Shown here one piece after another: positions 1 through 64,000 of a stretch of DNA of 64,000 nt. Made by a program: the position numbers and the translations under genes. Numbering within the stretch: the first letter of the stretch is position 1; every line of letters begins with the position of its first letter. Source of the DNA: Candidatus Dadabacteria bacterium (GTDB taxonomy: Bacteria; Desulfobacterota_D; UBA1144; Nemesobacterales; CSP1-2); NCBI GenBank assembly GCA_963805855.1, contig CAWDVW010000002.1, positions 96,001 to 160,000 on the forward strand, written 5' to 3'. Below the pieces are notes generated by a model. The model made no database searches, was not told where the DNA came from, and saw only the letters and a program-made list of their open reading frames with translations.

Positions 1-1340
1 CCTGCACTAAGATTTTGGTCATCAAAATATGTCTTAGCCACACGGATTATATCTTCCGGGCTCACCTGAGAAATCCTATCCAGGTATTCATCCTCGTATT
101 TATAATCCCCTGCCTCAACCTCAAAGTACCCAAGCTTCTGCGCCTGGCCTTGCATAGTTTCCTTAGCGTAGATGGAATTGCTTTCTATATTTATTTTTGC
201 CCTTGAAAGCTCTTCGAGGGACACAGGCTCATATTTCAGCCTGTATGTCTCCTTGATTATTTCCGACAAAGCTTCCTTACTCTTTTCGGGTTCTACGGTG
301 CCACCGACCCCAAAAAGCCCCGGATGTTTCGGGGTAAAAGAATAAGCATATACATTAGTCACGAGTCCATTTTCCTCTTTAATCCTCCTATAGAGCCTCG
401 AACTTTCTCCGCCACCTAAGATATTGGAAATAACATCAAGCACCGCTGAATCTTCGTGTCGGGCATCCGGAATATGGAAGGCGAGCGAGAAGTAACCCTC
501 CTGGATATTCTTATCGAGCACAAAAGTCCTAATTTCTTTCTGCTCAGGCTCTTTAGAAATCACACACTCGGGTACGGGCCTTGCCTTAATCTTACCAAAT
601 GTATCTTCGATTTGATTGGTTGCTTCCTCGGCGTTGAAATCTCCGACTAAAACAAGCACCATGTTGCTTGGCGAATACCACTTATCGTAAAAGTTAATGA
701 CCCCTTCACGTGTGAAACTATTAACGCTTTGCTTAGTACCAATCACAGGTCGCTTATAAGGATGAACACTATATGATGTCGAAAAAACCTTCTCACTCAA
801 TACTCTCGCCGGTGAATCCTCGCTCCGTCTTATTTCTTCCATCACAACCTCAAGCTCCTTGGTGAGCTCGTCGGGATCAAATGTAGCATTTTCCATCGCA
901 TCAGACAGCACATCGAGAGCAGTGGGAAGAAACCTGCTTGCAATGGCAACAAAATAAACAGTCTCATCAAAGGAAGTAAAGGCGTTGATGTCTCCGCCAT
1001 CCCCCTCTATCACCCTTGCGATTTCCCCTACATCCCTACGCTTTGTTCCCTTAAAGACCATGTGCTCATGTACATGGGCGAGCCCGTACTCTCCCTCCTG
1101 TTCACAAGCGCTGCCGGTCTTTACCCATACATTCACAGCGACCACCGGTGCAGAGTGATTTTCTTCGAGAATCACCTTTAAGCCGTTTTTAAGTTGAATC
1201 TTCCGTGCCCCTGTAACTATTTCACCTAGCGAATCATTTTGAATAACCTGCGCTTCGTTTACATTTATACTCATACCATTCTCCGGATTAAAATTTAGAC
1301 CTATCATTATACCTGAGAGAATGATGAGGAAATATCTCAT
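1..1340 (-). CDS. M16 (pitrilysin/PqqL-like) zinc peptidase, 3' end runs off the window
   Basis: Not in the ORF track; translated by hand from ATG at 1340 (AGGAGG RBS upstream). Hydrophobic N-terminus, then LKNGLKVILEENHSAPVVAVNVWVKTGS..GLAHVHEHMVFKGT with the inverted zinc motif HxxEH. Confidence 0.9.
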   Translation of the reverse strand, partial: MRYFLIILSGIMIGLNFNPENGMSINVNEAQVIQNDSLGEIVTGARKIQLKNGLKVILEENHSAPVVAVNVWVKTGSACEQEGEYGLAHVHEHMVFKGTKRRDVGEIARVIEGDGGDINAFTSFDETVYFVAIASRFLPTALDVLSDAMENATFDPDELTKELEVVMEEIRRSEDSPARVLSEKVFSTSYSVHPYKRPVIGTKQSVNSFTREGVINFYDKWYSPSNMVLVLVGDFNAEEATNQIEDTFGKIKARPVPECVISKEPEQKEIRTFVLDKNIQEGYFSLAFHIPDARHEDSAVLDVISNILGGGESSRLYRRIKEENGLVTNVYAYSFTPKHPGLFGVGGTVEPEKSKEALSEIIKETYRLKYEPVSLEELSRAKINIESNSIYAKETMQGQAQKLGYFEVEAGDYKYEDEYLDRISQVSPEDIIRVAKTYFDDQNLSA

Positions 1341-1476
1341 AAGGAGCCTCCTTGCAGTATTACAGATATAGAATCGTGGGATTACAGTAACTTACAAATA
1401 TTACGGGCTGCTTAACTTAGCTTTAATAAGGTCAATTTTATACAACCTTCCTAAATAATAAACGATAAATATGTGT

Positions 1477-2277
1477 TTAATCCGCAGTAGCATCCTCTGA
1501 AATAGCCGACTTCCTACTCAGTTGCTTCGCAACATATAGAATCAGACCGGCGATACCATAAAGATAAACAATCAAGATAACCATTATTTCAGGATTAGTC
1601 ACAACAGCAGCTATGATGATTGAAGAGACCACTAGGGCATTAAAAGGACCTGCCAACAACCTGAACCTTGGATATTTCCAGTATGGAATGTTGCTAACCA
1701 TTAAAAGTCCCACAAATGGGGCAGCTATTAAATAGAACCAGGCCATAAATTGAGTGGGCGCAATCCTGAATTCCGAAAACAGCAAAATAGGTGAAAAGAT
1801 CAGACCGGCAGCCATCGGGCTGGGTAGCCCTGTAAACTTGTATTTTTCTAATTTTGTCGATTGAACATTAAACCTCGCTAATCTTAGTGCAGTGCATACC
1901 ATATAAAAAAGAACGGCCATAAGGCCAAGCTTGCTAGCATTCATCAGGGACCATGCATAAATTAAAACACCCGGAGCCACCCCAAAAGAAACCAAGTCTG
2001 ATAGAGAATCATATGAAAGACCAAAGTCGCTCTCGGATTTAAGCAATCTCGCCAGCTTACCATCAAACATATCAAGAACCACGGAAAAACCTATGAATGC
2101 CGCTGCCCACCAAAACTTGTTGTAAATAAACTCCTCTGAAAACTCCGGCGATCCCTGAATAGACACTATTTCGATAGAAGTCATTATAGAATATAGACCC
2201 AGGAACAGGCTTCCCGTTGTGAGAAGGTTTGGCAATATAGGTATGACTCTCTGTCCTCTGGTCTTCTTTTTCTTCAT
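1477..2277 (-). CDS. pssA: CDP-diacylglycerol--serine O-phosphatidyltransferase
   Basis: PNLLT, DMFDGKLAR..DSLSDLVSFGVAP CDP-alcohol phosphotransferase motif, RLARFN, FTGLPSP. Start set at 2277 because that ATG overlaps the restored psd stop (ATGA). Confidence 0.93.
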   Translation of the reverse strand: MKKKKTRGQRVIPILPNLLTTGSLFLGLYSIMTSIEIVSIQGSPEFSEEFIYNKFWWAAAFIGFSVVLDMFDGKLARLLKSESDFGLSYDSLSDLVSFGVAPGVLIYAWSLMNASKLGLMAVLFYMVCTALRLARFNVQSTKLEKYKFTGLPSPMAAGLIFSPILLFSEFRIAPTQFMAWFYLIAAPFVGLLMVSNIPYWKYPRFRLLAGPFNALVVSSIIIAAVVTNPEIMVILIVYLYGIAGLILYVAKQLSRKSAISEDATAD

Positions 2278-2930
2278 TCTTCTCTCTCTTTCAACCATCC
2301 AATTATCGTTTCTCCACCCCTTACAAAATCCCCAACATTGCAAGTCACTTCACAATTGAGCGGCACATACGTATCGACCCGTGACCCGAATTTGATCATG
2401 CCAAACCTCTCACCCCTCCTAATTTGATTCCCGATAGCAAGATATGACACAATCCTGCGAGCCAGGAACCCCGCAATCTGAACGAGGACTATATTCTCTT
2501 TTTTCTTCAGACTGGATCAGCGTAGAAAGTCTTTCGTTCTGGCCCGAAGCAGCTTTCGAGTAAGCCAAACTAAATTTCCCTTTAATATATTTTGTGCCTA
2601 ATACAACCCCGTTCACGGGAGACCGGTTTATATGGCAATCCGTTATCGATAAAAAGATACCGATCCGTTTCATCTCTTTACCTAAAAATGTTTCTTCAAA
2701 GGCGGCCGATACATCGACAATCCTTCCATCCGCCGGGGCAACTAGTGCATGTGGATTCTGGGGCGTAGACCTATCGGGATCTCTAAAGAAGTATGTGATA
2801 AGCACAGTCATTACAAAGAGGATCACAGAAATTATCACAAATCCAAAAAGAGCCGTAAGCCAACACAGTATGCCAAAAACGGCTATGTAAGCGAGTCCTT
2901 CGGAAGCTATTTTTACCCTATTTACGCCCA

Positions 2931-2931
<1 letters not shown>
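2274..2931 (-). pseudogene. psd: Phosphatidylserine decarboxylase proenzyme, frameshifted in this sequence (real lesion or sequencing error)
   Basis: FFRDPDR, APADGRI, IFLS..CHINRSP, NER in the first frame. Removing one A from the A6 run at 2499-2504 continues as VQIAGFLARRI..GERFGMIKFGSRVD..GGETIIG to TGA at 2274. Confidence 0.9.
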
Positions 2932-3950
<1,019 letters not shown>

Positions 3951-4448
3951 TCAACTCCTTGGTTTAGTGATTTGAGTTTCTCTTATCATAGCAACGGTAC
4001 CGGTCCTGGCAATCTCATTTATCCCCAATGGCGTTAAAAGGTCTATAAATGCAGTAACCTTGTCTTTATCACCCGTTAGCTCAAGTGTATATGACTTGGC
4101 ACCAACATCAACTACCTTTGCCCGAAAAATATCGGCAGTCCTGAGTATCTCTGCCCTTGTTTCGTGGGTTGCCTCCACCTTGACAAGCACCATCTCTCTT
4201 TCAACACGTGTTAGAGGAGTGAGGTCCCTCACCTTGATAACATTAACCATGTTGTTAAATCTCTTTATTATCTGTTCAATTATCCAATCATCGCCACTGG
4301 TGACAAGCGTGATACGGGAGGTATCGGGTTCCGTCGTTTCGGCAACGTTTAAGCTTTCGATATTGAAACCCCTTGCGCTAAATAATCCGGCTATTCTTGA
4401 AAGAACACCGGGCTCGTTATCGACAAGAATTGAAATAGTATGCCTCAC
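3951..4448 (-). CDS. ilvN: Acetolactate synthase small (regulatory) subunit
   Basis: HTISILVDNEPGVLSRIAGLFSARGFNIESL ACT domain; EIARTG; lies between ilvB and ilvC. Confidence 0.97.
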   Translation of the reverse strand: MRHTISILVDNEPGVLSRIAGLFSARGFNIESLNVAETTEPDTSRITLVTSGDDWIIEQIIKRFNNMVNVIKVRDLTPLTRVEREMVLVKVEATHETRAEILRTADIFRAKVVDVGAKSYTLELTGDKDKVTAFIDLLTPLGINEIARTGTVAMIRETQITKPRS

Positions 4449-4536
4449 TGATTTTGAACCTCCGATACTTTACGAGGGAGTTGACCAAGGAATGAATATA
4501 AAGCTGGTGATTCCCCTTTCTAAGAATTGGATATCA

Positions 4537-6243
4537 TTACGCCATGTCGACAGGATCTAGAATCATCTCGTTCATTGCACCGCCCGGAGCTATCATCGGA
4601 TAAACCATCTCCTCACAGTCTACGACAACTTCGATAAGCACAACGCCTTCAGAAAAGATTCCTTCCCTGAGGGTGGCTTCTAACTCGTCGGGCCTTGTAG
4701 CCCTCAATCCCTTAGCACCAAACGACTCTGCAAGCTTCACGAAATCTGGAAGCACTTCGAAATAGGATCCTGAATAATTGCTATTAAAAAACAGCGTTTG
4801 CCATTGCCTTACCATTCCATGATGACGATTATTAAGTAGCACTATCTTTATATCCATCTTGTTTTCAACGGCTGTCGCGAGCTCCTGCATGTTCATTTGA
4901 AAGCTTCCATCCCCTGCCACACATATAACTAATTCATCGGGTTTTGCAAACTTCGCGCCCATGGCAGCCGGAAAACCGAATCCCATAGTACCGAGTCCGC
5001 CGGAGGTGATGTGGGTTCTGGGCTTTTTAAATTTGTAGAACTGAGCCACCCACATCTGATGTTGACCAACATCGCTGACAATGATTGCGTCGCCATTAGT
5101 AATCTTACACAGCGTATCTATCGTATATGTTGTTAAGATCTTATCCCCATTTTGATTATAGGTGAGTGGATGATTCTTGGCCCATTCATTGATTTGGCCC
5201 AGCCACTCTTTCCTATCGAATTTCACCTCGCCGGGCAAGAGATCCAAAAACTGCCTCAGTATATTTTTTGCATCTCCAACTATTGGACAATGAACCCTAA
5301 TATTCTTATCTATAGTCGATGGATCGATGTCGATATGAATAATTTTCGCATTTGGTGCGAATTTCCCGAAATTCCCTCCTGTTGCCCTGTCATCAAACCT
5401 CGCACCGATCGACAAAACCAAATCACACTCGTGCACTGCCATGTTAGCGGCATAAGAACCATGCATCCCCACCATACTGATAAAAAGAGGATCACCAGAG
5501 GGAAAGGCACCCAGTCCCATGAGTGTTAGAGTAACCGGAATTTGAAGCCTATGAGCCAGTTCTTTAAGCTCTTCAGTTGCTTCACCCCAAATCAAACCAC
5601 CGCCTCCAAAGATCAGTGGACGTTTAGCCGAGAGTAACATTTCAACGGCACGCTTAATCTGACCTGGATGACCCTTTATGGAAGGTTTATAACCCCTCAA
5701 ACTTATCTCATCTGGAATTACAAATTCGTCCTCACCGATTAGAACATCCTTTGGCATATCGACAAGAACGGGACTTGGTCTTCCTGTAGTAGCGATATAA
5801 AAAGCCTCCATCATTGCACGCGGCAGATCAGCGGTTTTCCTAACAAGATAGTTATGCTTAGTGCAGGGACGTGTGATCCCGATATGATCAGCTTCCTGAA
5901 ATGCATCGCTCCCAAGATAAGGGGTAGGTACCTGTCCGGTAAATACGACAACAGGTGAAGAATCCATCTGAGCTGTGGCAATCCCAGTAACAGTATTCGT
6001 CGCGGCAGGTCCCGAAGTGCAAAGCACAACCCCTGGCCTTCCAGATGCCCTTGCGTATCCGTCCGCCATGTGTGTTGCGCCCTGTTCATGCCTTGCCAGC
6101 ACATGTTTTATGCGACCATTTGTGTACTGAGGCATTATGTCATACACCTTGAGCACGTAACCTCCGGGCAGACCGAATATGACCTCGATCCCCTCATGCA
6201 ACAGGGTCTCAAAAAACATCTGCGCTCCCAACATTCTTGCCAT
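4537..6243 (-). CDS. ilvB: Acetolactate synthase large subunit, biosynthetic type
   Basis: RHEQGATHMADGYAR, TSGPAATN, DVGQHQMW, SGGLGTMG, GDGSFQMN TPP motif, GMVRQWQ. Confidence 0.97.
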   Translation of the reverse strand: MARMLGAQMFFETLLHEGIEVIFGLPGGYVLKVYDIMPQYTNGRIKHVLARHEQGATHMADGYARASGRPGVVLCTSGPAATNTVTGIATAQMDSSPVVVFTGQVPTPYLGSDAFQEADHIGITRPCTKHNYLVRKTADLPRAMMEAFYIATTGRPSPVLVDMPKDVLIGEDEFVIPDEISLRGYKPSIKGHPGQIKRAVEMLLSAKRPLIFGGGGLIWGEATEELKELAHRLQIPVTLTLMGLGAFPSGDPLFISMVGMHGSYAANMAVHECDLVLSIGARFDDRATGGNFGKFAPNAKIIHIDIDPSTIDKNIRVHCPIVGDAKNILRQFLDLLPGEVKFDRKEWLGQINEWAKNHPLTYNQNGDKILTTYTIDTLCKITNGDAIIVSDVGQHQMWVAQFYKFKKPRTHITSGGLGTMGFGFPAAMGAKFAKPDELVICVAGDGSFQMNMQELATAVENKMDIKIVLLNNRHHGMVRQWQTLFFNSNYSGSYFEVLPDFVKLAESFGAKGLRATRPDELEATLREGIFSEGVVLIEVVVDCEEMVYPMIAPGGAMNEMILDPVDMA

Positions 6244-6277
6244 TCTATTTCTCCCTAACAGACTTTATAACAAATAA

Positions 6278-6490
6278 TTATTTTAGCTTACTTATCTTCA
6301 TCTCCATCTGATCTTTTAGCGATAACTTCATCTTTTTCAACTTCTTAATCTCTAATTCATCGTCAATGCTGATCGCATCCTTTTCTTGCAGTCCTTTAAC
6401 TATATCATCTAATTTCCTGTGTTCAAAATATAGTTTCTTAAATTCCTCATCTCCCTCCAGCAACTTTTCGACTATATTTGAATCCTTCAT
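6278..6490 (-). CDS. Small coiled-coil protein, DUF465/YdcH-like
   Basis: 70 aa, F..L..EH..LD..V...E..I..LKK.KL.LKD pattern; in operon between tsaB and ilvB. Confidence 0.75.
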   Translation of the reverse strand: MKDSNIVEKLLEGDEEFKKLYFEHRKLDDIVKGLQEKDAISIDDELEIKKLKKMKLSLKDQMEMKISKLK

Positions 6491-6494
6491 GCTT

Positions 6495-7178
6495 TCACCT
6501 CTCTTTTGATATTTCGGCGTCCGCCTTACTTAAATATTGAGGAGAGAACTGAGAAATCTCCCCTTTGTTGTCGCTACTCATTTTATTTATGGCAACTTGA
6601 GCACAATGAGATGCCTTTGGCAAATTAAAACTAGATGTGCAAAACATTGCATGATCTCCCAGAGACTTCTCGATAAGATCCCTATATAGCAACGCTCCAT
6701 TACCAACAAACATTGTCTCCTCACTTATCATCTCGATAAGTTCAACCGGATTAGTAAGACAATCTTCTTTAAGCCTTATGGGCTTATCGCCAGTAAATTT
6801 GAAAAAAGCCGCATAGACCTGTTTTCTTCTTGCATCAATGACAGTGCATATTGCATATGGCGTATGAAGTAGATTTCTCGATAAGACCTCGAGCGACGAA
6901 ACCCCAACAATAGGTATCCCAAGAGAAAATGCTATACCCTTAGCAGTTGAGATCCCAACCCTGAGCGAAGTGAATGAACCCGGACCACTCGAAACAGCTA
7001 TTCCCTCAATATCATTCCTCTTCATACCTGTTGCCCCTAGAAGCCAATCCACCATTGGCAGGAGCTTTTCGGAATGAGTTGGACCGACATTCAAAAAGAT
7101 CTCTCCAAGAATCGTATCGCCGTCTATTATAGCGACGCTCCCGGAATGGGTTGAAGTCTCAATACCTAAAACTCTCAT
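6495..7178 (-). CDS. tsaB: tRNA threonylcarbamoyladenosine biosynthesis protein TsaB
   Basis: LGIETST, HSEKLLP, GPGSFTSLRVG, IDARRKQVY. Confidence 0.96.
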   Translation of the reverse strand: MRVLGIETSTHSGSVAIIDGDTILGEIFLNVGPTHSEKLLPMVDWLLGATGMKRNDIEGIAVSSGPGSFTSLRVGISTAKGIAFSLGIPIVGVSSLEVLSRNLLHTPYAICTVIDARRKQVYAAFFKFTGDKPIRLKEDCLTNPVELIEMISEETMFVGNGALLYRDLIEKSLGDHAMFCTSSFNLPKASHCAQVAINKMSSDNKGEISQFSPQYLSKADAEISKER

Positions 7179-7231
7179 CTATGACGAAGAATACAAATAA
7201 GCTTAACATAAATTAATATTTCTTTTTAGGT

Positions 7232-8362
7232 TTATTGGGCAGAACTCTTTTCCTGTTCAAGCCTGCTTAAGGAAGCGGAGCCCGATGTAACACCGCTGAT
7301 TCTGAGCGACAGATCGTCTTTATTTGTTGCCTGCCTCATAGCTTCATCATAGGTTATTAGATTCTTTTTATAAAGATCATACAAGCACTGATCAAAGGTT
7401 TGCATTCCATAATGTAAGTTACCCTCTTCAATAGCTGTCCTTATTTCATGTGTTTTTTCAGAATCAGCGATACACTCCCTTATTCTAGACGTTGCGATCA
7501 ATACCTCGGCGGCCGGAACCCTGCCCTTGTTATCAGCCATTAGCATCAATCTCTGTGAAATTACCGCCTTTAGAACCTGGGCAAGCTGATAGCGAATCTG
7601 GTTGTGCTGGTGAGCAGGAAATATAGCAAGAATACGGTTAATGGTTTCCTGTGCATCGAGTGTATGAAGGGTGGTTAGCACAAGGTGTCCTGTTTCGGCG
7701 GCTGCCATAGCTATCGCCATAGTCTCGAGATCGCGCATTTCTCCAACAAGAATCACGTCCGGATCTTCCCTGAGAGCAGACCTTAATGCATTTGAGAAAG
7801 AGAATGTATCAATCCCGATTTCACGCTGATTTATATAACTCTTCTTGTCTACCTGCAAATATTCTAGTGGATCCTCGATCGTGATTATATGCCTTGCTTT
7901 CGTAGAGTTAACGTAATCTATAATAGCGGCAAGGGTGGTTGATTTGCCGCTGCTGGTGGTTCCGGTGAGAATTACCAAGCCCCTTTCTTCTTCTGCAATC
8001 TTCTCTAGGACAGGGGGGAGGTTAAGCTCTTTAAAGCCCCTTATCTGGTATGGGATTGATCTAAGAGCGCAAGCTATATTCCCTCGTTCCTGAAAAACAT
8101 TTATACGGAACCTTGAAAGGTTTGGAATGCTATAAGCAAGATCCAATTCCTTGTCTCGCTCAAATCTCTCCCTTTGCTTATCGTTGAGAATGGAGTATAT
8201 CAGCTTCTGAAGTTCTTCATTTGAAAATTCGGGTGCATCTTTTACAAATATCAATCTTCCGTCAACCCTTAAAGCGGGCCTGCTCCCTGCCTTCAGATGA
8301 ACGTCCGAGGCACCAATGTTAAAGGCACCTGTAAGCAATTCATCAATTAATGATTCAGCCAT
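7232..8362 (-). CDS. pilT: PilT/PilU-family type IV pilus retraction ATPase
   Basis: ASDVHL, Walker A GTTSSGKST, TIEDPLE, LREDPDVILVGEMRD, AETGHLV..TLHT, GMQTFD. The AIRNLIRE motif is diverged (RIRECIAD), so it may be a paralogue. Confidence 0.88.
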   Translation of the reverse strand: MAESLIDELLTGAFNIGASDVHLKAGSRPALRVDGRLIFVKDAPEFSNEELQKLIYSILNDKQRERFERDKELDLAYSIPNLSRFRINVFQERGNIACALRSIPYQIRGFKELNLPPVLEKIAEEERGLVILTGTTSSGKSTTLAAIIDYVNSTKARHIITIEDPLEYLQVDKKSYINQREIGIDTFSFSNALRSALREDPDVILVGEMRDLETMAIAMAAAETGHLVLTTLHTLDAQETINRILAIFPAHQHNQIRYQLAQVLKAVISQRLMLMADNKGRVPAAEVLIATSRIRECIADSEKTHEIRTAIEEGNLHYGMQTFDQCLYDLYKKNLITYDEAMRQATNKDDLSLRISGVTSGSASLSRLEQEKSSAQ

Positions 8363-9405
8363 TATTCCTCACTCAACCTGGTTTCGTTTTTTATACCATA
8401 ACTCGAGAGGATCTGTGATCTAATCTTTTCTGAAACCTCAGCATTCTCCTTTAAAAAAGCTCTGGCGTTCTCCCTCCCCTGACCCAGTCTATCATCATTG
8501 TAAGAAAACCAGGTACCACTCTTATCAATCACCTTTAATTTAGAACCGATATCCACTAGCTCACCTTCATGAGAAATACCACTTCCAAATAGTATATCAA
8601 ACTCGGCATCTCTGAAAGGGGGTGCTACCTTGTTTTTTACGACTTTAGCCCTCACTCTGTTTCCAGAAACCTCTTCCCCATCCTTTATAGAACCGATCCT
8701 TCTCACTTCTATTCTGACAGATGCATAGAATCTTAACGCCGTACCTCCGGTTGTTGTCTCGGGATTCATGTAAGACGGGACTCCGATTCTCATACGGGTC
8801 TGGTTAACAAATATGACTATCGTGTTTGATCTGCTAACATTAGCTGTGATTTTTCTCAAGGCTTGAGACATGAGTCTCGCCTGGAGTCCGACATGGGAAT
8901 CTCCCATCTCCCCCTCTATTTCAGCTCTCGGAGTAAGCGCTGCAACCGAATCAAGAACTATGAGATCCACTGCTCCACTCCTTATGAGCGTGTCAACTAT
9001 CTCGAGTGCCTGTTCTCCAAAATCCGGCTGGGATATTAGAAGATCATCTACTTTTACGCCCAGCTTTGCTGCGTAATGAGGGTCAAGAGCGTGTTCGGCA
9101 TCGACAAAAGCCGCGATGCCGCCGAGTTTTTGCGATTGCGCCAGGGCATGAAGAGCAAGAGTTGTCTTCCCTGAAGACTCTGGTCCAAATATTTCTACCA
9201 TTCGACCCCTTGGGAGACCTCCAACACCGAGAGCCAGATCCAATCCAATGGAACCAGTCGGGATTACAGATATCTCAGGAAGCGGTGAATCTGAACCTAA
9301 GCGCATTATGGAACCCCGACCGAACTGCTTCTCAATCGATGAGATGGCGAGCTCTATCGCTTTGTCCTTATTGTTCATTTCCTTTAGGGATGCTTCTTTA
9401 GCCAT
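8362..9405 (-). CDS. recA: Recombinase A
   Basis: [49 protein letters not shown]. Confidence 0.99.
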
Positions 9406-9422
9406 ATAAGATATACTTCGAA

Positions 9423-10664
9423 TTATACACCATTTGAAATAAATTTTCTAATCAAATCGAGTGCAGCTTCTGAAGATAAGATTTTTATTTCCTCCCTTGT
9501 TCCTCGAAATTGACACCTGTGAGAGAATGTCCCTCTGTTCTTACACGAGATCCCTATAAAAACAGTGCCGACCGGCTTTTCGGAAGAACCTCCGGTCGGC
9601 CCGGCAATTCCAGATATCCCTACTCCCAAATCCGTATTTGCAAGTTTCCTTACTCCCTCTGCCATCGATTGTACAACTTCGGCACTAACAGCTCCTTTGG
9701 ATTCAATCAATATGTTATCTACGCCAAGTACATCTACCTTAGACTCATTACTATAAGAGACTACACCCCTTTCAAAATACTCAGAGCTCCCTGGAACATT
9801 TGTAATTCTATGTGCTAAAAGTCCTCCAGTGCATGACTCAGCTATTGCAAGTGTAAGCCCTTTCTGTTTTAATATCTCCCCCACCACTTGCTCCAGCTCC
9901 TCTCCTTTTGTTGAAAAGACATAATCGCCAATCCGTCTCGAGACCTCTCTTTCAATCCAATCCAGAAGGTCACGAGCCACTTCATCTCTATCAGCTTGAG
10001 CCGAAATCCTCAAATGAATCTCGGGGAAATGAGATCTATAACCTATATAAATACCATCTCTAACAATTCCTTGAAGTTTTTCGGCAACCTCAGACTCTCT
10101 TAATCCAAACGTTTTTACCAGCATGGTTCTAATATTGGGCCGATCTATGCTTCTACTATCCAGCTCAGGTATTACGTACTTGTCGATCATGGACCTAAAC
10201 TCTTTAGGTACCCCGGGTAGAAAGAAAAATACACTACCGGACCTCTCGTATCGGAAACCGGGTGCCGTTCCCCAGAAATTTTTTAGAACCTCTGACCCGC
10301 GGGGCAAATATGCCTGCTTTTTATTGATTTCTGACAACTGTCTGCCACGCTCTCTAAAATTCTGTTCTAACATCTCCAGTGCAAGATGATTAAGCTCGAG
10401 TTCTACTCCAAAATATATCGACGCAGCCCCTGCGCTTAAATCGTCAGGGGTGGGACCTAGCCCACCTGAAACTATAATAGCTTGAGCCCTGTTTTCCGCA
10501 TTGCTGAAGGCCTGCATCAGATCTTCTTCGTCATCTCCAACAGTAGTATGGAACTTAAGATCCAAGCCCATGGCGGAAAGCCTATCGGCTGCCCACCGGA
10601 AATTTGTGTCCAGTGTCAGCCCGCTCATCAACTCATCACCTGTAGTAATAATCTCTATTTTCAT
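9423..10664 (-). CDS. cinA: Competence/damage-inducible protein A (MoCF-like domain + NMN deamidase domain)
   Basis: [46 protein letters not shown]; directly upstream of recA. Confidence 0.96.
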
Positions 10665-10727
10665 CCAAATACACTTTAATGATTAAGTTAAGGCTAAATT
10701 CTTCACGTCGATATCATTACAGTTTAT

Positions 10728-11180
10728 TTATCCTGACACTCTGACAAATATTTGAAGTAATATATTCGCATAAATCCCAGCAAGCACATCGTCCGCTACA
10801 ATGCCCAAACCGCCCGAGAGCTTTTCCGACATTCTTATCGGAGGAGGTTTTAAAATATCAAAAAATCTGAACAACAAAAAACCCATTGCAATATTAATCA
10901 TATTCGGAGGGATCAAAATCATTGTAACCAAAAAACCGCAGACCTCATCTATCACTATGCTATTCGGGTCTGAATCCCCTAGTCTTATCCTGGCAATTTC
11001 AGAAACCCAAACTGAAAATATTATTAATGCGATAATAAAAAAAAGATAGAACAGATTTGAAAAACCAGAAATGACATAATACAGAATTACTGCACCAAGA
11101 GTGCCAACTGTTCCCGGAGCGACCGGTGAATAGCCTAGATAAAAGAAGGATGAGATTAATATTGAAAGCCGCTCTTTCAC
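10728..11180 (-). CDS. pgpA: Phosphatidylglycerophosphatase A
   Basis: APGTVGT, DP..IVIDEV.G, FRFFDILKP.PI, GIVADDVLAG. Confidence 0.95.
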   Translation of the reverse strand: MKERLSILISSFFYLGYSPVAPGTVGTLGAVILYYVISGFSNLFYLFFIIALIIFSVWVSEIARIRLGDSDPNSIVIDEVCGFLVTMILIPPNMINIAMGFLLFRFFDILKPPPIRMSEKLSGGLGIVADDVLAGIYANILLQIFVRVSG

Positions 11181-11672
11181 CTATGCGATTAACCCTTCAA
11201 GCCTAAGAAGCTTCTTTTTTATTTCAATACCGGAAGAATAACCTCCGAGCCCCCTCGACGAAACGACCCTGTGGCAGGGGACAATTATCGGTATCGGATT
11301 TGCGCCAACTGCATTCCCCACAGCCCTTGCTGAGTTTGGCTTCCCTATTCTCTTTGCTAATTCATTGTACGAGATAACCTGTCCGTAGGGTATTTGCATC
11401 AACCCCTTCCAGACTGAAACCTGAAAAGGCGTACCCACTAATGCAACCGGATTGACTTTGAAACGTTTAAGACGGCCATCTAGGTATAACTCTAACTCCT
11501 TCGCCGAATCTTCCGCTCGCCCGCCTTCAACCAGTAATTTTTCGTTTAAATCCTTTTTAAAACCTATAAACCTCTTTTTTCCAAAAATTAGATTTGTTAT
11601 GCCTTCCTTTCCACTAATGATGAAGATATCTCCGACCGATGTGCTAATATTCGAATAACTTACTATGTTCAT
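11181..11672 (-). CDS. ogt: Methylated-DNA--protein-cysteine methyltransferase
   Basis: GTPFQ..VW..L..IPYG, ARAVG.A.G.NP, active-site PCHRV. Confidence 0.95.
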   Translation of the reverse strand: MNIVSYSNISTSVGDIFIISGKEGITNLIFGKKRFIGFKKDLNEKLLVEGGRAEDSAKELELYLDGRLKRFKVNPVALVGTPFQVSVWKGLMQIPYGQVISYNELAKRIGKPNSARAVGNAVGANPIPIIVPCHRVVSSRGLGGYSSGIEIKKKLLRLEGLIA

Positions 11673-11866
11673 TGATTTGCCTATCGCGAAACAGTAATCA
11701 TAACTGACAAAGCGCTGTCAATATACAATGAGGATTCAAATGTTGGGGGAAATTTATATCCTTGAATTTCATCATAAAGTGCGTAGAATCTGTATGGCTA
11801 AAATGTATTCTAAACAAATTCCGAGCAAGATTAAACTTGAGGTTGTCACCGGTAGGAGGATATGTT

Positions 11867-12676
11867 TTGACAACTGACGACACTCTTATGGATCAGTGGG
11901 CGCTCATCCTTGGCGCATCAAGTGGTTTTGGTGAAGCAACGAGCCTGGAACTGGCCTCCGCTGGATTGAACATATTTGGCGTTCATCTCGACAGAAGATC
12001 CACATTACCCAAAGTAGAAGAGATAAAAAATCAAATAAAAGATATGGGAAGAAAGGCTGTTTTTTTTAACATAAATGCCGCCGATGCAGAAAAAAGAAAA
12101 GAGACAATAGACGCTATAGAAAAAAATATAAGAGAAAGCGGGGATCACAGGGGTATCAAAGTGGTTCTTCATTCGTTGGCCTTTGGCACTTTAAAATCAT
12201 ATATAGCCTCTGATCAAAAAGATATGCTGACCGACTCAAATATGAACATGACTCTAGACGTGATGGCTCACTCCCTGGTCTATTGGGTTCAGGAACTTGT
12301 TCTAAGAAATCTGGTTATGGAGGGCGGAAGGATATTCGCCATGACAAGTGCCGGAGGGCACAGGATCTGGCCTACCTACGGTGCTGTATCAGCTTCCAAG
12401 GCAGCGCTGGAATCCCACATAAGGCAGCTTGCCGTAGAGCTCGCTCCACTAAAGATAACCGCAAATGCGATCCAGGCCGGAGTGACAGAAACACCGGCCC
12501 TCAAAAAAATTCCCGGAAACGAAATAATCACGAAGCATGCCCTTCAGGTAAATCCTGGAAGAAGGCTCACAACTACGAAGGATGTCGCTCAAGCTATAGC
12601 TGCCCTGTCGGTGTCAGCCACTCATTGGATTACGGGGAATGTGATAAGAGTAGACGGTGGTGAAGACCTGATTTAA
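11867..12676 (+). CDS. SDR-family oxidoreductase, FabL-like enoyl-ACP reductase
   Basis: GASSGFG Rossmann motif, Y-x6-K (YGAVSASK), VDGGE C-terminus. Start placed at in-frame TTG 11867, 6 nt after AGGAGGA (ORF track extends to 11762). Confidence 0.8.
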   Translation: MTTDDTLMDQWALILGASSGFGEATSLELASAGLNIFGVHLDRRSTLPKVEEIKNQIKDMGRKAVFFNINAADAEKRKETIDAIEKNIRESGDHRGIKVVLHSLAFGTLKSYIASDQKDMLTDSNMNMTLDVMAHSLVYWVQELVLRNLVMEGGRIFAMTSAGGHRIWPTYGAVSASKAALESHIRQLAVELAPLKITANAIQAGVTETPALKKIPGNEIITKHALQVNPGRRLTTTKDVAQAIAALSVSATHWITGNVIRVDGGEDLI

Positions 12677-12729
12677 TTTTCAACAAACGAAACCCCCAAG
12701 GTAAAATTCATTAAAAACACTCAGTAATC

Positions 12730-14166
12730 ATGGTCAATAAGATAAGGCTCTTTAATACACTTACTGGCAACAAAGAAGATCTAGTCCCAATTGAAGATAA
12801 GAAGATCGGCATATATGTTTGCGGCCCAACAGTCTATGATTCTCCCCATCTTGGTCATGCCAGAGCTGCCGTGATGTTTGATGTCATGACAAAATTCTTA
12901 AAATTAATTGGTTATGATGTTACTTATGTAAGAAACTACACCGACGTTGATGACAAGATCATTAATAAATCGAAAGAGACGGGAATACCATCTGAAGAAA
13001 TCGCTAACACGTACATAGCTGAATACAAGGAAGCGATGGAGTCCCTTGGTGTCAGGGCTCCAAATTACGAACCAAAGGTCACCGAACACATACCTGAAAT
13101 AATCGAACTCATAAGAAAGATCATTGATGCTGGTTACGCATATAAGTCCGGGGGAGACGTATTCTTCTCGATTAAGGAATTCAAAGATTATGGAAAGCTA
13201 TCTAAACGATCCCCGGATGATATGCTCGAAGGTGTCAGGATTGATATAAACGAGCAGAAAGAGGATCCACTCGATTTCGCGCTCTGGAAAGCCGCAAAAC
13301 CCGGAGAACCATCCTGGGATAGTCCGTGGGGAAAGGGACGGCCCGGATGGCATATAGAATGTTCGACGATGAGTATGAAGTACCTGGGCAGCACCTTCGA
13401 GATACACGGGGGCGGCAAGGATCTGATTTTCCCACACCACGAGAATGAAATAGCCCAATCGGAGGCTGCGACAGGTTCGCAATTCGCTAAATATTGGTTG
13501 CACAATGGCCTGATTCAAATAAATCGAGAAAAGATGTCCAAGTCCCTCGGGAATATAATAAATGTCAAGGATGCAATAAAGAAATGGAGCAAGGAAGCGA
13601 TTAGGTTATTCTTTCTTTCACACCAATATCAAAATCCGGCGGATTTTTCCAAAAAAATCATGGACGAATCAGAGGCTGCTCTTGAAAGACTGTATCTAAC
13701 GGTTAAGCGACTGAGGGATTTGAGGAACGAAAATGATAAAAAGGATAACGAGCTGGAAGAAAAAACCGTCACATTTAAACAACAATGGATGGAAGCTATG
13801 TGCGATGATTTCAATACTGCGGAAGCGATAGGCAACCTTTTTGATTTAAGTAAAGCGATTAACAGATCCATTGACACTCATGGATGGACAAAAACATTAG
13901 ATCTAGCACTGACAGAAATCAAGAATATTGGCGGCGTTTTCGGCATCCTTGAAACTGATCCTGACGAATACCTAACGATAGAGAAACTGAGCAAGATCAA
14001 ATCGGACATAACAGAAGAGGAGATTAATAATTTAATTGAGGAAAGAGCAGAGGCAAGAAAGGATAAAGACTGGCAAAGAGCCGATGAGATCAGATCGTAT
14101 TTACTATCAAAATCAATAGTACTGGAAGACAAATCTCACGGAACAATCTGGCGAATTAAAAATTAA
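12730..14166 (+). CDS. cysS: Cysteine--tRNA ligase
   Basis: YVCGPTVY..HLGH, GRPGWHIECS, HGGG.DL.FPHHENE.AQS, KMSKS. Confidence 0.99.
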   Translation: MVNKIRLFNTLTGNKEDLVPIEDKKIGIYVCGPTVYDSPHLGHARAAVMFDVMTKFLKLIGYDVTYVRNYTDVDDKIINKSKETGIPSEEIANTYIAEYKEAMESLGVRAPNYEPKVTEHIPEIIELIRKIIDAGYAYKSGGDVFFSIKEFKDYGKLSKRSPDDMLEGVRIDINEQKEDPLDFALWKAAKPGEPSWDSPWGKGRPGWHIECSTMSMKYLGSTFEIHGGGKDLIFPHHENEIAQSEAATGSQFAKYWLHNGLIQINREKMSKSLGNIINVKDAIKKWSKEAIRLFFLSHQYQNPADFSKKIMDESEAALERLYLTVKRLRDLRNENDKKDNELEEKTVTFKQQWMEAMCDDFNTAEAIGNLFDLSKAINRSIDTHGWTKTLDLALTEIKNIGGVFGILETDPDEYLTIEKLSKIKSDITEEEINNLIEERAEARKDKDWQRADEIRSYLLSKSIVLEDKSHGTIWRIKN

Positions 14167-15131
14167 ATCCATATACCCATATACTCAAGGCTTCTCTTAA
14201 AATTAATAGGAGTTTCGGTTTCTCCCCTACAACTGTACCAGCAAGCGGTACATTTTGTTTTATCATACAGCCCAGGGCGATATTCACTATAGTGTGCGGT
14301 AACAGGCATCTCCGAGCAACGTTTCAGGTGGCCACTTGGCGTTACCTGAATCATATTAATCCCGGCAAAGCAGTTAGGAACACCACCCCTCTGAAAATAA
14401 TCAGGTATCTCTCGCAAATAATCTTCCGTGGAAAGAATCGTACCCTTCCATTTTCGTCTAAGGCCAATGATTTCTTCAACAACTGCTCTCACCCTCTCCG
14501 CTTCCTCTCCCTTAACGAAATGAGATGAGTTGTTCGTTTTCATGACAGAATAAGAACTGAATGAAACGCATATACCCCACTGCCTCGCTCTATGGGCTAT
14601 ATCAACAACCTTGTCCAGATTATCATTCATGATGATCGTGTTCAGGGTTATCCTCTTTCTGCCAAACGCTGTGCCAAGCTGTGGTAGCAGTGTCGAAACA
14701 TGATTCCATAGTCCGGGTATCCCCCTGTATTGGTCATGTGTTTCTCCAGGAAAGTCAAGGGAGACAGCAATCTGGTTGATACCTGCATCAAAAAGTTGTT
14801 TGGCCTTTTCATAGTCCAGAAGATCACCCTTTGTGACCATAGATACGAATACACAGGAGGAAGCTTTTTTTATCTGCTTTACTATATCAGGAAGATCTTT
14901 CCTCAGCATCGGCTCACCACCGGTAATAACCGTCACAAGGGGATTTAATTTCCTGATAACAGGCGTATAATCCGTGAGCCTTACCTCGTGTTTGGTTTGC
15001 CAGTAATCACAAAAGTCACAGCGGGCATTACAAAGCTTCGTTACTTCCAAGTTGACCAGCTTTGGTCTCTTCGTAACCCTATTGTATATTAACTTCCCCC
15101 CACCTAGAGCAATTTGACGGAATGTGAGCAT
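14163..15131 (-). CDS. Radical SAM protein with C-terminal Cys-rich (twitch/SPASM-like) extension
   Basis: CNARCDFC motif, TGGEP, C-terminal CFAG..RC..CTACWYSC; its stop shares TTAA with the convergent cysS stop. Confidence 0.88.
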   Translation of the reverse strand: MLTFRQIALGGGKLIYNRVTKRPKLVNLEVTKLCNARCDFCDYWQTKHEVRLTDYTPVIRKLNPLVTVITGGEPMLRKDLPDIVKQIKKASSCVFVSMVTKGDLLDYEKAKQLFDAGINQIAVSLDFPGETHDQYRGIPGLWNHVSTLLPQLGTAFGRKRITLNTIIMNDNLDKVVDIAHRARQWGICVSFSSYSVMKTNNSSHFVKGEEAERVRAVVEEIIGLRRKWKGTILSTEDYLREIPDYFQRGGVPNCFAGINMIQVTPSGHLKRCSEMPVTAHYSEYRPGLYDKTKCTACWYSCRGETETPINFKRSLEYMGIWI

Positions 15132-15309
15132 CGAGAGATTATATACCTACACTGAATAACTAATCAAGTGCTGTGAAAAATTAGTCTACTGTAAGTTGCT
15201 TATTGACTTAGCTATAATATTTTAGTTTAATTTGTACCAGTTGCTATTTACGCACGCTTTCTGGATTCTTAAACAGTGTTGAATTGCACATCTAAAAAGG
15301 AGTAAAAAA

Positions 15310-15594
15310 ATGTCAAAGAAGACGATAACCGTCGAAATGTACCAATGCGATCATCTAGATGAAAAAGGCAACAGGTGCGTGAACGAAGGCGAGAGGCAGG
15401 CAATTAAAGAATGTGCCATGTGTAAGAAAGACCTGTGCAGTAGGCATTATGAGATGCTAACGGTCTCCAGGATGGGAGGGAGAACCGCACTATCTTATTT
15501 TTTCTGCAGTGATCATGCGCAAGAATTTATCAAAACACTGGCAAAAACATTTGGAGACACGAGCCCCGTTCCATATGCCGGCATGGCTAAATAA
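15310..15594 (+). CDS. Small Cys/His-rich putative zinc-binding protein
   Basis: AAGGAG RBS; 94 aa with CDH..C, CAMC, CSRH, CSDH. Confidence 0.7.
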   Translation: MSKKTITVEMYQCDHLDEKGNRCVNEGERQAIKECAMCKKDLCSRHYEMLTVSRMGGRTALSYFFCSDHAQEFIKTLAKTFGDTSPVPYAGMAK

Positions 15595-15852
15595 GAAAAC
15601 TATTTACGCACTGGTCAACCATAATATTTCCCTTTAAAAAACAGGTAACGATTTACGACAGAGCCGTGACTGTCCTTTCAGCCCTGGCAATTTAGCCAAC
15701 CAGGGATTGGGATGGGGTACCAATCAAGGAAATATTTGAGAGTGATTAGATGTTATTAGCAATGATATTGTTATAATTCCTTGTGAACTTTTTCGTTTGC
15801 TCACCGATTCAAAAGCGTTAACTTAATAATTCCCCCGTAGCTTAAAGGGTAT

Positions 15853-16001
15853 CTGGATTCCCAGTAATAATCCACCCGAACGACAAGAGGGGCCAGCAAT
15901 GACTGCTCAATGGGAATGACATTGGCGTGTCATCCCCGAGTTCAGTAATCGGGGATCCAGAAACAAAAACTGGATTCCCGCCAAGAGTCCGCGGGAATGA
16001 C
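15853..16001. repeat. Cluster of GTCATYCC../GGATTCCC..GGGAATGAC palindromic (dRS3/RPE-like) repeats
   Basis: GTCATCCCCGA..TCGGGGATCCAG (15929-15960) followed by CTGGATTCCCGC..GCGGGAATGAC (15970-16001); related copy at 27587-27618. Confidence 0.75.
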
Positions 16002-16211
16002 GTGAGAGACTCATTACCTGGGTATTTATTCGAGGAATAATTTTGTAATCATTGATATGTATTTATGTGGGATTATACTGATCTTGTAAGCGTAAAAAAA
16101 CAGAAACTCGGATAGTACTTCAAGTTTAGTGCTAAAGGATTTACTAAAAATAGGGACGAAGATTCTTCTTTATCCTATCATCACACCGAATATCAGAGAA
16201 GAAATAGTTAT

Positions 16212-16706
16212 ATGGTAGAGAAATGTGTTTTTTATTCTTCAAGTGAAGAAGAAACAATTAAAATAGGTGAGGAGCTAGGAAAATCACTCAAGCCCGGTAC
16301 TATTATTGGTTTAAACGGTGAACTTGGAACCGGAAAGACAGTTTTCGTAAAGGGGATTGCTAGAGGGTTGAATACACAGGAAGAACCTAACAGCCCAACC
16401 TTTGTTATTATGAACAAGTATGAAGGAAGGATACCTCTTTACCACTTTGACCTTTACAGGATTTCCTCAGCAGAAGAACTCGAGGGAATAGGCTATGAGG
16501 ATTACTTCTATGGAAATGGTGTAACGGTTGTAGAATGGTCAGATCGAGTGAAGGAAATTTTTCCAGATAGGACTATTAAAGTTGAAATAACGATTCCAGT
16601 TGAACCCGATGATAAAGCCGAGACTATAAGAAAGATTAATATTGAAGGTAAGGATATATGGCTCTCATCGTTCAAAAATACGGTGGAACAAGCGTCGCGA
16701 CTGTAG
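16212..16706 (+). CDS. tsaE: tRNA threonylcarbamoyladenosine biosynthesis ATPase TsaE
   Basis: GELGTGKT, SPTF, HFDLYR, VVEW. Confidence 0.96.
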   Translation: MVEKCVFYSSSEEETIKIGEELGKSLKPGTIIGLNGELGTGKTVFVKGIARGLNTQEEPNSPTFVIMNKYEGRIPLYHFDLYRISSAEELEGIGYEDYFYGNGVTVVEWSDRVKEIFPDRTIKVEITIPVEPDDKAETIRKINIEGKDIWLSSFKNTVEQASRL

Positions 16707-17881
16707 ATAAAATAAGGCGAGTCGCTAAGCACATCATAAATTCCAGGGAAAAAGGCGATGATATTCTCGTTGTGGTATCTGCTATGGCAGGTGAAACCAA
16801 TAGATTGATAGAGCTTTCCAAATCGATCATGGACCCACCTGACGAGAGGGAATTAGACGTAATCACATCGAGTGGTGAGCAGGTATCTTCAGGATTATTG
16901 ACAATGATGATAAAATCTATGGGATATAACGCTATTTCGTTTCAAGGGCACCAGGTAAGGATTATAACAGATAATGCACATTCGAAAGCTAGAATAGTAA
17001 GGATAGATGACGAAAAGATAAAGAAGGCACTCGGCGAGGGCAAGATAATTGTGGTTGCCGGATTTCAAGGCGTAGAGGAAGAAGGCAACGTAACTACGCT
17101 TGGAAGGGGGGGGTCGGACCTAACAGCGGTCGCCCTTGCCGCGGTACTAAATGCTAGTTGTGAACTTTATAAAGATGACGTGGACGGAATTTATACTATC
17201 GATCCTGGGATTTGTGAGAATGCTAGAAAACTAGAGAAGATATCTTATGACGAAATGTTAGAAATGTCGAGCTTAGGTTCCAAAGTGCTCCAAGCTAGAG
17301 CAGTGGAGTTTGCGAAGAAATACTATGTGCCTATCCATGTACGTTCTACGGCCAAACCGGACGAGAAAGGAACCTGGGTTATAGAGGAGAAAGAAATGGC
17401 GGAACTGGAAAAAATCGTTATATCTGGTGTAACCTATGATAAGGATCAAGCGAAGATTACAATAATTCATGTCTCTGATCAGCCGGGTATCGCAGCTAAG
17501 TTATTCAATCCTCTTGCCGACGAAGGCATATTGGTAGATATGATTGTACAAAACGTAAGCACCGAGGGATATACAGATATGACCTTCACGGTCCCCAGGA
17601 CGGATTTCAAGAAAGCCATAAGAATTACCCAAGGCGTAGCAAATGAATTAGGTGCCAAGGCAGTAACATCTGATGATAAAATTGCCAAGATATCCTTAGT
17701 AGGAGTGGGTATGAAATCCCACTCAGGTATTGCATCAAGGATGTTCACTGTACTTGCAAGGGCAGGAATAAACATTATGATGATAAGTACGTCTGAGATA
17801 AAGATTTCTTGTGTTCTCAATGAGAAATTTACTGAACTTGCTGTACGCGCACTTCATGATGAGTTTGAATTGGGAGATTGA
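16658..17881 (+). CDS. lysC: Aspartate kinase
   Basis: VQKYGGTS, VVSAM, TLGRGGSD, two C-terminal ACT domains (STSEIKIS). Confidence 0.97.
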   Translation: MALIVQKYGGTSVATVDKIRRVAKHIINSREKGDDILVVVSAMAGETNRLIELSKSIMDPPDERELDVITSSGEQVSSGLLTMMIKSMGYNAISFQGHQVRIITDNAHSKARIVRIDDEKIKKALGEGKIIVVAGFQGVEEEGNVTTLGRGGSDLTAVALAAVLNASCELYKDDVDGIYTIDPGICENARKLEKISYDEMLEMSSLGSKVLQARAVEFAKKYYVPIHVRSTAKPDEKGTWVIEEKEMAELEKIVISGVTYDKDQAKITIIHVSDQPGIAAKLFNPLADEGILVDMIVQNVSTEGYTDMTFTVPRTDFKKAIRITQGVANELGAKAVTSDDKIAKISLVGVGMKSHSGIASRMFTVLARAGINIMMISTSEIKISCVLNEKFTELAVRALHDEFELGD

Positions 17882-17890
17882 AGCAGGACA

Positions 17891-17954
17891 CACGATGCAC
17901 GATGCAGGATGCAGGATGCAAGATATCGATAATTCGTGAATCATGTATCGTGAT
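17891..17954. repeat. Heptamer tandem repeat (CASGATG)n followed by inverted degenerate units
   Basis: CACGATG CACGATG CAGGATG CAGGATG CAAGATA, then TCGTGAA TCATGTA TCGTGAT. Confidence 0.8.
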
Positions 17955-17975
17955 CTATTGTTTGGTAAAACGAAA

Positions 17976-19577
17976 ATGAAAGAAAGATTAGTGAAAATTT
18001 ATGATGTGACTCTAAGGGATGGTACGCAGGGAGAGAACATTTCATTTTCCATACACGACAAGATCCGGATAGCCTCCAAACTCGATGAGTTAGGAGTCCA
18101 TTTCATCGAAGGTGGTTGGCCGGGTTCGAACGAAAGGGACGAAGGCTTTTTTAAGCAGGCAAAAAAACTTCGACTCAGAAAATCGAAGATCACGGCGTTT
18201 GGTAGCACAAGGAGGGTAAATAAAAAACCAGGTGAAGATGAGAACATTCAAGCCTTACTCAAAGCTGAGACACCCGTAGTGACGATTGTGGGTAAGAGCT
18301 GGGATTTTCATGTGAAAGAGGCGTTGAGAATTACACTCAAAGAGAATTTGGATATAATTCATGACTCTATTCAGTACCTGAAAAAAAGAGTAGATGAAGT
18401 CTTCTTCGACGCAGAGCATTTTTTTGACGGGTATAAAAAGAATTCAAAATATGCTCTAGAAGCCATTGAGTCGGCTATAGACGCCGGGGCAGATGTTGTG
18501 GTTCTGTGTGATACAAACGGAGGAACACTTCCCTGGGAGATAGAATCAACCGTTAGGGTTGTGAATGCACAACTTCAAAATCCTCCTCTAGGCATACATA
18601 CACATAACGATGGTGAGTTAGGTGTTGCAAACACGCTCTACGCAGTTAGAGAAGGCGTTAATCAGGTTCAGGGCACTATAAATGGATATGGCGAGAGATG
18701 CGGCAACGCTAACCTATGTTCAATCATCCCGAACCTGAAGCTAAAGCTTGGCATAAAGTGCTTGGGCGACGACGAACTTAAGAAAGTTTACGAGGTATCA
18801 CACTTTATTCACGAACTTACGAATCTCCCCCCAATCAAACATCGTCCATTTGTCGGTGAAAGCGCCTTTGCTCACAAGGGAGGACTCCACGTCAGTGCAG
18901 TCATGAAAAGCGCAGAAACGTATGAGCATATAAACCCTGAGATTCTCGGCAACAGGAGGCGTGTGCTTGTCTCTGATCTTTCAGGTAGGAGCAATATAAT
19001 ATACAAGGCCAAAGAGCTTGGAATTGACTTAGACCCGGGTGATAAAGGTGTACACAAGATACTTTCCGAGCTGAAGAAGTTAGAAAATCAAGGATACGAA
19101 TTTGAGGGCGCGGATGCGTCTTTTGAATTGCTAATAAGGAAGACACTCGGTCAATACAGGAAACACTTTGAGCTCAATGGCGCCAGAATAATAGTAGAAA
19201 AGCACCGAGACGATGAGGAGCCAATCTCAGAGGCCACTGTGATGGTGCAGGTCGACGGAATAACCGAGCACACCGCAGCTATCGGGAACGGTCCTGTAAA
19301 TGCCCTCGATAACGCTCTTCGAAAAGCCCTTGAGAAGTTCTATCCCGTATTAAAGGATGTGAAACTGAAAGACTATCGCGTAAGAGTAGTTTCAAGCCAG
19401 AAAGGGACAGACGCCGTAGTAAGGGTCTTAATTGAATCCGGTGACGGAGAAAGCGATTGGAGCACAGTCGGTGTTTCAGAAAATATAGTTGAAGCAAGCT
19501 GGAAGGCCATGGTCGACAGCATCGATTATAAGCTGTTTAAGGAAGAGGCGAGAAAGACCAAAAAAGCCAGAGGGTGA
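17976..19577 (+). CDS. cimA: Citramalate synthase (LeuA/CimA family)
   Basis: [62 protein letters not shown]. Start at the second Met because the ORF-track start lies inside the heptamer repeat. Confidence 0.92.
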
Positions 19578-19749
19578 GAATTAATCACCATACTAGAACC
19601 CGCAGCGAATCATCAAATTATAAATAGACACATCCCTAAAAAATAAAATTACCTCTATCCACACTTCGGCTTGGCCCTTCGGTTTAAGTCAAGCGCAGGT
19701 TAAGCGTGATCGGATATTGATATTTAAAAATCACGAACATATATCAAAC

Positions 19750-19811
19750 CGTGCATCCTGAGCAGAGTCGAAGGATGTTATCCCTTTTATATTTTCACGC
19801 TTCGACAGGCT
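19750..19811. repeat. REP-like palindrome (left arm plus interrupted right arm) that is the IS target; remainder at 21234-21244
   Basis: Left arm CGTGCATCCTGAGCAGAGTCGAAG is an imperfect inverse of the rejoined right arm CTTCGACAGG-CT-CAGTGTGAACG. Confidence 0.85.
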
Positions 19812-19920
19812 GTTATGTAAAAAGTCAAGGGTTATGTTAGGGAAAACTTTAACTTTGAACAAACGAATCCCTTCGTGCTTTTTTATGTAATGTATCTCAT
19901 GTGTAAATAAATCCTATCTT

Positions 19921-20061
19921 GAATCAATCTGTTATAAACAGTCAGCTGCCTCTTTGCAGTGCTGCATTAAATTCATTAAACCACTCAAACCTGTGGCCGC
20001 ACTCTCAGTAAAACATTTTCTTTGCAGCCAGTCGATAGCGGTCCACACTTTATTGTTTGAG
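19921..20061 (-). ncRNA. Predicted bridge/seek RNA of the IS110-family element
   Basis: Two stem-loops on the minus strand. Loop 1 carries TCGACTGGCT and ACTGAG, matching the target flanks. Loop 2 carries ATAACAG, complementary to the element end. Transcript ends are unknown. Confidence 0.82.
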
Positions 20062-20089
20062 ATTTCATAGATCCAGTCCCTATTACTTA

Positions 20090-21154
20090 TCAAATCAATC
20101 CATAAGCATAACTCTCCTTATTCTTCCACACGTATCTTATCCTGTTCAATAACTTCTTGGCGATCCGAACTATCGCTTTCTGCTTGGTCATCCGCCTGAT
20201 CAATTGACTAAACACATGCCCCAAAGCCGGATCTTCTCGTATCGCTACCCACGCTGCCTCTATCAGTAAGTACCGTAAATACCGGTTACGCCGAAAGCTG
20301 AGCCCCAGAGTGCTCTCCCTCTCCCCAGAACTACTTACCGATGGCACTAACCCCGCATAACTAGCAAGATCGTCTATACTCCTGAACCGACTCATATCCA
20401 TCAGTTCCCCATATAATGTCATCGCTGTTACAAAACCAACCCCTGGCACACTACGCAGATTCTTTACCTCTTCCCCAAACCCGTATTCCCGATAATACTT
20501 CCGCACCAACTTCACTACCTCTGCTAAACGCCTTCGATGACTTTCTAGCTCCTCGAGACATAGCCTAAGATAATCCCTACCCATCCCGTATGAAAACTCT
20601 AATGTCTTTAACCACCTTATAAATCCCCCAGACCAGTGACCAATCTCATCATGGCGCGGTATGACATAACCATAGAATGCTAAATACCCCTTGATCCGAT
20701 TCTTAAGCCGAGTTTGCGACTGTACCACCTTAAATCTGAGCCTGCACAATGATCGCAATTGTTGGTGAAATTCATCCGGTACATATATCCCTCTCAATGA
20801 CCCATTCTCTAGCTCTCGTGCCAGCTTACGGCTATCCACCTTGTCGGTCTTTGTCGATTTCTCCTTCTGGGTACTAGGCACATCTGCCGGATTGATTACT
20901 ATATTGTTAAACCCGTACCTCTTTAACTCCCGATCAATCCAGTACCCACAGAATCCTGCTTCATACACACTGTGATAGTTTCCTCCCGGATAACGCTTGT
21001 GCATATATCCGTACAGTTGCTCCGGTGATGGATCCATGGAGAAAGTCTTTAACTCCATGCCGTTAGTCCTGACTGTTACTTTCCAGCTCTTCTTATGCAC
21101 ATCTATGCCTAGAAAAAAATCTTGATTTGTGTAATCTATACTTTGTCTATTCAT
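20090..21154 (-). CDS. IS110-family DEDD recombinase/transposase
   Basis: GIDVHK (D), VYEAG (E), KTDKVDSRKLA (D,D) RuvC-like tetrad; SVPGVG HhH; YAGLVPSVSSSG with Tnp-domain serine; 354 aa, intact. Confidence 0.96.
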   Translation of the reverse strand: MNRQSIDYTNQDFFLGIDVHKKSWKVTVRTNGMELKTFSMDPSPEQLYGYMHKRYPGGNYHSVYEAGFCGYWIDRELKRYGFNNIVINPADVPSTQKEKSTKTDKVDSRKLARELENGSLRGIYVPDEFHQQLRSLCRLRFKVVQSQTRLKNRIKGYLAFYGYVIPRHDEIGHWSGGFIRWLKTLEFSYGMGRDYLRLCLEELESHRRRLAEVVKLVRKYYREYGFGEEVKNLRSVPGVGFVTAMTLYGELMDMSRFRSIDDLASYAGLVPSVSSSGERESTLGLSFRRNRYLRYLLIEAAWVAIREDPALGHVFSQLIRRMTKQKAIVRIAKKLLNRIRYVWKNKESYAYGLI

Positions 21155-21268
21155 TACGGTTCCCTCCTTATTTTTTTCCTTTTAATTATAAGAAGGGAAC
21201 CGTTGTACCTAACCCCTTTTTAACATAATTCCTCAGTGTGAACGACTTCATTTGTTGCATTATTAATT

Positions 21269-21294
21269 GATAGGCAGGGTTTTCTAACCCCGCT
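21269..21294. repeat. Short REP-like hairpin, copy 1
   Basis: GATAGGCAGGGTTTTCTAACCCCGCT, 24/26 identical to 55769-55794. Confidence 0.8.
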
Positions 21295-21370
21295 CCCAGC
21301 CTGACCCGCAGTTCGGCGAGAATCGTATTTTGATGCCTGATCGGGGAACAGGCACTACACTCACTTAAAT

Positions 21371-22642
21371 TTATGAATTTTCGTCTTTTTCAGTTTTAAT
21401 TAGTTTCAATGCTTCATCACCCTCTTCGGGGGCAATCGGCAATCCTTGTTTGATTCTGGCATTTTCTATCTTTTCCAATGGGCTTTCGAGCTGCCTCCTT
21501 CGAGTGGTCATAAGGTTCTCGTATTCCTTCAAAGCATCCCCGATCCTCTTACCAAGCATTTCTAGTCGATAAAGGAATTCATCCCACTGTTTCTTGAAAC
21601 GCCCAAATAGGGATAGCAATTCCGCAGATGTTCTCTCAAGGGCAAAATTATCAACAGCCTGTCTGATGACTGCTAAAACAGTGATAAAATTAATCGGGGA
21701 GCAGAGTACGACCTTATTTCTTAAAGCGTTATCAAAAATCGTGCTATCCTGCTCATGGATAAAACCATAGATCTGCTCATTGGGAATAAATAGGATCACG
21801 CAGTCGACAGTGTTTTGTTCAGGATCAATATACTCGCGGGTTGTCACTTCTTTGATCCGCGCCCTCACATCTCTTAAGAAATCATTTCTGAATTTTAATC
21901 TTTCAGTGTCTGACGCTGCTTCTAAAAACTTCATGTAGTTATCTAAAGGGAATTTAACATCCATGTTAAGTCTCAGGCCCCTGGGCAAAAGGAAGGTGAA
22001 ATCCGGTCTCGATCCCCCACCCTCTATGGACTTTTGCTTTAAATAATTAACATTCTCGATAAAGCCCGCTAAATTTAACACGTCCTCCGCCATACGCTCA
22101 CCCCATTGGCCCCTTGCCTTTGAACTGGCAAGCGCCTCACGAATTGTACTTGTCACTTTCATTAATGAAGTAGTCTGCTCACTTGCCGTTTTTAGCTGAC
22201 TGGCGAGCTCACCAAACTTCTCAACCCGATCCTTCTCGAGATCCTTCATCAGCGTCGAAACATTTTCAAGCTCCTTTGACATACGTTGCAATTGCTGATC
22301 GATCAATCCTTTCTTCGCATCCAATTCCTTAACAGTCGTCTCGCGTTCAGGCTCCAATGTCGCCTTGGCTAATTTCAGGAATTCTTCGGTCGATTTCGAC
22401 AATGCATCTAAAGATAAACTGCCAAAACTAGCCTTTATATTTTCGATAACAGTATTCAAGTTCTCCCGTCGTTGACCCTCACTTTCAGCATACAGCTCTT
22501 CCGCGAGTTCCTTTCCAGTCTTAGCCTGTATCACCCTCAGAATTAAGGCTAGGCCAAAACCTATAAGAATGCCGACTACAACCGCAATAAGGATTGGTAG
22601 CCAATTAATAAGATCTCCAGATAACTTAGCTACATCTAGCAT
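21371..22642 (-). CDS. rmuC: DNA recombination protein RmuC
   Basis: N-terminal TM helix, coiled coil, RGQWGE, RPD..LP...MDVKFP, LFIPNE. Confidence 0.93.
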   Translation of the reverse strand: MLDVAKLSGDLINWLPILIAVVVGILIGFGLALILRVIQAKTGKELAEELYAESEGQRRENLNTVIENIKASFGSLSLDALSKSTEEFLKLAKATLEPERETTVKELDAKKGLIDQQLQRMSKELENVSTLMKDLEKDRVEKFGELASQLKTASEQTTSLMKVTSTIREALASSKARGQWGERMAEDVLNLAGFIENVNYLKQKSIEGGGSRPDFTFLLPRGLRLNMDVKFPLDNYMKFLEAASDTERLKFRNDFLRDVRARIKEVTTREYIDPEQNTVDCVILFIPNEQIYGFIHEQDSTIFDNALRNKVVLCSPINFITVLAVIRQAVDNFALERTSAELLSLFGRFKKQWDEFLYRLEMLGKRIGDALKEYENLMTTRRRQLESPLEKIENARIKQGLPIAPEEGDEALKLIKTEKDENS

Positions 22643-22737
22643 TTAGCCACTTTCTAAAAATAAGTTATTTCTCACAAAAAAGGGTAATTAATCAATTCAA
22701 CCCAATGTAAAGATTTAGAGTTTTAGGAATATTTATA

Positions 22738-23271
22738 TCAGGCTGACGCTAGTGGAAAACCAAAAACCCGAAATAGCAATAGGACCACCAACAATTGAAT
22801 AATCCAGCCTATGACACAGACCCCCACAGCCCTTAAAGTACTCTTGTAATCCAGGGCCTGCCTAACCGCTATAACCATTGCGACAAGCATCCATATTCCT
22901 CCTATAGCAAACACGATCGTTCCTATCAATGGTATGATACCCAATACCCTTATAAGGCCAGGAGAACTAGCGAATCCAATGGTTCTAAGAAGCTCACCAT
23001 AGTCAGATTTCGTCTCCGGTTCCGGCATTAATCTGGTGCCGATATAGAAGGTTAGAAACGCCCATACAAGCCAACCAATAAGTGCGGCGACGGTCACGAA
23101 CACCAAACCGGAAATCCCATTGGTACCAATGGACCCAATACCAGCAGCAACGCTTGACAGAATAACAACGGTTGCCGCCTGCCCCATAGAATCCTTATCG
23201 GCCTCTACTTCTTCGTAAATATTAGGGTCCAACAGGGCAGATTTTATTATACGATCCTTAAAACTAGACAT
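22738..23271 (-). CDS. Yip1-family membrane protein
   Basis: Five hydrophobic segments, YEEVEAD, LLRTIGFASSPG, AVRQALDY; start at MSSF after AGGAGG. Confidence 0.75.
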   Translation of the reverse strand: MSSFKDRIIKSALLDPNIYEEVEADKDSMGQAATVVILSSVAAGIGSIGTNGISGLVFVTVAALIGWLVWAFLTFYIGTRLMPEPETKSDYGELLRTIGFASSPGLIRVLGIIPLIGTIVFAIGGIWMLVAMVIAVRQALDYKSTLRAVGVCVIGWIIQLLVVLLLFRVFGFPLASA

Positions 23272-23525
23272 TCGGTCACCCTCCTTTAATATCAATCTTC
23301 CTCTAAGGAAATTATATTATTTTCAATATTAAAACAAGAACTTATACTAAGAATGACGCAGAGTTTGAGTAATTAATCATTGAATGAATCACAAAAAGTA
23401 TTTACAAATTGCAAGCGTCACTTTAATATGAATTCTACAATGTCGGCCAATCTGTGTCCAGTAAAACGATCGATTTTATGGCAGTCCCTTTTGCTAAAGA
23501 AGGCATCGTCTGAATGGATAGCACC

Positions 23526-25157
23526 TTAATTAGTTTTGCGAAACAATCTATTATTTTCCCTTAACAAGTTCAACACCGGGGGGAAAATTTCTTTTTTATA
23601 TCCACTCATCAATGAAATCTGAATCCAGTTCCTTTTCATTAGGTACCGACTTCTGTAGCTTAAAAGATATCCTTTCTCTTCGAGAAGTCGCCCCAAGTTC
23701 TCTGAACTAATCCAACGTGGCAAATCGATAGTAATCAGGGCAGGAGAGGAATGCTCATCCGCGGCTAAAATATTGAAACCAATCTTTCGTAACTCACCTC
23801 TAAGCCAAGATGAGATTTTTTCTAATTCTCTGTATCTATCTTCTGAGTCGAATCTCTCGAGTGCTTTCTTAAGCGCGGATATCAAGTTCGAAGATATTGT
23901 AAAAGGAATACCTTCTGAAATTGAATATAGGCCAATGTCAAGGTATCTCGGTATGTCTTTCGAAAGTGGGAGTATCTCGTGATTATAAAAAACCATCGAC
24001 AAGCCCGGGAAAGCCCCGAGTCCTTTCCCACTGACTCCTGATGCAAGGTAAATACCATTTAGATCGATCGGTATCGTTCCTATGGAGCTAACGCAATCCA
24101 AACAGAGACGTATACCCCTATCGAGGCATAGTGATTTCAACATCTCTAAATCATTTAGAATCCCTGTTGATGTCTCACAGTGGACAGCCCATAACCACTG
24201 GATATCGGGCTCTTGATCCAACAATCTAAAAATTTGATCGCGATCGAAAGCCATTCCCCAGTCAATCTCAAGAGTCCTGAAATGAAGCCCAAACCGACGC
24301 GCATGATCTATTAACCTGTTTCCGAATTCACCATTACTAAGAACCAAACCCGTCTTCAAATTTGAAGACAACTGTGCAGCTATACAATCATTTGCAAGAG
24401 AACCAGACCCCATAAGTATTTCAACGCTACGAGAATGTACTAGGCCGCAAAGAAGGTCCTTCGTTTGTTTAAAATCTTTCACGAAGCTCTCTGAACGATG
24501 TGAAACAGGAATCTCATTAAAGGATTCATGTACAACCTGATCTATATGAACCGGACCCGGAAGTAAATTGACTAAACTCTCGCTTAAGGAATTTTCACGA
24601 AAATCGTCAGAAAAGAGTCTAGTCCGGTTCCTAAATTCTTTATATGCATTAAAAGTGATGTACATGGGTTGAAACATGGCTACATCATTCCCGACCAGCG
24701 GACCAAACGGAACGAAACCGAGATGCTTATAAAGCTTCATTTGATTTAATGTTGCCGAAATAATAGCTAAATCGTATCCATGGGTCTGGACCTCCTCGAT
24801 CAAGGTAGTGAGCAAACCTTTCAGAACATGCCCTCTTCGGTATCCCTTTTCTATCGATAACAATCGAATTTCAACCATAGAACTGCATTCTGGAAGGTAA
24901 GAATCAAGATTCTTCAACTTTTGATCAAGCGAAAAAGGTCTCCTATCCTTGATGGAAACCATAGCTATAAGCCTGTTATCACGCAGACAGATGATGTATT
25001 TATTGTCTCGATGGAATTTGTCTATCAGAGTTCTTTCAGGATTTGCTTCATGCTGCGGTATTTCTTCCACAAAAGTTCTGTAGTTGAGTTTATGTATTTG
25101 CTCAAACTCCCATTCTTCGGTTGCGATCCTGAATATAAGGTGAGGTCTTGGAATCAT
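23526..25157 (-). CDS. Fusion: N-terminal GNAT-type acyltransferase + class V PLP-dependent aminotransferase
   Basis: N-terminal EIRLLSIEKGYR..LYKHLGF..FG (GNAT); C-terminal LLPGP, NGEFG.R, HCETSTG, DCVSS, SGKGL (PLP lysine). Confidence 0.82.
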   Translation of the reverse strand: MIPRPHLIFRIATEEWEFEQIHKLNYRTFVEEIPQHEANPERTLIDKFHRDNKYIICLRDNRLIAMVSIKDRRPFSLDQKLKNLDSYLPECSSMVEIRLLSIEKGYRRGHVLKGLLTTLIEEVQTHGYDLAIISATLNQMKLYKHLGFVPFGPLVGNDVAMFQPMYITFNAYKEFRNRTRLFSDDFRENSLSESLVNLLPGPVHIDQVVHESFNEIPVSHRSESFVKDFKQTKDLLCGLVHSRSVEILMGSGSLANDCIAAQLSSNLKTGLVLSNGEFGNRLIDHARRFGLHFRTLEIDWGMAFDRDQIFRLLDQEPDIQWLWAVHCETSTGILNDLEMLKSLCLDRGIRLCLDCVSSIGTIPIDLNGIYLASGVSGKGLGAFPGLSMVFYNHEILPLSKDIPRYLDIGLYSISEGIPFTISSNLISALKKALERFDSEDRYRELEKISSWLRGELRKIGFNILAADEHSSPALITIDLPRWISSENLGRLLEEKGYLLSYRSRYLMKRNWIQISLMSGYKKEIFPPVLNLLRENNRLFRKTN

Positions 25158-25181
25158 CTCATAAACATTTCGTAATGGAAT

Positions 25182-25640
25182 TTAGAGAAATCTATTTCTT
25201 ATATCAGCAGAAGGGATGAAACATTCTTTCTTTTTTCCAAACCATCTGTATCTGTTCCGAGCGACTATATTATAAATAAAATCCCTTATTGGAGCAGGTA
25301 TTATAATCAATAGGTATACCAGTGGCCACAGCCCCTTCAACTTCTTACAAAGGCGCAGTACCGCCGTCGACCTTAAGAAAAATCTATCTCCCTCGATCAG
25401 AACAAAGGAATCAAAATCGTCAGTTGAAAGACCAAATTTATTTAAAAAAAACTGGCCAGCGTCGGACTGCAGGGATGTAAATCTGAATATTCCATCCGGA
25501 TCCCCTGAAATGGCGAATCTCACCACCGAGCTGCAGAAGTTGCAAACCCCATCAAACAAAACAATAGGGTTAGGCGCGACCTCTTTGTTCTGGTATCCGT
25601 TGGTTCGAATTTCTTGCATTTGGTTTAGGCAATACCACAA
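25182..25640 (-). CDS. DCC1-like thiol-disulfide oxidoreductase (DUF393)
   Basis: VLFDGVCNFC (DxxCxxC), F.SLQS, RD..Y..VARNRYRWFG; true start probably downstream of 25640. Confidence 0.88.
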   Translation of the reverse strand: MWYCLNQMQEIRTNGYQNKEVAPNPIVLFDGVCNFCSSVVRFAISGDPDGIFRFTSLQSDAGQFFLNKFGLSTDDFDSFVLIEGDRFFLRSTAVLRLCKKLKGLWPLVYLLIIIPAPIRDFIYNIVARNRYRWFGKKKECFIPSADIRNRFL

Positions 25641-25826
25641 ATAGTTATCTTATCAGCTGAATTAATAAATAAATAAACCATTAATTACTGAGGCCAGGAA
25701 ATAAAATGCTCATGCAATAGGTATCAAGTAGAAACTGACCGACCCCATGTTACGTGCTCCAGATCATCATAATTATTCTAACACAACATTCGAACTAACT
25801 GCTTCGCGGAAAAGTGCACCCTAAAC

Positions 25827-26600
25827 TTATTGAACAAATTTATAAAACCCTTGAGTATCAGGAAGTTTAATATTTAACTGTGAAGAGTAATCTACATCGG
25901 CCTTCACATCCTGCGTCTTGCACTCGAGCACGTGCCCGCCCGCTTTTCTATCATCAGTAATAAAGTGAAAATGGTAGCCCGGAACATTTAGTCCGTTAAT
26001 GTACGAGGGGAATCGAAAGCCCACAAGAGTGCCCTTTACGGAACGAAGCTCAAATGAGGTTTCTCCATTCAGAGCTTGGACAAGTGAAGGAAATGGTTCA
26101 TGCTGCTCAGAAATACTACGGGCCTTAACGTTTTCAAATAACCCCGAAACCTTTATTGCATAAAAAATATTTTTCGTTGGAAGAAATTTATCTATGACTT
26201 TCTCTAGTGTGTCGCAATCTAAAGGACTTCTTACATTAATCCTCCTATCTGTATCGAAGTATGTGACCACTGAAAACGGCGTTTTCATTGTATCCTTCAC
26301 TGGATATGCTATCCCATCATCCCTTATTTGATATACCTTACCATCCAGTTCGACCATCTCTCCATCGAGTTTATTAAAGGTTCCTAAGCCAAAGTCCCCG
26401 TTTTTCTTTAACTCTCCGACAGATAAATTTCCCTCGAATCCACCCTCCGAAAGAGCGGTAATTGTTGAAGCTTGAAATATTGTATCTTTATCTCTATGGA
26501 TATTTTTCTCGCCGTCACTCGAACAACCATAACATACTGAAATAATCACTATTACTAATGAAACTACTCGACTAGATAACTTGTCCAATGCGCCATTCAC
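25827..26600 (-). CDS. budA: Alpha-acetolactate decarboxylase with N-terminal hydrophobic leader
   Basis: GDFGLGTF..LDGEM, TPF, GTLVGF..P, GYHFHF, GGHV zinc-site motifs. Confidence 0.9.
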   Translation of the reverse strand: MNGALDKLSSRVVSLVIVIISVCYGCSSDGEKNIHRDKDTIFQASTITALSEGGFEGNLSVGELKKNGDFGLGTFNKLDGEMVELDGKVYQIRDDGIAYPVKDTMKTPFSVVTYFDTDRRINVRSPLDCDTLEKVIDKFLPTKNIFYAIKVSGLFENVKARSISEQHEPFPSLVQALNGETSFELRSVKGTLVGFRFPSYINGLNVPGYHFHFITDDRKAGGHVLECKTQDVKADVDYSSQLNIKLPDTQGFYKFVQ

Positions 26601-26628
26601 ATTATTTTAAAATGTTTCGTTACTAAGC

Positions 26629-27246
26629 CTAATCTTCTATTCTCTCCACAATATTTCTGATGTGCTTCTCTATTCCGGAAAGGTAGTCAAGCATTGCTAG
26701 ATAAGACGAAGAAGCCTTGGGCATACACACACCTTCGATCATACGATCGTAATGGGATAGGGAATATTCGCCTATAATTTCTTGAAATTTTCTCCCTTCC
26801 TCTCTGACGTTAACTAACTTTTCCTTATCATTTGTTTTCAATGCATCGCCAGCGGATTGAAGGATCTCAATAACCTGATCAAACAATGTGTTTATCTCTT
26901 TAATTGCCCTGTCACTAAAGCATACGCCCTCTTTTATGATTGTTGAACTGCATCTTGAAAGCAGCTCAATATTGTCTCCAATTCTCTCAAGGTGAGATGG
27001 AATATGACCCATGCCTATGTGATCATTCACATCCTCTCCACTGGAATATCTTGTCATTATTGACTGTGTGAGGATCTTTTCTTGTTCATGCAGCTCCTTA
27101 CCAATCTTCTCAGCCTTATAAAGTAGTTCTTCATCCAGCTTTTTGAACCCTTCCCAGCTAAATACAAACATCTCCTTAGCTAGGTCGAACATTCTTGAAA
27201 TCTCTTTATCAATATCGACATCTGATAATGTAGCCTCTTTTTCCAT
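26629..27246 (-). CDS. PhoU-domain protein
   Basis: Helical protein with HLERIGDNIE, FSDRA..EI, H..R...G.C; resembles the PhoU-like tail of Na/Pi cotransporters. Confidence 0.75.
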   Translation of the reverse strand: MEKEATLSDVDIDKEISRMFDLAKEMFVFSWEGFKKLDEELLYKAEKIGKELHEQEKILTQSIMTRYSSGEDVNDHIGMGHIPSHLERIGDNIELLSRCSSTIIKEGVCFSDRAIKEINTLFDQVIEILQSAGDALKTNDKEKLVNVREEGRKFQEIIGEYSLSHYDRMIEGVCMPKASSSYLAMLDYLSGIEKHIRNIVERIED

Positions 27247-27358
27247 TGATTCTCCCCTCCTACTATGGATGTGTAGGAAAACCGTACCTGAATTATTATT
27301 ACACCAAACAATTTGGAATGTAAGTAGTTAGATACACAAAGATCATCACTTTTTACGA

Positions 27359-27763
27359 ATAACCGTGCAACAAGCTGCCGGGTATCTTTAAATTAAAATA
27401 GTCCTTGTAGGCATTTGTGAGGAGCCCTGAGCTCAGCCGAGGGAGGCGAAGCAACAAAAAAGAAAAAAACGAGATCGCTACGCGAAGCCTGAACTGAGTC
27501 AATCTAAGTGCTCGCGATGTGTAGATGTTAGATATTTCGTGGACAAAATCCAAAAAATAATAAAATTCCTGGAAATTTACTCATCCGTCATCCTCGAATG
27601 TCATTATCGGGGATCCATGGTTTAATTTTTTATTTTCTTTGTCTTGATACAAAGAAACAAAAATCAAGGGCTTACAAAAAACGCTTGCGTATCGAGCGAA
27701 TGCGAGATATCTATTGCTATAATTAATTAGTTCCCTCAGTCACTTTGTTCCTTCGAGATGACA
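27359..27763. repeat. Intergenic patch of several different degenerate palindromic repeats
   Basis: CGAAGCAAC..GAGATCGCTACG..CTCGCGATG, GTCATCCTCGA..TCGGGGATCCA, TTTCTTTGTCTTGATACAAAGAAA, TCGAGCGAATGCGAGATATCT..TTCGAGATGAC; no credible ORF. Confidence 0.65.
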
Positions 27764-27962
27764 GTAATGATTGTCACTTTTTTTAACGCTTCCGGAATTG
27801 ATTTTGGCAATTTTTTGAATGCCCATTTAAAATCTAAGATACTTTCCCCGAATTATCTAACATCTAAAGCGACAGGTACGAACAAATTGTTTTGCGGAGT
27901 TAACACCGATTTATAGAATAATTACAAATAATTTCGTAAATGATTAACGGCAGGTCCAAAAT

Positions 27963-28781
27963 TCAGTCGACTCGTACCAGCTTGATCTCATATATCTTTG
28001 GCCATAGCTTTCCGGTCACAAACAATCGATCACCCTTATCGTCGTAAGCAATTCCATTTAAAACTTGATCGCCTCTCCTGGAACCGAAATCATCGGAGAG
28101 GCCTCTCAAATCTATCCATCCCATTACTTTTCCGCTCTCGGGTGATATCCTTGCGATAATGTCAGTCAACCAGACATTCGCATATATCTCGCCGTTAACA
28201 TATTCCAATTCATTTAGTCTGGTAACCGGTCGGCCTTCATATGTCACCTTTATCCTATTTAACTCATTATGTGTTATTGGATCCAGAAAGTATAAGGTGT
28301 CTGAGCCATCACTCATTATTAAGTACTTACCATCATCCGTAATACCCCAACCCTCAGTCGTATAGCTAAACTTATTAACTAGTGAAAATTTTTCTTTATC
28401 ATATACAAAACCAACATTTGATCTCCAGGTCAATTGAGTTATCTTGTCGCCATGAATTGTCAGTCCTTCGCCGAAATAACGATTTGGCAAATTATGACTC
28501 TTCAATATACGACCGGTTTCCAGCTCGACCTTTCGTAGTGACGACCTTCCGTGCAAACCCGTTCCTTCATACATAAATCCATCTTCGTATACCAATCCCT
28601 GGGTAAAGGCTTCGGGATCATGCGGATACGAATTAACTATCTTATACCCGTAAACCGGGACGTCATCGGTGGACTCATTTTTATTCGAACCTGCAATGCC
28701 TACCGACCCACGAATGTTTGAGAAAGAACAGAAAAAGAATCCAAGTGTTATTAATCCAATCAATGAAAAAGGGCGATTCAT
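27963..28781 (-). CDS. Glutaminyl-peptide cyclotransferase (beta-propeller type), exported
   Basis: YPHD..AFTQGL, EGTG, YFGEG, EGWG, SDGS, LNELE, NVW, VLNGIA, TGKLW; signal-like N-terminus. Confidence 0.93.
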   Translation of the reverse strand: MNRPFSLIGLITLGFFFCSFSNIRGSVGIAGSNKNESTDDVPVYGYKIVNSYPHDPEAFTQGLVYEDGFMYEGTGLHGRSSLRKVELETGRILKSHNLPNRYFGEGLTIHGDKITQLTWRSNVGFVYDKEKFSLVNKFSYTTEGWGITDDGKYLIMSDGSDTLYFLDPITHNELNRIKVTYEGRPVTRLNELEYVNGEIYANVWLTDIIARISPESGKVMGWIDLRGLSDDFGSRRGDQVLNGIAYDDKGDRLFVTGKLWPKIYEIKLVRVD

Positions 28782-28857
28782 GAAATTATTCCTAAAACGT
28801 TTTTCAACAGCCGATAGTAGACCGGGACTGGAAATAGTATAAAACTCCTTTGATTTT

Positions 28858-29391
28858 CTAACGAAGGGGAGCCCTCAGAAGGCTTATATCATCAACCCAG
28901 ACCGTACCCGAGCCGTCGATTACAAGATTTAGTTTTACATAATCTGGTTTTTCCCCTTTTTTCAAAAAGAATGGAGTCTCCTCAGTCGTCCAATCTGTTG
29001 TCCCTGTGAGCGGGGTTGTTAGTCCGCGGGAGAAAAATTCTCCCTTTCCTGGAAAGTGGCACCACATCTCCAGGTAGGCCTTTCCATCCACATTTTCTGT
29101 CTTGAGTTTAGCCCGATAAATAAGGGTCGCGCTCTCCACATCAATGTCATCAATCTCAAAAAGCCTCACTACGGTAGGTTTTGCGGCAGTAATTTTTAGA
29201 GAACCCTTTCCATCACTCGAAACTTTGCTGTCAATCTGCACCCCTGATTTCGTAATTACATCATCCAGTGTATCAATGGGAAATTGCTTTATCATTTTAA
29301 TTTCATCTGAAGAATTTGAATGACAGGAAATAAAGAGGGCTACCAATAAAAAAAACACAACGCGCTTGATTCTCACTGACTTATCCTCCAT
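28858..29391 (-). CDS. Putative lipoprotein with beta-sandwich (carbohydrate-binding-module-like) domain
   Basis: KR + hydrophobic stretch + FISC lipobox-like; GTTDW, GTVWVDDISL C-terminus. Confidence 0.6.
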   Translation of the reverse strand: MEDKSVRIKRVVFFLLVALFISCHSNSSDEIKMIKQFPIDTLDDVITKSGVQIDSKVSSDGKGSLKITAAKPTVVRLFEIDDIDVESATLIYRAKLKTENVDGKAYLEMWCHFPGKGEFFSRGLTTPLTGTTDWTTEETPFFLKKGEKPDYVKLNLVIDGSGTVWVDDISLLRAPLR

Positions 29392-29496
29392 TTCTCATGA
29401 ACCATCATCCATACATGATAGCTCTTCGATCTTTTATTGCAATGCTGTTTATGTTGAAGCGCCTCGAAGTCATTGCGTCGCGGTGGTTATCCCTGT

Positions 29497-30255
29497 TCAA
29501 CGGCGAGTTGCAGCAAATAATATTCTGCGATATGGGAAAAAAATCGGACCCTTCGGCCACTTCTCCAAAAGTCTTTTTCTGTATAATGCAGTAAAGCTTT
29601 CATGTATCTCCTTCGGCAAACGACCAAGATAAGGAACCAACACCGACCCGCGCATCCAATCTATAACGGCATCAACATCATTCAGAACATGAGGATATAC
29701 CTTTTCATAGATAACAATATTCGTTCCTCCATTTTTGAAAAGTAACTCAGCATACTCATTAATCGAGAGGACTGGAGAAGTTCTGACCCATCCTTTAAGC
29801 GCTTTTCTAAATGGTTCATACTCAGCTATCGCTTTGAGAAGTGTTTGAGTCGGATGATGATGGTTTGAAGGAACCTGGACGACTAGTTGGCCACCTATTT
29901 TTACCTTAGAGAATAGTCTTGTTACTAAATCATAATGGTTATCAATCCAATGCAGGGCTGAATTAGAGAAAATCAGATCCCACTGGCCTTCTATTCCATC
30001 TATTGAACATAGTTTAAAGCGCAGCCCAGGCCTTTCCCTTATCTTAGCCATTTGCAACATCTCTCTAGAAGAATCTATGCCAACCACACTGCTTCCTGGT
30101 AATTTATTTACCAACTTTTCCGTTATTTCACCAGTGCCGCAACCCAGATCTATAACGCTTATACCTTCCCGTATTTTCACCAGCTTTAATAGATCCCTAA
30201 ACGGCTCCATTCTCTGTTTTCGGAACTTATTGTAACAATCTGGATCCCATTTCAC
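29497..30255 (-). CDS. tam: Trans-aconitate 2-methyltransferase-like SAM methyltransferase
   Basis: W.P..Y..F...R..PF.DLL, DLGCGTG, GIDSS.EM, SNSALHW, Q.P.N. Confidence 0.8.
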   Translation of the reverse strand: MKWDPDCYNKFRKQRMEPFRDLLKLVKIREGISVIDLGCGTGEITEKLVNKLPGSSVVGIDSSREMLQMAKIRERPGLRFKLCSIDGIEGQWDLIFSNSALHWIDNHYDLVTRLFSKVKIGGQLVVQVPSNHHHPTQTLLKAIAEYEPFRKALKGWVRTSPVLSINEYAELLFKNGGTNIVIYEKVYPHVLNDVDAVIDWMRGSVLVPYLGRLPKEIHESFTALYRKRLLEKWPKGPIFFPYRRILFAATRR

Positions 30256-30425
30256 GTTTGCGTACCACTACTGTGTTTGGCAATTTTCTTCGGATAATAA
30301 GGGGGGCAGTCGGGACAATAAAAGAATTCTAACATTACCTCCATCAAAATCTGAAGCCCTCAATTGAACATTGATACGTGAAAATATGTGAAAAATACAC
30401 GTTGGATAAAAATTGATTAAATTCA

Positions 30426-31406
30426 TTAACCAAAAAAGGCATCTCGCAATGAATTACAAGCTTCATCCATTGCATCTCTAGCCCTATCTACTAGTCCCAG
30501 CAAGAGAAAAAAGTCGTGGATCATTCCATTATACCTTGAGCACTGGACTGGAACTCCATGACTCTGAAGTCTTTGAGCATACTTCTCAGCTTCGTCCCTC
30601 AAAAGGTCAAATTCAGCAGTTATTATCAGCGAAGGTGGCAGGCCACTAAGGTCACGGGCGAGCAACGGTGAAACCCTAGGGTCATACACATCGTCCGGCT
30701 TTTCAACATACAATTCCTTGAACCATTCCATCTGACTTAAGGTTAGAAAGTAACCGTCGGCATATCTTTTACAAGAATCTCTATCAAATGAAGAGAGATC
30801 GGTAACAGGACAAACAAGCAATTGAAACGCTATCCTCGGCTTGCCAATATCTCTCGCGGTAAGGGATACAGCGGTCGCTAAATTTGCGCCGGCACTATCA
30901 CCCCCAACAGCAATTCTCAAAGGGTCTACTTTTATTGATTCAGAATTCTCTGAAACCCACTTCGTGGCTTCATAACAATCTACAACTGCAGCAGGGAACT
31001 TGTTTTCGGGGGCCAAACGATAATCGACTGAAACCACAACGCACTCGGCACCACGGCATAGGGATCTACACACGTGGTCATGGGTGTCAAGGTTGTCGAA
31101 GACCCAGCCACCACCGTGGAAATATAGGACTGCTGGAAACTGCTTATTTCCAGAAGGAGAATACGTCCTGAGTCGAATTTCACACACGGGGCCTGGAATC
31201 TTAAAATTTTCAATACACGATACCTCTTCCCTTGGGAAATTCATGCTTTTAAAACCCTCTATAGCTGATTCTCTGGCTTCTGATGGAGTCATAGATTCTA
31301 AGGGCGGCAGATTCATCTGTGTGAGGAGGTTCAAAAAGTCTTCCACTTGCGCGTCAAGAACACCCCCTTGCTCATACTTATCTAACTTTTTCACTTCAAA
31401 GGGCAT
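30426..31406 (-). CDS. Alpha/beta hydrolase, HSL-family esterase
   Basis: HGGGW, YRLAPE..FP, GDSAG nucleophile, D.LRDE, HDF. Confidence 0.93.
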   Translation of the reverse strand: MPFEVKKLDKYEQGGVLDAQVEDFLNLLTQMNLPPLESMTPSEARESAIEGFKSMNFPREEVSCIENFKIPGPVCEIRLRTYSPSGNKQFPAVLYFHGGGWVFDNLDTHDHVCRSLCRGAECVVVSVDYRLAPENKFPAAVVDCYEATKWVSENSESIKVDPLRIAVGGDSAGANLATAVSLTARDIGKPRIAFQLLVCPVTDLSSFDRDSCKRYADGYFLTLSQMEWFKELYVEKPDDVYDPRVSPLLARDLSGLPPSLIITAEFDLLRDEAEKYAQRLQSHGVPVQCSRYNGMIHDFFLLLGLVDRARDAMDEACNSLRDAFFG

Positions 31407-31484
31407 AAATATAAACCAACTTTTATTTTTTTATTAATCGAAGCCGTTGTCATATGAGGCAATAAGAAATAACTAAGAAAGTTC

Positions 31485-31685
31485 TTAGTTTTCAGGGTTC
31501 ATAGGAATAATAATCCAGCCTACAATATAAGCTATTACAAAAGGTAAAACTCCCGTTACTAATCCGATGAACACAAGTCCGAGCCTTATAAGCGTCGGAT
31601 CAATTTCGAACATTTCACCCAGGCCGCCACATATGCCGGCGATCATTTTATCCCTTTCTGACCGATAGATTCTCCTCATCGCCAT
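31485..31685 (-). CDS. PspC-domain protein
   Basis: YRS..DKMIAGICGGLGE.F.IDPTLIR, AYIVGWIIIP. Confidence 0.9.
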   Translation of the reverse strand: MAMRRIYRSERDKMIAGICGGLGEMFEIDPTLIRLGLVFIGLVTGVLPFVIAYIVGWIIIPMNPEN

Positions 31686-31855
31686 AATGTGCTCTATTAA
31701 TGCCGTTGAGATTAAAGAGTTTGTAACTTTAAACTATTTGCATAAAATTATACGATTTTTGCCGGAAAATTCAAAAGGCCGGTGGTATTGTAAATCAACC
31801 ATTCTTGACAGCTGGGAGAGTAACATTTATTTGAGGAGCATTTCGAACACACTAT

Positions 31856-32638
31856 ATGAATGAAACTTTATGGAAATTAACTGTTGGTAATAATCCCCTC
31901 GTGGCAGCTGCTATTCACAACGGTCATGACACAAGAGAAGAGATTAGGGAACTGCTTGCACTGGATGAGTCTTCAAGACTTCGCGAAGAAGATCCCTTCA
32001 CAGGAGATTGGACCGTAGTAGCTGAGACGCGAATCGTAGCCTTTCGATCGAGATTTGAGGTAGATCTGAACCGTCCGCGGGAAAAAGCAGTTTACATTCA
32101 CCCGGAAGATGCATGGGGATTGAAAGTATGGAAGAGCAAGCCATCAGATGAATTTGTTCAACGTTCACTGAAAGAATATGATACCTTCTACGAAGAAATG
32201 AAGAATCTATTTTCTGACCTGGTTAGCAAATTCGACCGCTTTATTGTATTTGACCTGCATACCTACAATCACAAACGCAATGGGCCAGAGGGACCGCTAT
32301 CGAACCCTGAGGAAAATCCAGAGGTCAACATTGGTACGGGAACTATGGATCGAAATTTCTGGTCTCCAGTAGTGGATCGATTTATCTCTGATCTTAGGAC
32401 CTTTGATTTTTTAGGGAGAAACCTCGACGTACGGGAGAATGTTAGGTTTCGCGGTGGAAATTTCCCGCGATGGATCCATGAAAACTTCCCAAAAAAGGGA
32501 TGCGCCTTGGCAATCGAATTCAAAAAATTTTTCATGGATGAGTGGACAGGTATCCCTGACCGTATACAGCTAGCTGCAATTAGTGATGCCTTAAAATCGA
32601 CAGTGCCGGGAATCTTTGAGGAGCTTGAGAAATTTTGA
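31856..32638 (+). CDS. N-formylglutamate amidohydrolase-family protein
   Basis: AIHNGH, REEDPFT, SRFEVDLNR, DLHTYN, N.GTG, ENVRFRGG, ALAIEFKK; GAGGAG RBS. Confidence 0.85.
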   Translation: MNETLWKLTVGNNPLVAAAIHNGHDTREEIRELLALDESSRLREEDPFTGDWTVVAETRIVAFRSRFEVDLNRPREKAVYIHPEDAWGLKVWKSKPSDEFVQRSLKEYDTFYEEMKNLFSDLVSKFDRFIVFDLHTYNHKRNGPEGPLSNPEENPEVNIGTGTMDRNFWSPVVDRFISDLRTFDFLGRNLDVRENVRFRGGNFPRWIHENFPKKGCALAIEFKKFFMDEWTGIPDRIQLAAISDALKSTVPGIFEELEKF

Positions 32639-34566
32639 CCGGTCTAATAGCACCCAAGACAAACATAATTACCGATCATTTTATTAACTCGATATGCGAA
32701 CGGTTGGCGAACAACAAGCCTGTTCGTCGTAAACTACCTCTCAATGGTCGTATTCACATTGACAGGCAGCTTCCTTTCTTATGTGTCTATCGAATCCCAC
32801 CTGCTTGGACTGACAAAGGAACAAGACGTCTCGTATTGGGAGAAGCTTCATACTTGATCGCCAGCGGGGATCGTCAATTTTATCCAAGCTTAACAAAACT
32901 TCTGTCAAAAGTGGCACGAACGCTCTTCTCTGAGTTTGGAGCGTTTCTTATAATTGAGATATGGTCCTCAAAACATAGCTCAAATGACACCGACTCCGAG
33001 CTGGCAAGGTTAAAACCGGGTTTTAGGATATTTACAAGCGAACTCAAGTTGGGAACCCTAATGTCCACCATTGAAAGCCTGGAGGCTGGCCTCAGAAAAG
33101 TTCGAATACTCAAACAGCCAGCAACAGTTGATGTGATTGACAAAAGAAGTGAGCGCCCTCCAAGTCTTTATCCTATCTTAAGCAAACTGGAAGCCAGCGA
33201 GATTGGATGCAAAATAATTGGAATTGAGGTCAAGCCATTTTATAGAAGTATGAAAACGGGTGAGACTTATCCCTTAGTACTTCAAACTCTCCATCACGGC
33301 CTGGCAAGGGCCTTGAAACAGGCATTCTTTGATTTCACAAGAACCAACACCACACGTCGTCCTAGACACTACCATGCTATGGGTCGTACAGCAGTAGTAA
33401 AATCAGTGAGAGACGTAGACCATCAATTAGCCGGTATTAGCAATTCTTTTGACTTCTTGCTTCAGGTTACTCCTATAAATTCTGAACAAGCATGGTCTGT
33501 TTTTAGAAGGAAGAAATATGAGCGGGAGCCGACATTTTATTACAGAGCTCGGCCCTTTGACCCCGATATATTGAAACGAAAACTTTATTCTATTCTTATC
33601 GAGAGAGTCGAGGACCCCACTCTTGCACAACTCTTCAAAGATAAAAGAGCTGAACTTGACAGACAAATTTCAATGATTACGGACCGTGCGACAAAACGAT
33701 TTCTCTTTGGTAGTATGCAACTTTATGGCGGTGTAGACGACCAACTTTCGAAATTCGCAAACATCATCCTAAATCGCATACCACCAAGAAGCCGCGAAAA
33801 ATCGTCAGGGAGAATTTTAGATGCGGAGGAATTTGCAAGATACGCTTCTATTGAAATCGAATACTACCGTCGAATTTACCCGGAATTTGCTGCCAAGGTA
33901 CAGATCAGAGATGATATATCCCCTGGACTTATGGTCTCTCGGGGTCACTTGCTCGTCGGCAGTAAAACCGGTATCCCTCCGGCTCGAGTTGAGGCCCTAA
34001 TACAGCATGAGATTGGTACCCATCTTCTAACATACTACAATGGCAAGGCCCAGCCATTCCACCAGCTCTATACTGGCTTACCTGGCTATGAGGAACTCCA
34101 AGAAGGTCTTGCGGTAATCTCAGAGTATCTCGTAGGGGGATTGAGCAAGCCGCGTCTAAGAATCCTTGCGGGTCGAGTGATAGCGGTGGGGTGTTTAGTA
34201 GAAGGTGCAACGTTTGTTGATACCTTTAAAAAGCTTTACATCGACTATGGTTTTGAGCAACGAACCGCTTTTATCATTACCTTAAGGGTTTACAGGGGTG
34301 GAGGCTTAACTAAAGATGCGATATATCTCAGGGGCCTTAAAAACCTGCTGGATTACCTGAAACTCGGCGGCGAGCTAGAGCCCCTGTTTGTCGGCAAGGT
34401 TTCGGCAAATCATCTCCCCATTATCGAAGAGCTTCAATATCGTAAGGTGCTTAAATCTGCTCCACTGAGACCCCGATATTTAACTGATCCAAAGGCAAGT
34501 GAACGGCTTGAGCGTTTACGAGGCGGCCTTTCACTGCTAGATCTTATTGAAAGGAGGAAAACATAA
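32635..34566 (+). CDS. DUF1704 / QEGLA-motif zinc metallopeptidase (MATCAP-like) with long N-terminal extension
   Basis: HEIGTH (HExxxH), NG..QP, QEGLA, RVYRGGG.TKD.IYLRG; TTG start overlaps the upstream stop. Confidence 0.85.
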   Translation: MTGLIAPKTNIITDHFINSICERLANNKPVRRKLPLNGRIHIDRQLPFLCVYRIPPAWTDKGTRRLVLGEASYLIASGDRQFYPSLTKLLSKVARTLFSEFGAFLIIEIWSSKHSSNDTDSELARLKPGFRIFTSELKLGTLMSTIESLEAGLRKVRILKQPATVDVIDKRSERPPSLYPILSKLEASEIGCKIIGIEVKPFYRSMKTGETYPLVLQTLHHGLARALKQAFFDFTRTNTTRRPRHYHAMGRTAVVKSVRDVDHQLAGISNSFDFLLQVTPINSEQAWSVFRRKKYEREPTFYYRARPFDPDILKRKLYSILIERVEDPTLAQLFKDKRAELDRQISMITDRATKRFLFGSMQLYGGVDDQLSKFANIILNRIPPRSREKSSGRILDAEEFARYASIEIEYYRRIYPEFAAKVQIRDDISPGLMVSRGHLLVGSKTGIPPARVEALIQHEIGTHLLTYYNGKAQPFHQLYTGLPGYEELQEGLAVISEYLVGGLSKPRLRILAGRVIAVGCLVEGATFVDTFKKLYIDYGFEQRTAFIITLRVYRGGGLTKDAIYLRGLKNLLDYLKLGGELEPLFVGKVSANHLPIIEELQYRKVLKSAPLRPRYLTDPKASERLERLRGGLSLLDLIERRKT

Positions 34567-35612
34567 TGAGAATCGGATTTGTCGTTAATGACATAATGAC
34601 TGAAGAGGCTGGATATACCACAACGCGGTTGGCAATAGCAGCCAAAAACCGCGGTCATGAAGCCTGGGTGATGGGTGTTGCCGATTTAGCCTACGATCCC
34701 GACGAGAAAATCCACGCCAGAGCCAGATCGGCTCCAAAGCAAAATTACAAATCCAGGGAGATTTACTTATCTGAACTTCAGGGCAAAAAGGCAAAGTCTG
34801 AGCGAATAACAGTAGACGATCTGGATGTTCTGATGCTTCGGAACGATCCGTCGTCTGACGCCATTTCTCGCGCCTGGGCGCAAAACGCTGGAATCATATT
34901 CGGAAGGGTTGCCATGAGGCATGGTGTAATAGTTCTAAACGATCCTAACGGCTTGTCAAAGGCAATGAACAAGATGTATTTTCAACTATTTCCTGCCGAG
35001 GTAAGGCCACAAACATTGATTACTAGAGATGGGGACGAGATCAAGAAATTTGTCAAAGATCTCGGCGGTTCCGCTGTTCTTAAACCCTTACAGGGCTCTG
35101 GTGGTGCAGGAGTTTTTCTGGTTAGACCCGAAGATCGCCCAAACCTAAATCAAATGATCGAGTCACTTAATCGAGACGGATATGTAATCGCACAGGAATA
35201 TCTACCCGCAGCAATAGAAGGCGACATCCGTCTCTTTGTGATGAACGGCCGCCCACTTCGTTATAAGGGTAAATACGCTGCATTCAGACGCGTACGAACC
35301 GGCGACGATATGAGGAGCAATATTCATGCTGGAGGAAGGAAGCGAGAAGCAGAGGTAACCAAAACACATCTTAAATTGGCGGAAATGGTTCGGCCTAAAC
35401 TTGTTCAGGATGGGATGTTTTTGGTCGGCCTGGACATAGTAGGTGATAAGTTGATGGAAATAAACGTATTCAGTCCGGGCGGGCTAGGCAGTGCCCAGAC
35501 CTTTGAAAGGGTGAATTTCAATAACGCCGTGATCGAGGCCTTAGAGCGAAAGGTAGACTATATGAAATTCTATCGTCGCAATTTCGACAATGTTGAGATG
35601 GCAACCCTTTGA
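34566..35612 (+). CDS. Glutathione-synthetase-like ATP-grasp ligase
   Basis: LRNDP, KPLQGSGG.GVF, QEYLP..GDIR, RSNIHAGG, GLDIVGDKLMEINVFSPGG; TAATG overlap with the upstream gene. Confidence 0.88.
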   Translation: MRIGFVVNDIMTEEAGYTTTRLAIAAKNRGHEAWVMGVADLAYDPDEKIHARARSAPKQNYKSREIYLSELQGKKAKSERITVDDLDVLMLRNDPSSDAISRAWAQNAGIIFGRVAMRHGVIVLNDPNGLSKAMNKMYFQLFPAEVRPQTLITRDGDEIKKFVKDLGGSAVLKPLQGSGGAGVFLVRPEDRPNLNQMIESLNRDGYVIAQEYLPAAIEGDIRLFVMNGRPLRYKGKYAAFRRVRTGDDMRSNIHAGGRKREAEVTKTHLKLAEMVRPKLVQDGMFLVGLDIVGDKLMEINVFSPGGLGSAQTFERVNFNNAVIEALERKVDYMKFYRRNFDNVEMATL

Positions 35613-35635
35613 ATGCAAATTCAAAATCTCTTTAC

Positions 35636-37138
35636 TCAATACATCGAAGGCGAATTGTCGGATTCCGAGATTTTATTGTTAATCTTCTCGACAAGAAAGA
35701 CAGATCCGGACCGAGGGGATAGCGTAAGTCCGTGCATAAAGCCGCCATGAACGCTAACTGTAGAATTATCCCAAATTTTACGAAGTATAGCTCCTTCGGG
35801 GAGAAGGTCATCTATTTGCATCTTGGGGGCACGCGTTACCTTCGCAACATTAAGAGCCACGATTAAAGTCTCATCCTCAAATCGCCGAGAAAAGGCGTAA
35901 ACATCTTCTTTTGCGTAAAGCTTTTCGAAATCACCACGGCGAAGTGAAGGATATGTAATCCTTAGTGATATACAACGCTTAAAATAATCCAATAAATTAT
36001 CGTTCCATTTAGCCTTGTCCCATGGAAATGATCTACGACAGTCGGGATCACGGCCGCCCTCCATCCCGATTTCATCACCGTAATAAACGCAAGGAACCCC
36101 AGGGAAGGTCATTAAGAACAGGACCGCCAGACGCAATGCAGAATCATCCCCCCTGGCAAGTGTCAGGAACCGAGCTGTGTCGTGAGAACTCAGCAGGTTA
36201 AGCAGCGAAAGGTTAACTTCATGGTCATATAGATTCAGTAGGCGATCAATTGTTTCTGAAAAGCGCTCAGAGTCAAGGTGCGGTACAGGTGCATAGCCCA
36301 TACCCCTTACAAGAGTCTCATCAACTTCTTTATCAATAAAAAAGCCGACGCATGCCCGGTTTAAAAGGTAGTTCATCACCCCATCGAACTTGTCACCCTC
36401 AAGCCACCCTTTTGCTGCATGCCATATCTCGCCCACCAGGTAAGCATCGGGATTTAAAGACTTAACCGTTCTCCTGAATTCCTGCCAAAACGAGGGGTGG
36501 TCAATCTCCTCAGGAACATCGAGCCTCCATCCGTCGATACCAAAACCAATCCAGTACCGGGCGACACTGCATAAAAATTCTCTAACCACGGGATTCTTGA
36601 CATTAAATTTCGGCAGGGCATGTAGCCCCCACCAGGCTGCATAGTTTGGTTCTTGATTTTCGTTGTAAGCATCCACGGGAAACTTCTTTATAATAAACCA
36701 GTCGATGTATGGCGAACTGGGGCCATTCTCAAGAATATGGTGAAATTTGTAAAATCCTCTACTGGCGTGATTAAAGACTCCATCTAAGATTATTCTGATC
36801 CCGCGTCCATGAGCCTCGTCAAGCAGGAAACGAAGCGATGCATTGCCGCCAAGAAGTGGGTCTACGTTGAAATAATCATACGTATGATAACGATGATTTG
36901 CAGCAGACTTGAAAACAGGGTTCAAAAAGATTGCATTGATTCCCAAATCCTGCAAGTAATCCAGTTTTTCAAGAACACCCAGGAGATCGCCCCCTTTGAA
37001 ACCGCGTCTTGTTGGTTTCGAATCCCATGATTCGAGGTTGGACGGTTTTAGAAGTTTTGAACTCTTTCGAAAGCGATCAGGAAATATCTGATAAAAAACG
37101 GCGTCCTTCACCCAATCCGGGGTATGGAATTTGGTCAT
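35636..37138 (-). CDS. GH13 cyclomaltodextrinase/neopullulanase-like alpha-amylase
   Basis: PDWVKDAVFYQIFPDRF, DGVFNH, GWRLDV, VGEIW, SSHD, YYGDEIG..GG.DPDCR. Confidence 0.92.
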   Translation of the reverse strand: MTKFHTPDWVKDAVFYQIFPDRFRKSSKLLKPSNLESWDSKPTRRGFKGGDLLGVLEKLDYLQDLGINAIFLNPVFKSAANHRYHTYDYFNVDPLLGGNASLRFLLDEAHGRGIRIILDGVFNHASRGFYKFHHILENGPSSPYIDWFIIKKFPVDAYNENQEPNYAAWWGLHALPKFNVKNPVVREFLCSVARYWIGFGIDGWRLDVPEEIDHPSFWQEFRRTVKSLNPDAYLVGEIWHAAKGWLEGDKFDGVMNYLLNRACVGFFIDKEVDETLVRGMGYAPVPHLDSERFSETIDRLLNLYDHEVNLSLLNLLSSHDTARFLTLARGDDSALRLAVLFLMTFPGVPCVYYGDEIGMEGGRDPDCRRSFPWDKAKWNDNLLDYFKRCISLRITYPSLRRGDFEKLYAKEDVYAFSRRFEDETLIVALNVAKVTRAPKMQIDDLLPEGAILRKIWDNSTVSVHGGFMHGLTLSPRSGSVFLVEKINNKISESDNSPSMY

Positions 37139-37175
37139 GTAAGATGAGACTCGTTAATTGTGCGATTCATTTCAA

Positions 37176-38675
37176 CTAAGCCCTTCCGTATGTTTCTGTA
37201 ATCTCCCTAAGCTTGTCAGAAAGTAAAGAAGTTATCTGTCTCGGGTCAAGCCGCCATTGCCAGTTTCCATCGGAAGTTGCCGGTAAATTCATCTTTGATT
37301 CCTCGCCGAGGCCGAGTATATCCTGCATCGGTATAATCACGGTATTCGCCACTGACCCCATAGCAAGTCTTATTAGTTCCCAGTGTACATTCTCTTCTTC
37401 CACCTCTCTTCCAACGTAGCTAAAGAGCCTTTTTTTATCCTTCAGATTTGCTTCAGACCTGAACCATCCTTTTGCGGTATTATTATCATGAGTCCCCGTA
37501 TACACAACGCAGTTCCTGGAGTAATTATGTGGCAGATATGCGCCATTTGGGAAATCGTCTCCGAAGGCGAATATAAGTAATTTCATGCCAGGAAGATCAA
37601 AGCGATTCATAACCTCCCTCACATCTGGCGTTATGATGCCAAGATCCTCGGCAATCACAGGAAGATTTGGGAACCTCTTTAATAATGCTTTGATGAAATC
37701 TTCCGCCTGGACATCAACCCATCTCCCATTGACCGCTGTTTCCTCTCCAGCGGGCACCTCCCAATATGAAACAAGACCCCTGAAATGATCGAGTCGAATT
37801 ATATCAGTCAACTTAAGGTTGTGTCCCAATCGCTTTATCCACCATGAATATCTGGTTTCTCGTAGGTATTCCCAATCATACACCGGGTTACCCCATAGTT
37901 GCCCGGTCTCACTGAAATAATCAGGGGGGACTCCTGCAACAAATTTGGGGCGCATTTGCTCATCTAACTTAAACACCTCCGGGTTAGTCCAGACATCCGA
38001 GCTATCAAAGGTAACATAAATTGGCAAGTCCCCTACTATATTAATTTTTCTAACATTGCAGTATTCTTTAAGAGAGGACCACTGATCAAAAAATAGATAT
38101 TGATAAAACTTCGCCATGCTTATTCTATCCTCTAATCTCCCCCTATAATCTCTTAAGGACGCCTCAGCCCTATCCCTTATCTCTTCTGGCCACCCTGTCC
38201 ATGCTACATTGTTAAAACATTCCTTCAGTGATACGAACAAAGCATAATCCTCAAGCCAATACGAATTGACATTACAAAACCTCTCAAACTCGGAATCTGT
38301 TGACAACCTGTTTTTGTTTTTTTCAAAGGCGATTCGAAGAATGCCTTCTTTATAGTTTGCAACATTTTCATAATCAACCCTTCCCCCATTGAAGGAATAT
38401 TTAGGATTAAGATCCGACTCAGATATAAAACCCCTTTTTATGAGAAGCTCAGGGCTAATGAGCAAAGGGTTTCCAGCAAAAGCAGACGGGCTGTTATAGG
38501 GTGAGTTACCCAATATAGAACTCGTTGGGTTCAAAGGGAGAATTTGCCAGTAACTCTGCTTCGTTTCAACCAAGAAATCTATGAATTTATATGCTCCAGG
38601 TCCCAGGTCTCCGATACCGAAAGGAGACGGTAAAGAAGTGATATGGAGTAGGATACCGCTGCCTCTGCATTTCAT
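37176..38675 (-). CDS. malQ: 4-alpha-glucanotransferase (GH77)
   Basis: GILLHITSLP, GVPPDYFSETGQLWGNP, RLDHFRG, AEDLG, YTGTHDN. Confidence 0.97.
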   Translation of the reverse strand: MKCRGSGILLHITSLPSPFGIGDLGPGAYKFIDFLVETKQSYWQILPLNPTSSILGNSPYNSPSAFAGNPLLISPELLIKRGFISESDLNPKYSFNGGRVDYENVANYKEGILRIAFEKNKNRLSTDSEFERFCNVNSYWLEDYALFVSLKECFNNVAWTGWPEEIRDRAEASLRDYRGRLEDRISMAKFYQYLFFDQWSSLKEYCNVRKINIVGDLPIYVTFDSSDVWTNPEVFKLDEQMRPKFVAGVPPDYFSETGQLWGNPVYDWEYLRETRYSWWIKRLGHNLKLTDIIRLDHFRGLVSYWEVPAGEETAVNGRWVDVQAEDFIKALLKRFPNLPVIAEDLGIITPDVREVMNRFDLPGMKLLIFAFGDDFPNGAYLPHNYSRNCVVYTGTHDNNTAKGWFRSEANLKDKKRLFSYVGREVEEENVHWELIRLAMGSVANTVIIPMQDILGLGEESKMNLPATSDGNWQWRLDPRQITSLLSDKLREITETYGRA

Positions 38676-41527
38676 AAATCACCTATGCCTTCACTCAAAA
38701 GTAAAGAAACCGGAAAATGCTCCAAGATGTTTCCGACTCGTAGAATTGATACGCCCTTTATGAGTTTATCGCTAAGAGCGTCTTTCCAGAAATCGGGGGA
38801 TTCTTTCGGGAGTAAAATATGAGTATCTTCCCATACCCTTTCACCGACTGGAAATTCATCCTCGTTGACCAAGCTAACCAACAACCTGGGCACCACGGTT
38901 ATTGACCAGATTTTCCCCTTTCTCCTCGCAAAGGACACCACATGGTCTTTGAATTTACCCCTTACCACTAATGGCATGTAGTCGCTTTCTTGGAAAAAAT
39001 CTTTTCTGTCATTTCTTGCCTTGAGTGATTTGTGAATAAGAAATAGCTTTATTCTTCCATCTTCCCTTTTGGAGATCAGTTCATCAATTAATTCAGCATG
39101 GTCTTCTTTATCCTTATATATGATTTCATTTAGATTTCTATACCTCTGGGAAAAATCCACAGGTCGTCGATTATCTGGGTCGACAAGGCTCAGATCCCAG
39201 AGCTCCGTTCCCTGATAGAAGTCCGGCACCCCGGGCGAGCTTATCTTCAGAAGTGTTTGTGAAAGAGAATTAAATACTCCATAGTGAGCAACCTTTCTTT
39301 GAAAAGGTAGGAATATATCCATAAACTGATTTTCCGGAGATAAGTCCAATATCGCATCTATGAATGAAAGAAACGAATCCTCGTAAGCGCTATCAGGTTT
39401 TAGCCATTCAGTGTGAACCTTAGCCTCTCTGATAGCCTTTATTATGTATTCCTTAATCCGGTCTACAAAGCTCGGGAACTCATTTTCATCGAAGGGGTAT
39501 GCTCCTAGTAAAGTCTGGTACAAAAAATATTCATCATTATGGTCTGGGAACACCCTGCCATTTGTAATCCTTTTTTTAATTCGATTAATTCTTGAACTTG
39601 TTTTAATAAATCTCTCCCATTCCTTGGGAATTTCTGAGAGCACATTAATTCTTGCCCTTACATCCTCCCCTCTTTTCGTGTCATGGGTTGAAGTAGCATT
39701 CATCGAATCTGGCCACAGGTCTACTCGCTCCTTGTTGAAATCGTTAAATTCCCTAACGGTTATTCCGAACCTATCGGGGCTCCCTCCGACCTCATTAAGC
39801 GACAAGAGTCTCGTGTAGACATAAAGAGTAGTATCCTCAAAACCCTTTGCCATCAGAGGCCCGGTAAATTGTTGAAATCTCATGATGAAGTCCATGTATT
39901 TCTTTTTTTCTTCAGGATTCATCTCGCCTTCAAATCTTAAAAGAAGAAAGCCTTCTATAAAATCCAATTCGATGAGAAGACCCGGACTTGTGTGCTTTGC
40001 GCCCTCTATTGCCATACTAATGTAAATTTGATCCCTCTCTCTCATAATTTCATTACTTATGTATGTGCGATATACCGGAAATAAAGCCATTACCTCAACT
40101 AACGCTCTCTTAAGACCATAAAGAGTTATGTCACTTCCTTTAATATCCTTGCTTGATATTACCTTTAAGATATGAGCAAGGTTATCAATATCACCTGCCA
40201 TATGTTTTCCTATGATCAACCTTTTCTTCTCAGCAACGAGTTCATAATAGGGTATCGTAAAGTTTGTGAAAGTTTTATATATCTTGTCGAAAATCTTTTC
40301 ATTCTTTTTATTACAAAAAAGACCGTTAACATAGCTCAAAAAATCATAACCGGTTGTTCCTTGCACAGGCCAGAACTCAGGAAGATCTTCATTAAAATCC
40401 AGGATTTTCTCGACAACCATATACAATTCGTTATCCTTTGCCTTTATTCGATTCAGATACATGGTTGGATCATAGAGTCCGTCAATGTGGTCAATGCGCA
40501 GCCCATCGATCTTCCCTTCCTCAATCAGATTAAAGATAAAAAAATGGGTTTGATTAAAAACTTCTTCGTCCTCCACCCTCAAGGTGATGAGCTTATTTAT
40601 ATTGAAGAACCTTCTATAATTAATCTCTTCAGTCGCAACCTTCCAGAATGATAGTCTGAAGTACTGTTCGGAAAGGAGATTATGTAATAGATTAAAACCC
40701 TTACTCTCTCCCCATCCTCGGTTAAATATATCTATATTCTCATCTAAAAAATTCTTTATAGTATTGTTTTTTGTGTATAACTCCCGCAGCAACCTTTTTA
40801 TAAAATTTATCTGCGCATGATTATCATCAGGTCTGGCTTCAGAAGATGAAAGACTGCGCAGGACATAAAGGACCCCAAGATACTTTATGTAATCAGGATG
40901 TTCCTCACCGAGACGTTCCTGTAACGTTCTTAACCTATATGTTAAGACATTGATGTATGTTTCTATCTTTAAAGGAAACTTCAATTCGTAATAATTTATC
41001 GTCAAACCATTGCTTCCATATCCTAGTGTAATCTCACCTTCCTCAAGAGACTGTGCATACGTCTTCCCTAGAAACGGCGCTAGCAGCCGCTCCTTTAAGC
41101 TTTCATAGGGATGATGCCAATCGATGTCAAAAAAATTAAAATATCGTGATCTTTCGCCCCTCTCCAAGATATCCATAAGCATATGATTTTCAGAGACGTA
41201 AGCCATGTGGTTGGGTACAATGTCCTGAATCCACCCGATGCCAAAGCCCTTTAAATCCGTTATTAGATCTTCGAAATCCTGAACCGAGCCTAATTCCTGA
41301 TTTAACTCATCAGGATCAACGACATCATAGCCGTGTGTACTCCCTTTTGCTGCCTTAAATATTGGGGATGCATACAAAGTGGAAATTCCAAGCTTTGAAA
41401 GATATTGCACTATCTCACGGGCTTCTTTGAATCCAAATGAAGGAGTAAACTGAATCCTGTATGTGGCGGTAGGTATATACATATCATAAAGGTTACCATA
41501 TACGCTCGGCTGGCTTACACTAGCCAA
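38672..41527 (-). CDS. treY: Malto-oligosyltrehalose synthase
   Basis: [64 protein letters not shown]; start may be 41482. Confidence 0.96.
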
Positions 41528-43713
41528 TCATCTTCGTTACGCGTCGTCGAACCCTCAGGGCTTCTTAGTCCGAAAATGGCTAGAGATCTTCCCTCAAGAT
41601 TGTATGGCACCCCTCCTCCCATTGGTCTATGAGGCCTTCTACCCGTCGCTTCTCTCGTATCAACTAAAACCCCCCAACGCATTTTGGGTCTATGTGCCGG
41701 TAATACGAATTGAACAGGCTCATAGTGGGCATTCAGAAGGATTAGAAGCGTGTCGTCTAATATCCTGTTTCCACGGGCGTCAACTTCTTCAATAGCATCT
41801 CCGGCCAGGCGCAAACCTATGCACCGCGTCTCAGGGTTTTTCCAGTCCTCTTCAGCCATTTCTTTTCCATCTGGCCGAAACCAGGTGAGATCCTTTACCT
41901 CAGAGCCTAGAATCTTTCTTCCCTGAAAAAAGTGGCGCCTATGGAGAACCGGATGTCGATGAAGAATCCCTATAAGCTTTTTTGTAAAGCTCAACAGCTC
42001 CAGCTTTGACTGGTCCAGGTCCCAATCAATCCATGAAATCTCGTTATCTTGGCAGTAGGCATTGTTGTTACCGTGCTGAGTGCGTCCAATCTCATCTCCG
42101 GCCAAAATCATTTGCACTCCCTGAGAAAAAATTATTGTGGCGAGAAGATTACGTTGCTGGCGGGCTCTTATTGACAGTATGGCAGGGTCATTAGTTGGAC
42201 CTTCTACCCCGCAATTCCAGCTCAAGTTATCCTCGGTCCCATCTCTGTTCCCTTCGCCGTTGGCCTCATTATGCTTGTGGTTATAGCTTACGAGATCATG
42301 CAAGGTGAAACCGTCATGGGCTGTCACAAAATTGATACTGGCATAAGGGAGGCGGCCCCCATGTTCGTATAGATCGCTGCTTCCTGTCAGACGATATGCC
42401 AGTTCGCTTACCTGGCCTCCGTCACCCCTCCAAAACCTCCGAACCGTATCCCTGTATTTTCCGTTCCACTCGGCCCATAGAACTGGGAAATTACCTACCT
42501 GGTATCCACCCTCACCAAGATCCCAAGGCTCGGCAATCAGCTTCACCTGGGAAATTACGGGATCCTGATGTATTATGTCGAAAAATGCCCCGAGACGGTC
42601 CACCTCATGAAGTTCCCTTGCTAGCGCCGATGCAAGATCAAAACGAAAACCATCTACATGCATTTCCGTTATCCAATACCTCAGACTATCCATAATTAAC
42701 TGCAACACACGCGGATGCGTCATATCCAGAGTATTCCCGGTACCTGTGTAGTCCACATAGTATCTCTTTTTGTCAGCTATTAAGCGGTAATAAGCGGCGT
42801 TGTCAATACCCCGAAAGCAGAGGGTTGGACCCAAGTGATTACCCTCAGCGGTGTGGTTGTACACCACATCCAGAATAACTTCAATACCTTCTCTGTGAAG
42901 TGTCTTAACGAGTGTCTTGAACTCAGACACCTGTTGACCCATCACACCTGAACTTGAATACCTTGCATCCGGAGCAAAAAAGCCAATAGAGTTATAACCC
43001 CAGTAGTTGGTAAGTCTCCGATCAACCAGAACTTTGTCTGCCACAAATTGATGCACCGGCATTAATTCCACCGCTGTTATGCCAAGATGCCTCAAATACT
43101 TCAATACGGCTGGGCAACTAAGGCCGGCGTAAGTGCCCCTCAGATCTTCTGGCACATTGGGATGACGCGCCGTATAGCCCTTTACATGTAGCTCATATAT
43201 GAATGTCTTATGCCAGGGGATCCGTGGAGGACTATCATCTCCCCAACTGAATGCCGGATCTACAACGACGCATTTCGGAATTCCCGAAGAGCTATCCCTT
43301 TCGTCAAAAGATAGATCAGCAGCAGTATGACCCACAACGTAACCGAATAAGGCTTCACTCCAATGAACAGTCCCGGCAATCGCTTTCGCATAGGGATCGA
43401 GCAAAAGCTTGTTTGGATTGAAGCGGCTACCACCCTTTGGTTCATATGGTCCGTAAACCCTGTAACCATATAGTTGACCCGGACGGGCTTCGGGTAGATA
43501 CAGATGCCAAATCCGATCTGTCTGATCCTTTATAGGTATCCTTGCTATTTCCTTTCTCCCTTCAGGGCCATCGAACAAACATAACTCCACAGCCGTTGCA
43601 TTTTCGGAGAACAGGGAAAAATTGACCCCAGCGCCGTCCCACGTCGCCCCCAATGGATAGGGTTGGCCAGGCCATACATTCATTGAATCGTTAATCAACC
43701 TGTTCCTCCGCAT
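41515..43713 (-). CDS. glgX: Glycogen debranching enzyme (isoamylase)
   Basis: [57 protein letters not shown]. Confidence 0.97.
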
Positions 43714-43912
43714 ATAGGTCTTCTATAAAAATATTAATATGCTTATTTACTGAGATTGGGCAATAAGATTATTTGGGAAAGATTTTATTCAAAAACTGCC
43801 GTTTGTCCAGAGTAATAAATTTGGGAAACAATGACTAGAATTGAAGAAAAAAAATTTAAGCATCTATCCGACTCAAAGACAAACACAAACTTTATTAAAC
43901 TATATTTTCGCG

Positions 43913-45040
43913 TCAGGGAAGAAAATAAAAAGCAACGGCAAGTATAAGATAAACTGCCAACAATTGAACCCCTTCCATCCAGTTCGATTCACCATCATGG
44001 GCTATCAGACTGAGAATCCAGACGGAAATGCCGACCGAAACAACCTCCAAGTTAGTAAAGATAAGATCCATAGGCTCACCAAAAAGATAGCTCACAAATA
44101 CAAGTATTGGTGCAACAAAAAGTGCTATCTGGATACTAGAGCCAATTGCGATGTTCACTGCGAGGTCCATCTTATTTTTATAAGCGGCAAGTATGGCTGT
44201 GCTATGCTCAGCAGCATTCCCTATTATGGCAACGACAATCACACCTATAAAAACGTCCGTCATTCCGAATGTTTCGGCAGTAACTTCGACAGCCCCAACA
44301 AGGAATTCACTCAGGAGCGCAATCCCCACCACTGCTAGGATCAATATCACGATGGACTTATTCTTTCCCCACTCAGGACGCTCTTCTTCAATCAGGGCAG
44401 CCGTACCCAAATAGAGATGCCTGTGGGTGTAAAGTGAAAAAATGAGGCTAAGAAAGTAAGTTATAAAAAGAACTATTGCAATTAATAAACTCAGCTCGTG
44501 TTCAATCGCTGGTTGCCCTATAACAATCATATGAAAAAGAGCTGGTATTACCAGTCCGATAGCACTCAATGCCAATAAAGTTGAACCAACGCTGGATGCT
44601 GTTCTATTAAAAACCTGTTTATCATATCGAAAACCCCCTACTAGGACACTCGCTCCAAGAACCAGGAGAATATTCCCGATGATGGAACCTGTCAAAGACG
44701 CTTTGACTATATCGAATAATCCCCGGCGCAGCGCGATTAGAGCAATAATCAATTCCGCCGCGTTACCAAATGTAGCATTCAACAAACCGCCCAAACCGGC
44801 ACCAGCGACCTTGGCTAATTCTTCTGTAGCTTTACCCATGAGTCCGGCAAGTGGAATAATTCCCAACGCGGATGTTGCGAAAATCCAAATTTTATCTACG
44901 TGCAAAAACTCCAAAGCAATACTAATTGGAATGAACACCAATAAGACGCTAAGTGGTTCAATTTTATATTCGCCAAGTTTCACTAGATTATCCCAGAGAT
45001 CGGTTTTGGAATCATCACGACACCTAAAACTAGCAAGCAA
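43913..45040 (-). CDS. cax: Calcium/proton exchanger (CaCA family)
   Basis: Alpha repeats [12 protein letters not shown] / GSIIGN.LL and GNAAEH / [17 protein letters not shown]; true start probably nearer 44983. Confidence 0.93.
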
Positions 45041-45128
45041 TTACGTAGGAATAAACCATAACTCCACGAGGTCGGGACCTCCCGGAGTTTATTCTTCTCT
45101 CCTGAGTGGGCCGATAAGAATTTCCGCC

Positions 45129-46958
45129 CTATATTCTTTTGAAGAGACTCAGGCCAAATCCTCCGATACCAGACTCCCCTCCAGACTCAACGATTTCAGG
45201 CATTAAGCTTCCAGGCCCATTCCATTTTTCTTCAGAAGAATCTATTAACTTCTTCCATCTCCCATCTGGAAATTGGCCATGGATATCTAAATTTGATTCG
45301 TTCAGATTAAAGATTGAGAAGACATGCGTGACCTGTTCATCATCCCATCGCCTCATAAATACGACCTTCTCCTTTTCCAACCCCCATACTTCAAGATTGT
45401 CCCTATCCAGGTTAGATAATGCGGGAATTTCTTTCCTGAGCTTTATCAGCCTTTTATAGTAATTTAACAAAACCTTATGCGAACCTTCATTCCTCTTTTC
45501 CCAATTTATCTTTGAATTGAAAAAGGCCCCAGAGCTCTGGGGATCAGGCGGCTCCCCCTTCCAGTCGAAAGATTCAAATTCCGCCCTTCTTCCCTTTCTC
45601 ACCGCCTCTATAAGAGTGGGATCAGAATGACTTACGAAGTATAAGAAGGGCGCGTCTTCGCCATATTCTTCTCCCATAAATAAAAATGGAATGTAGGGGG
45701 CAAGCAGCACTATACCGGCAGCAAGTTTTAATCCTTCAAATGAAATCAGAGTGGAGAGCCTATCTCCGTGGAACCTATTACCTATGTGGTCATGATTTTG
45801 CGAATAGACTACAAATTTCTCACCCGATCTTTCCTTAGGTGAATTACCGTGTCTTCTCTTCCTGTATTCTGAGTATTGTCCGGAATAAGCGAATCCTTCT
45901 TTCAAGGCTCGTATCAGATGCTCCGTCTTTCCAAAATCTAAGTAATAACCTAAACCCTCACCTGTAAGTAGCGTGTGAAGCGAATGGTGAAAATCATCAC
46001 ACCATTGTGCATCGATTCCATACCCTCCAAATTCTCTTCTCTCTATTATCCTAGAATCATTTAAATCGCTTTCAGCGATTAGATAGAATCCCCTCTTTTC
46101 TTTTTTCGAAAGTTCCTCAACCTTTTCGGAAAGCTCCGCGAGGAGGTGTTTTGCACTGAAATCATATATAGCATGAACAGCATCCAGTCGAAGTGCGTCT
46201 ACGTGATATTCCCTAAACCAGTAAAGTGCATTTTCTATGAAAAAATTTCTCACCTCATCGCTATAAGCGTCATCGAAGTTTAACGCATTTCCCCAGGGTG
46301 TTCTGTATTTATCTGTAAAATATGGCCCGTAATCCCAAAAATAATTTCCTTCCGGGCCGAGGTGATTATAGACAACATCGAGTATAACGGACATTCCCTT
46401 ACTATGACAGTCGTTAATAAGCCTCTTTAGTCCCTTTGGACCTCCATAGCTATTTTGAGGAGCATAGGGGAATACCCCATCGTAGCCCCAATTTCTTTCG
46501 CCTGGAAACTGTGCAACTGGCATTAGCTCGATTGCATTTATTCCCAGATCAAGGATTTCGTCGAGCCTTGGAATTATCGCCTCAAAGGTTCCCTCCGGAG
46601 TAAACGTTCCAGTATGAATCTCATACATCATCATGTGCGCGATATCCACCCCACTCCAATTGCCGTCATCCCAATGGAATGAATTGCAGTCAATTACCTG
46701 TGATGGTCCGTGAACCCCCTCTGGCTGAGAATAGGACGCCGGATCGGGCCTTTCGATTTCACCGTCGAGTCTGAATGAATAGAGTGTATCGGGATAGACA
46801 TCTTTCAAAACGGTTTGCCAGTAGCCCAATTTATCCCTATTCATCGGTACAGTTCTCTCGGGAGGCGAAATGACTTTTAATTCAACCTTCTGCCGGAAGG
46901 GAGCCCAGACCACAAATTCGCAATTACCGTCCCCTAAATAATGTGCACCTATTTTCAT
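45129..46958 (-). CDS. treZ: Malto-oligosyltrehalose trehalohydrolase
   Basis: PDPAS..QPEGVHGPS, RNWGYDG, DVVYNHLGPEG, LRLDAVHAI, IAESD, QNHDH.GNR. Confidence 0.96.
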   Translation of the reverse strand: MKIGAHYLGDGNCEFVVWAPFRQKVELKVISPPERTVPMNRDKLGYWQTVLKDVYPDTLYSFRLDGEIERPDPASYSQPEGVHGPSQVIDCNSFHWDDGNWSGVDIAHMMMYEIHTGTFTPEGTFEAIIPRLDEILDLGINAIELMPVAQFPGERNWGYDGVFPYAPQNSYGGPKGLKRLINDCHSKGMSVILDVVYNHLGPEGNYFWDYGPYFTDKYRTPWGNALNFDDAYSDEVRNFFIENALYWFREYHVDALRLDAVHAIYDFSAKHLLAELSEKVEELSKKEKRGFYLIAESDLNDSRIIERREFGGYGIDAQWCDDFHHSLHTLLTGEGLGYYLDFGKTEHLIRALKEGFAYSGQYSEYRKRRHGNSPKERSGEKFVVYSQNHDHIGNRFHGDRLSTLISFEGLKLAAGIVLLAPYIPFLFMGEEYGEDAPFLYFVSHSDPTLIEAVRKGRRAEFESFDWKGEPPDPQSSGAFFNSKINWEKRNEGSHKVLLNYYKRLIKLRKEIPALSNLDRDNLEVWGLEKEKVVFMRRWDDEQVTHVFSIFNLNESNLDIHGQFPDGRWKKLIDSSEEKWNGPGSLMPEIVESGGESGIGGFGLSLFKRI

Positions 46959-47313
46959 TTCTTTGCTAGACTCAAAAATAATGATCTGTTGCGAGTCAAA
47001 ACAATTCAATTGTCGATTACGGAAAGATATTATTGTAGCGGAAATCTCTAGATTTCCATAAGAATTAGAAAAGAAAATATGAAATCCAGCATTCGAAATT
47101 AGATATTAAATAAGCGAGGAATTAGGAAGTAATGAGGGGAAACGGAATCCCAGACACTTGCTGGTCGAGACTAATGTGGCGGAATGATGATGCAGAAGGA
47201 ATTATGATCCCTAATAACACACTTCGACATGCTCAACCACCTCCGGAGTAATGGCATTTAGTTAACGGGTCATAGGGAGTTAACAAGCTTCCAGGAGTAA
47301 TGTTTTGCTGGTG

Positions 47314-49263
47314 TTAACCCTCACTCTTAAAAAACAGCACACCCAAAGGTGGCAGGGTTAGCGAGATAGAATTGTATCTCCTATGGATAGGAATAGGGAT
47401 GGCTTCAACTCCACCCACATTACCATGGCCACTTCCCCCATATATGGCTGCATCACTATTTAGAACTTCCCTCCAGAAGCCACCTCTCGGTACACCTACC
47501 CTGTAGTTGTATCTCGGAACCGGTGTGAAATTGCATACTATCAAAATAATGTCGTTTGTACTTTTACACTTTCGGATGAAACTAATTATGCTGTTCGCCG
47601 AATCTCTAAATTCTATCCACTCAAAGCCTTCTATACTGAAATCGAGCTCATGCATTGCAGGCTCATTTCTGTAAAGGTGGTTAAGATCTTGAACCCATTT
47701 TTTTACCCCCTGATGGGGAGGATACTCTAAAAGGCGCCAATCCAGACTAGCTTCATGATACCACTCATTCCACTGTCCAAACTCACCACCCATGAAAAGG
47801 AGCTTTTTACCAGGATGTCCAAACATGTAACCAAATAACGCCCTCAGATTTGCAAACTTTTGCCAATCGTCTCCTGGCATCTTTCTAAGCAGAGACCCCT
47901 TTCCATAAACAACTTCGTCATGAGAAAGGGAAAGGAAAAAGTTTTCTGTGAATGCATACCATATGCTAAATGTAAGCTGGTTTTGGTGATACTTTCTATT
48001 AATTGGATCTGTAGAGAAATAATCAATAGTGTCGTGCATCCACCCCATATTCCACTTCATCCCAAATCCAAGGCCACCCACATACGGCGGCCTTGAGACC
48101 ATGGGCCATGCAGTGGATTCCTCGGCAATGGTCTGTACATCGGGATGGCTTGAGTAGACTGCCTCATTTAATTTTTTAATAAAATCTATCGCCTCAATAT
48201 TCTCCTTTCCACCGTATTGATTCGGTATCCATTCTCCTTCTTTTCTACCATAGTCCAGGTAAAGCATGGATGCGACAGCATCAACCCGCAGTCCGTCAAT
48301 ATGGTATTTATCGAGCCAAAATAGGGCGCTGCTGATCAAAAACGCCCTCACTTCATTCCTTCCATGGTTGAAGATATAACTATTCCAGTCCGGGTGAAAT
48401 CCCTTTTTTGGATCCGCATGCTCGTAAAGATGACTCCCGTCGAAATAAACAAGACCAAACTCATCGCTAGGGAAATGAGAAGGAACCCAGTCGAGAATGA
48501 TGCCTATCCCATTCTGATGCAGATAATCAATCAGATACATGAAATCCTGCGGTGTTCCGTACCTGCTTGAAGGGGCAAAATAACCTAGAGTCTGATAGCC
48601 CCAAGAGCCGTAAAAGGGGTGCTCCGTAACGGGTAAAAATTCCACATGGGTAAATCCCGTCTCCCTAAGGTACTCAGCGAGGTGAGGTGCTATTTCTCTA
48701 TAAGTAAGGAATCTATCACCCTCCTCTGGAACCCTCCTCCATGATCCGAGATGTACTTCATACGTAGAGATCGGGGAATTTAATGAATTTGATTTATATC
48801 GATTTCTCATCCATTCATCATCACCCCAATCGTAATTTAGATCCCACACTTTAGAAGCTGTGCGTGGCGGAGTCTCCCAAAAATATGCAAAGGGATCGCC
48901 CTTTTCTACCTTGTAATTCTCTAACTTTGAAACTATGTGGTATTTATAAACCTCGCCCGTTGCAATTTCCGGAGCAAACCCCTCCCAAATGCCAGACCCA
49001 TCCCATCTCATAAAAAGCGGGTCGGAATCGGTATTCCAGCCGTTGAAATCCCCGACCAAAGAGATCTTTTCCGCGTTTGGAGCCCAAACTGAGAAATAGG
49101 TACCTTTCTTGCCGTCAACCTCCATCGGGTGCGATCCGAGTTTGTCATAAAGCCTAAAATGGCTACCCTCTTTAAAAAGATAGATGTCGTGTTCCGTAAA
49201 GAGACTTATGTCTGATAGAACATTTGTAGGTCTATTCTCTTCTCTATTCACCTTTCCTGACAT
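47314..49263 (-). CDS. glgB: 1,4-alpha-glucan branching enzyme
   Basis: [50 protein letters not shown]. Confidence 0.98.
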
Positions 49264-49265
49264 TC

Positions 49266-52200
49266 TTATTCAACCTCCAGAAGATTATTGATTCCCTCTA
49301 TGGGTATAATCAACCAATTCGGACGATTGTTCAACTCGTAACCAAGTTCATAAACCGCCTTTTCCAAAAGGAAGGCCCTGAGCATTGTACCTAACTCTTC
49401 ATTGTTATTCGGTATAAACGGCGCATTTCGAGCGGTATCGATGTAGGATTTTAAAAAAATTCCAGCGACTAGTTTATACCAAATTTCAGCCCATGGTTTG
49501 ATCCCTTCTATGAATTTCATATCCCTCGAGGAGTATTTGAATAAAGAATTGAAAACAGCATAGTGAAATGATCTGATCATTCCCGCAACATCCCGTAACG
49601 GCGACCTTTTCAGCCTTCTTTCACTCAATGGCCTTGCCGGTTCACCCTCGAAGTCTATTATCACGAAGTCATTCCCGGTAAACAGAATCTGGCCGAGATG
49701 ATAATCGCCATGGATTCTTATCTTCATTGCAGATAGCTTTTTCCTGTATATTTCCCTGAACTGATCCAAAATTACCTTTTCATGACCCAAAAGCGAAATC
49801 AATTTGTCCGTTGTATCTTCAGGCAGGGTATTCAAATTAGTCCTTACCATCTCCATCACCCTTTTGGTCAGACTTTCCATCGATTGGTAAAGGGACCTCT
49901 GATAAAGGATCGAAAAAGGTTCAGGCGCAAAATTGGGATCTTCTACTTCTGTACCAAGGGCTACGTGAAGCTCTGCTGTTCTCTTGCCTAAGAGACTCGC
50001 CATCTCAAGATAAATTCCACTAATTAATTCCTGAAAAACAACCGGTATATCATCGAAAGCTATTTGTAAGAGTGACTTCGATGTTTTTGGAATTTCCTTC
50101 ACATCAATCTTCTTAGAACGAACCCTCTCAAAATAATCTTCAAGTGAATCCAATGTATACGTCCATGCGTCACCCTGATTTGGCACCAGTGCTTGCAGGA
50201 TTCCTAACACGATTGGTTCCGACCCGCGTCTTTTATATTCAATGGCACCAGCGAACGGCGGCACATTAGGGAAAGAGTTATGCTCCGTGAGGAATCGAGC
50301 AATCTCAAGATCGGGATTCATGCCCTCGTCCAGTCGTCTGTAAAGCTTAAAAAATAGCTCATTACCGTATACAAAAGAGGTATTACTCTGCTCTGCCTCT
50401 AACACTCTGGACTTCTCCAGAGTAAGCTTTTTTGCTTTATTGAATCTTCTTAAATATTTCCCTGGATACGCATTGAACTCTCCCTTTATGCCCTTAAGAC
50501 TTAGACTTTTAGAAATCGTAACAAGTATATTTCTACGGAACTCCTCATTATTGACACAATCGTATAATACTCCATCGTCCTGTTTCGATTTTAATTCGGC
50601 TATCACAGCTTGAGGAATTACTCTTCTAATGTTTTCTGCTTCCGCCCCCGATAAGAAAGAAACGGGTAAAAGGTAGGTATCCGACGAACCCTCGGTGTAT
50701 TTAACCTCGATCAACAGTATATTCGCGATGAATGAATTCACCTGCATCCTGATATTTTCAACAATAGTGGAAACCTGTATCTTTCGGGCTTTTCCGCCAA
50801 ACCACCTGCAGCTTCTTAAATATTTTGGTATGATCTCTTCTTCAAATTTTTCTCTAGATTTTCCCTTAAAAACCGACTCCCAACTGCCGTCAAAACGCAG
50901 TTGGGGAATATCCTCGCGATCCTGCGGACTTACTGCCTTCTCTCCTTTTTTCAATAAAAACCAGAAATAATCATAAAAGCCGAGTGTAAAAACATATGGA
51001 GATTCTCCGATAGTAGGGAATTTGTTTCTACTAAACAACTCCTCAGGTATATAGCCGGCATATCTGGAAAGATCAATATTTGCTACCTGTGAAAAACGTG
51101 AAAGATTTACAACGACAAGTATTGTTTCGTCGTGATATTGACGCGTAAAAGAAAGCACCTTCGAGTTGTCGGTATGTAAAAACTCTATATTCCCTCTGCC
51201 AAAGGCTTTAAATCGCTTTCTCATATCCAGAACACGCCTCATCCACCACAGAAGAGATGATTGGTTCATCTCCTGATTCTCGACATTTACAGCTTCATAG
51301 TGATATTCGGGGTCTATGATTACCGGAAGGTAGAGCTTCTGAGGATTCGCCTGGGAAAACCCTGCATTTCTATCAGCACTCCATTGCATCGGGGTCCTGA
51401 CTCCATTTCTGTCTCCGAGGTAATAATTATCGCCCATGCCTATCTCATCACCATAATAAATTATGGGCGTTCCAGGAAATGAAAAGAGAAGGAAATTCAT
51501 GAGATCGATCTTCCTTCTATGATTCCCTAATAGTGGAGACAAGCGTCTGCGAATCCCTAAATTTATCCTCGCAGTAGGATCCTTCGCATATATCCTGTAC
51601 ATATAATCCCTCTCTTCATCCGTTACCATCTCAAGCGTAAGTTCATCGTGATTCCTCAAAAAGAGTGCCCACTGGCATTCGTCAGGTACTTGCGGAGTTT
51701 GGTCTAAAATGTTCGTTATCGGAAATCTATCTTCCATCCAGCATGACATAAAGATTCTAGGCATCAAAGGGAAGTGATACGCCATATGGCACCTATCACC
51801 ATTTCCGAAATATTCAATTACATCCTCAGGCCACTGATTCGCCTCGGCAAGAAACATTTTGTTCTTATACTTTGAGTCAACATGTGACCTAAGTTCCTTC
51901 AAGAATTCAAAGGTTTCAGGTAAATTTTCACAGTTCGTGCCTTCTCTCTCAAAAAGATACGGGACCGCATCCAATCGCATCCCATCAACCCCCATATCCA
52001 TCCAATAATCGATTACCTTAAACATAGATTTTTGCACGTTGGGATTCTCATAGTTTAAATCTGGCTGGTGGGAATAAAATCTATGCCAATAGTAAGCCTT
52101 TGCCACGGGATCCCATGCCCAGTTCGAGGTTTCAAAGTCTTTAAATATTATCCTTGCGTCTTTATATATTTCTGGCGAGTTGCTCCAAACGTAATAATTT

Positions 52201-52598
52201 CTCCATTTTGAGCCGGGGTTATCTCTTCTTGAGTTTTTAAACCATTCATGCTGATCGGAGGTATGATTCAGCACAAGCTCGGTGATTACTTTAATTCCTC
52301 TTCTATGAGCTTCTTTCAATAATTCTTTAAAGTCTTTAAGGGTGCCGTAATCGGGATGAATATTGTAGTAGTCGGCTATATCATATCCATCATCCCTGAA
52401 GGGAGAAGGATAGAAGGGCAAAAGCCAAATCGCAGTTATCCCTAGATTCTCGAGATAATCCAACTTCTGCTTTAATCCTTTAAAATCGCCAATCCCATCA
52501 CCGTCGCTATCATAAAAGGCCTTTATATGGAGCTCATATATGATTGCGTCTTTATACCATAATGGATCGTCTTCCCGATTGTTATCGTCACTACGCAT
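49266..52598 (-). CDS. treS: Trehalose synthase fused to maltokinase (TreS-Mak/Pep2)
   Basis: N-terminal [39 protein letters not shown]-terminal [37 protein letters not shown]; 1110 aa. Confidence 0.96.
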
Positions 52599-52642
52599 TA
52601 AATAGTCTCCCTATTTAGAACAGTCAGGCCCCCTATCACACT

Positions 52643-52767
52643 ATGCACGATGCATGATCCATGATTCATGATGTAAGGTACGGGATCCATGGTAAGATAA
52701 CTCCGTTTCATTCTTTACGTGTATCTTGAATCGGGCATCCTGTATCGTGTATTCGTGCATCCTGGAT
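52643..52767. repeat. Inverted pair of heptamer tandem arrays
   Basis: ATGCACG ATGCATG ATCCATG ATTCATG.. then CGTGTAT CTTGAAT CGGGCAT CCTGTAT CGTGTAT..CGTGCAT CCTGGAT; same unit family as 17891-17954. Confidence 0.75.
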
Positions 52768-52840
52768 CAACCGCCAAAAGCATCGTGAACATGTTGTATT
52801 ATGCTATGTTAAGACATTATCAATGATATGACTGATAGGT

Positions 52841-54823
52841 CTAGACGAAATAGTCAAAATCCGTCTCCCTTTTAAGCTTCTTCCTTAACCTGAAAATATG
52901 AGCAGGGATTACATGAGGATCGAGTTCCACATAATTTCGCTCACCATGCCAAATATACTTGTCCTGACTCAAAAGATCGTGAACAAGGTACGGCTGCTCC
53001 GGATCAATACCGAACTCATCAATCGGTACAGTCACCCATCCCGATTGTTTATGAAAAGGGTCAAGATTAACCACCACTAGTATTATGTTTTCTAGGTCAT
53101 CTGTGGCCTTTCCATAAAATAGGAGATACTCGTTGTCCACCTGGTAGAATTTTAAGTTTCTTGTCACTTGTAATGCCGGATTCTCTCTCCTGATCCCATT
53201 AAAGATGGCTATGAGATCCCTTAGATTGCCCTCCTTATTCCAATCCCACTCCCTAATCTCATATTTCTCAGAATTCAGATACTCCTCTTTCCCGGTCAAC
53301 GCCTCATGTTCCAAAAGTTCAAAGGCAGGACCATATATTCCATAATTTGATGAAAGGGTTCCAGCTAAAATCAACCGCATCACAAAAGCTTGTCTACCTC
53401 CATATTGTAAATGTTCTGGAAGTATATCAGGGGTATTGGGCCAGAAGTTAGGTCTGAAGAATTCACTCGTCTCGGTGCGTACCAGCTCAGTGAGATACTC
53501 CGTAAATTCTCTTTTTGTATTCCTCCAGGTGAAGTACGTGTAAGACTGGGTGAAACCGATCTTCGCCAGCCTGTACATGACCTTTGGCCTCGTAAATGCT
53601 TCGGATAGAAAGATCACGTCAGGATAATCCCTCTTTATATCTCCTATAAGCCACTCCCAAAATGGAAATGCTTTTGTATGGGGATTGTCAACCCTGAAGA
53701 TCTTGACGCCTTTATTTATCCAGAAAACCGTCACGCTCTTGAGCTCTTCCCAAAGCCCAAGGATATCATCTGTTTCAAAGTTTAGAGGATAAATATCTTC
53801 ATACTTTTTTGGTGGATTTTCGGCATATTGAATAGTTCCGTCCGGACGTTTTCGGAACCACTCAGGATGTTCTTTTACATATGGATGATCAGGGGTGCAT
53901 TGAAACGCCAAATCCATCGCGACTTCCATGCCCAAATCCAATGCCTTCCCAACCAGAGATTCAAAGTCTTTCATGTTGCCAAGTTGAGGATGAATCGACT
54001 TATGCCCCCCCCCTTCAGAACCTATTGCCCATGGACTCCCCACCTCATCGGGCTCTGCAACAGGAGAATTGTTTTTCCCCTTTCTATTAGTCTTTCCGAT
54101 CGGGTGTATCGGGGGTAAATATAAGACATCAAAACCCATCCGCGCTATTTCGGGCAGTAATCTTTCTAAATCTTTAAAGGTACCCCGCTTTCCCGGGAGA
54201 GAAGAAGAAGACCTGGGAAAGCGTTCGTACCATGTGCTAAAGAGCGCTTTCGGCCTTTCCACAACCACCCCGAGCTCTTTTTCAAAACGCGTAGCAGACT
54301 TCTTGTTGGGATTCTTGTTCATTAGCTCCGCGAGTTCGTCACCTAAGGCAATAGATATGGCTTCTTCCAAATTGTTGCCCTTTAAAATATTGCCTAACTC
54401 CTTAAGTTTTTTTCTATCTTTTCTTGAAGCAATACCCGACGAATCATCAACAAGATCGGCGCCAATGAGAAGTTCAACTCTTGTATCATAACCAGCTTCG
54501 AATTTCTTCTTAAAACCCTTCTGCCATGTCTTAAAATAATCGACCCAACCCTCAAGCGTATAATAATAGGTGCCGATTCTTTCAACAAGAAACTCACCCC
54601 TCCATTTGTCGTTTTCAAGGAAAGTCATCGATATCTCACTCCAGTCTTTCTCGTTTTGGGCCTTATAGAGAAGACTTGCAGAGACTGCATCGTGTCCGTC
54701 GGAAAAGATATCGGCTTCCACTATAACCTTTTCACCCACTACCCTCTTTATAGGGAAGGAACCACAATCGATCTCGGGTTTAACGTTTTCTATTACTACC
54801 CTTTTTCTTAGCTCGTTTGTCAT
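52841..54823 (-). CDS. glgE: Alpha-1,4-glucan:maltose-1-phosphate maltosyltransferase
   Basis: WYE.FPRS, YLPPIHPIG..NRKG.NN, AENPPKKYEDIYP, FRVDNPHTK, EAFTRP, NTPDIL, SEKYE. Confidence 0.97.
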   Translation of the reverse strand: MTNELRKRVVIENVKPEIDCGSFPIKRVVGEKVIVEADIFSDGHDAVSASLLYKAQNEKDWSEISMTFLENDKWRGEFLVERIGTYYYTLEGWVDYFKTWQKGFKKKFEAGYDTRVELLIGADLVDDSSGIASRKDRKKLKELGNILKGNNLEEAISIALGDELAELMNKNPNKKSATRFEKELGVVVERPKALFSTWYERFPRSSSSLPGKRGTFKDLERLLPEIARMGFDVLYLPPIHPIGKTNRKGKNNSPVAEPDEVGSPWAIGSEGGGHKSIHPQLGNMKDFESLVGKALDLGMEVAMDLAFQCTPDHPYVKEHPEWFRKRPDGTIQYAENPPKKYEDIYPLNFETDDILGLWEELKSVTVFWINKGVKIFRVDNPHTKAFPFWEWLIGDIKRDYPDVIFLSEAFTRPKVMYRLAKIGFTQSYTYFTWRNTKREFTEYLTELVRTETSEFFRPNFWPNTPDILPEHLQYGGRQAFVMRLILAGTLSSNYGIYGPAFELLEHEALTGKEEYLNSEKYEIREWDWNKEGNLRDLIAIFNGIRRENPALQVTRNLKFYQVDNEYLLFYGKATDDLENIILVVVNLDPFHKQSGWVTVPIDEFGIDPEQPYLVHDLLSQDKYIWHGERNYVELDPHVIPAHIFRLRKKLKRETDFDYFV

Positions 54824-55291
54824 GACTGGATTGTTTTTTTTGATCGACCCAATGAAAAAGCTATCTTGACTAGAAAATCTATTCTAACAGTATGGCTAGA
54901 ATTTTAGATGTTTGAAAGTATAAAACCCTACGTTGAAAGTTAGTTGAATCTTCTTTTATTTTACTGAATTCGACTATTTATTCAAAATTCAGTCATGGAA
55001 CTAAATTGGCGTGAGACTCCATATATTGTTGGTTATATAAAGCAAACCTATCAAACCCAACGCGTGTCCCTAAGATTCGAAATTAAATCAATGATGTTCA
55101 ACTCAAATACCTTAAGACTAAACTCAATGCTCATTTGCTTAAACATAGAAGCTATAAAAGAGGGTAGACTGAGATGCGCTTCTCCGTCTAAGAGAACCGT
55201 GGTCTGGAATCAATGAATCAAATCCAAGGACTGGAACTTACTCTCTTTAAATAAGTCCCGCAAGAATATTATATCCAACCTTAATGCCAAA

Positions 55292-55639
55292 TCAGACAGC
55301 AACTACCGAATCATCGCTACCATAAATGTTCCGCTCGTATCTGTCAGCGTTCCAATCATTTTCCCACCTGTAGCCATCGACCAGATATCTAAATCTGTAT
55401 TCCCTGCCGGATTTCAGATCCAAGGTCAGCGTGAATTCCCCACTCTTGAGTTGTTTCATTGGATTAGCTTCGATCCTCCAATCATTAAAATCTCCGACAA
55501 TATTTACCCGCTGGGCACCTTTCACCGCTTCTTTCGGGAGTCTGAAAGAGACCTTACACACGCTGCCGGATTTAATGTACTGCTTTTTCAAGGCCTTTTC
55601 CTTGGACTGCTTCTTAGGTTTAGCTCGCGGCTTTTTCAT
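55292..55639 (-). CDS. Isoamylase early-set / CBM48 glycogen-binding domain protein with basic N-terminus
   Basis: V.F.LP, VGDFNDW, Y.FRYLVDG..WEND..AD. Confidence 0.88.
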   Translation of the reverse strand: MKKPRAKPKKQSKEKALKKQYIKSGSVCKVSFRLPKEAVKGAQRVNIVGDFNDWRIEANPMKQLKSGEFTLTLDLKSGREYRFRYLVDGYRWENDWNADRYERNIYGSDDSVVAV

Positions 55640-55747
55640 CTACTGATCCTCTTTTTAAGGGATTTTTTCAAACTATTATAATCAATATCCCAGATTTTAA
55701 AATATGATTCAATCCCGTAGTGTCGAGTAAGAAATGATGACCTTATC

Positions 55748-55828
55748 TCAAACCGTCCATCCTGAAACGATAGGCGGGGTTTTCCAACCCCGCTTCAATG
55801 CCTTTGACAGGCTTAGTGTGAATGGTTT
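55748..55828. repeat. Composite REP-like element: intact counterpart of the IS target with a nested hairpin
   Basis: AAACCGTCCATCCTGA arm, nested GATAGGCGGGGTTTTCCAACCCCGCT, then CTTTGACAGGCTTAGTGTGAATGGTTT (19/21 to the rejoined IS target). Confidence 0.8.
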
Positions 55829-56095
55829 TAAGAATATTTTTTTCTTGCAGTAGCAGGATCTAGCTGCGAATTGTAATGTAGCAGAGGACTTCTGTCCCCA
55901 AATCTATGTCGTGGAGACCTAAAGGTTTTTGCTAGATTTAAGACACCCCAATTTTTCATCCCCTTTATGAAATTTGATTTATTAAGCATAGAACAACCAA
56001 ACAGGGTAGGCAACGGGTCTTGCTCGTTCTCATCCACCAGCAAGACTGGTGGACTACCCGGTGTTTAGGCAATTGGGGAGCATCTTTTCCCCCGT

Positions 56096-58768
56096 TTATA
56101 TATTAGGTTTTTTGTCTTGCAAGCAATACTCACCACATTGCTGTATGAGCTTGGCAACGACACCAGTCCATCCTGTTTGATGGCTTGCGCCTAATCCAGC
56201 CCCGTCATCACCATGAAAATATTCATTAAACAGGATAAGATCTCTCCAGTTAGGATCAGTTTGAAACCTTTCGGTTCCTCCAAAAACGGGCCTCCTCCCC
56301 GTCGAGTCCTCGAGAAATATCTTCATGAGCCTATGAGAGAGTTCAGTAGCAACCTCCCACAATGTCATTTCATTACCTGAGCCAGTCGGACATTCCACCT
56401 TGAATTCATCGCCTAAATAATAATGAAATTTTTGAAGTGATTCGATAAGCAGATAATTCACTGGAAACCATACCGGCCCCCTCCAGTTGGAATTGCCTCC
56501 AAACAGACCGGCATTAGATTCTGCAGGTTCATAGTCTAACCTATATTCAGCGCCATCAATGTCGAATATATAAGGATGATCTTTATGAATCTTTGAAACA
56601 GATCTGATACCATAGGGGCTCAATAGCCTTGATTCGTCAAGCATCAGTCGTAAGATGCGCCTTAATTTATGCTCATCAACTATTGATAGAAGTCTCCGTC
56701 GAATAGCCCCGCTCCTCTCCTTTATTGAACAGCCTTGAAGGAGGTCGGATCGATTTTCTAAAAACCAGTTAACCCTCCTTTGAAATCCAGGGAGCTTTGA
56801 TAATACATCGGATTCTATCGTCATAACAGCGAAAAGGGGTATGATACCCACCATGGAATGAATCCTTATCGGTATGGTATTTCCATTCGGCAGATTTATG
56901 ATGTCATAGTAAAAACCATCCTTTTCATCCCATAGGCCCTGATCCTGACTCCCCATTTTATTAATCGCATCAGCAATGTATAGAAAATGCTCGAAAAATT
57001 TGCTCGCTATATCTTCATAACTGGGATTGTCTTTTGAAAGCTCAAGTGCAATTGTAAGCATATTCAGGCAATACATCCCCATCCAGCTCGTTCCATCTGT
57101 TTGTTCAAGAAATCCACCTGTCGGAAGTTCCGCGCTTCTGTCAAAAATTCCGATATTGTCCAATCCGAGAAAACCACCCTCAAAGACATTATTTCCTTTA
57201 GCATCCTTTCGATTAACCCACCATGTGAAATTAAGCAGCAACTTTTGAAATACCCTTTCAAGAAAAAGGATATCCCGATTACCAAAAATCTTTTTCTCGA
57301 TCTGATATACCCTCCACGCAGCCCAGGCATGCACAGGTGGGTTCACATCACTAAAAGCCCATTCGTAAGCGGGAATCTGACCGTTCGGGTGCATATACCA
57401 CTCCCTGGTAAGCAGAATCAGTTGACGCTTTGCAAATTCAGGGTCAATCAGAGCAAGGGGTATCGTATGAAATGCCAGGTCCCAGGCTGCGAACCATGGA
57501 TACTCCCATTTATCTGGCATTGACAGAATATCGTCATTATAGAGATGAATCCACTCATGATTTCTTCCCCTTTTTCGCTCTTCGGGAGGCGGAGGTCCTG
57601 CAGGATCACCGATAAGCCAATCTTCAACCACGTAATTATAGAATTGCTTATTCCAGAGCATCCCGGCTAACGCCTGCCTGTACACCTTCCTCATATCATC
57701 CGTCAAGGGAAATGGGCAAATTCGTTTATAAAATTCATCCGCCTCATTTTTACGTACCTCAAAGATAGCCTCGAAAACCTCTCCAAGCGGATCGACAAGA
57801 CCATCTGAATTGCTAAGCCTGATCCTTAAAGCCTTTGATTCGCCCGATTCAAGTGTAAGCAAATAATGCGCTGAACCCTTTGTTCCAACCTCTTCTGAGT
57901 TAACAACGCTTCTCCTTCCCTCAACAATATAATCGTTTATACCATCTTTCAGGTAAGAACATCTATTACTCACACCAAACAATTTTTCATAATTTGTTTC
58001 GTTCTCGGTAAAGATTAATTCATCGGGAGTCCCACAATATAACCACATTTTACCGAGAGATTCGTGAGATGCTTCAATTACGCTAAATTGACCGGTAGAT
58101 TTCGTTGACCTTAGCAAGGGTTTATTCGAGGATTTATGCCAGGACCACGAATTACGAAACCAGAGTGTCGGCAGTATATGCAATTTTGCTTCTTCAGGCC
58201 CTCGATTTATAACGCTTATTCTTATGAGAATGTCCTCTGGCGAATTTTTGGAATATTCTACAAAAACGTCAAAGTATCTGTTATCATCAAATAAACCTGT
58301 ATCAAGAAGCTCATATTCAAAATCTCCCCTGCCTCTACCCCTATTTACCTCTACAAGTTGTCTATACGGATAAGATCCATGCGGATATTTGTACAGATAC
58401 TTCATGTAGGAATGTGTGGGAGTATTATCCAGATAAAAGTAATATTCTTTCACATCTTCCCCATGGTTACCTTCACTCCCAGTCAGACCAAATAACCTTT
58501 CCTTAAGGATCGGATCACTCCCATTCCACAGCGCGATGGCAAAACATAGCCTTTGATGGTTGTCGGAAATACCAGCTATTCCGTCCTCCCCCCACCTGTA
58601 AGCCCTCGAGCGCGCTTGATCGTGCGAAAAATAGTCCCATGCCGTTCCGTAGGGACTATAATCCTCTCTAACCGTCCCCCACTGGCGTTCGCTCAGGTAT
58701 GGACCCCATCTTCTCCAGTGAGCCTTGCGCAACCGGTCTTCCTCTAATCTCCTTTCTTCAGCGGTCAT
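56096..58768 (-). CDS. GH63 / MGH1-like glucosidase
   Basis: [64 protein letters not shown]; start at MTAEE after GGAGG. Confidence 0.9.
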
Positions 58769-59035
58769 TAGTAATATATCCTCCAACTGAAAGGTGTTAC
58801 TTAAAGTTAGATTCTTTAAAACCACATCAGCTCAAGCGCAATACAACCGTAACTTCTCATAATCACTATTAGATAATCATGGAATACAATCTGGTCTCGA
58901 TGAGCTCCCAATTATTAATTTCATAGGATAACGTTAATGCAGAAATAAGCGGGCAATTTCAAAGGATAGCTTAAGTTACGGGGTTACAAATACAAAAAAC
59001 ATATTCAAATATTTTGTATGAAATTATTCGTGAAA

Positions 59036-59608
59036 CTATTTCTTCTTCATCCTTTCCAGGTACTCTCCCGTCCTTGTATCAACCTTTATCGTATCTCCCT
59101 CCTCTATAAAAAGGGGTACTGAAATTGTTGCCCCTGACTCCAGTGTAGCCGGCTTGGTACCCGCCGACACCGTATCCCCCCTCATGCCAGGCTCTGTCTT
59201 AATCACTTCCATCTCAACAGCTACGGGAAGATCTACCCCGATCGGTTCATTCCTATAAAATACTACGATTATCTCCTGCTGTTCCTTTAGAAACCTAGCC
59301 GAATCTCCAACCAATTCATTACTCAGCGCAAGCTGATCGTAGGTTTTCGAATCCATGAAGTGATAGCCTATGTCATCTTTGTAGAGAAACTGCATGGCTT
59401 TTCTTTCCATGTCTGGCACTTCAAATGTCTCACCGGAACGGAAATTCTTCTCCTGTACCGAAGACGTGATTATATTCCTGAGCTTTGTTTTAACCACAGG
59501 GCTTCGCTGAGCGATCTTGGAGTGATGGTATTCCAGAACCTCCCATATTTCACCTTCATACTCTATCTTTAGGCCTTTATAAAATCGACTAGTATCGACC
59601 ACACCCAT
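59036..59608 (-). CDS. efp: Translation elongation factor P with atypical tip loop
   Basis: MQFLY.D...HFMD..TYDQ, PG.RGDT...KPATLESG..VPLFI..GD.IKVDTRTGEY; tip loop KIAQRSP instead of KPGKG. Confidence 0.95.
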   Translation of the reverse strand: MGVVDTSRFYKGLKIEYEGEIWEVLEYHHSKIAQRSPVVKTKLRNIITSSVQEKNFRSGETFEVPDMERKAMQFLYKDDIGYHFMDSKTYDQLALSNELVGDSARFLKEQQEIIVVFYRNEPIGVDLPVAVEMEVIKTEPGMRGDTVSAGTKPATLESGATISVPLFIEEGDTIKVDTRTGEYLERMKKK

Positions 59609-59612
59609 CGTT

Positions 59613-60047
59613 TTAATGCCTCCTCCGTAACAATTGTTTTCTCCACCAATTTACGTGCTTTTTCTCATCATAGATTATGAGATCCAGTATTTTCCTGTCA
59701 TTTCGGTTCTTACAAACACCCGATGCAGCCATCAGGAATAACCTTTCAGCTTCTTCTCCAAATTGCATAAAAAAGCACAAACTTCTTGACCCCAGCACCG
59801 CTGATAACCTACCCACTCTCTCTCCAAACCTCTCTGCCAATTCTCCACCCCTCTTTGGAGTTTCTATTCCAAGTTCATCAAGCATCTTAGCGGTCATCAT
59901 CGTATGCTTCCCCTCTTCTCGCAATAACACCACTATTTCTAGGTCATGCGCATACCTATTGGTGGCTAATGCCTCGTACACCCCCATCGTCATTCTTTTT
60001 GAAATATAAACAAGCTTTAGAATACTACCTGATTTCATTGTCATCAT
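59613..60047 (-). CDS. Ferritin-like (rubrerythrin/Coq7-like) four-helix protein
   Basis: Two ExxH motifs (EEGKH, DEKKH) with helix spacing typical of ferritin-like folds; first-helix Glu not obvious; ATGA overlap with yacG. Confidence 0.6.
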   Translation of the reverse strand: MMTMKSGSILKLVYISKRMTMGVYEALATNRYAHDLEIVVLLREEGKHTMMTAKMLDELGIETPKRGGELAERFGERVGRLSAVLGSRSLCFFMQFGEEAERLFLMAASGVCKNRNDRKILDLIIYDEKKHVNWWRKQLLRRRH

Positions 60048-60229
60048 TGTTCTTCCATCTCAATTTCTCTTTCAGAATCGTCTCCGGTTTGGATCCTGTC
60101 ATTAATTACATATTCCTCGGAGATCCAAGAACCTAGATCTATCAGTTTACATCTCCTTGAACAAAACGGTCTCCATTCATTTCCCTGCCAGGTAGTAGAC
60201 TCACGGCATCTGGGACATTTCACAATCAT
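60044..60229 (-). CDS. yacG: DNA gyrase inhibitor YacG
   Basis: CPRC..RPFCSRRCKLIDLG.W..E.Y. Confidence 0.93.
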   Translation of the reverse strand: MIVKCPRCRESTTWQGNEWRPFCSRRCKLIDLGSWISEEYVINDRIQTGDDSEREIEMEEQ

Positions 60230-60399
60230 GTTATGAAATTATGTCATATGCTTTGTAATTTAAAAGAGACAAAAAAACCAGAATGGCAACTTCTGATATT
60301 ATGAAACTTTCAAACGGAGTCAATCTAGAGCCATGCTTACGGCTATTTCGCTGTTGTGATGAGACATATTGATCTTTACCATTTTTTTATCTCAAGAAA

Positions 60400-60984
60400 T
60401 CAAGGGGTCTCCTTTTTACTAGACAATTCTCCTTCAACCAATTCGCAAATGATATGTGCCACGGTGATATGTAATTCCTGTATCCTGGGTGTTGATTTCG
60501 AAGGAATCTTGACTAAACAATCAACAGTATCCCCTATTTTACCTACCTCGGAACCCGTCAATAAAATTGTTTTGAGCCCTGCAGATTTTGCCACTTCTAA
60601 CGCACTAACAACATTTTTTGATTTTCCACTTGTGGATATCCCCCAAGCCACATCGCCTTTCCTTCCAAGCGCTTCAATTTGGCGAGAGAATATATTGCTA
60701 AATGAACGATCATTACCTATTGACGTAATTAGCGACGTATCTGTAGTGAGAGCAATTGCCGAAAACGCTTCCCTATCTTTGGAAAACCTATTGACAAACT
60801 CCGAAGCAATGTGCTGTGCGTCTGCAGCACTTCCTCCATTTCCAAATATTAAGACTTTAGCCCCCGACTTGATTGATTTTTGAATAATTTTGGTAGCCTG
60901 AGCTATATCATTTACAGATTCCTTTGCGAAACGAAGTTTCAGCTCAGCGCTTTCCCTCAGTCTTGAGATTATGTGCTCTTTCAT
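60400..60984 (-). CDS. gmhA: Phosphoheptose isomerase (SIS domain)
   Basis: FGNGGSAADAQH.A.E, TSIGND, GISTSG.S.NV, TPRIQE.H. Confidence 0.95.
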   Translation of the reverse strand: MKEHIISRLRESAELKLRFAKESVNDIAQATKIIQKSIKSGAKVLIFGNGGSAADAQHIASEFVNRFSKDREAFSAIALTTDTSLITSIGNDRSFSNIFSRQIEALGRKGDVAWGISTSGKSKNVVSALEVAKSAGLKTILLTGSEVGKIGDTVDCLVKIPSKSTPRIQELHITVAHIICELVEGELSSKKETP

Positions 60985-60987
60985 CTC

Positions 60988-62793
60988 TCACGTTCTCTTA
61001 AACATTTTATCTAACTCCTCAAATGAAATCTCCCTCGCAACTGGCCTCCCGTGAGGACAGGAATGTGGGAAATCGGCCTTATCGAGCTGTCCCAACAATG
61101 AAATAATCTTTTGATGGTTCAACTTCTCACTAGCACGAATCGATGAGTGACAGGCAATGGTAGCAATGATGTTGTCTTGCCTATCGGTTAGACTCTTTTC
61201 CTTATCCATTGACGCAATCTCCCCCAAAATATCTTTCATAAGTCCCTTGATATCTTTAGTTTCAAGCATGGATGCAATTGATCTGATAACAAAACTATCT
61301 TTACCAAACTCCTCAATCTCAATTCCTAGGTTCCCTAATTCCTCCAAATACTCCTTCATAATACGCGCCTCATAAGGCGATAATTCTAGAGTGATTGGGA
61401 GTAGTAATTTTTGTCTTTCCTGTCTGCCATTTTCTGACTGAGCCCTTTTTAGTTTTTCATAATTTAACCTTTCGTGTGCGGCGTGTTGGTCAATCAGTAT
61501 CATCCCTTCTCCAGATTCACAGACTATATACAGTTCCCCGATCTGTCCCACAATCTTTAAGCTGGAGAAATAGCCTTCCTCCTTTAATGCGCCCTGTGTA
61601 AGAGGTTTTAGGGGGCGAGTCTCAGCTCTCCTATGGAACGTAATATTTTCTGATTCTAATTTTGGCATTTCTCTGGGTTTCGGCCGATCCTCGACCCCTT
61701 GACGATGAAAAACTTTTCTGTCCCTATCTAAAACCCTCGCGTCAAAATGCTCTTTCCTCTCATAAAATCTATTTACTGCATTCTCGATCCTGTTATGATA
61801 ACCCTTGATCCAGGGAGCACCCCTGAGCATTTCAAAAATTGCAGCCTTGATCGAGTCCCCTATGAAATTCGGTCTCCGAAATCTGACCTCATTCTTGGTT
61901 GGATGCACATTAACGTCAACCTCTTGATAAGGAAGATCAATTGATAGCACCCCCTGCGGGAATTTACCCTTTTCCAAAAGCGTTCCATATGAGTCGATGG
62001 CCATTCTTGTAAGTATCCTATCTTTAACCGGGCGGGAGTTTACGTACGTGTACAATCTTTGTGTAGTCGATCGAGCGTCATCGGGCCCGTTTAAAAATCC
62101 ATGTATCAATATCCCATCAACTTCAAAATACACTCTATGTAGCGCGGTTGCAGGGAAAATGTCAGGTAATCTATCTTCAATAGAAGCCCTTTCAGAAAGA
62201 CAGATAATAGCCTTGCCATTATGCGATACCTCGAACCTTACGTCCGGTCGGGACAAAGACTCCCTTTGTACAACATCAAGAACATTTCGGAGCTCTGTAT
62301 CAGTGGTCTTCATGAATTTAAGTCTAGGTGGCGTGTTATAAAAAATATCTCTTGCTTCAATAGAAGTGCCCTGCGGACAGCCAGTTTCTTGGACACTTTT
62401 TATCGTTCCCCCCAAGACAGATATCCTGACACCGACAATCTGTCCCTCTGTCCTCGTTGTGATTGAGAGTCGAGAAACCGCTGCTATGCTCGGGAGCGCC
62501 TCGCCACGAAACCCAAGCGTACTCATCGTATTAAGGTCATCTATTCGTTTGAGCTTGCTAGTCGCGTGACGTTCGAGTGAGAGAAGCGCATCATCCCTGC
62601 TCATCCCTAAACCATTGTCCGATACCCTAATAAGCCTTTTACCCCCTGCACCTAATTCAATATTTATGCTCGTCCCCCCAGCATCAAGAGCGTTTTCTAC
62701 CAGCTCTTTAACAATAGACGAGGGTCTCTCTACTATCTCACCCGCAGCTATCTTCGAAACCACAGAATCGGGCAGAATCCTGATATTTCCCAT
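60988..62793 (-). CDS. mutL: DNA mismatch repair endonuclease MutL
   Basis: IAAGE.VERP..VKELVEN.LDAG, GFRGEAL.SI, VDVNVHPTK, DQHAAHER, ACH, CPHGRP. Confidence 0.98.
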   Translation of the reverse strand: MGNIRILPDSVVSKIAAGEIVERPSSIVKELVENALDAGGTSINIELGAGGKRLIRVSDNGLGMSRDDALLSLERHATSKLKRIDDLNTMSTLGFRGEALPSIAAVSRLSITTRTEGQIVGVRISVLGGTIKSVQETGCPQGTSIEARDIFYNTPPRLKFMKTTDTELRNVLDVVQRESLSRPDVRFEVSHNGKAIICLSERASIEDRLPDIFPATALHRVYFEVDGILIHGFLNGPDDARSTTQRLYTYVNSRPVKDRILTRMAIDSYGTLLEKGKFPQGVLSIDLPYQEVDVNVHPTKNEVRFRRPNFIGDSIKAAIFEMLRGAPWIKGYHNRIENAVNRFYERKEHFDARVLDRDRKVFHRQGVEDRPKPREMPKLESENITFHRRAETRPLKPLTQGALKEEGYFSSLKIVGQIGELYIVCESGEGMILIDQHAAHERLNYEKLKRAQSENGRQERQKLLLPITLELSPYEARIMKEYLEELGNLGIEIEEFGKDSFVIRSIASMLETKDIKGLMKDILGEIASMDKEKSLTDRQDNIIATIACHSSIRASEKLNHQKIISLLGQLDKADFPHSCPHGRPVAREISFEELDKMFKRT

Positions 62794-63139
62794 TACTTCA
62801 TTGCCATTTTACATAATAGAAATTTATGAGTCAAAATGAATGAATATCCTTATATGATTCGAGATAAAATGACCCCTTAAATCTGAAATACAGCACGCGA
62901 TCATTAATTGAACTGGATCCTAATATATTACTGCTAAAAGGAAAAATTTTATTGACCGTGTTTATAAAAAGGCAAAAACGATGCTCTTGACACACGACCG
63001 GTACCAAGTGAAAAAACCCTATTAACATCGATATCGGTACAAACTAGCGAGTTCAAGATATCACATCTGTTTACCCGGATTTTTACCCCTTTATCCCATC
63101 ACCGGACTATGGCTATTTATACGTCGTCAACCGAGATTG

Positions 63140-63484
63140 CTATTTAGCTCTTTTAGTAGCCTTTGCTTTCTTTGCTTTCTTCGCTGGCGATTTTTTCACT
63201 TTCTTCAGCGAGGTGATAAATTTATCTACGGAAATTCCCGCTAGTGTCATTATTTCTACTGTACCGCGTGCGCATAAATCCACCGACACTTTGCTTATAG
63301 TTTCGTTATTTGGAGCCTCAACTATGCTCACAAAGTCGTAAGGACCAAGAGTAGCAAATTGTTGAAGAACCTTTGCTCCCATCCTCTCCATTTCCTTATC
63401 GACCTCTTTAATCCGTCCTGGCCTTTCTTTTATGGTTCTTCTTCCATCCGGAGTCAGCTTGCTCAAAAGTATATAGGTAGCCAT
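63140..63484 (-). CDS. GYD-domain protein with Lys/Ala-rich C-terminal tail
   Basis: M.TYI.L.KLT..G, LGPYD.V.I.EAP; tail KKVKKSPAKKAKKAKATKRAK; AGGAGG RBS. Confidence 0.85.
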   Translation of the reverse strand: MATYILLSKLTPDGRRTIKERPGRIKEVDKEMERMGAKVLQQFATLGPYDFVSIVEAPNNETISKVSVDLCARGTVEIMTLAGISVDKFITSLKKVKKSPAKKAKKAKATKRAK

Positions 63485-63670
63485 TTATTGCACCTCCTTT
63501 TTATGTAATTTACCGTTAATCATACTTATAACATTTTTTTGCACCCCGAATCAAGCTTTTTTTGGTCTGATCATAAGCTCCCAGACCTATAGTACTTTTG
63601 GATAAATTACTATTTCGGCATGATTTATGTATACTCTAGATTTAATACTTAATGCATGAGTGGAGAGTTT

Positions 63671-64000
63671 ATGAATTACTTTGATTCAATAACTAAATTT
63701 AAAGCAAAATTTATTAAATTAGCCTGTTTTCTCGCACCTTCACTGTTTCTTACAATACTCCTTTCCGCTAGCTATGATCAGATTGGATTTGCTAAATCAA
63801 AAGATCAGGAATCTCCAAAGAGGGTTTTACAGGTTAAGGATTATAAATGGGCATCCGGTGGCATGGGACGACCGGGGATACTCGGTGAAATAACATTGGA
63901 AAACATAGGCAATAATGATTACGAAAACATTGAGATCGAGGCAAATTTTTACACAGAAAACGACATCCCTCTCGGCTCTCTTCGATCTACTATAAATGAT
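63671..64000 (+). CDS. Exported hypothetical protein, 3' end runs off the window
   Basis: Not in the ORF track; 110 open codons from ATG 63671 after GGAGAG; signal-like N-terminus, then GEITLEN.G..DYENIEIEANFY..N..PLG (beta-sandwich-like). Confidence 0.65.
   Translation, partial: MNYFDSITKFKAKFIKLACFLAPSLFLTILLSASYDQIGFAKSKDQESPKRVLQVKDYKWASGGMGRPGILGEITLENIGNNDYENIEIEANFYTENDIPLGSLRSTIND

Follow-up and report, generated by a model that had tools for sequence, protein, structure and literature searches.

On the minus strand of the window, by which we mean the whole stretch of 64,000 nucleotides that was analysed, a recombinase gene is followed by a non-coding region in which two stem-loops are predicted, and gene and region together make up most of an insertion sequence that is flanked on both sides by host-derived target bases (Table 1). 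The recombinase carries both domains expected of an IS110-family protein (PF01548 DEDD_Tnp_IS110, 1.1e-16; PF02371 Transposase_20, 1.2e-22) and scores 216.8 bits, against a cutoff of 140, with the NCBIfam model NF033542, "IS110 family RNA-guided transposase". Residues D18, E65, D104, D107 and G277 are invariant in 7/7 aligned homologues, while residue 276 is S in six of them and T in one. The protein thus has the catalytic D-E-D-D and S-G residues of the IS110 family, their correspondence to the catalytic residues D11, E60, D102, D105 and S241 of IS621 (PMC11208158) being one of motif only. Its GIDV, EA and KTDxVD motifs align with the solved ISCro4 chain 9t56. Judged from the sequence, the recombinase ORF is intact, with its DEDD and S-G residues in place.

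Several features place the element with the IS1111 type, for which subterminal inverted repeats and a GL-P----S(t)G motif are described as family traits (PMC11187229). The C-terminal motif reads GLVPSVSSSG in the window protein, and the pattern G[LF].P....[ST]G is kept in 7/7 homologues, with F at position 2 in L022. Between the subterminal repeats and the element ends lie 1 and 3 nt plus the core, and the repeat length of 11 nt falls within the 7-17 bp of the IS1111 type. The left end (77 nt, 21231-21155) is much shorter than the right end (278 nt, 20089-19812), so that the longer non-coding region lies downstream of the gene, as in other IS1111 elements.

Table 1. Coordinates of the insertion sequence, its parts and its flanking target in the window
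Feature	Coordinates	Strand	Basis or remark
IS1111-type insertion sequence	19810..21231	-	1422 bp including one AG core copy
Left target half and core (ACTG + AG), host-derived	21232..21237	-	identical at 3/3 copies; joined to right half in empty site
Left subterminal inverted repeat (TTATGTTAAAA)	21218..21228	.	repeat search, 11 nt, 91% complementary; conserved in homologues
Leader hairpin, 16 bp, enclosing the recombinase ribosome-binding site	21156..21203	-	repeat search; also visible in the Rfam-scan alignment
Recombinase gene, 354 aa, DEDD RuvC-like and Tnp domains	20090..21154	-	Pfam PF01548 and PF02371; NCBIfam NF033542
Predicted target-binding stem-loop of the bridge/seek RNA	19984..20061	-	fold, covariance model match, stem covariation
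Outer stem, CTCAAAC with GTTTGAG	20061-20055 / 19990-19984	-	
Second stem, TGTGGACCGC with GCGGCCACA	20047-20038 / 20000-19992	-	
Putative 5' target guide UCGACUGGCU (DNA TCGACTGGCT)	20026..20035	-	complementary to core and right flank, gene-sense strand
Capping hairpin of the target loop, GCA / UGU, 3 bp, 7-nt loop	20013..20025	-	covariation (two helices) and fold
Putative 3' target guide ACUGAG (DNA ACTGAG)	20004..20009	-	equals left flank and core; complementary to the other strand
Predicted donor-binding stem-loop	19921..19980	-	fold with second symmetric internal loop; conserved homologue motif
Putative 5' donor guide strand UGAAUUUAA	19967..19975	-	partly complementary to left-end start
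Putative 3' donor guide strand UAUAACAG	19929..19936	-	ATAACAG identical to right end and core
TTGACT in the right end	19823..19828	-	read from sequence
Right subterminal inverted repeat (TTTTTACATAA)	19813..19823	.	pairs with left repeat, 11 nt, 91% complementary; conserved in homologues
Core AG	19811-19810	-	counted inside the element
Right target half CCTGTCGA (CCAGTCGA at copy 3)	19802..19809	-	copy junctions and empty site

Three copies and an empty site define the element and its 2-nt core

The genome (3.11 Mb in 9 contigs) holds three copies of the element, which are ~100% identical over about 1.44 kb (BLAST) and differ by a few ungapped single bases, for example in the 5' leader; BLAST of the whole genome found no similar sequences beyond these three. 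The copies sit at different loci and the recombinase ORF is open in each. In gene orientation, copy 1 is entered from TTCAC-ACTGAG into GAATTATG and left from ACATAACAG into CCTGTCGAAGCG. Copy 2 is entered from TCTGT-ACTGAG and left into CCTGTCGAACTG, and copy 3 is entered from CCTGC-ACTGAG and left into CCAGTCGAAGTG. The pattern at 3/3 copies is ACTGAG, element, CC(T/A)GTCGA. On the plus strand of the window the junctions read TCGACAGGCT (19802-19811) and CTCAGT (21232-21237), and the right junction of the third copy is AGCCAGTCGA.

Outside the core all copies have 6 + 8 nt in common, which could have been element sequence, a reading ruled out by two observations. The A/T difference between copies marks CCWGTCGA as flank, not element. 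In addition, the element is missing from two genomes of the same genus, G005 and G006, and in G005 the orthologous site, downstream of an rmuC-like gene, is uninterrupted (CACACTGAGCCTGTCGAAG; longer reading GATCACACTGAGCCTGTCGAAGTG). From the uninterrupted site it follows that the target is ACTG-AG-CC(A/T)GTCGA, that the element spans 21231-19810 and that AG is a 2-nt core, of which the empty target has one copy and the occupied target one at each junction. The bounds given in Table 1 are therefore those of the block common to the three genomic copies minus the target-derived bases, with the empty G005 site as reference. In the DNA run X1 neither the circle junction nor the empty-site joint was found, and contigs break at the element ends. 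Near-identical copies at different loci, their open ORFs, the lack of the element in G005 and G006 and the empty site together indicate that the element has probably been active recently.

A stem-loop behind the gene matches both strands of the target

The predicted target-binding stem-loop begins 28 nt past the recombinase stop codon. Folded alone, its 78 nt form a stem, an internal loop and a small hairpin at -22.2 kcal/mol (z = -2.42; 6/200 shuffles as stable). Reverse-complemented, the 5' loop strand reads AGCCAGTCGA, which agrees with the right junction at 10/10 positions for copy 3 and at 9/10 for copies 1 and 2. The 3' loop strand, ACTGAG, agrees at 6/6 positions with all three left junctions and at 7/7 with that of copy 2. 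The two loop strands thus match the two strands of the target and overlap at the core, which is the arrangement expected of a bridge/seek RNA. To gauge chance, the 278-nt non-coding region was subjected to dinucleotide shuffling, and a guide pair was counted when a 10-mer with at most one mismatch from TCGACAGGCT was followed 8-46 nt later by ACTGAG; this occurred in 1/20000 shuffles. When the whole 306-nt 3' region is folded at once, it is no more stable than shuffles (z = +0.44), and the fold signal emerges only with the two stem-loops folded as units.

A first-pass annotation made from the letters of this stretch had proposed the stems, the internal loop and the guide positions of 20061-19984, and the minus-strand sequence bears them out base for base. 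The 9/10 match that it gave for the 5' loop strand against core and flank is confirmed and rises to 10/10 at the third copy. Its reading of ACTGAG (20009-20004) as the reverse complement of CTCAGT is likewise correct, and the same bases form the left junction at 3/3 copies.

A second loop corresponds to the joined element ends

Folding of 19985-19915 yields a second symmetric internal loop, although the donor stem-loop alone gives a weak signal (z = -1.07), and the 147 nt of 20061-19915 form two stem-loops side by side (-37.3 kcal/mol, z = -1.55). All relatives keep the motif TGCRGC-hairpin-GACYGY-NATAACAG-RTTGATT, i.e. GACYGY-N-ATAACAG, in which ATAACAG equals the last right-end bases plus the core (ACATAAC-AG) and matches at 7/7 positions in the window. 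The 9 nt before TGCRGC were compared with the reverse complement of the core plus the start of the left end, and the mean match was 6.36/9 for cognate against 4.29/9 for non-cognate pairs (n = 22; 0/5000 permutations); for the three variable donor-guide bases the values were 2.73/3 and 0.99/3 (n = 22; 0/5000 permutations). The 5' donor guide of the window itself matches its own left end at 4/9 positions (AATT), the weakest of the 22. A second loop that matches the joined ends is thus evident from family-wide covariation, with a partial match in the window. Given this donor-guide loop, the predicted RNA, about 147 nt long, would be a complete bridge/seek RNA with two loops, in which the stem-loop 20061-19984 is the target-binding half.

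Both loops also show a weaker correspondence at the positions next to the core. In the target loop, the dinucleotide just 3' of the core-pairing positions is the same as the one that opens the element in 20/50 loci, and one of its two bases agrees in 19 more (mean match 1.18 vs 0.93 shuffled; 0/5000). In the donor loop, the first base of the extension equals the first base of the right flank in 14/20 loci, where 28% would be expected (0/5000). These handshake-like extensions find no match in either loop of the window's own element.

Stems are conserved by compensatory changes

The layout of the 3' non-coding region is the same in all full-length homologues inspected: one half of a variable stem comes first, then ACCGY, ~11 variable nt and TGC with a hairpin; behind these lie another variable stretch, three bases, GCGGC and the half that completes the stem. 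The seed alignment consists of 29 homologues chosen by a motif that fixes ACCGY, TGC and GCGG, and those invariant columns therefore carry no weight. Across these 29 homologues and 16 proposed pairs, standard pairs occupy 87.7% of cells against 77.3% in shuffled alignments (0/500 reach this value), and 60 cells are changed on both sides against 21.8 in shuffles (0/500). Sliding the pairing partners as a control lowers the share of standard pairs from 87.7% to 31-55%. Each of the five variable pairs of the outer helix shows 4-18 double changes. G-U pairs are frequent at three positions (UG in 21/29, GU in 18/29 and UG in 7/29), which makes the fold specific to the gene-sense strand.

The covariance model R1, for which this seed alignment was the input, returned 71 matches in 96 sources, all on the gene strand and directly 3' of the recombinase gene; 42 of the 71 lie outside the seed, a count that includes the three copies of the window's own element. 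The window gave a single match (19984-20054, 53.4 bits, E 1.8e-12). Over the whole genome R1 found only the three element-borne copies and no stand-alone copies of the RNA, and a scan of 19500-21500 on both strands with Rfam produced chance-level matches only, with nothing above E = 5.

Some homologues depart from the common form. In L071, L080, L095, L083, L087, L078, L068, L057 and L086 a much longer insert replaces the capping hairpin of the target loop (matches of 110-123 nt), and all members of this subgroup apparently have target sites ending in GTCAG. In L015 (1501-2573) the recombinase gene is frameshifted into two ORFs of 113 and 207 aa, while its target stem-loop still scores 70.3 bits and its right flank matches at 10/10 positions; this locus was excluded from the protein alignment and retained for the RNA.

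Guides follow the flanks across homologous elements

Merging identical guide pairs reduced the 71 R1 matches to 64. Element ends were placed by the subterminal repeat motif, and loci with a contig end or without the repeat motif were dropped, which left 46 right junctions and 48 left junctions. The longest identical run between the reverse complement of the 5' guide and its own right junction averages 7.28, against 3.02 for non-cognate pairs (n = 46; 0/5000 permutations), and that between the 3' guide and its own left junction averages 5.19 against 3.07 (n = 48; 0/5000 permutations), counts that overstate independence since the homologues are related to one another. For the 5' guide, 37/46 loci lie above the 95th percentile of non-cognate pairs. 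The misses are right-junction runs of 3-4 in 7/46 loci and left-junction runs of 2-3 in 11/48. Targets visibly differ between elements. The first-pass annotation had named covariation of guides with flanks as a check on its proposal; the check is passed at both junctions, and the split-guide geometry that it described, with overlap at the 2-nt core, holds in the window and in 46-48 homologues.

There are variations on this rule as well. In L062, L011, L063, L077 and others the 5' guide and the conserved TGC are offset by one base, and the T of TGC then has as its partner the base to the left of the core instead of a core base. L093, L064, L088 and L089 have AA at the right junction and AG at the left. 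A further locus, L021 (G007:C68, about 997-1140), encodes a protein 84% identical to that of the window and has guides changed at two positions (TCGACTTGCT and CCTGAG), which would fit another variant of the host repeat, CCTGAG followed by CAAGTCGA. We considered L021 as a natural "reprogrammed" case and rejected it: the donor loop is missing and the right flank mismatches the guide (3-nt run). From its sequence, L021 is probably a decayed copy.

Target sites lie in a dispersed host repeat and the closest matches are occupied

The repeat around copy 1 is palindromic, CCGTTCAC-ACTGAGC-nn-GTCGAAG ... CTTCGAC-nnn-GCTCAGGATGAACGG, with the insertion in its left arm, and copies 2 and 3 are inserted in related repeat units. 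At all three copies the guides match the target within these dispersed palindromic units, in agreement with the earlier description of the loop as programmed for the host repeat. In the element's own genome CTGAG-N4-TCGA is found 80 times, where base composition would predict 19.3. When the assembly was searched for unoccupied sites resembling the 14-mer ACTGAGCCAGTCGA, none was found with 0 or 1 mismatch, 25 were found with 2 mismatches and 191 with 3. Every site within one mismatch of the 14-mer predicted from the guides is thus already taken by the three copies.

The longer motif ACTGAG-N4-TCGAAG is common to at least three repeat types of this genome: the palindromic CCGTTCAC...GATGAACGG, GCTTCGC-GAGCCTG-ACTGAG, and CCTGAGTAGTGAGC...CTATCGAAGGGTG. 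A separate dispersed repeat, GGGGTTAGAAAACCCTGCCTATC, lies in the left flank (window about 21266-21295). It recurs many times across several same-family genomes, in stretches of 24-30 nt with 90-100% identity, and also adjoins the empty site in G005.

The occupation of all closely matching targets bears on whether the element can still move. It might be a fossil, with an RNA and a protein that look intact and a donor guide and handshake positions that have drifted too far for mobility; the 5' donor guide is the weakest of 22 (4/9), neither handshake-like position matches, and the assembly offers no free target with fewer than 2 mismatches. We regard this as unlikely. Three copies that are ~100% identical over about 1.44 kb, sit at different loci and all have an open ORF speak against long immobility, as do the lack of the element in G005 and G006 and the empty site in G005. 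Partial handshake pairing is, moreover, also described for wild-type IS621 (PMC11208158).

Expression signals and the nature of the guide

Four of the 24 sequencing runs listed derive from RNA, and their word shares are small. In three of these metatranscriptomes contigs cover only 20211-20811, inside the recombinase gene, at a depth of 2-3; DNA carry-over in those libraries is possible. The sequence scan found no terminator-like sites on the minus strand, and no promoter-like or terminator-like site brackets the RNA region; the promoter scan gave one promoter-like site, in the left flank (21286-21259), which is below the shuffle mean of 3.9. In the circularised element, TTGACT (19828-19823) would stand 17 nt from TATGTT of the left end (21227-21222), and the two hexamers across the circle junction make a possible junction promoter. 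Upstream of the gene, the leader hairpin pairs ACGGTTCCCTTCTTAT with ATAAGGAGGGAACCGT around the ribosome-binding site directly before the ATG, and is probably a translational brake on the transposase. A similar leader hairpin (GCATCCTTTCTG ... CAGTAAAGGATGC) is seen in the homologues L009, L011, L012 and L015.

Since the contigs from RNA runs cover the gene only, and a strand-specific fold with G-T pairs is possible in single-stranded DNA too, the guide could in principle act as DNA, in the manner of the folded transposon ends of the IS200/IS605 type. What makes this very improbable is the behaviour of relatives, whose non-coding region is reported to yield an RNA, 82-96 nt long, that is required for transposition and is recovered together with the purified transposase (PMC11187229), together with the RNA present in the IS621 synaptic complex structures (PMC11208158) and a protein score well above the cutoff of the RNA-guided family model. 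Least credible of all is that the stem-loop is a mere terminator or mRNA-stabilising hairpin whose likeness to the flanks arose by chance, as its start 28 nt after the stop codon and the failure of the whole 3' region to fold better than shuffles might suggest: no U-run follows the stem-loop, the scan finds no minus-strand terminator-like site, the guide pair turns up in just 1/20000 shuffles, and across 46-48 homologues compensatory changes maintain the stems even as the loop strands vary in step with the flanks.

Discussion

The locus is very probably an IS1111-type element of the IS110 family with a predicted two-loop bridge RNA of ~147 nt at its 3' end that would direct the recombinase to the target and to the joined element ends. 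By analogy with characterised relatives, the RNA would be produced from the element, bound by the protein and used to guide recombination, and its guides may be reprogrammable, in line with the natural correlation of guides with flanks. In the mechanism that we propose, the long 3' non-coding end would encode the bridge RNA (seekRNA) as two stem-loops with one internal loop each. One strand of the target loop would pair with the gene-sense DNA to the right of the 2-nt core (AG; CT on the plus strand) and the other strand with the complementary DNA on the left side of the core, so that both guides together would specify the 14-bp ACTG-AG-CCAGTCGA in one arm of the dispersed host repeat. With its two strands, the donor loop would address the joined ends of the excised, circular element in the same way. 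A tetramer of the recombinase would then hold both DNAs on the RNA and exchange strands at the core, and the element would be inserted without target duplication.

The gene is found in 3/120 genomes of the window's own phylum. In a scan of one genome per species, 11 loci encode full-length relatives of 44-58% protein identity, in assemblies of Ignavibacteria, Bacteroidota and Calditrichota type, and a metagenome scan found at least 565 stretches encoding a relative, the best 80 of 565 being 46-64% identical. On plasmids the best relatives are less than 40% identical (unnamed cyanobacterial plasmid copies, 36-39%). The best named IS1111-family relatives on plasmids are IS5075/IS4321, with 29% identity over 78% of the length (E = 5e-16), a clearly better protein match than that to IS621. 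The solved IS621 and ISCro4 chains are marginal matches, that to IS621 with E = 4.6e-3 and over the C-terminal part only.

Among characterised elements, the closest by description are ISEc11, ISPa11, ISKpn4 and ISPst6 (Siddiquee et al. 2024, PMC11187229). The window protein is distant from the named IS1111-family relatives. These elements are described with a DEDD transposase bearing the GL-P----S(t)G motif, subterminal repeats, a downstream non-coding region, a stem-loop RNA of about 80-96 nt and an element-specific target. The order of the matches agrees too: in the IS1111-family seekRNA the top-strand match lies 5' of the bottom-strand match, the two overlap in the target, and the RNA lies downstream of the gene (PMC11187229). 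The window element has an evident donor-matching loop, whereas the short seekRNA of those four elements is described by its target matches (PMC11187229).

Compared with IS621 (Durrant et al. 2024, PMC11208160; Hiraizumi et al. 2024, PMC11208158), the predicted RNA has the same plan of two internal loops with two opposite-strand guides each. The core is CT on the strand opposite to the gene here and CT in IS621 (PMC11208160; PMC11208158), and the two bases by the core-pairing positions covary in this family with the non-cognate DNA, which resembles the handshake guides described for IS621 (PMC11208158). The two differ in that the predicted window RNA occupies the right end, 3' of the gene, while the IS621 RNA is in the left end, 5' of it (PMC11208160; PMC11208158), and in the 11-nt subterminal repeats that the window element carries. 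For IS1111 elements bridge RNAs are indeed predicted in the right end (RE), with the donor-binding bases of many orthologues in a multi-loop (Durrant et al., PMC11208160); the donor site of the window is, in contrast, a simple internal loop. Like the REP-targeting ISPpu9 (PMC12288879), the window element is inserted into a dispersed palindromic host repeat and has its predicted RNA gene downstream of the transposase gene. Host lineage and repeat are different, and the Ssr9 RNA of ISPpu9 is described with extra copies (PMC12288879), of which the window RNA has none.

The first-pass annotation placed the RNA downstream of the gene, as in IS1111-type elements, which agrees with PMC11187229 and PMC11208160. 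It also called the element complete, and the intact 354-aa ORF, the catalytic residues, the inverted repeats, the donor loop, the three copies and the empty site uphold this. Its suggestion that the recombinase is probably uncharacterised stands in part: there is no Rfam family for the RNA and plasmid relatives are below 40% identity, but the protein family already has a name in NCBIfam, "IS110 family RNA-guided transposase". The element is a clean example of the RNA-guided bridge recombinases described in 2024 and no new kind of system or mechanism. We suggest, tentatively and with slightly more doubt than conviction, that it belongs to a large unnamed environmental IS1111-type clade whose bridge RNA joins the downstream position with IS621-like simple loops and handshake-like positions. 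Relatives from this clade may already be in the table of predicted bridge RNAs per ISfinder element of Durrant et al.

If this reading is correct, the element would be a compact system (354 aa and about 147 nt) that is readable from sequence, possibly orthogonal to IS621 and capable of recognising a 14-bp target. The element is an added candidate for tool development. The model R1 and the guide-to-flank rule can be used to annotate such elements and their targets in metagenomes. Every part of this system can be read from sequence, from the target with its core and the guides for target and donor to the element ends, three recent insertions and an empty site; the same rules in about 70 relatives support the view that the bridge/seek RNA mechanism applies generally within a branch of the family that has been little sampled.

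Follow-up and report, generated by a model that had tools for sequence, protein, structure and literature searches.

What reaction is carried out by a GshB-like ATP-grasp ligase whose gene is coupled to the genes of two hydrolases, one of them related to the tubulin detyrosinase MATCAP? The question is raised by three consecutive plus-strand genes at positions 31856-35612 of the window (the whole 64-kb stretch of DNA analysed here), which have the following features.

31856..32638, + strand: FGase-family metallo-amidohydrolase gene (gene 1; 260 aa, ATG start)
32635-32638, + strand: TTGA start/stop overlap of genes 1 and 2, from the sequence
32635..34566, + strand: QEGLA/MATCAP metallopeptidase gene (gene 2; 643 aa, TTG start)
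32635..33420, + strand: degenerate FGase-like N-domain of the peptidase, residues 1-262, by profile comparison
33502..34512, + strand: MATCAP/DUF1704 catalytic domain of the peptidase, residues 290-626 (PF08014, E 3.9e-89)
34006-34023, + strand: HEIGTH motif of the peptidase, residues 458-463, invariant in relatives
34099-34113, + strand: QEGLA motif of the peptidase, residues 489-493, invariant in relatives
34552-34557, + strand: AGGAGG ribosome-binding site for the ligase gene, from the sequence
34564-34568, + strand: TAATG stop/start overlap of genes 2 and 3, from the sequence
34566..35612, + strand: GshB-like ATP-grasp ligase gene (gene 3; 348 aa, ATG start)
35472-35483, + strand: SPGG motif of the ligase, residues 303-306, invariant in relatives

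The operon and its conservation

The open reading frames and the TTGA and TAATG junctions confirm the claim of an earlier note that the three genes are coupled. The TTG start of the peptidase is supported by relatives that start at the same alignment column and by an identical 643-aa protein (P0001) in the database. The same note had described the trio as a lone plus-strand block, and this holds: from 20090 to 62793 the minus strand carries all ORFs of 150 aa or more, save the trio and four others (at 40172, 43841, 44679 and 60356), and each of these four shares its place with a minus-strand ORF of 194-951 aa. Among the four minus-strand partners, three carry strong Pfam domains; the one at 60400..60984 exceeds its plus-strand rival by only 19 aa, and that case is less clear. 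Also as claimed, Pfam domains of the gshA, hutH, hutU and hutI types were absent from the 45 window ORFs scanned (one of them shorter than 150 aa), and neither gshA-type nor hut-type genes were found among the recurrent neighbours of related loci. The operon in the window abuts a trehalose/alpha-glucan cluster and an MGH1-like hydrolase.

Conservation of the neighbourhood had been named as a check on the original reading, and the trio is indeed kept together: tblastn finds it complete in 73 of 80 related loci, drawn from many phyla, and ORF clustering does so in 71 of the 80, with the three genes colinear and adjacent, in the same order, in 64. Since the trio is kept elsewhere, the gene arrangement is not due to chance, and the three genes are a conserved functional unit. 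Rhizobiaceae and Phyllobacteriaceae replicons also carry it. The FGase and MATCAP proteins are fused in Vibrionaceae (Vibrio, Photobacterium), the FGase and the ligase are fused in a separate lineage (P0121, a cluster of 5 members on 7 contigs), and some loci have two or three ligase copies in tandem. A flank survey of related loci found no conserved small ORF beside the operon, implying that there is no dedicated precursor peptide.

The peptidase and the amidohydrolase

All three products belong to the families first proposed for them (Pfam FGase, MATCAP and GSH-S_ATP/GSH-S_N), and the HEIGTH, QEGLA and SPGG motifs are present and invariant in relatives. The peptidase scores 344.3 bits against TIGR02421 (cutoff 338.65) and 299.6 bits against PF08014 (cutoff 27), placing it in both the QEGLA and the MATCAP families, and its residues H458, E459, H463 and E490 are invariant in relatives; the full-length form has at least 4889 relatives. 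Its profile matches human MATCAP (7z5g, E 1.7e-5) with the HExxH and EGLA motifs aligned, bearing out the suggested kinship with the tubulin detyrosinase. By analogy with the eukaryotic members, the only ones whose activity is known, the bacterial enzyme is predicted to be a metallocarboxypeptidase. It is strongly basic, with a net charge of about +32 in the window protein and a median pI of 9.73 and net charge of +22 across loci (n=76).

The N-terminal extension of the peptidase had been taken for a possible substrate selector of unknown kind. Judged by profile comparison, it is instead an FGase-like domain in a degenerate form, from which the D-x-H motif for metal binding is gone. Alignment of 72 N-domains with 56 FGase-like proteins by hhalign gave a probability of 79.9% (E 1.4e-5, 170 columns), and a control with the C-domain of the peptidase gave 0.1%; smaller alignments gave 23% (E 9e-4) with the register unchanged. 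When compared with the genuine FGase domain in the Photobacterium fusion, the N-domain gave an E value of 1e-7 by BLASTP, and the N-domain profile a probability of 95.5% (E 1.3e-8). None of 26 N-domains has a direct Pfam FGase match, and 'EIW' stands where FGase has the 'DxH' metal motif.

The gene 1 product matches PF05013 (65.5 bits, cutoff 28.9, E 9.7e-18) and no NCBIfam model, and is acidic (pI 5.3). It looks catalytically intact, as the residues invariant in 20 relatives include H21, E44, D46, R66, D70, N72, R73, D133 and H135, to which we assign roles by inference rather than from a structure. With HutG it shares the PF05013 family and the conserved His/Asp/Glu positions, so that both the FGase domain and the conserved metal/substrate residues are present. 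Unlike HutG, it has no hut context among the scanned window ORFs or the recurrent neighbours; it is partnered with a ligase and a peptidase in 73 of the 80 loci and is fused to one of them in some lineages.

The ligase and its relation to GshB

The ligase has both the GSH-S_ATP (E 4e-50) and GSH-S_N (E 3e-13) domains, and by NCBI curated cutoffs it is a member of the PRK12458 GshB-like subfamily (NF009110, 489.4 bits, cutoff 408) and not a bona fide GshB: it scores 201.9 against the GshB equivalog TIGR01380 (cutoff 299.05) and 216.9 against NF003573 (cutoff 272), models on which E. coli GshB, as a control, reaches 464 and 496. Neither equivalog cutoff is reached by any of its 100 nearest 50%-cluster representatives. 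A phylogenetic tree places E. coli GshB outside the clade of the operon ligases (support 0.978), basal to all 183 other non-outgroup sequences, which is a limited test as the tree took in this one true GshB only. The operon ligases of S. meliloti pSymB and Photobacterium score 501 and 488 on NF009110. The ligase of Photobacterium sp. DA100, however, passes NF003573 (291.7 vs 272), and given this score glutathione-type chemistry may be possible for part of the PRK12458 subfamily. Four inspected annotated records bear the PGAP name 'glutathione synthase', one of them with an electronically inferred glutathione-biosynthesis GO term; for these ligases the name is probably wrong.

E. coli GshB is the nearest solved structure (1gsa, E 3.2e-40; RimK, E 8.5e-9), and the two proteins share their fold and the order of their domains. 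At the catalytic and Mg/ATP-binding positions of the ATP-grasp fold (K-P-L, G-S-G-G, G-D-x-R, R-x-N and D...E-x-N) the window ligase aligns with both GshB and RimK, and these positions do not vary among 26 relatives; an 'R-x-D-P' stretch aligned with GshB is kept as well. The window ligase differs from GshB in its insertions, its conserved 20-aa C-terminal tail and its 'SPGG' where GshB has 'SPTC', and its operon partners are missing from the gshB locus of E. coli. In the alignment its motifs 'RSNIHAGG' and 'SPGG' are closer to RimK than to GshB, 'RSN.H.GG' and 'SPG' being common to it and E. coli RimK. Its score against the RimK family model TIGR00768 is 87.7 (cutoff 143.4), despite which it may still work like RimK. 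Across phyla the ligases are 52-78% identical, a much higher conservation than that of their operon partners.

Osmotic links, a proposed cycle and its alternatives

Genes for MscS, MgtE, CorA or CNNM lie within 7 kb of the operon in 33 of the 80 loci and are absent from that range in 47, the background frequency of these families being an estimate from general knowledge rather than a computed control. Twenty-three such genes are at most 500 bp from the operon, where their density is 3.1 per 10 kb as compared with 0.4-0.5 farther out, and at one locus (L029) an MgtE gene lies between the peptidase and ligase genes; the 64-kb window itself contains none of the four. In P. damselae, the overlapping pair RS17020/RS17025 was up 38.4- and 27.5-fold at 1% versus 3% NaCl (PMC10308900, Table 2 and supplement file 2). 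This pair is a distant two-gene variant, the ligase of the DA100 relative being 31% identical to that of the window. The neighbours and the low-salt induction point to a tie between the operon and osmotic and cation homeostasis, and count as evidence for the explanation that we favour.

That explanation, which we put forward tentatively, is that the trio uses ATP to put acidic residues, probably glutamate, on peptides or protein tails and trims them off again, in a manner like that of RimK-RimB or TTLL-MATCAP and in connection with the osmotic and cation balance of the cell. The ligase would spend ATP on joining an amino acid, most probably glutamate, to an acidic acceptor at its free carboxylate; this acceptor could be free glutamate, oligo-glutamate or a housekeeping protein with a glutamate-rich tail at its C-terminus. 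The basic MATCAP-type carboxypeptidase would shorten such acidic chains from their C-terminal end, and the last N-acyl-glutamate-type bond would be cut by the FGase-like amidohydrolase, with the inactive FGase-like N-domain of the peptidase probably serving as a binding or regulatory module. The cell could in this way switch glutamate between a free anion and a condensed polyanion, or tune an acidic tail, for osmotic and Mg2+/cation homeostasis. What we infer is the nature of the substrate, the choice of glutamate as the residue to be added, the way in which the two hydrolases share the work, and the role in physiology; a ligase that comes with hydrolases of the carboxypeptidase type would fit a cycle of writing and erasing, or of making and degrading. 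An acidic substrate is suggested by the strongly basic character of the peptidases and by the activity of eukaryotic MATCAP/TMCP enzymes, which remove C-terminal Tyr and Glu and shorten polyglutamate chains (available text of PMC10499314), together with the RimK-like motifs of the ligase. Counting against glutamate chains, the ligase is by its sequence far nearer GshB, a single-addition enzyme, than RimK, and co-translation of a ligase with its hydrolases would produce a futile cycle unless the enzymes are regulated.

Cyanophycin synthetase, cyanophycinase and isoaspartyl dipeptidase provide a polymer synthetase, a depolymerase and a final dipeptidase that are often co-transcribed. This operon logic is like that of the trio, whereas the hydrolases are unrelated, the polymer is different and there is no sign here of a granule-forming product. 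The RimK-RimB system (with RimA), which glutamylates S6 in Pseudomonas and E. coli, also has an ATP-grasp ligase co-transcribed with a reversing peptidase; in the available text of PMC11957051, the products of RimK are of two kinds, free poly-alpha-glutamate and Glu tails at the C-terminus of RpsF, which RimB trims. In contrast, the window ligase is GshB-like and not of the RimK family, and in place of a retropepsin it has as partners a gluzincin of the MATCAP type and an amidohydrolase of the FGase type. The RloABC operon of Pseudomonas aeruginosa likewise includes an ATP-grasp protein and a polyglutamate-cleaving peptidase and, in the same excerpt, is required under hypoosmotic stress, a role that parallels the low-salt induction and the MscS neighbours of the trio; its enzyme families are unrelated, RloA being a secreted retropepsin and RloB a membrane pseudo-transglutaminase. 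The tubulin code (TTL/TTLL, MATCAP = TMCP1/2, KIAA0895L/KIAA0895, and CCP) has a homologous peptidase domain, writers that are also ATP-grasp enzymes, and two eraser classes that share the work (PMC10499314, available text), whereas bacteria are without such tubulin tails, the window ligase is not of the TTL family and the bacterial peptidase has a pseudo-FGase N-domain. A broader hypothesis, which we regard as doubtful, is that of reversible intracellular glutamylation across many phyla, in which a GshB-derived ligase would condense glutamate into acidic chains, either free or attached to protein tails, and MATCAP-type and FGase-type enzymes would release it, buffering the glutamate/K+/Mg2+ pool on salinity change; eukaryotic MATCAP would then descend from a bacterial eraser, and the pairing of writer and eraser would predate tubulin.

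It is possible, though we would not call it likely, that the ligase instead makes a defined di- or tripeptide (an osmolyte, a non-glutathione thiol or another gamma-glutamyl compound) that the hydrolases recycle or degrade, as in the NAGGN operon or with glutathionylspermidine synthetase/amidase. The ligase is GshB-like throughout, including its N-terminal domain, and keeps 'R-x-D-P'; the FGase family acts, by definition, on small N-acyl-glutamates; no precursor ORF was found flanking the operon; and an osmolyte would account just as well for the osmotic and ion neighbours, the NAGGN operon itself combining an ATP-grasp-containing synthase with a peptidase in osmoprotection (available part of PMC8070244). 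Yet for an enzyme with a tripeptide substrate it would be unusual to be a 643-aa carboxypeptidase of two domains with a net charge of +22 to +32 spread over them, MATCAP relatives act on protein tails and polyglutamate chains (PMC10499314, in the part available), and the tandem ligase copies and the 52-78% ligase identity suggest a macromolecular or polymeric partner, although neither is decisive. A ligase conserved so far above its partners would also fit a single conserved protein whose C-terminus the ligase extends and the peptidases erase, in a strict bacterial counterpart of TTL/TTLL-MATCAP or RimK-RpsF. Such dedicated tagging, which shares the acidic-tail evidence of the favoured explanation and overlaps it in all but substrate exclusivity, seems unlikely to us: it is indistinguishable from free-peptide synthesis (RimK does both), and no candidate target is encoded near the operon.

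We consider it very improbable that the ligase is a second glutathione synthetase, as annotated, with peptidases that handle glutathione or its precursors. The PGAP name and GO term, the nearest solved structure and the NF003573 score of the DA100 ligase speak for this reading, but the window ligase and all 100 nearest representatives lie below both equivalog cutoffs, E. coli GshB is outside the ligase clade, and no gshA-type domain occurs in the scanned window ORFs or the recurrent neighbours. Many host lineages are, moreover, anaerobes (Thermodesulfobacteriota, Anaerolineae, Campylobacterota), in which, to our knowledge, glutathione is not typical. Also improbable is serial salvage or catabolism, in which the hydrolases free a building block that the ligase re-uses, or a mainly regulatory role of the proteins in line with the name 'flavohemoglobin expression-modulating'. 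Operon enzymes act in series more often than in opposition, the copy on a Shinella plasmid has nirK, an NnrS-family gene and a Crp/Fnr regulator in its vicinity, and PA3697 is cited as affecting fhp expression (available part of PMC8070244), the sole published phenotype of the family and one that the glutamate-chain model leaves unexplained. However, Pfam and NCBIfam detect no DNA-binding domain in the trio proteins, the related loci have no recurrent catabolic neighbours, and a NO-related context was present in one of five inspected annotated plasmid records.

The ligase matches across loci and the at least 4889 relatives of the partner peptidase imply many more genes that bear the name 'glutathione synthase', and one transcriptome paper (PMC10308900) has already been read through that name. 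Bacterial relatives of MATCAP gain a biochemical context, comprising a partner ligase, a second hydrolase and fusions, and with this module defined, direct tests can be made of what they do and of where the eukaryotic enzyme came from. The links to Mg2+ transporters, mechanosensitive channels and low salt suggest that osmotic and cation homeostasis includes an enzymatic layer that is as yet unstudied and would stand beside the recently described RimK-RimB and RloABC polyglutamate systems.

A conserved amidohydrolase-peptidase-ligase operon

The ORF list and the junction sequences bore out the three plus-strand genes that the earlier note had described at 31856..35612. Genes 1 and 2 overlap at TTGA, and genes 2 and 3 overlap at TAATG, with AGGAGG ahead.

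Genes of the operon (ORF list)
31856..32638, plus strand: gene 1, FGase-like amidohydrolase, 260 aa, ATG start
32635..34566, plus strand: gene 2, QEGLA/MATCAP peptidase, 643 aa, TTG start
34566..35612, plus strand: gene 3, GshB-like ATP-grasp ligase, 348 aa, ATG start

The TTG start of the peptidase gene is credible because it occupies the same alignment column as the starts of relatives and because an identical 643-aa sequence is present in the protein collection. Pfam identified gene 1 as FGase (PF05013, E 9.7e-18), residues 290-626 of the gene 2 product as MATCAP (PF08014, E 3.9e-89), and the gene 3 product as GSH-S_N plus GSH-S_ATP. Genes 2 and 3 also scored above the NCBIfam cutoffs for TIGR02421 'QEGLA' (344.3 versus 338.65 bits) and NF009110 'PRK12458' (489.4 versus 408 bits), respectively.

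As had been proposed for ~42 kb, the trio is the sole credible plus-strand coding block across 20090-62793 (ORFs of at least 150 aa). Four further plus-strand ORFs of that size all overlap minus-strand ORFs of 194-951 aa, three of which contain strong Pfam domains; the minus-strand ORF at 60400..60984 is just 19 aa longer than its 175-aa plus-strand rival, so the coding call is less clear there. A scan for promoters and terminators gave nothing over shuffled background, and Rfam searches found no riboswitches in nine loci and, upstream of the operon, only sub-threshold snoRNA noise matches. Other features in this part of the window are as follows.

Minus-strand features of the window
20090-21154, minus strand: IS110-family transposase, bounding the long minus-strand run on the left
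23526-25157, minus strand: 543-aa protein with weak GNAT acetyltransferase and class-V aminotransferase matches, an unusual pairing
31485-31685, minus strand: 66-aa PspC-domain protein (Pfam E 1e-20) of a small, membrane or envelope-stress type, divergent, within the 450 bp that precede the operon

The full-length 643-aa peptidase architecture is common, with at least 4889 proteins at E <= 0.001 within the 8000 candidates examined; the best 120 relatives share 54-100% identity at 95-100% query coverage. A one-genome-per-species scan yielded 601 pattern matches and, from these, 593 relatives, and the best 80 loci were retained. Their hosts include Chloroflexota, Planctomycetota, Acidobacteriota, Bacteroidota, Calditrichota, Ignavibacteria, Campylobacterota, Myxococcota, Gemmatimonadota and Poribacteria, among others. 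Using the window proteins as tblastn queries, we found all three genes in 73 of these 80 loci; the FGase-like gene was absent from L031, L040, L046, L072, L074, L076 and L080 (the contigs of L031 and L040 start at the peptidase gene), and the ligase gene solely from L046 and L072. ORF clustering, which overlooked two copies (divergent or split) picked up by tblastn, placed all three in 71/80 loci and found them adjacent, on one strand and in the window order in 64/80. The neighborhood is thus conserved, a check that the earlier note had called for, and this conservation rules out a gene-order accident specific to the window. Flanking ORF clustering revealed no conserved fourth gene or small ORF among the 80 loci; small ORFs flanking the operon were just shadows of core genes or Pontibacter-specific.

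A tblastn search also placed the peptidase on 129 records of plasmids or chromids, Sinorhizobium contributing 79. The trio was together and in the same order in all four records inspected (Shinella, Aminobacter, S. meliloti Ak57 and S. meliloti 1021 pSymB, the last established by tblastn). The PGAP names of the genes are N-formylglutamate amidohydrolase, QEGLA motif protein and glutathione synthase. On the Pseudoalteromonas sp. HL-AS1 chromid (L088, 6007-7287), a lone short QEGLA protein of 426 aa occurs without ligase or FGase genes and adjoins betI-betB-betA and a BCCT transporter (glycine-betaine osmoprotection). On the Shinella sp. PSBB067 plasmid (L082, 5171-13785), nirK, an NnrS-family gene and a Crp/Fnr regulator lie a few kb from the trio; such nitric-oxide-related neighbors, seen in one of five plasmid records whose annotation was inspected, are of interest given the family name 'flavohemoglobin expression-modulating'.

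The ligase in relation to GshB and RimK

The window ligase scored below both GshB equivalog cutoffs, TIGR01380 (201.9 versus 299.05) and NF003573 (216.9 versus 272); an E. coli GshB control cleared both, its two scores being 496 and 464. Searching 1.84 billion 50%-cluster representatives returned 4219 ligase relatives, and NCBIfam models were run on 100 of the 150 listed representatives (314-358 aa, matching over nearly the full length); the remaining 50 had lengths beyond the 300-365 aa range or aligned with the query only in part, 11 of them being full-length with such a partial match. None of the 100 reached a GshB equivalog cutoff (best score, 223), PRK12458 was the best model for every one, and five exceeded its cutoff. 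The Photobacterium sp. DA100 operon ligase, by contrast, passes NF003573 (291.7 versus 272) but fails TIGR01380.

A FastTree phylogeny covering 185 sequences, with E. coli RimK as the root, grouped 63 operon-adjacent ligases, 10 extra locus copies and 18 representatives into one clade (support 0.978). E. coli GshB fell outside this clade, basal to all 183 other non-outgroup sequences; as the one bona fide GshB in the tree, it makes for a limited test. Alignment with GshB and RimK indicated that the ATP-grasp catalytic positions are intact and revealed two insertions, as well as a C-terminal tail that is conserved. The ligase has 'MRSNIHAGG' where RimK has 'FRSNLHRGG' and GshB 'TRGNLAAGG', and the SPGG noted previously stands opposite 'SPGL' in RimK and 'SPTC' in GshB. 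The Pfam scan of 45 window ORFs detected no gshA-type or hut-type domains, as the first reading had held. By these sequence comparisons, the ligase is best classed as GshB-like but not GshB. The operon ligase of L083 (7815-8861) and of further RefSeq entries bears the GO term 'glutathione biosynthetic process [IEA]', in all probability a mis-annotation that has been propagated.

Across phyla, no member of the trio is as conserved as the ligase, at 52-78% identity to the window protein; the peptidase reaches 45-56% and the FGase-like protein 49-66%. Its conserved C-terminus (residues ~330-348, window 35553-35612, consensus ...Y.RNF.N..MATL) is absent from E. coli GshB in the ligase alignment (A4), and one may ask whether a conserved free C-terminus beside a carboxypeptidase partner is a docking motif or a self-substrate. 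Extra copies were observed in L043 (8920-12155), L049, L024, L074, L066, L020 and L031: some loci have two or three ligase genes in tandem, and L031 and L049 have a second peptidase-ligase pair. Tandem copies could be initiator and elongator enzymes or could add different residues.

The peptidase and its FGase-like domain

A single-sequence search of the PDB with the peptidase found no relevant relative, whereas a profile of 23 relatives matched human MATCAP (7z5g, E 1.7e-5) with HExxH and EGLA aligned. Residues H458, E459, H463 and E490 are invariant in the aligned relatives. The peptidases are strongly basic (median pI 9.73, median net charge +22, n=76 relatives; +32 for the window protein, both of whose domains are basic), the ligases mildly so (pI 8.83, n=72), and the FGase-like proteins acidic (pI 5.55, n=57). 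The eukaryotic MATCAP/TMCP enzymes are metallocarboxypeptidases that cleave Tyr and Glu from C-termini and also shorten chains of polyglutamate (PMC10499314).

The ~250-aa N-terminal extension of the peptidase is present as reported; the earlier note had suggested only that it may select the substrate, and hhalign, BLASTP and natural fusions now predict a degenerate FGase-like domain. By hhalign, 72 N-domains (residues 1-262) matched 56 FGase-like proteins with 79.9% probability (E 1.4e-5, 170 columns), as compared with 0.1% for the catalytic C-domain as control; smaller alignments gave the same register at 23% (E 9e-4). Pfam by itself matched FGase in none of 26 N-domains, and an ESM Atlas search with the N-domain gave no usable match. 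The decisive link is indirect: QEGLA proteins of Vibrio sp. HDW18 and Photobacterium sp. DA100 (663 and 662 aa) have a Pfam FGase domain (E 2e-11 and 3e-14, respectively) ahead of the MATCAP domain, and the Photobacterium FGase domain matched both the window N-domain (BLASTP E 1e-7) and the N-domain profile (probability 95.5%, E 1.3e-8). In the alignments, the window N-domain has 'EIWS' opposite 'DIHS'/'DLHS' of active FGase domains and also lacks the N-terminal His motif, so it has probably lost catalytic activity. By comparison, the separate FGase-like protein retains all invariant His, Asp, Glu and Arg positions; solved-structure searches with it found nothing relevant, either as a profile or as a single sequence (the lone match, to a GpsB fragment, is noise with E 0.035).

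In a third, Pfam-confirmed architecture, FGase is fused to the ligase (P0121, 624 aa; a cluster of 5 members on 7 contigs). Together, the FGase-MATCAP and FGase-ligase fusions argue that the three activities would act together physically. The peptidase C-domain search found no fused forms longer than 1126 aa, which is weak evidence.

Genomic context and candidate functions

When flanking ORFs of the 80 loci were clustered and the recurrent clusters annotated, MscS-type channels, MgtE, CorA, CNNM/CorC and a sigma-54 activator emerged. According to HMMs built from the clusters, 33/80 loci have one or more genes of the MscS, MgtE, CorA or CNNM families no farther than 7 kb from the operon (MscS in 24, MgtE in 15, CorA in 11 and CNNM in 9). 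Judged by record titles, these loci come from an estimated ten or so phyla, and the genes occur in varied positions and orientations. Twenty-three of these genes lie <=500 bp from the operon, or 3.1 per 10 kb versus 0.4-0.5 per 10 kb farther away, and in L029 an MgtE gene sits between the peptidase and ligase genes. By a general estimate, these families would make up well under 1% of genes in the genomic background, far below their frequency as neighbors. The context thus points to cation and osmotic homeostasis. None of the four families occurs in the 64-kb window, where the operon's neighborhood is compatible-solute metabolism.

Compatible-solute neighborhood in the window
35636-58825 region, minus strand: long alpha-glucan/trehalose metabolism cluster adjoining the operon (amylase, MalQ (GH77), TreY-like of 951 aa, GlgX-like, TreZ-like, GlgB, TreS-maltokinase fusion of 1110 aa, GlgE)
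43913-45040, minus strand: Na/Ca-exchanger family protein, inside that cluster
56096-58825, minus strand: MGH1-like (mannosylglycerate-hydrolase-type) GH63 protein, beyond that cluster

Expression data from Photobacterium damselae add an independent line of evidence (PMC10308900). RS17020 ('glutathione synthase', 557979-559007) and RS17025 (a QEGLA protein of fusion size, 558991-560973), whose coordinates overlap, were 38.4-fold and 27.5-fold up in 1% versus 3% NaCl, a change that also raised RimK 52-fold (Table 2 and supplement file 2 of that paper). The authors of that study take RS17020 as GshB and its induction as glutathione synthesis. Just upstream of the pair, RS17015, a DUF413 (maoP) gene, was co-induced 9-fold at low salt; a DUF413 (maoP) gene (4876-5235) also lies just upstream of the QEGLA gene in L087, likewise from the Vibrionaceae.

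We tentatively favor a cycle in which acidic residues, with glutamate the best guess, are joined to a carboxylate acceptor at the expense of ATP and two exo-acting hydrolases undo the addition. The ligase would perform the addition, since enzymes of its family couple amino acids to C-terminal carboxylates; the peptidase would trim the acidic chains from the C-terminus, as its family trims acidic C-termini and this member appears built for polyanion binding; and the FGase-like enzyme, whose family cleaves N-acyl-glutamate bonds, would cleave the bond remaining once the chain is down to its last residue. No precursor peptide is encoded nearby, and RimK-RimB and RloABC offer bacterial precedents for such a scheme. 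Against this reading, the ligase is nearer to single-addition GshB than to RimK, co-acting ligase and hydrolases imply a futile cycle unless regulated, the fhp phenotype of the family member PA3697 is not accounted for, and the salinity response was recorded in a distant variant.

Among the alternatives, a defined small peptide as the product is possible but doubtful, and a single dedicated protein target is unlikely. True glutathione synthesis, to which the NF003573 score of the Photobacterium ligase lends support, is very improbable given the sub-cutoff scores of the window ligase and all 100 representatives and the position of the one bona fide GshB in the tree. The small remaining probability falls to salvage or regulatory roles.

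The families are already annotated, and public records show the order of the genes; a literature search, with the Iyer et al. 2009 amidoligase paper outside its reach, found no published treatment of the trio as one system. We file the operon with ATP-grasp ligase-peptidase modules. PMC11957051 describes RimK-RimB and RloABC, in each of which a polyglutamate-cleaving peptidase accompanies an ATP-grasp enzyme, and reports that RloABC is required under hypoosmotic stress. If the operon does add and remove acidic residues, condensing glutamate into chains would leave fewer osmotically active anions and counter-ions, which would fit the low-salt induction, the Mg2+ transporters and the release valves.
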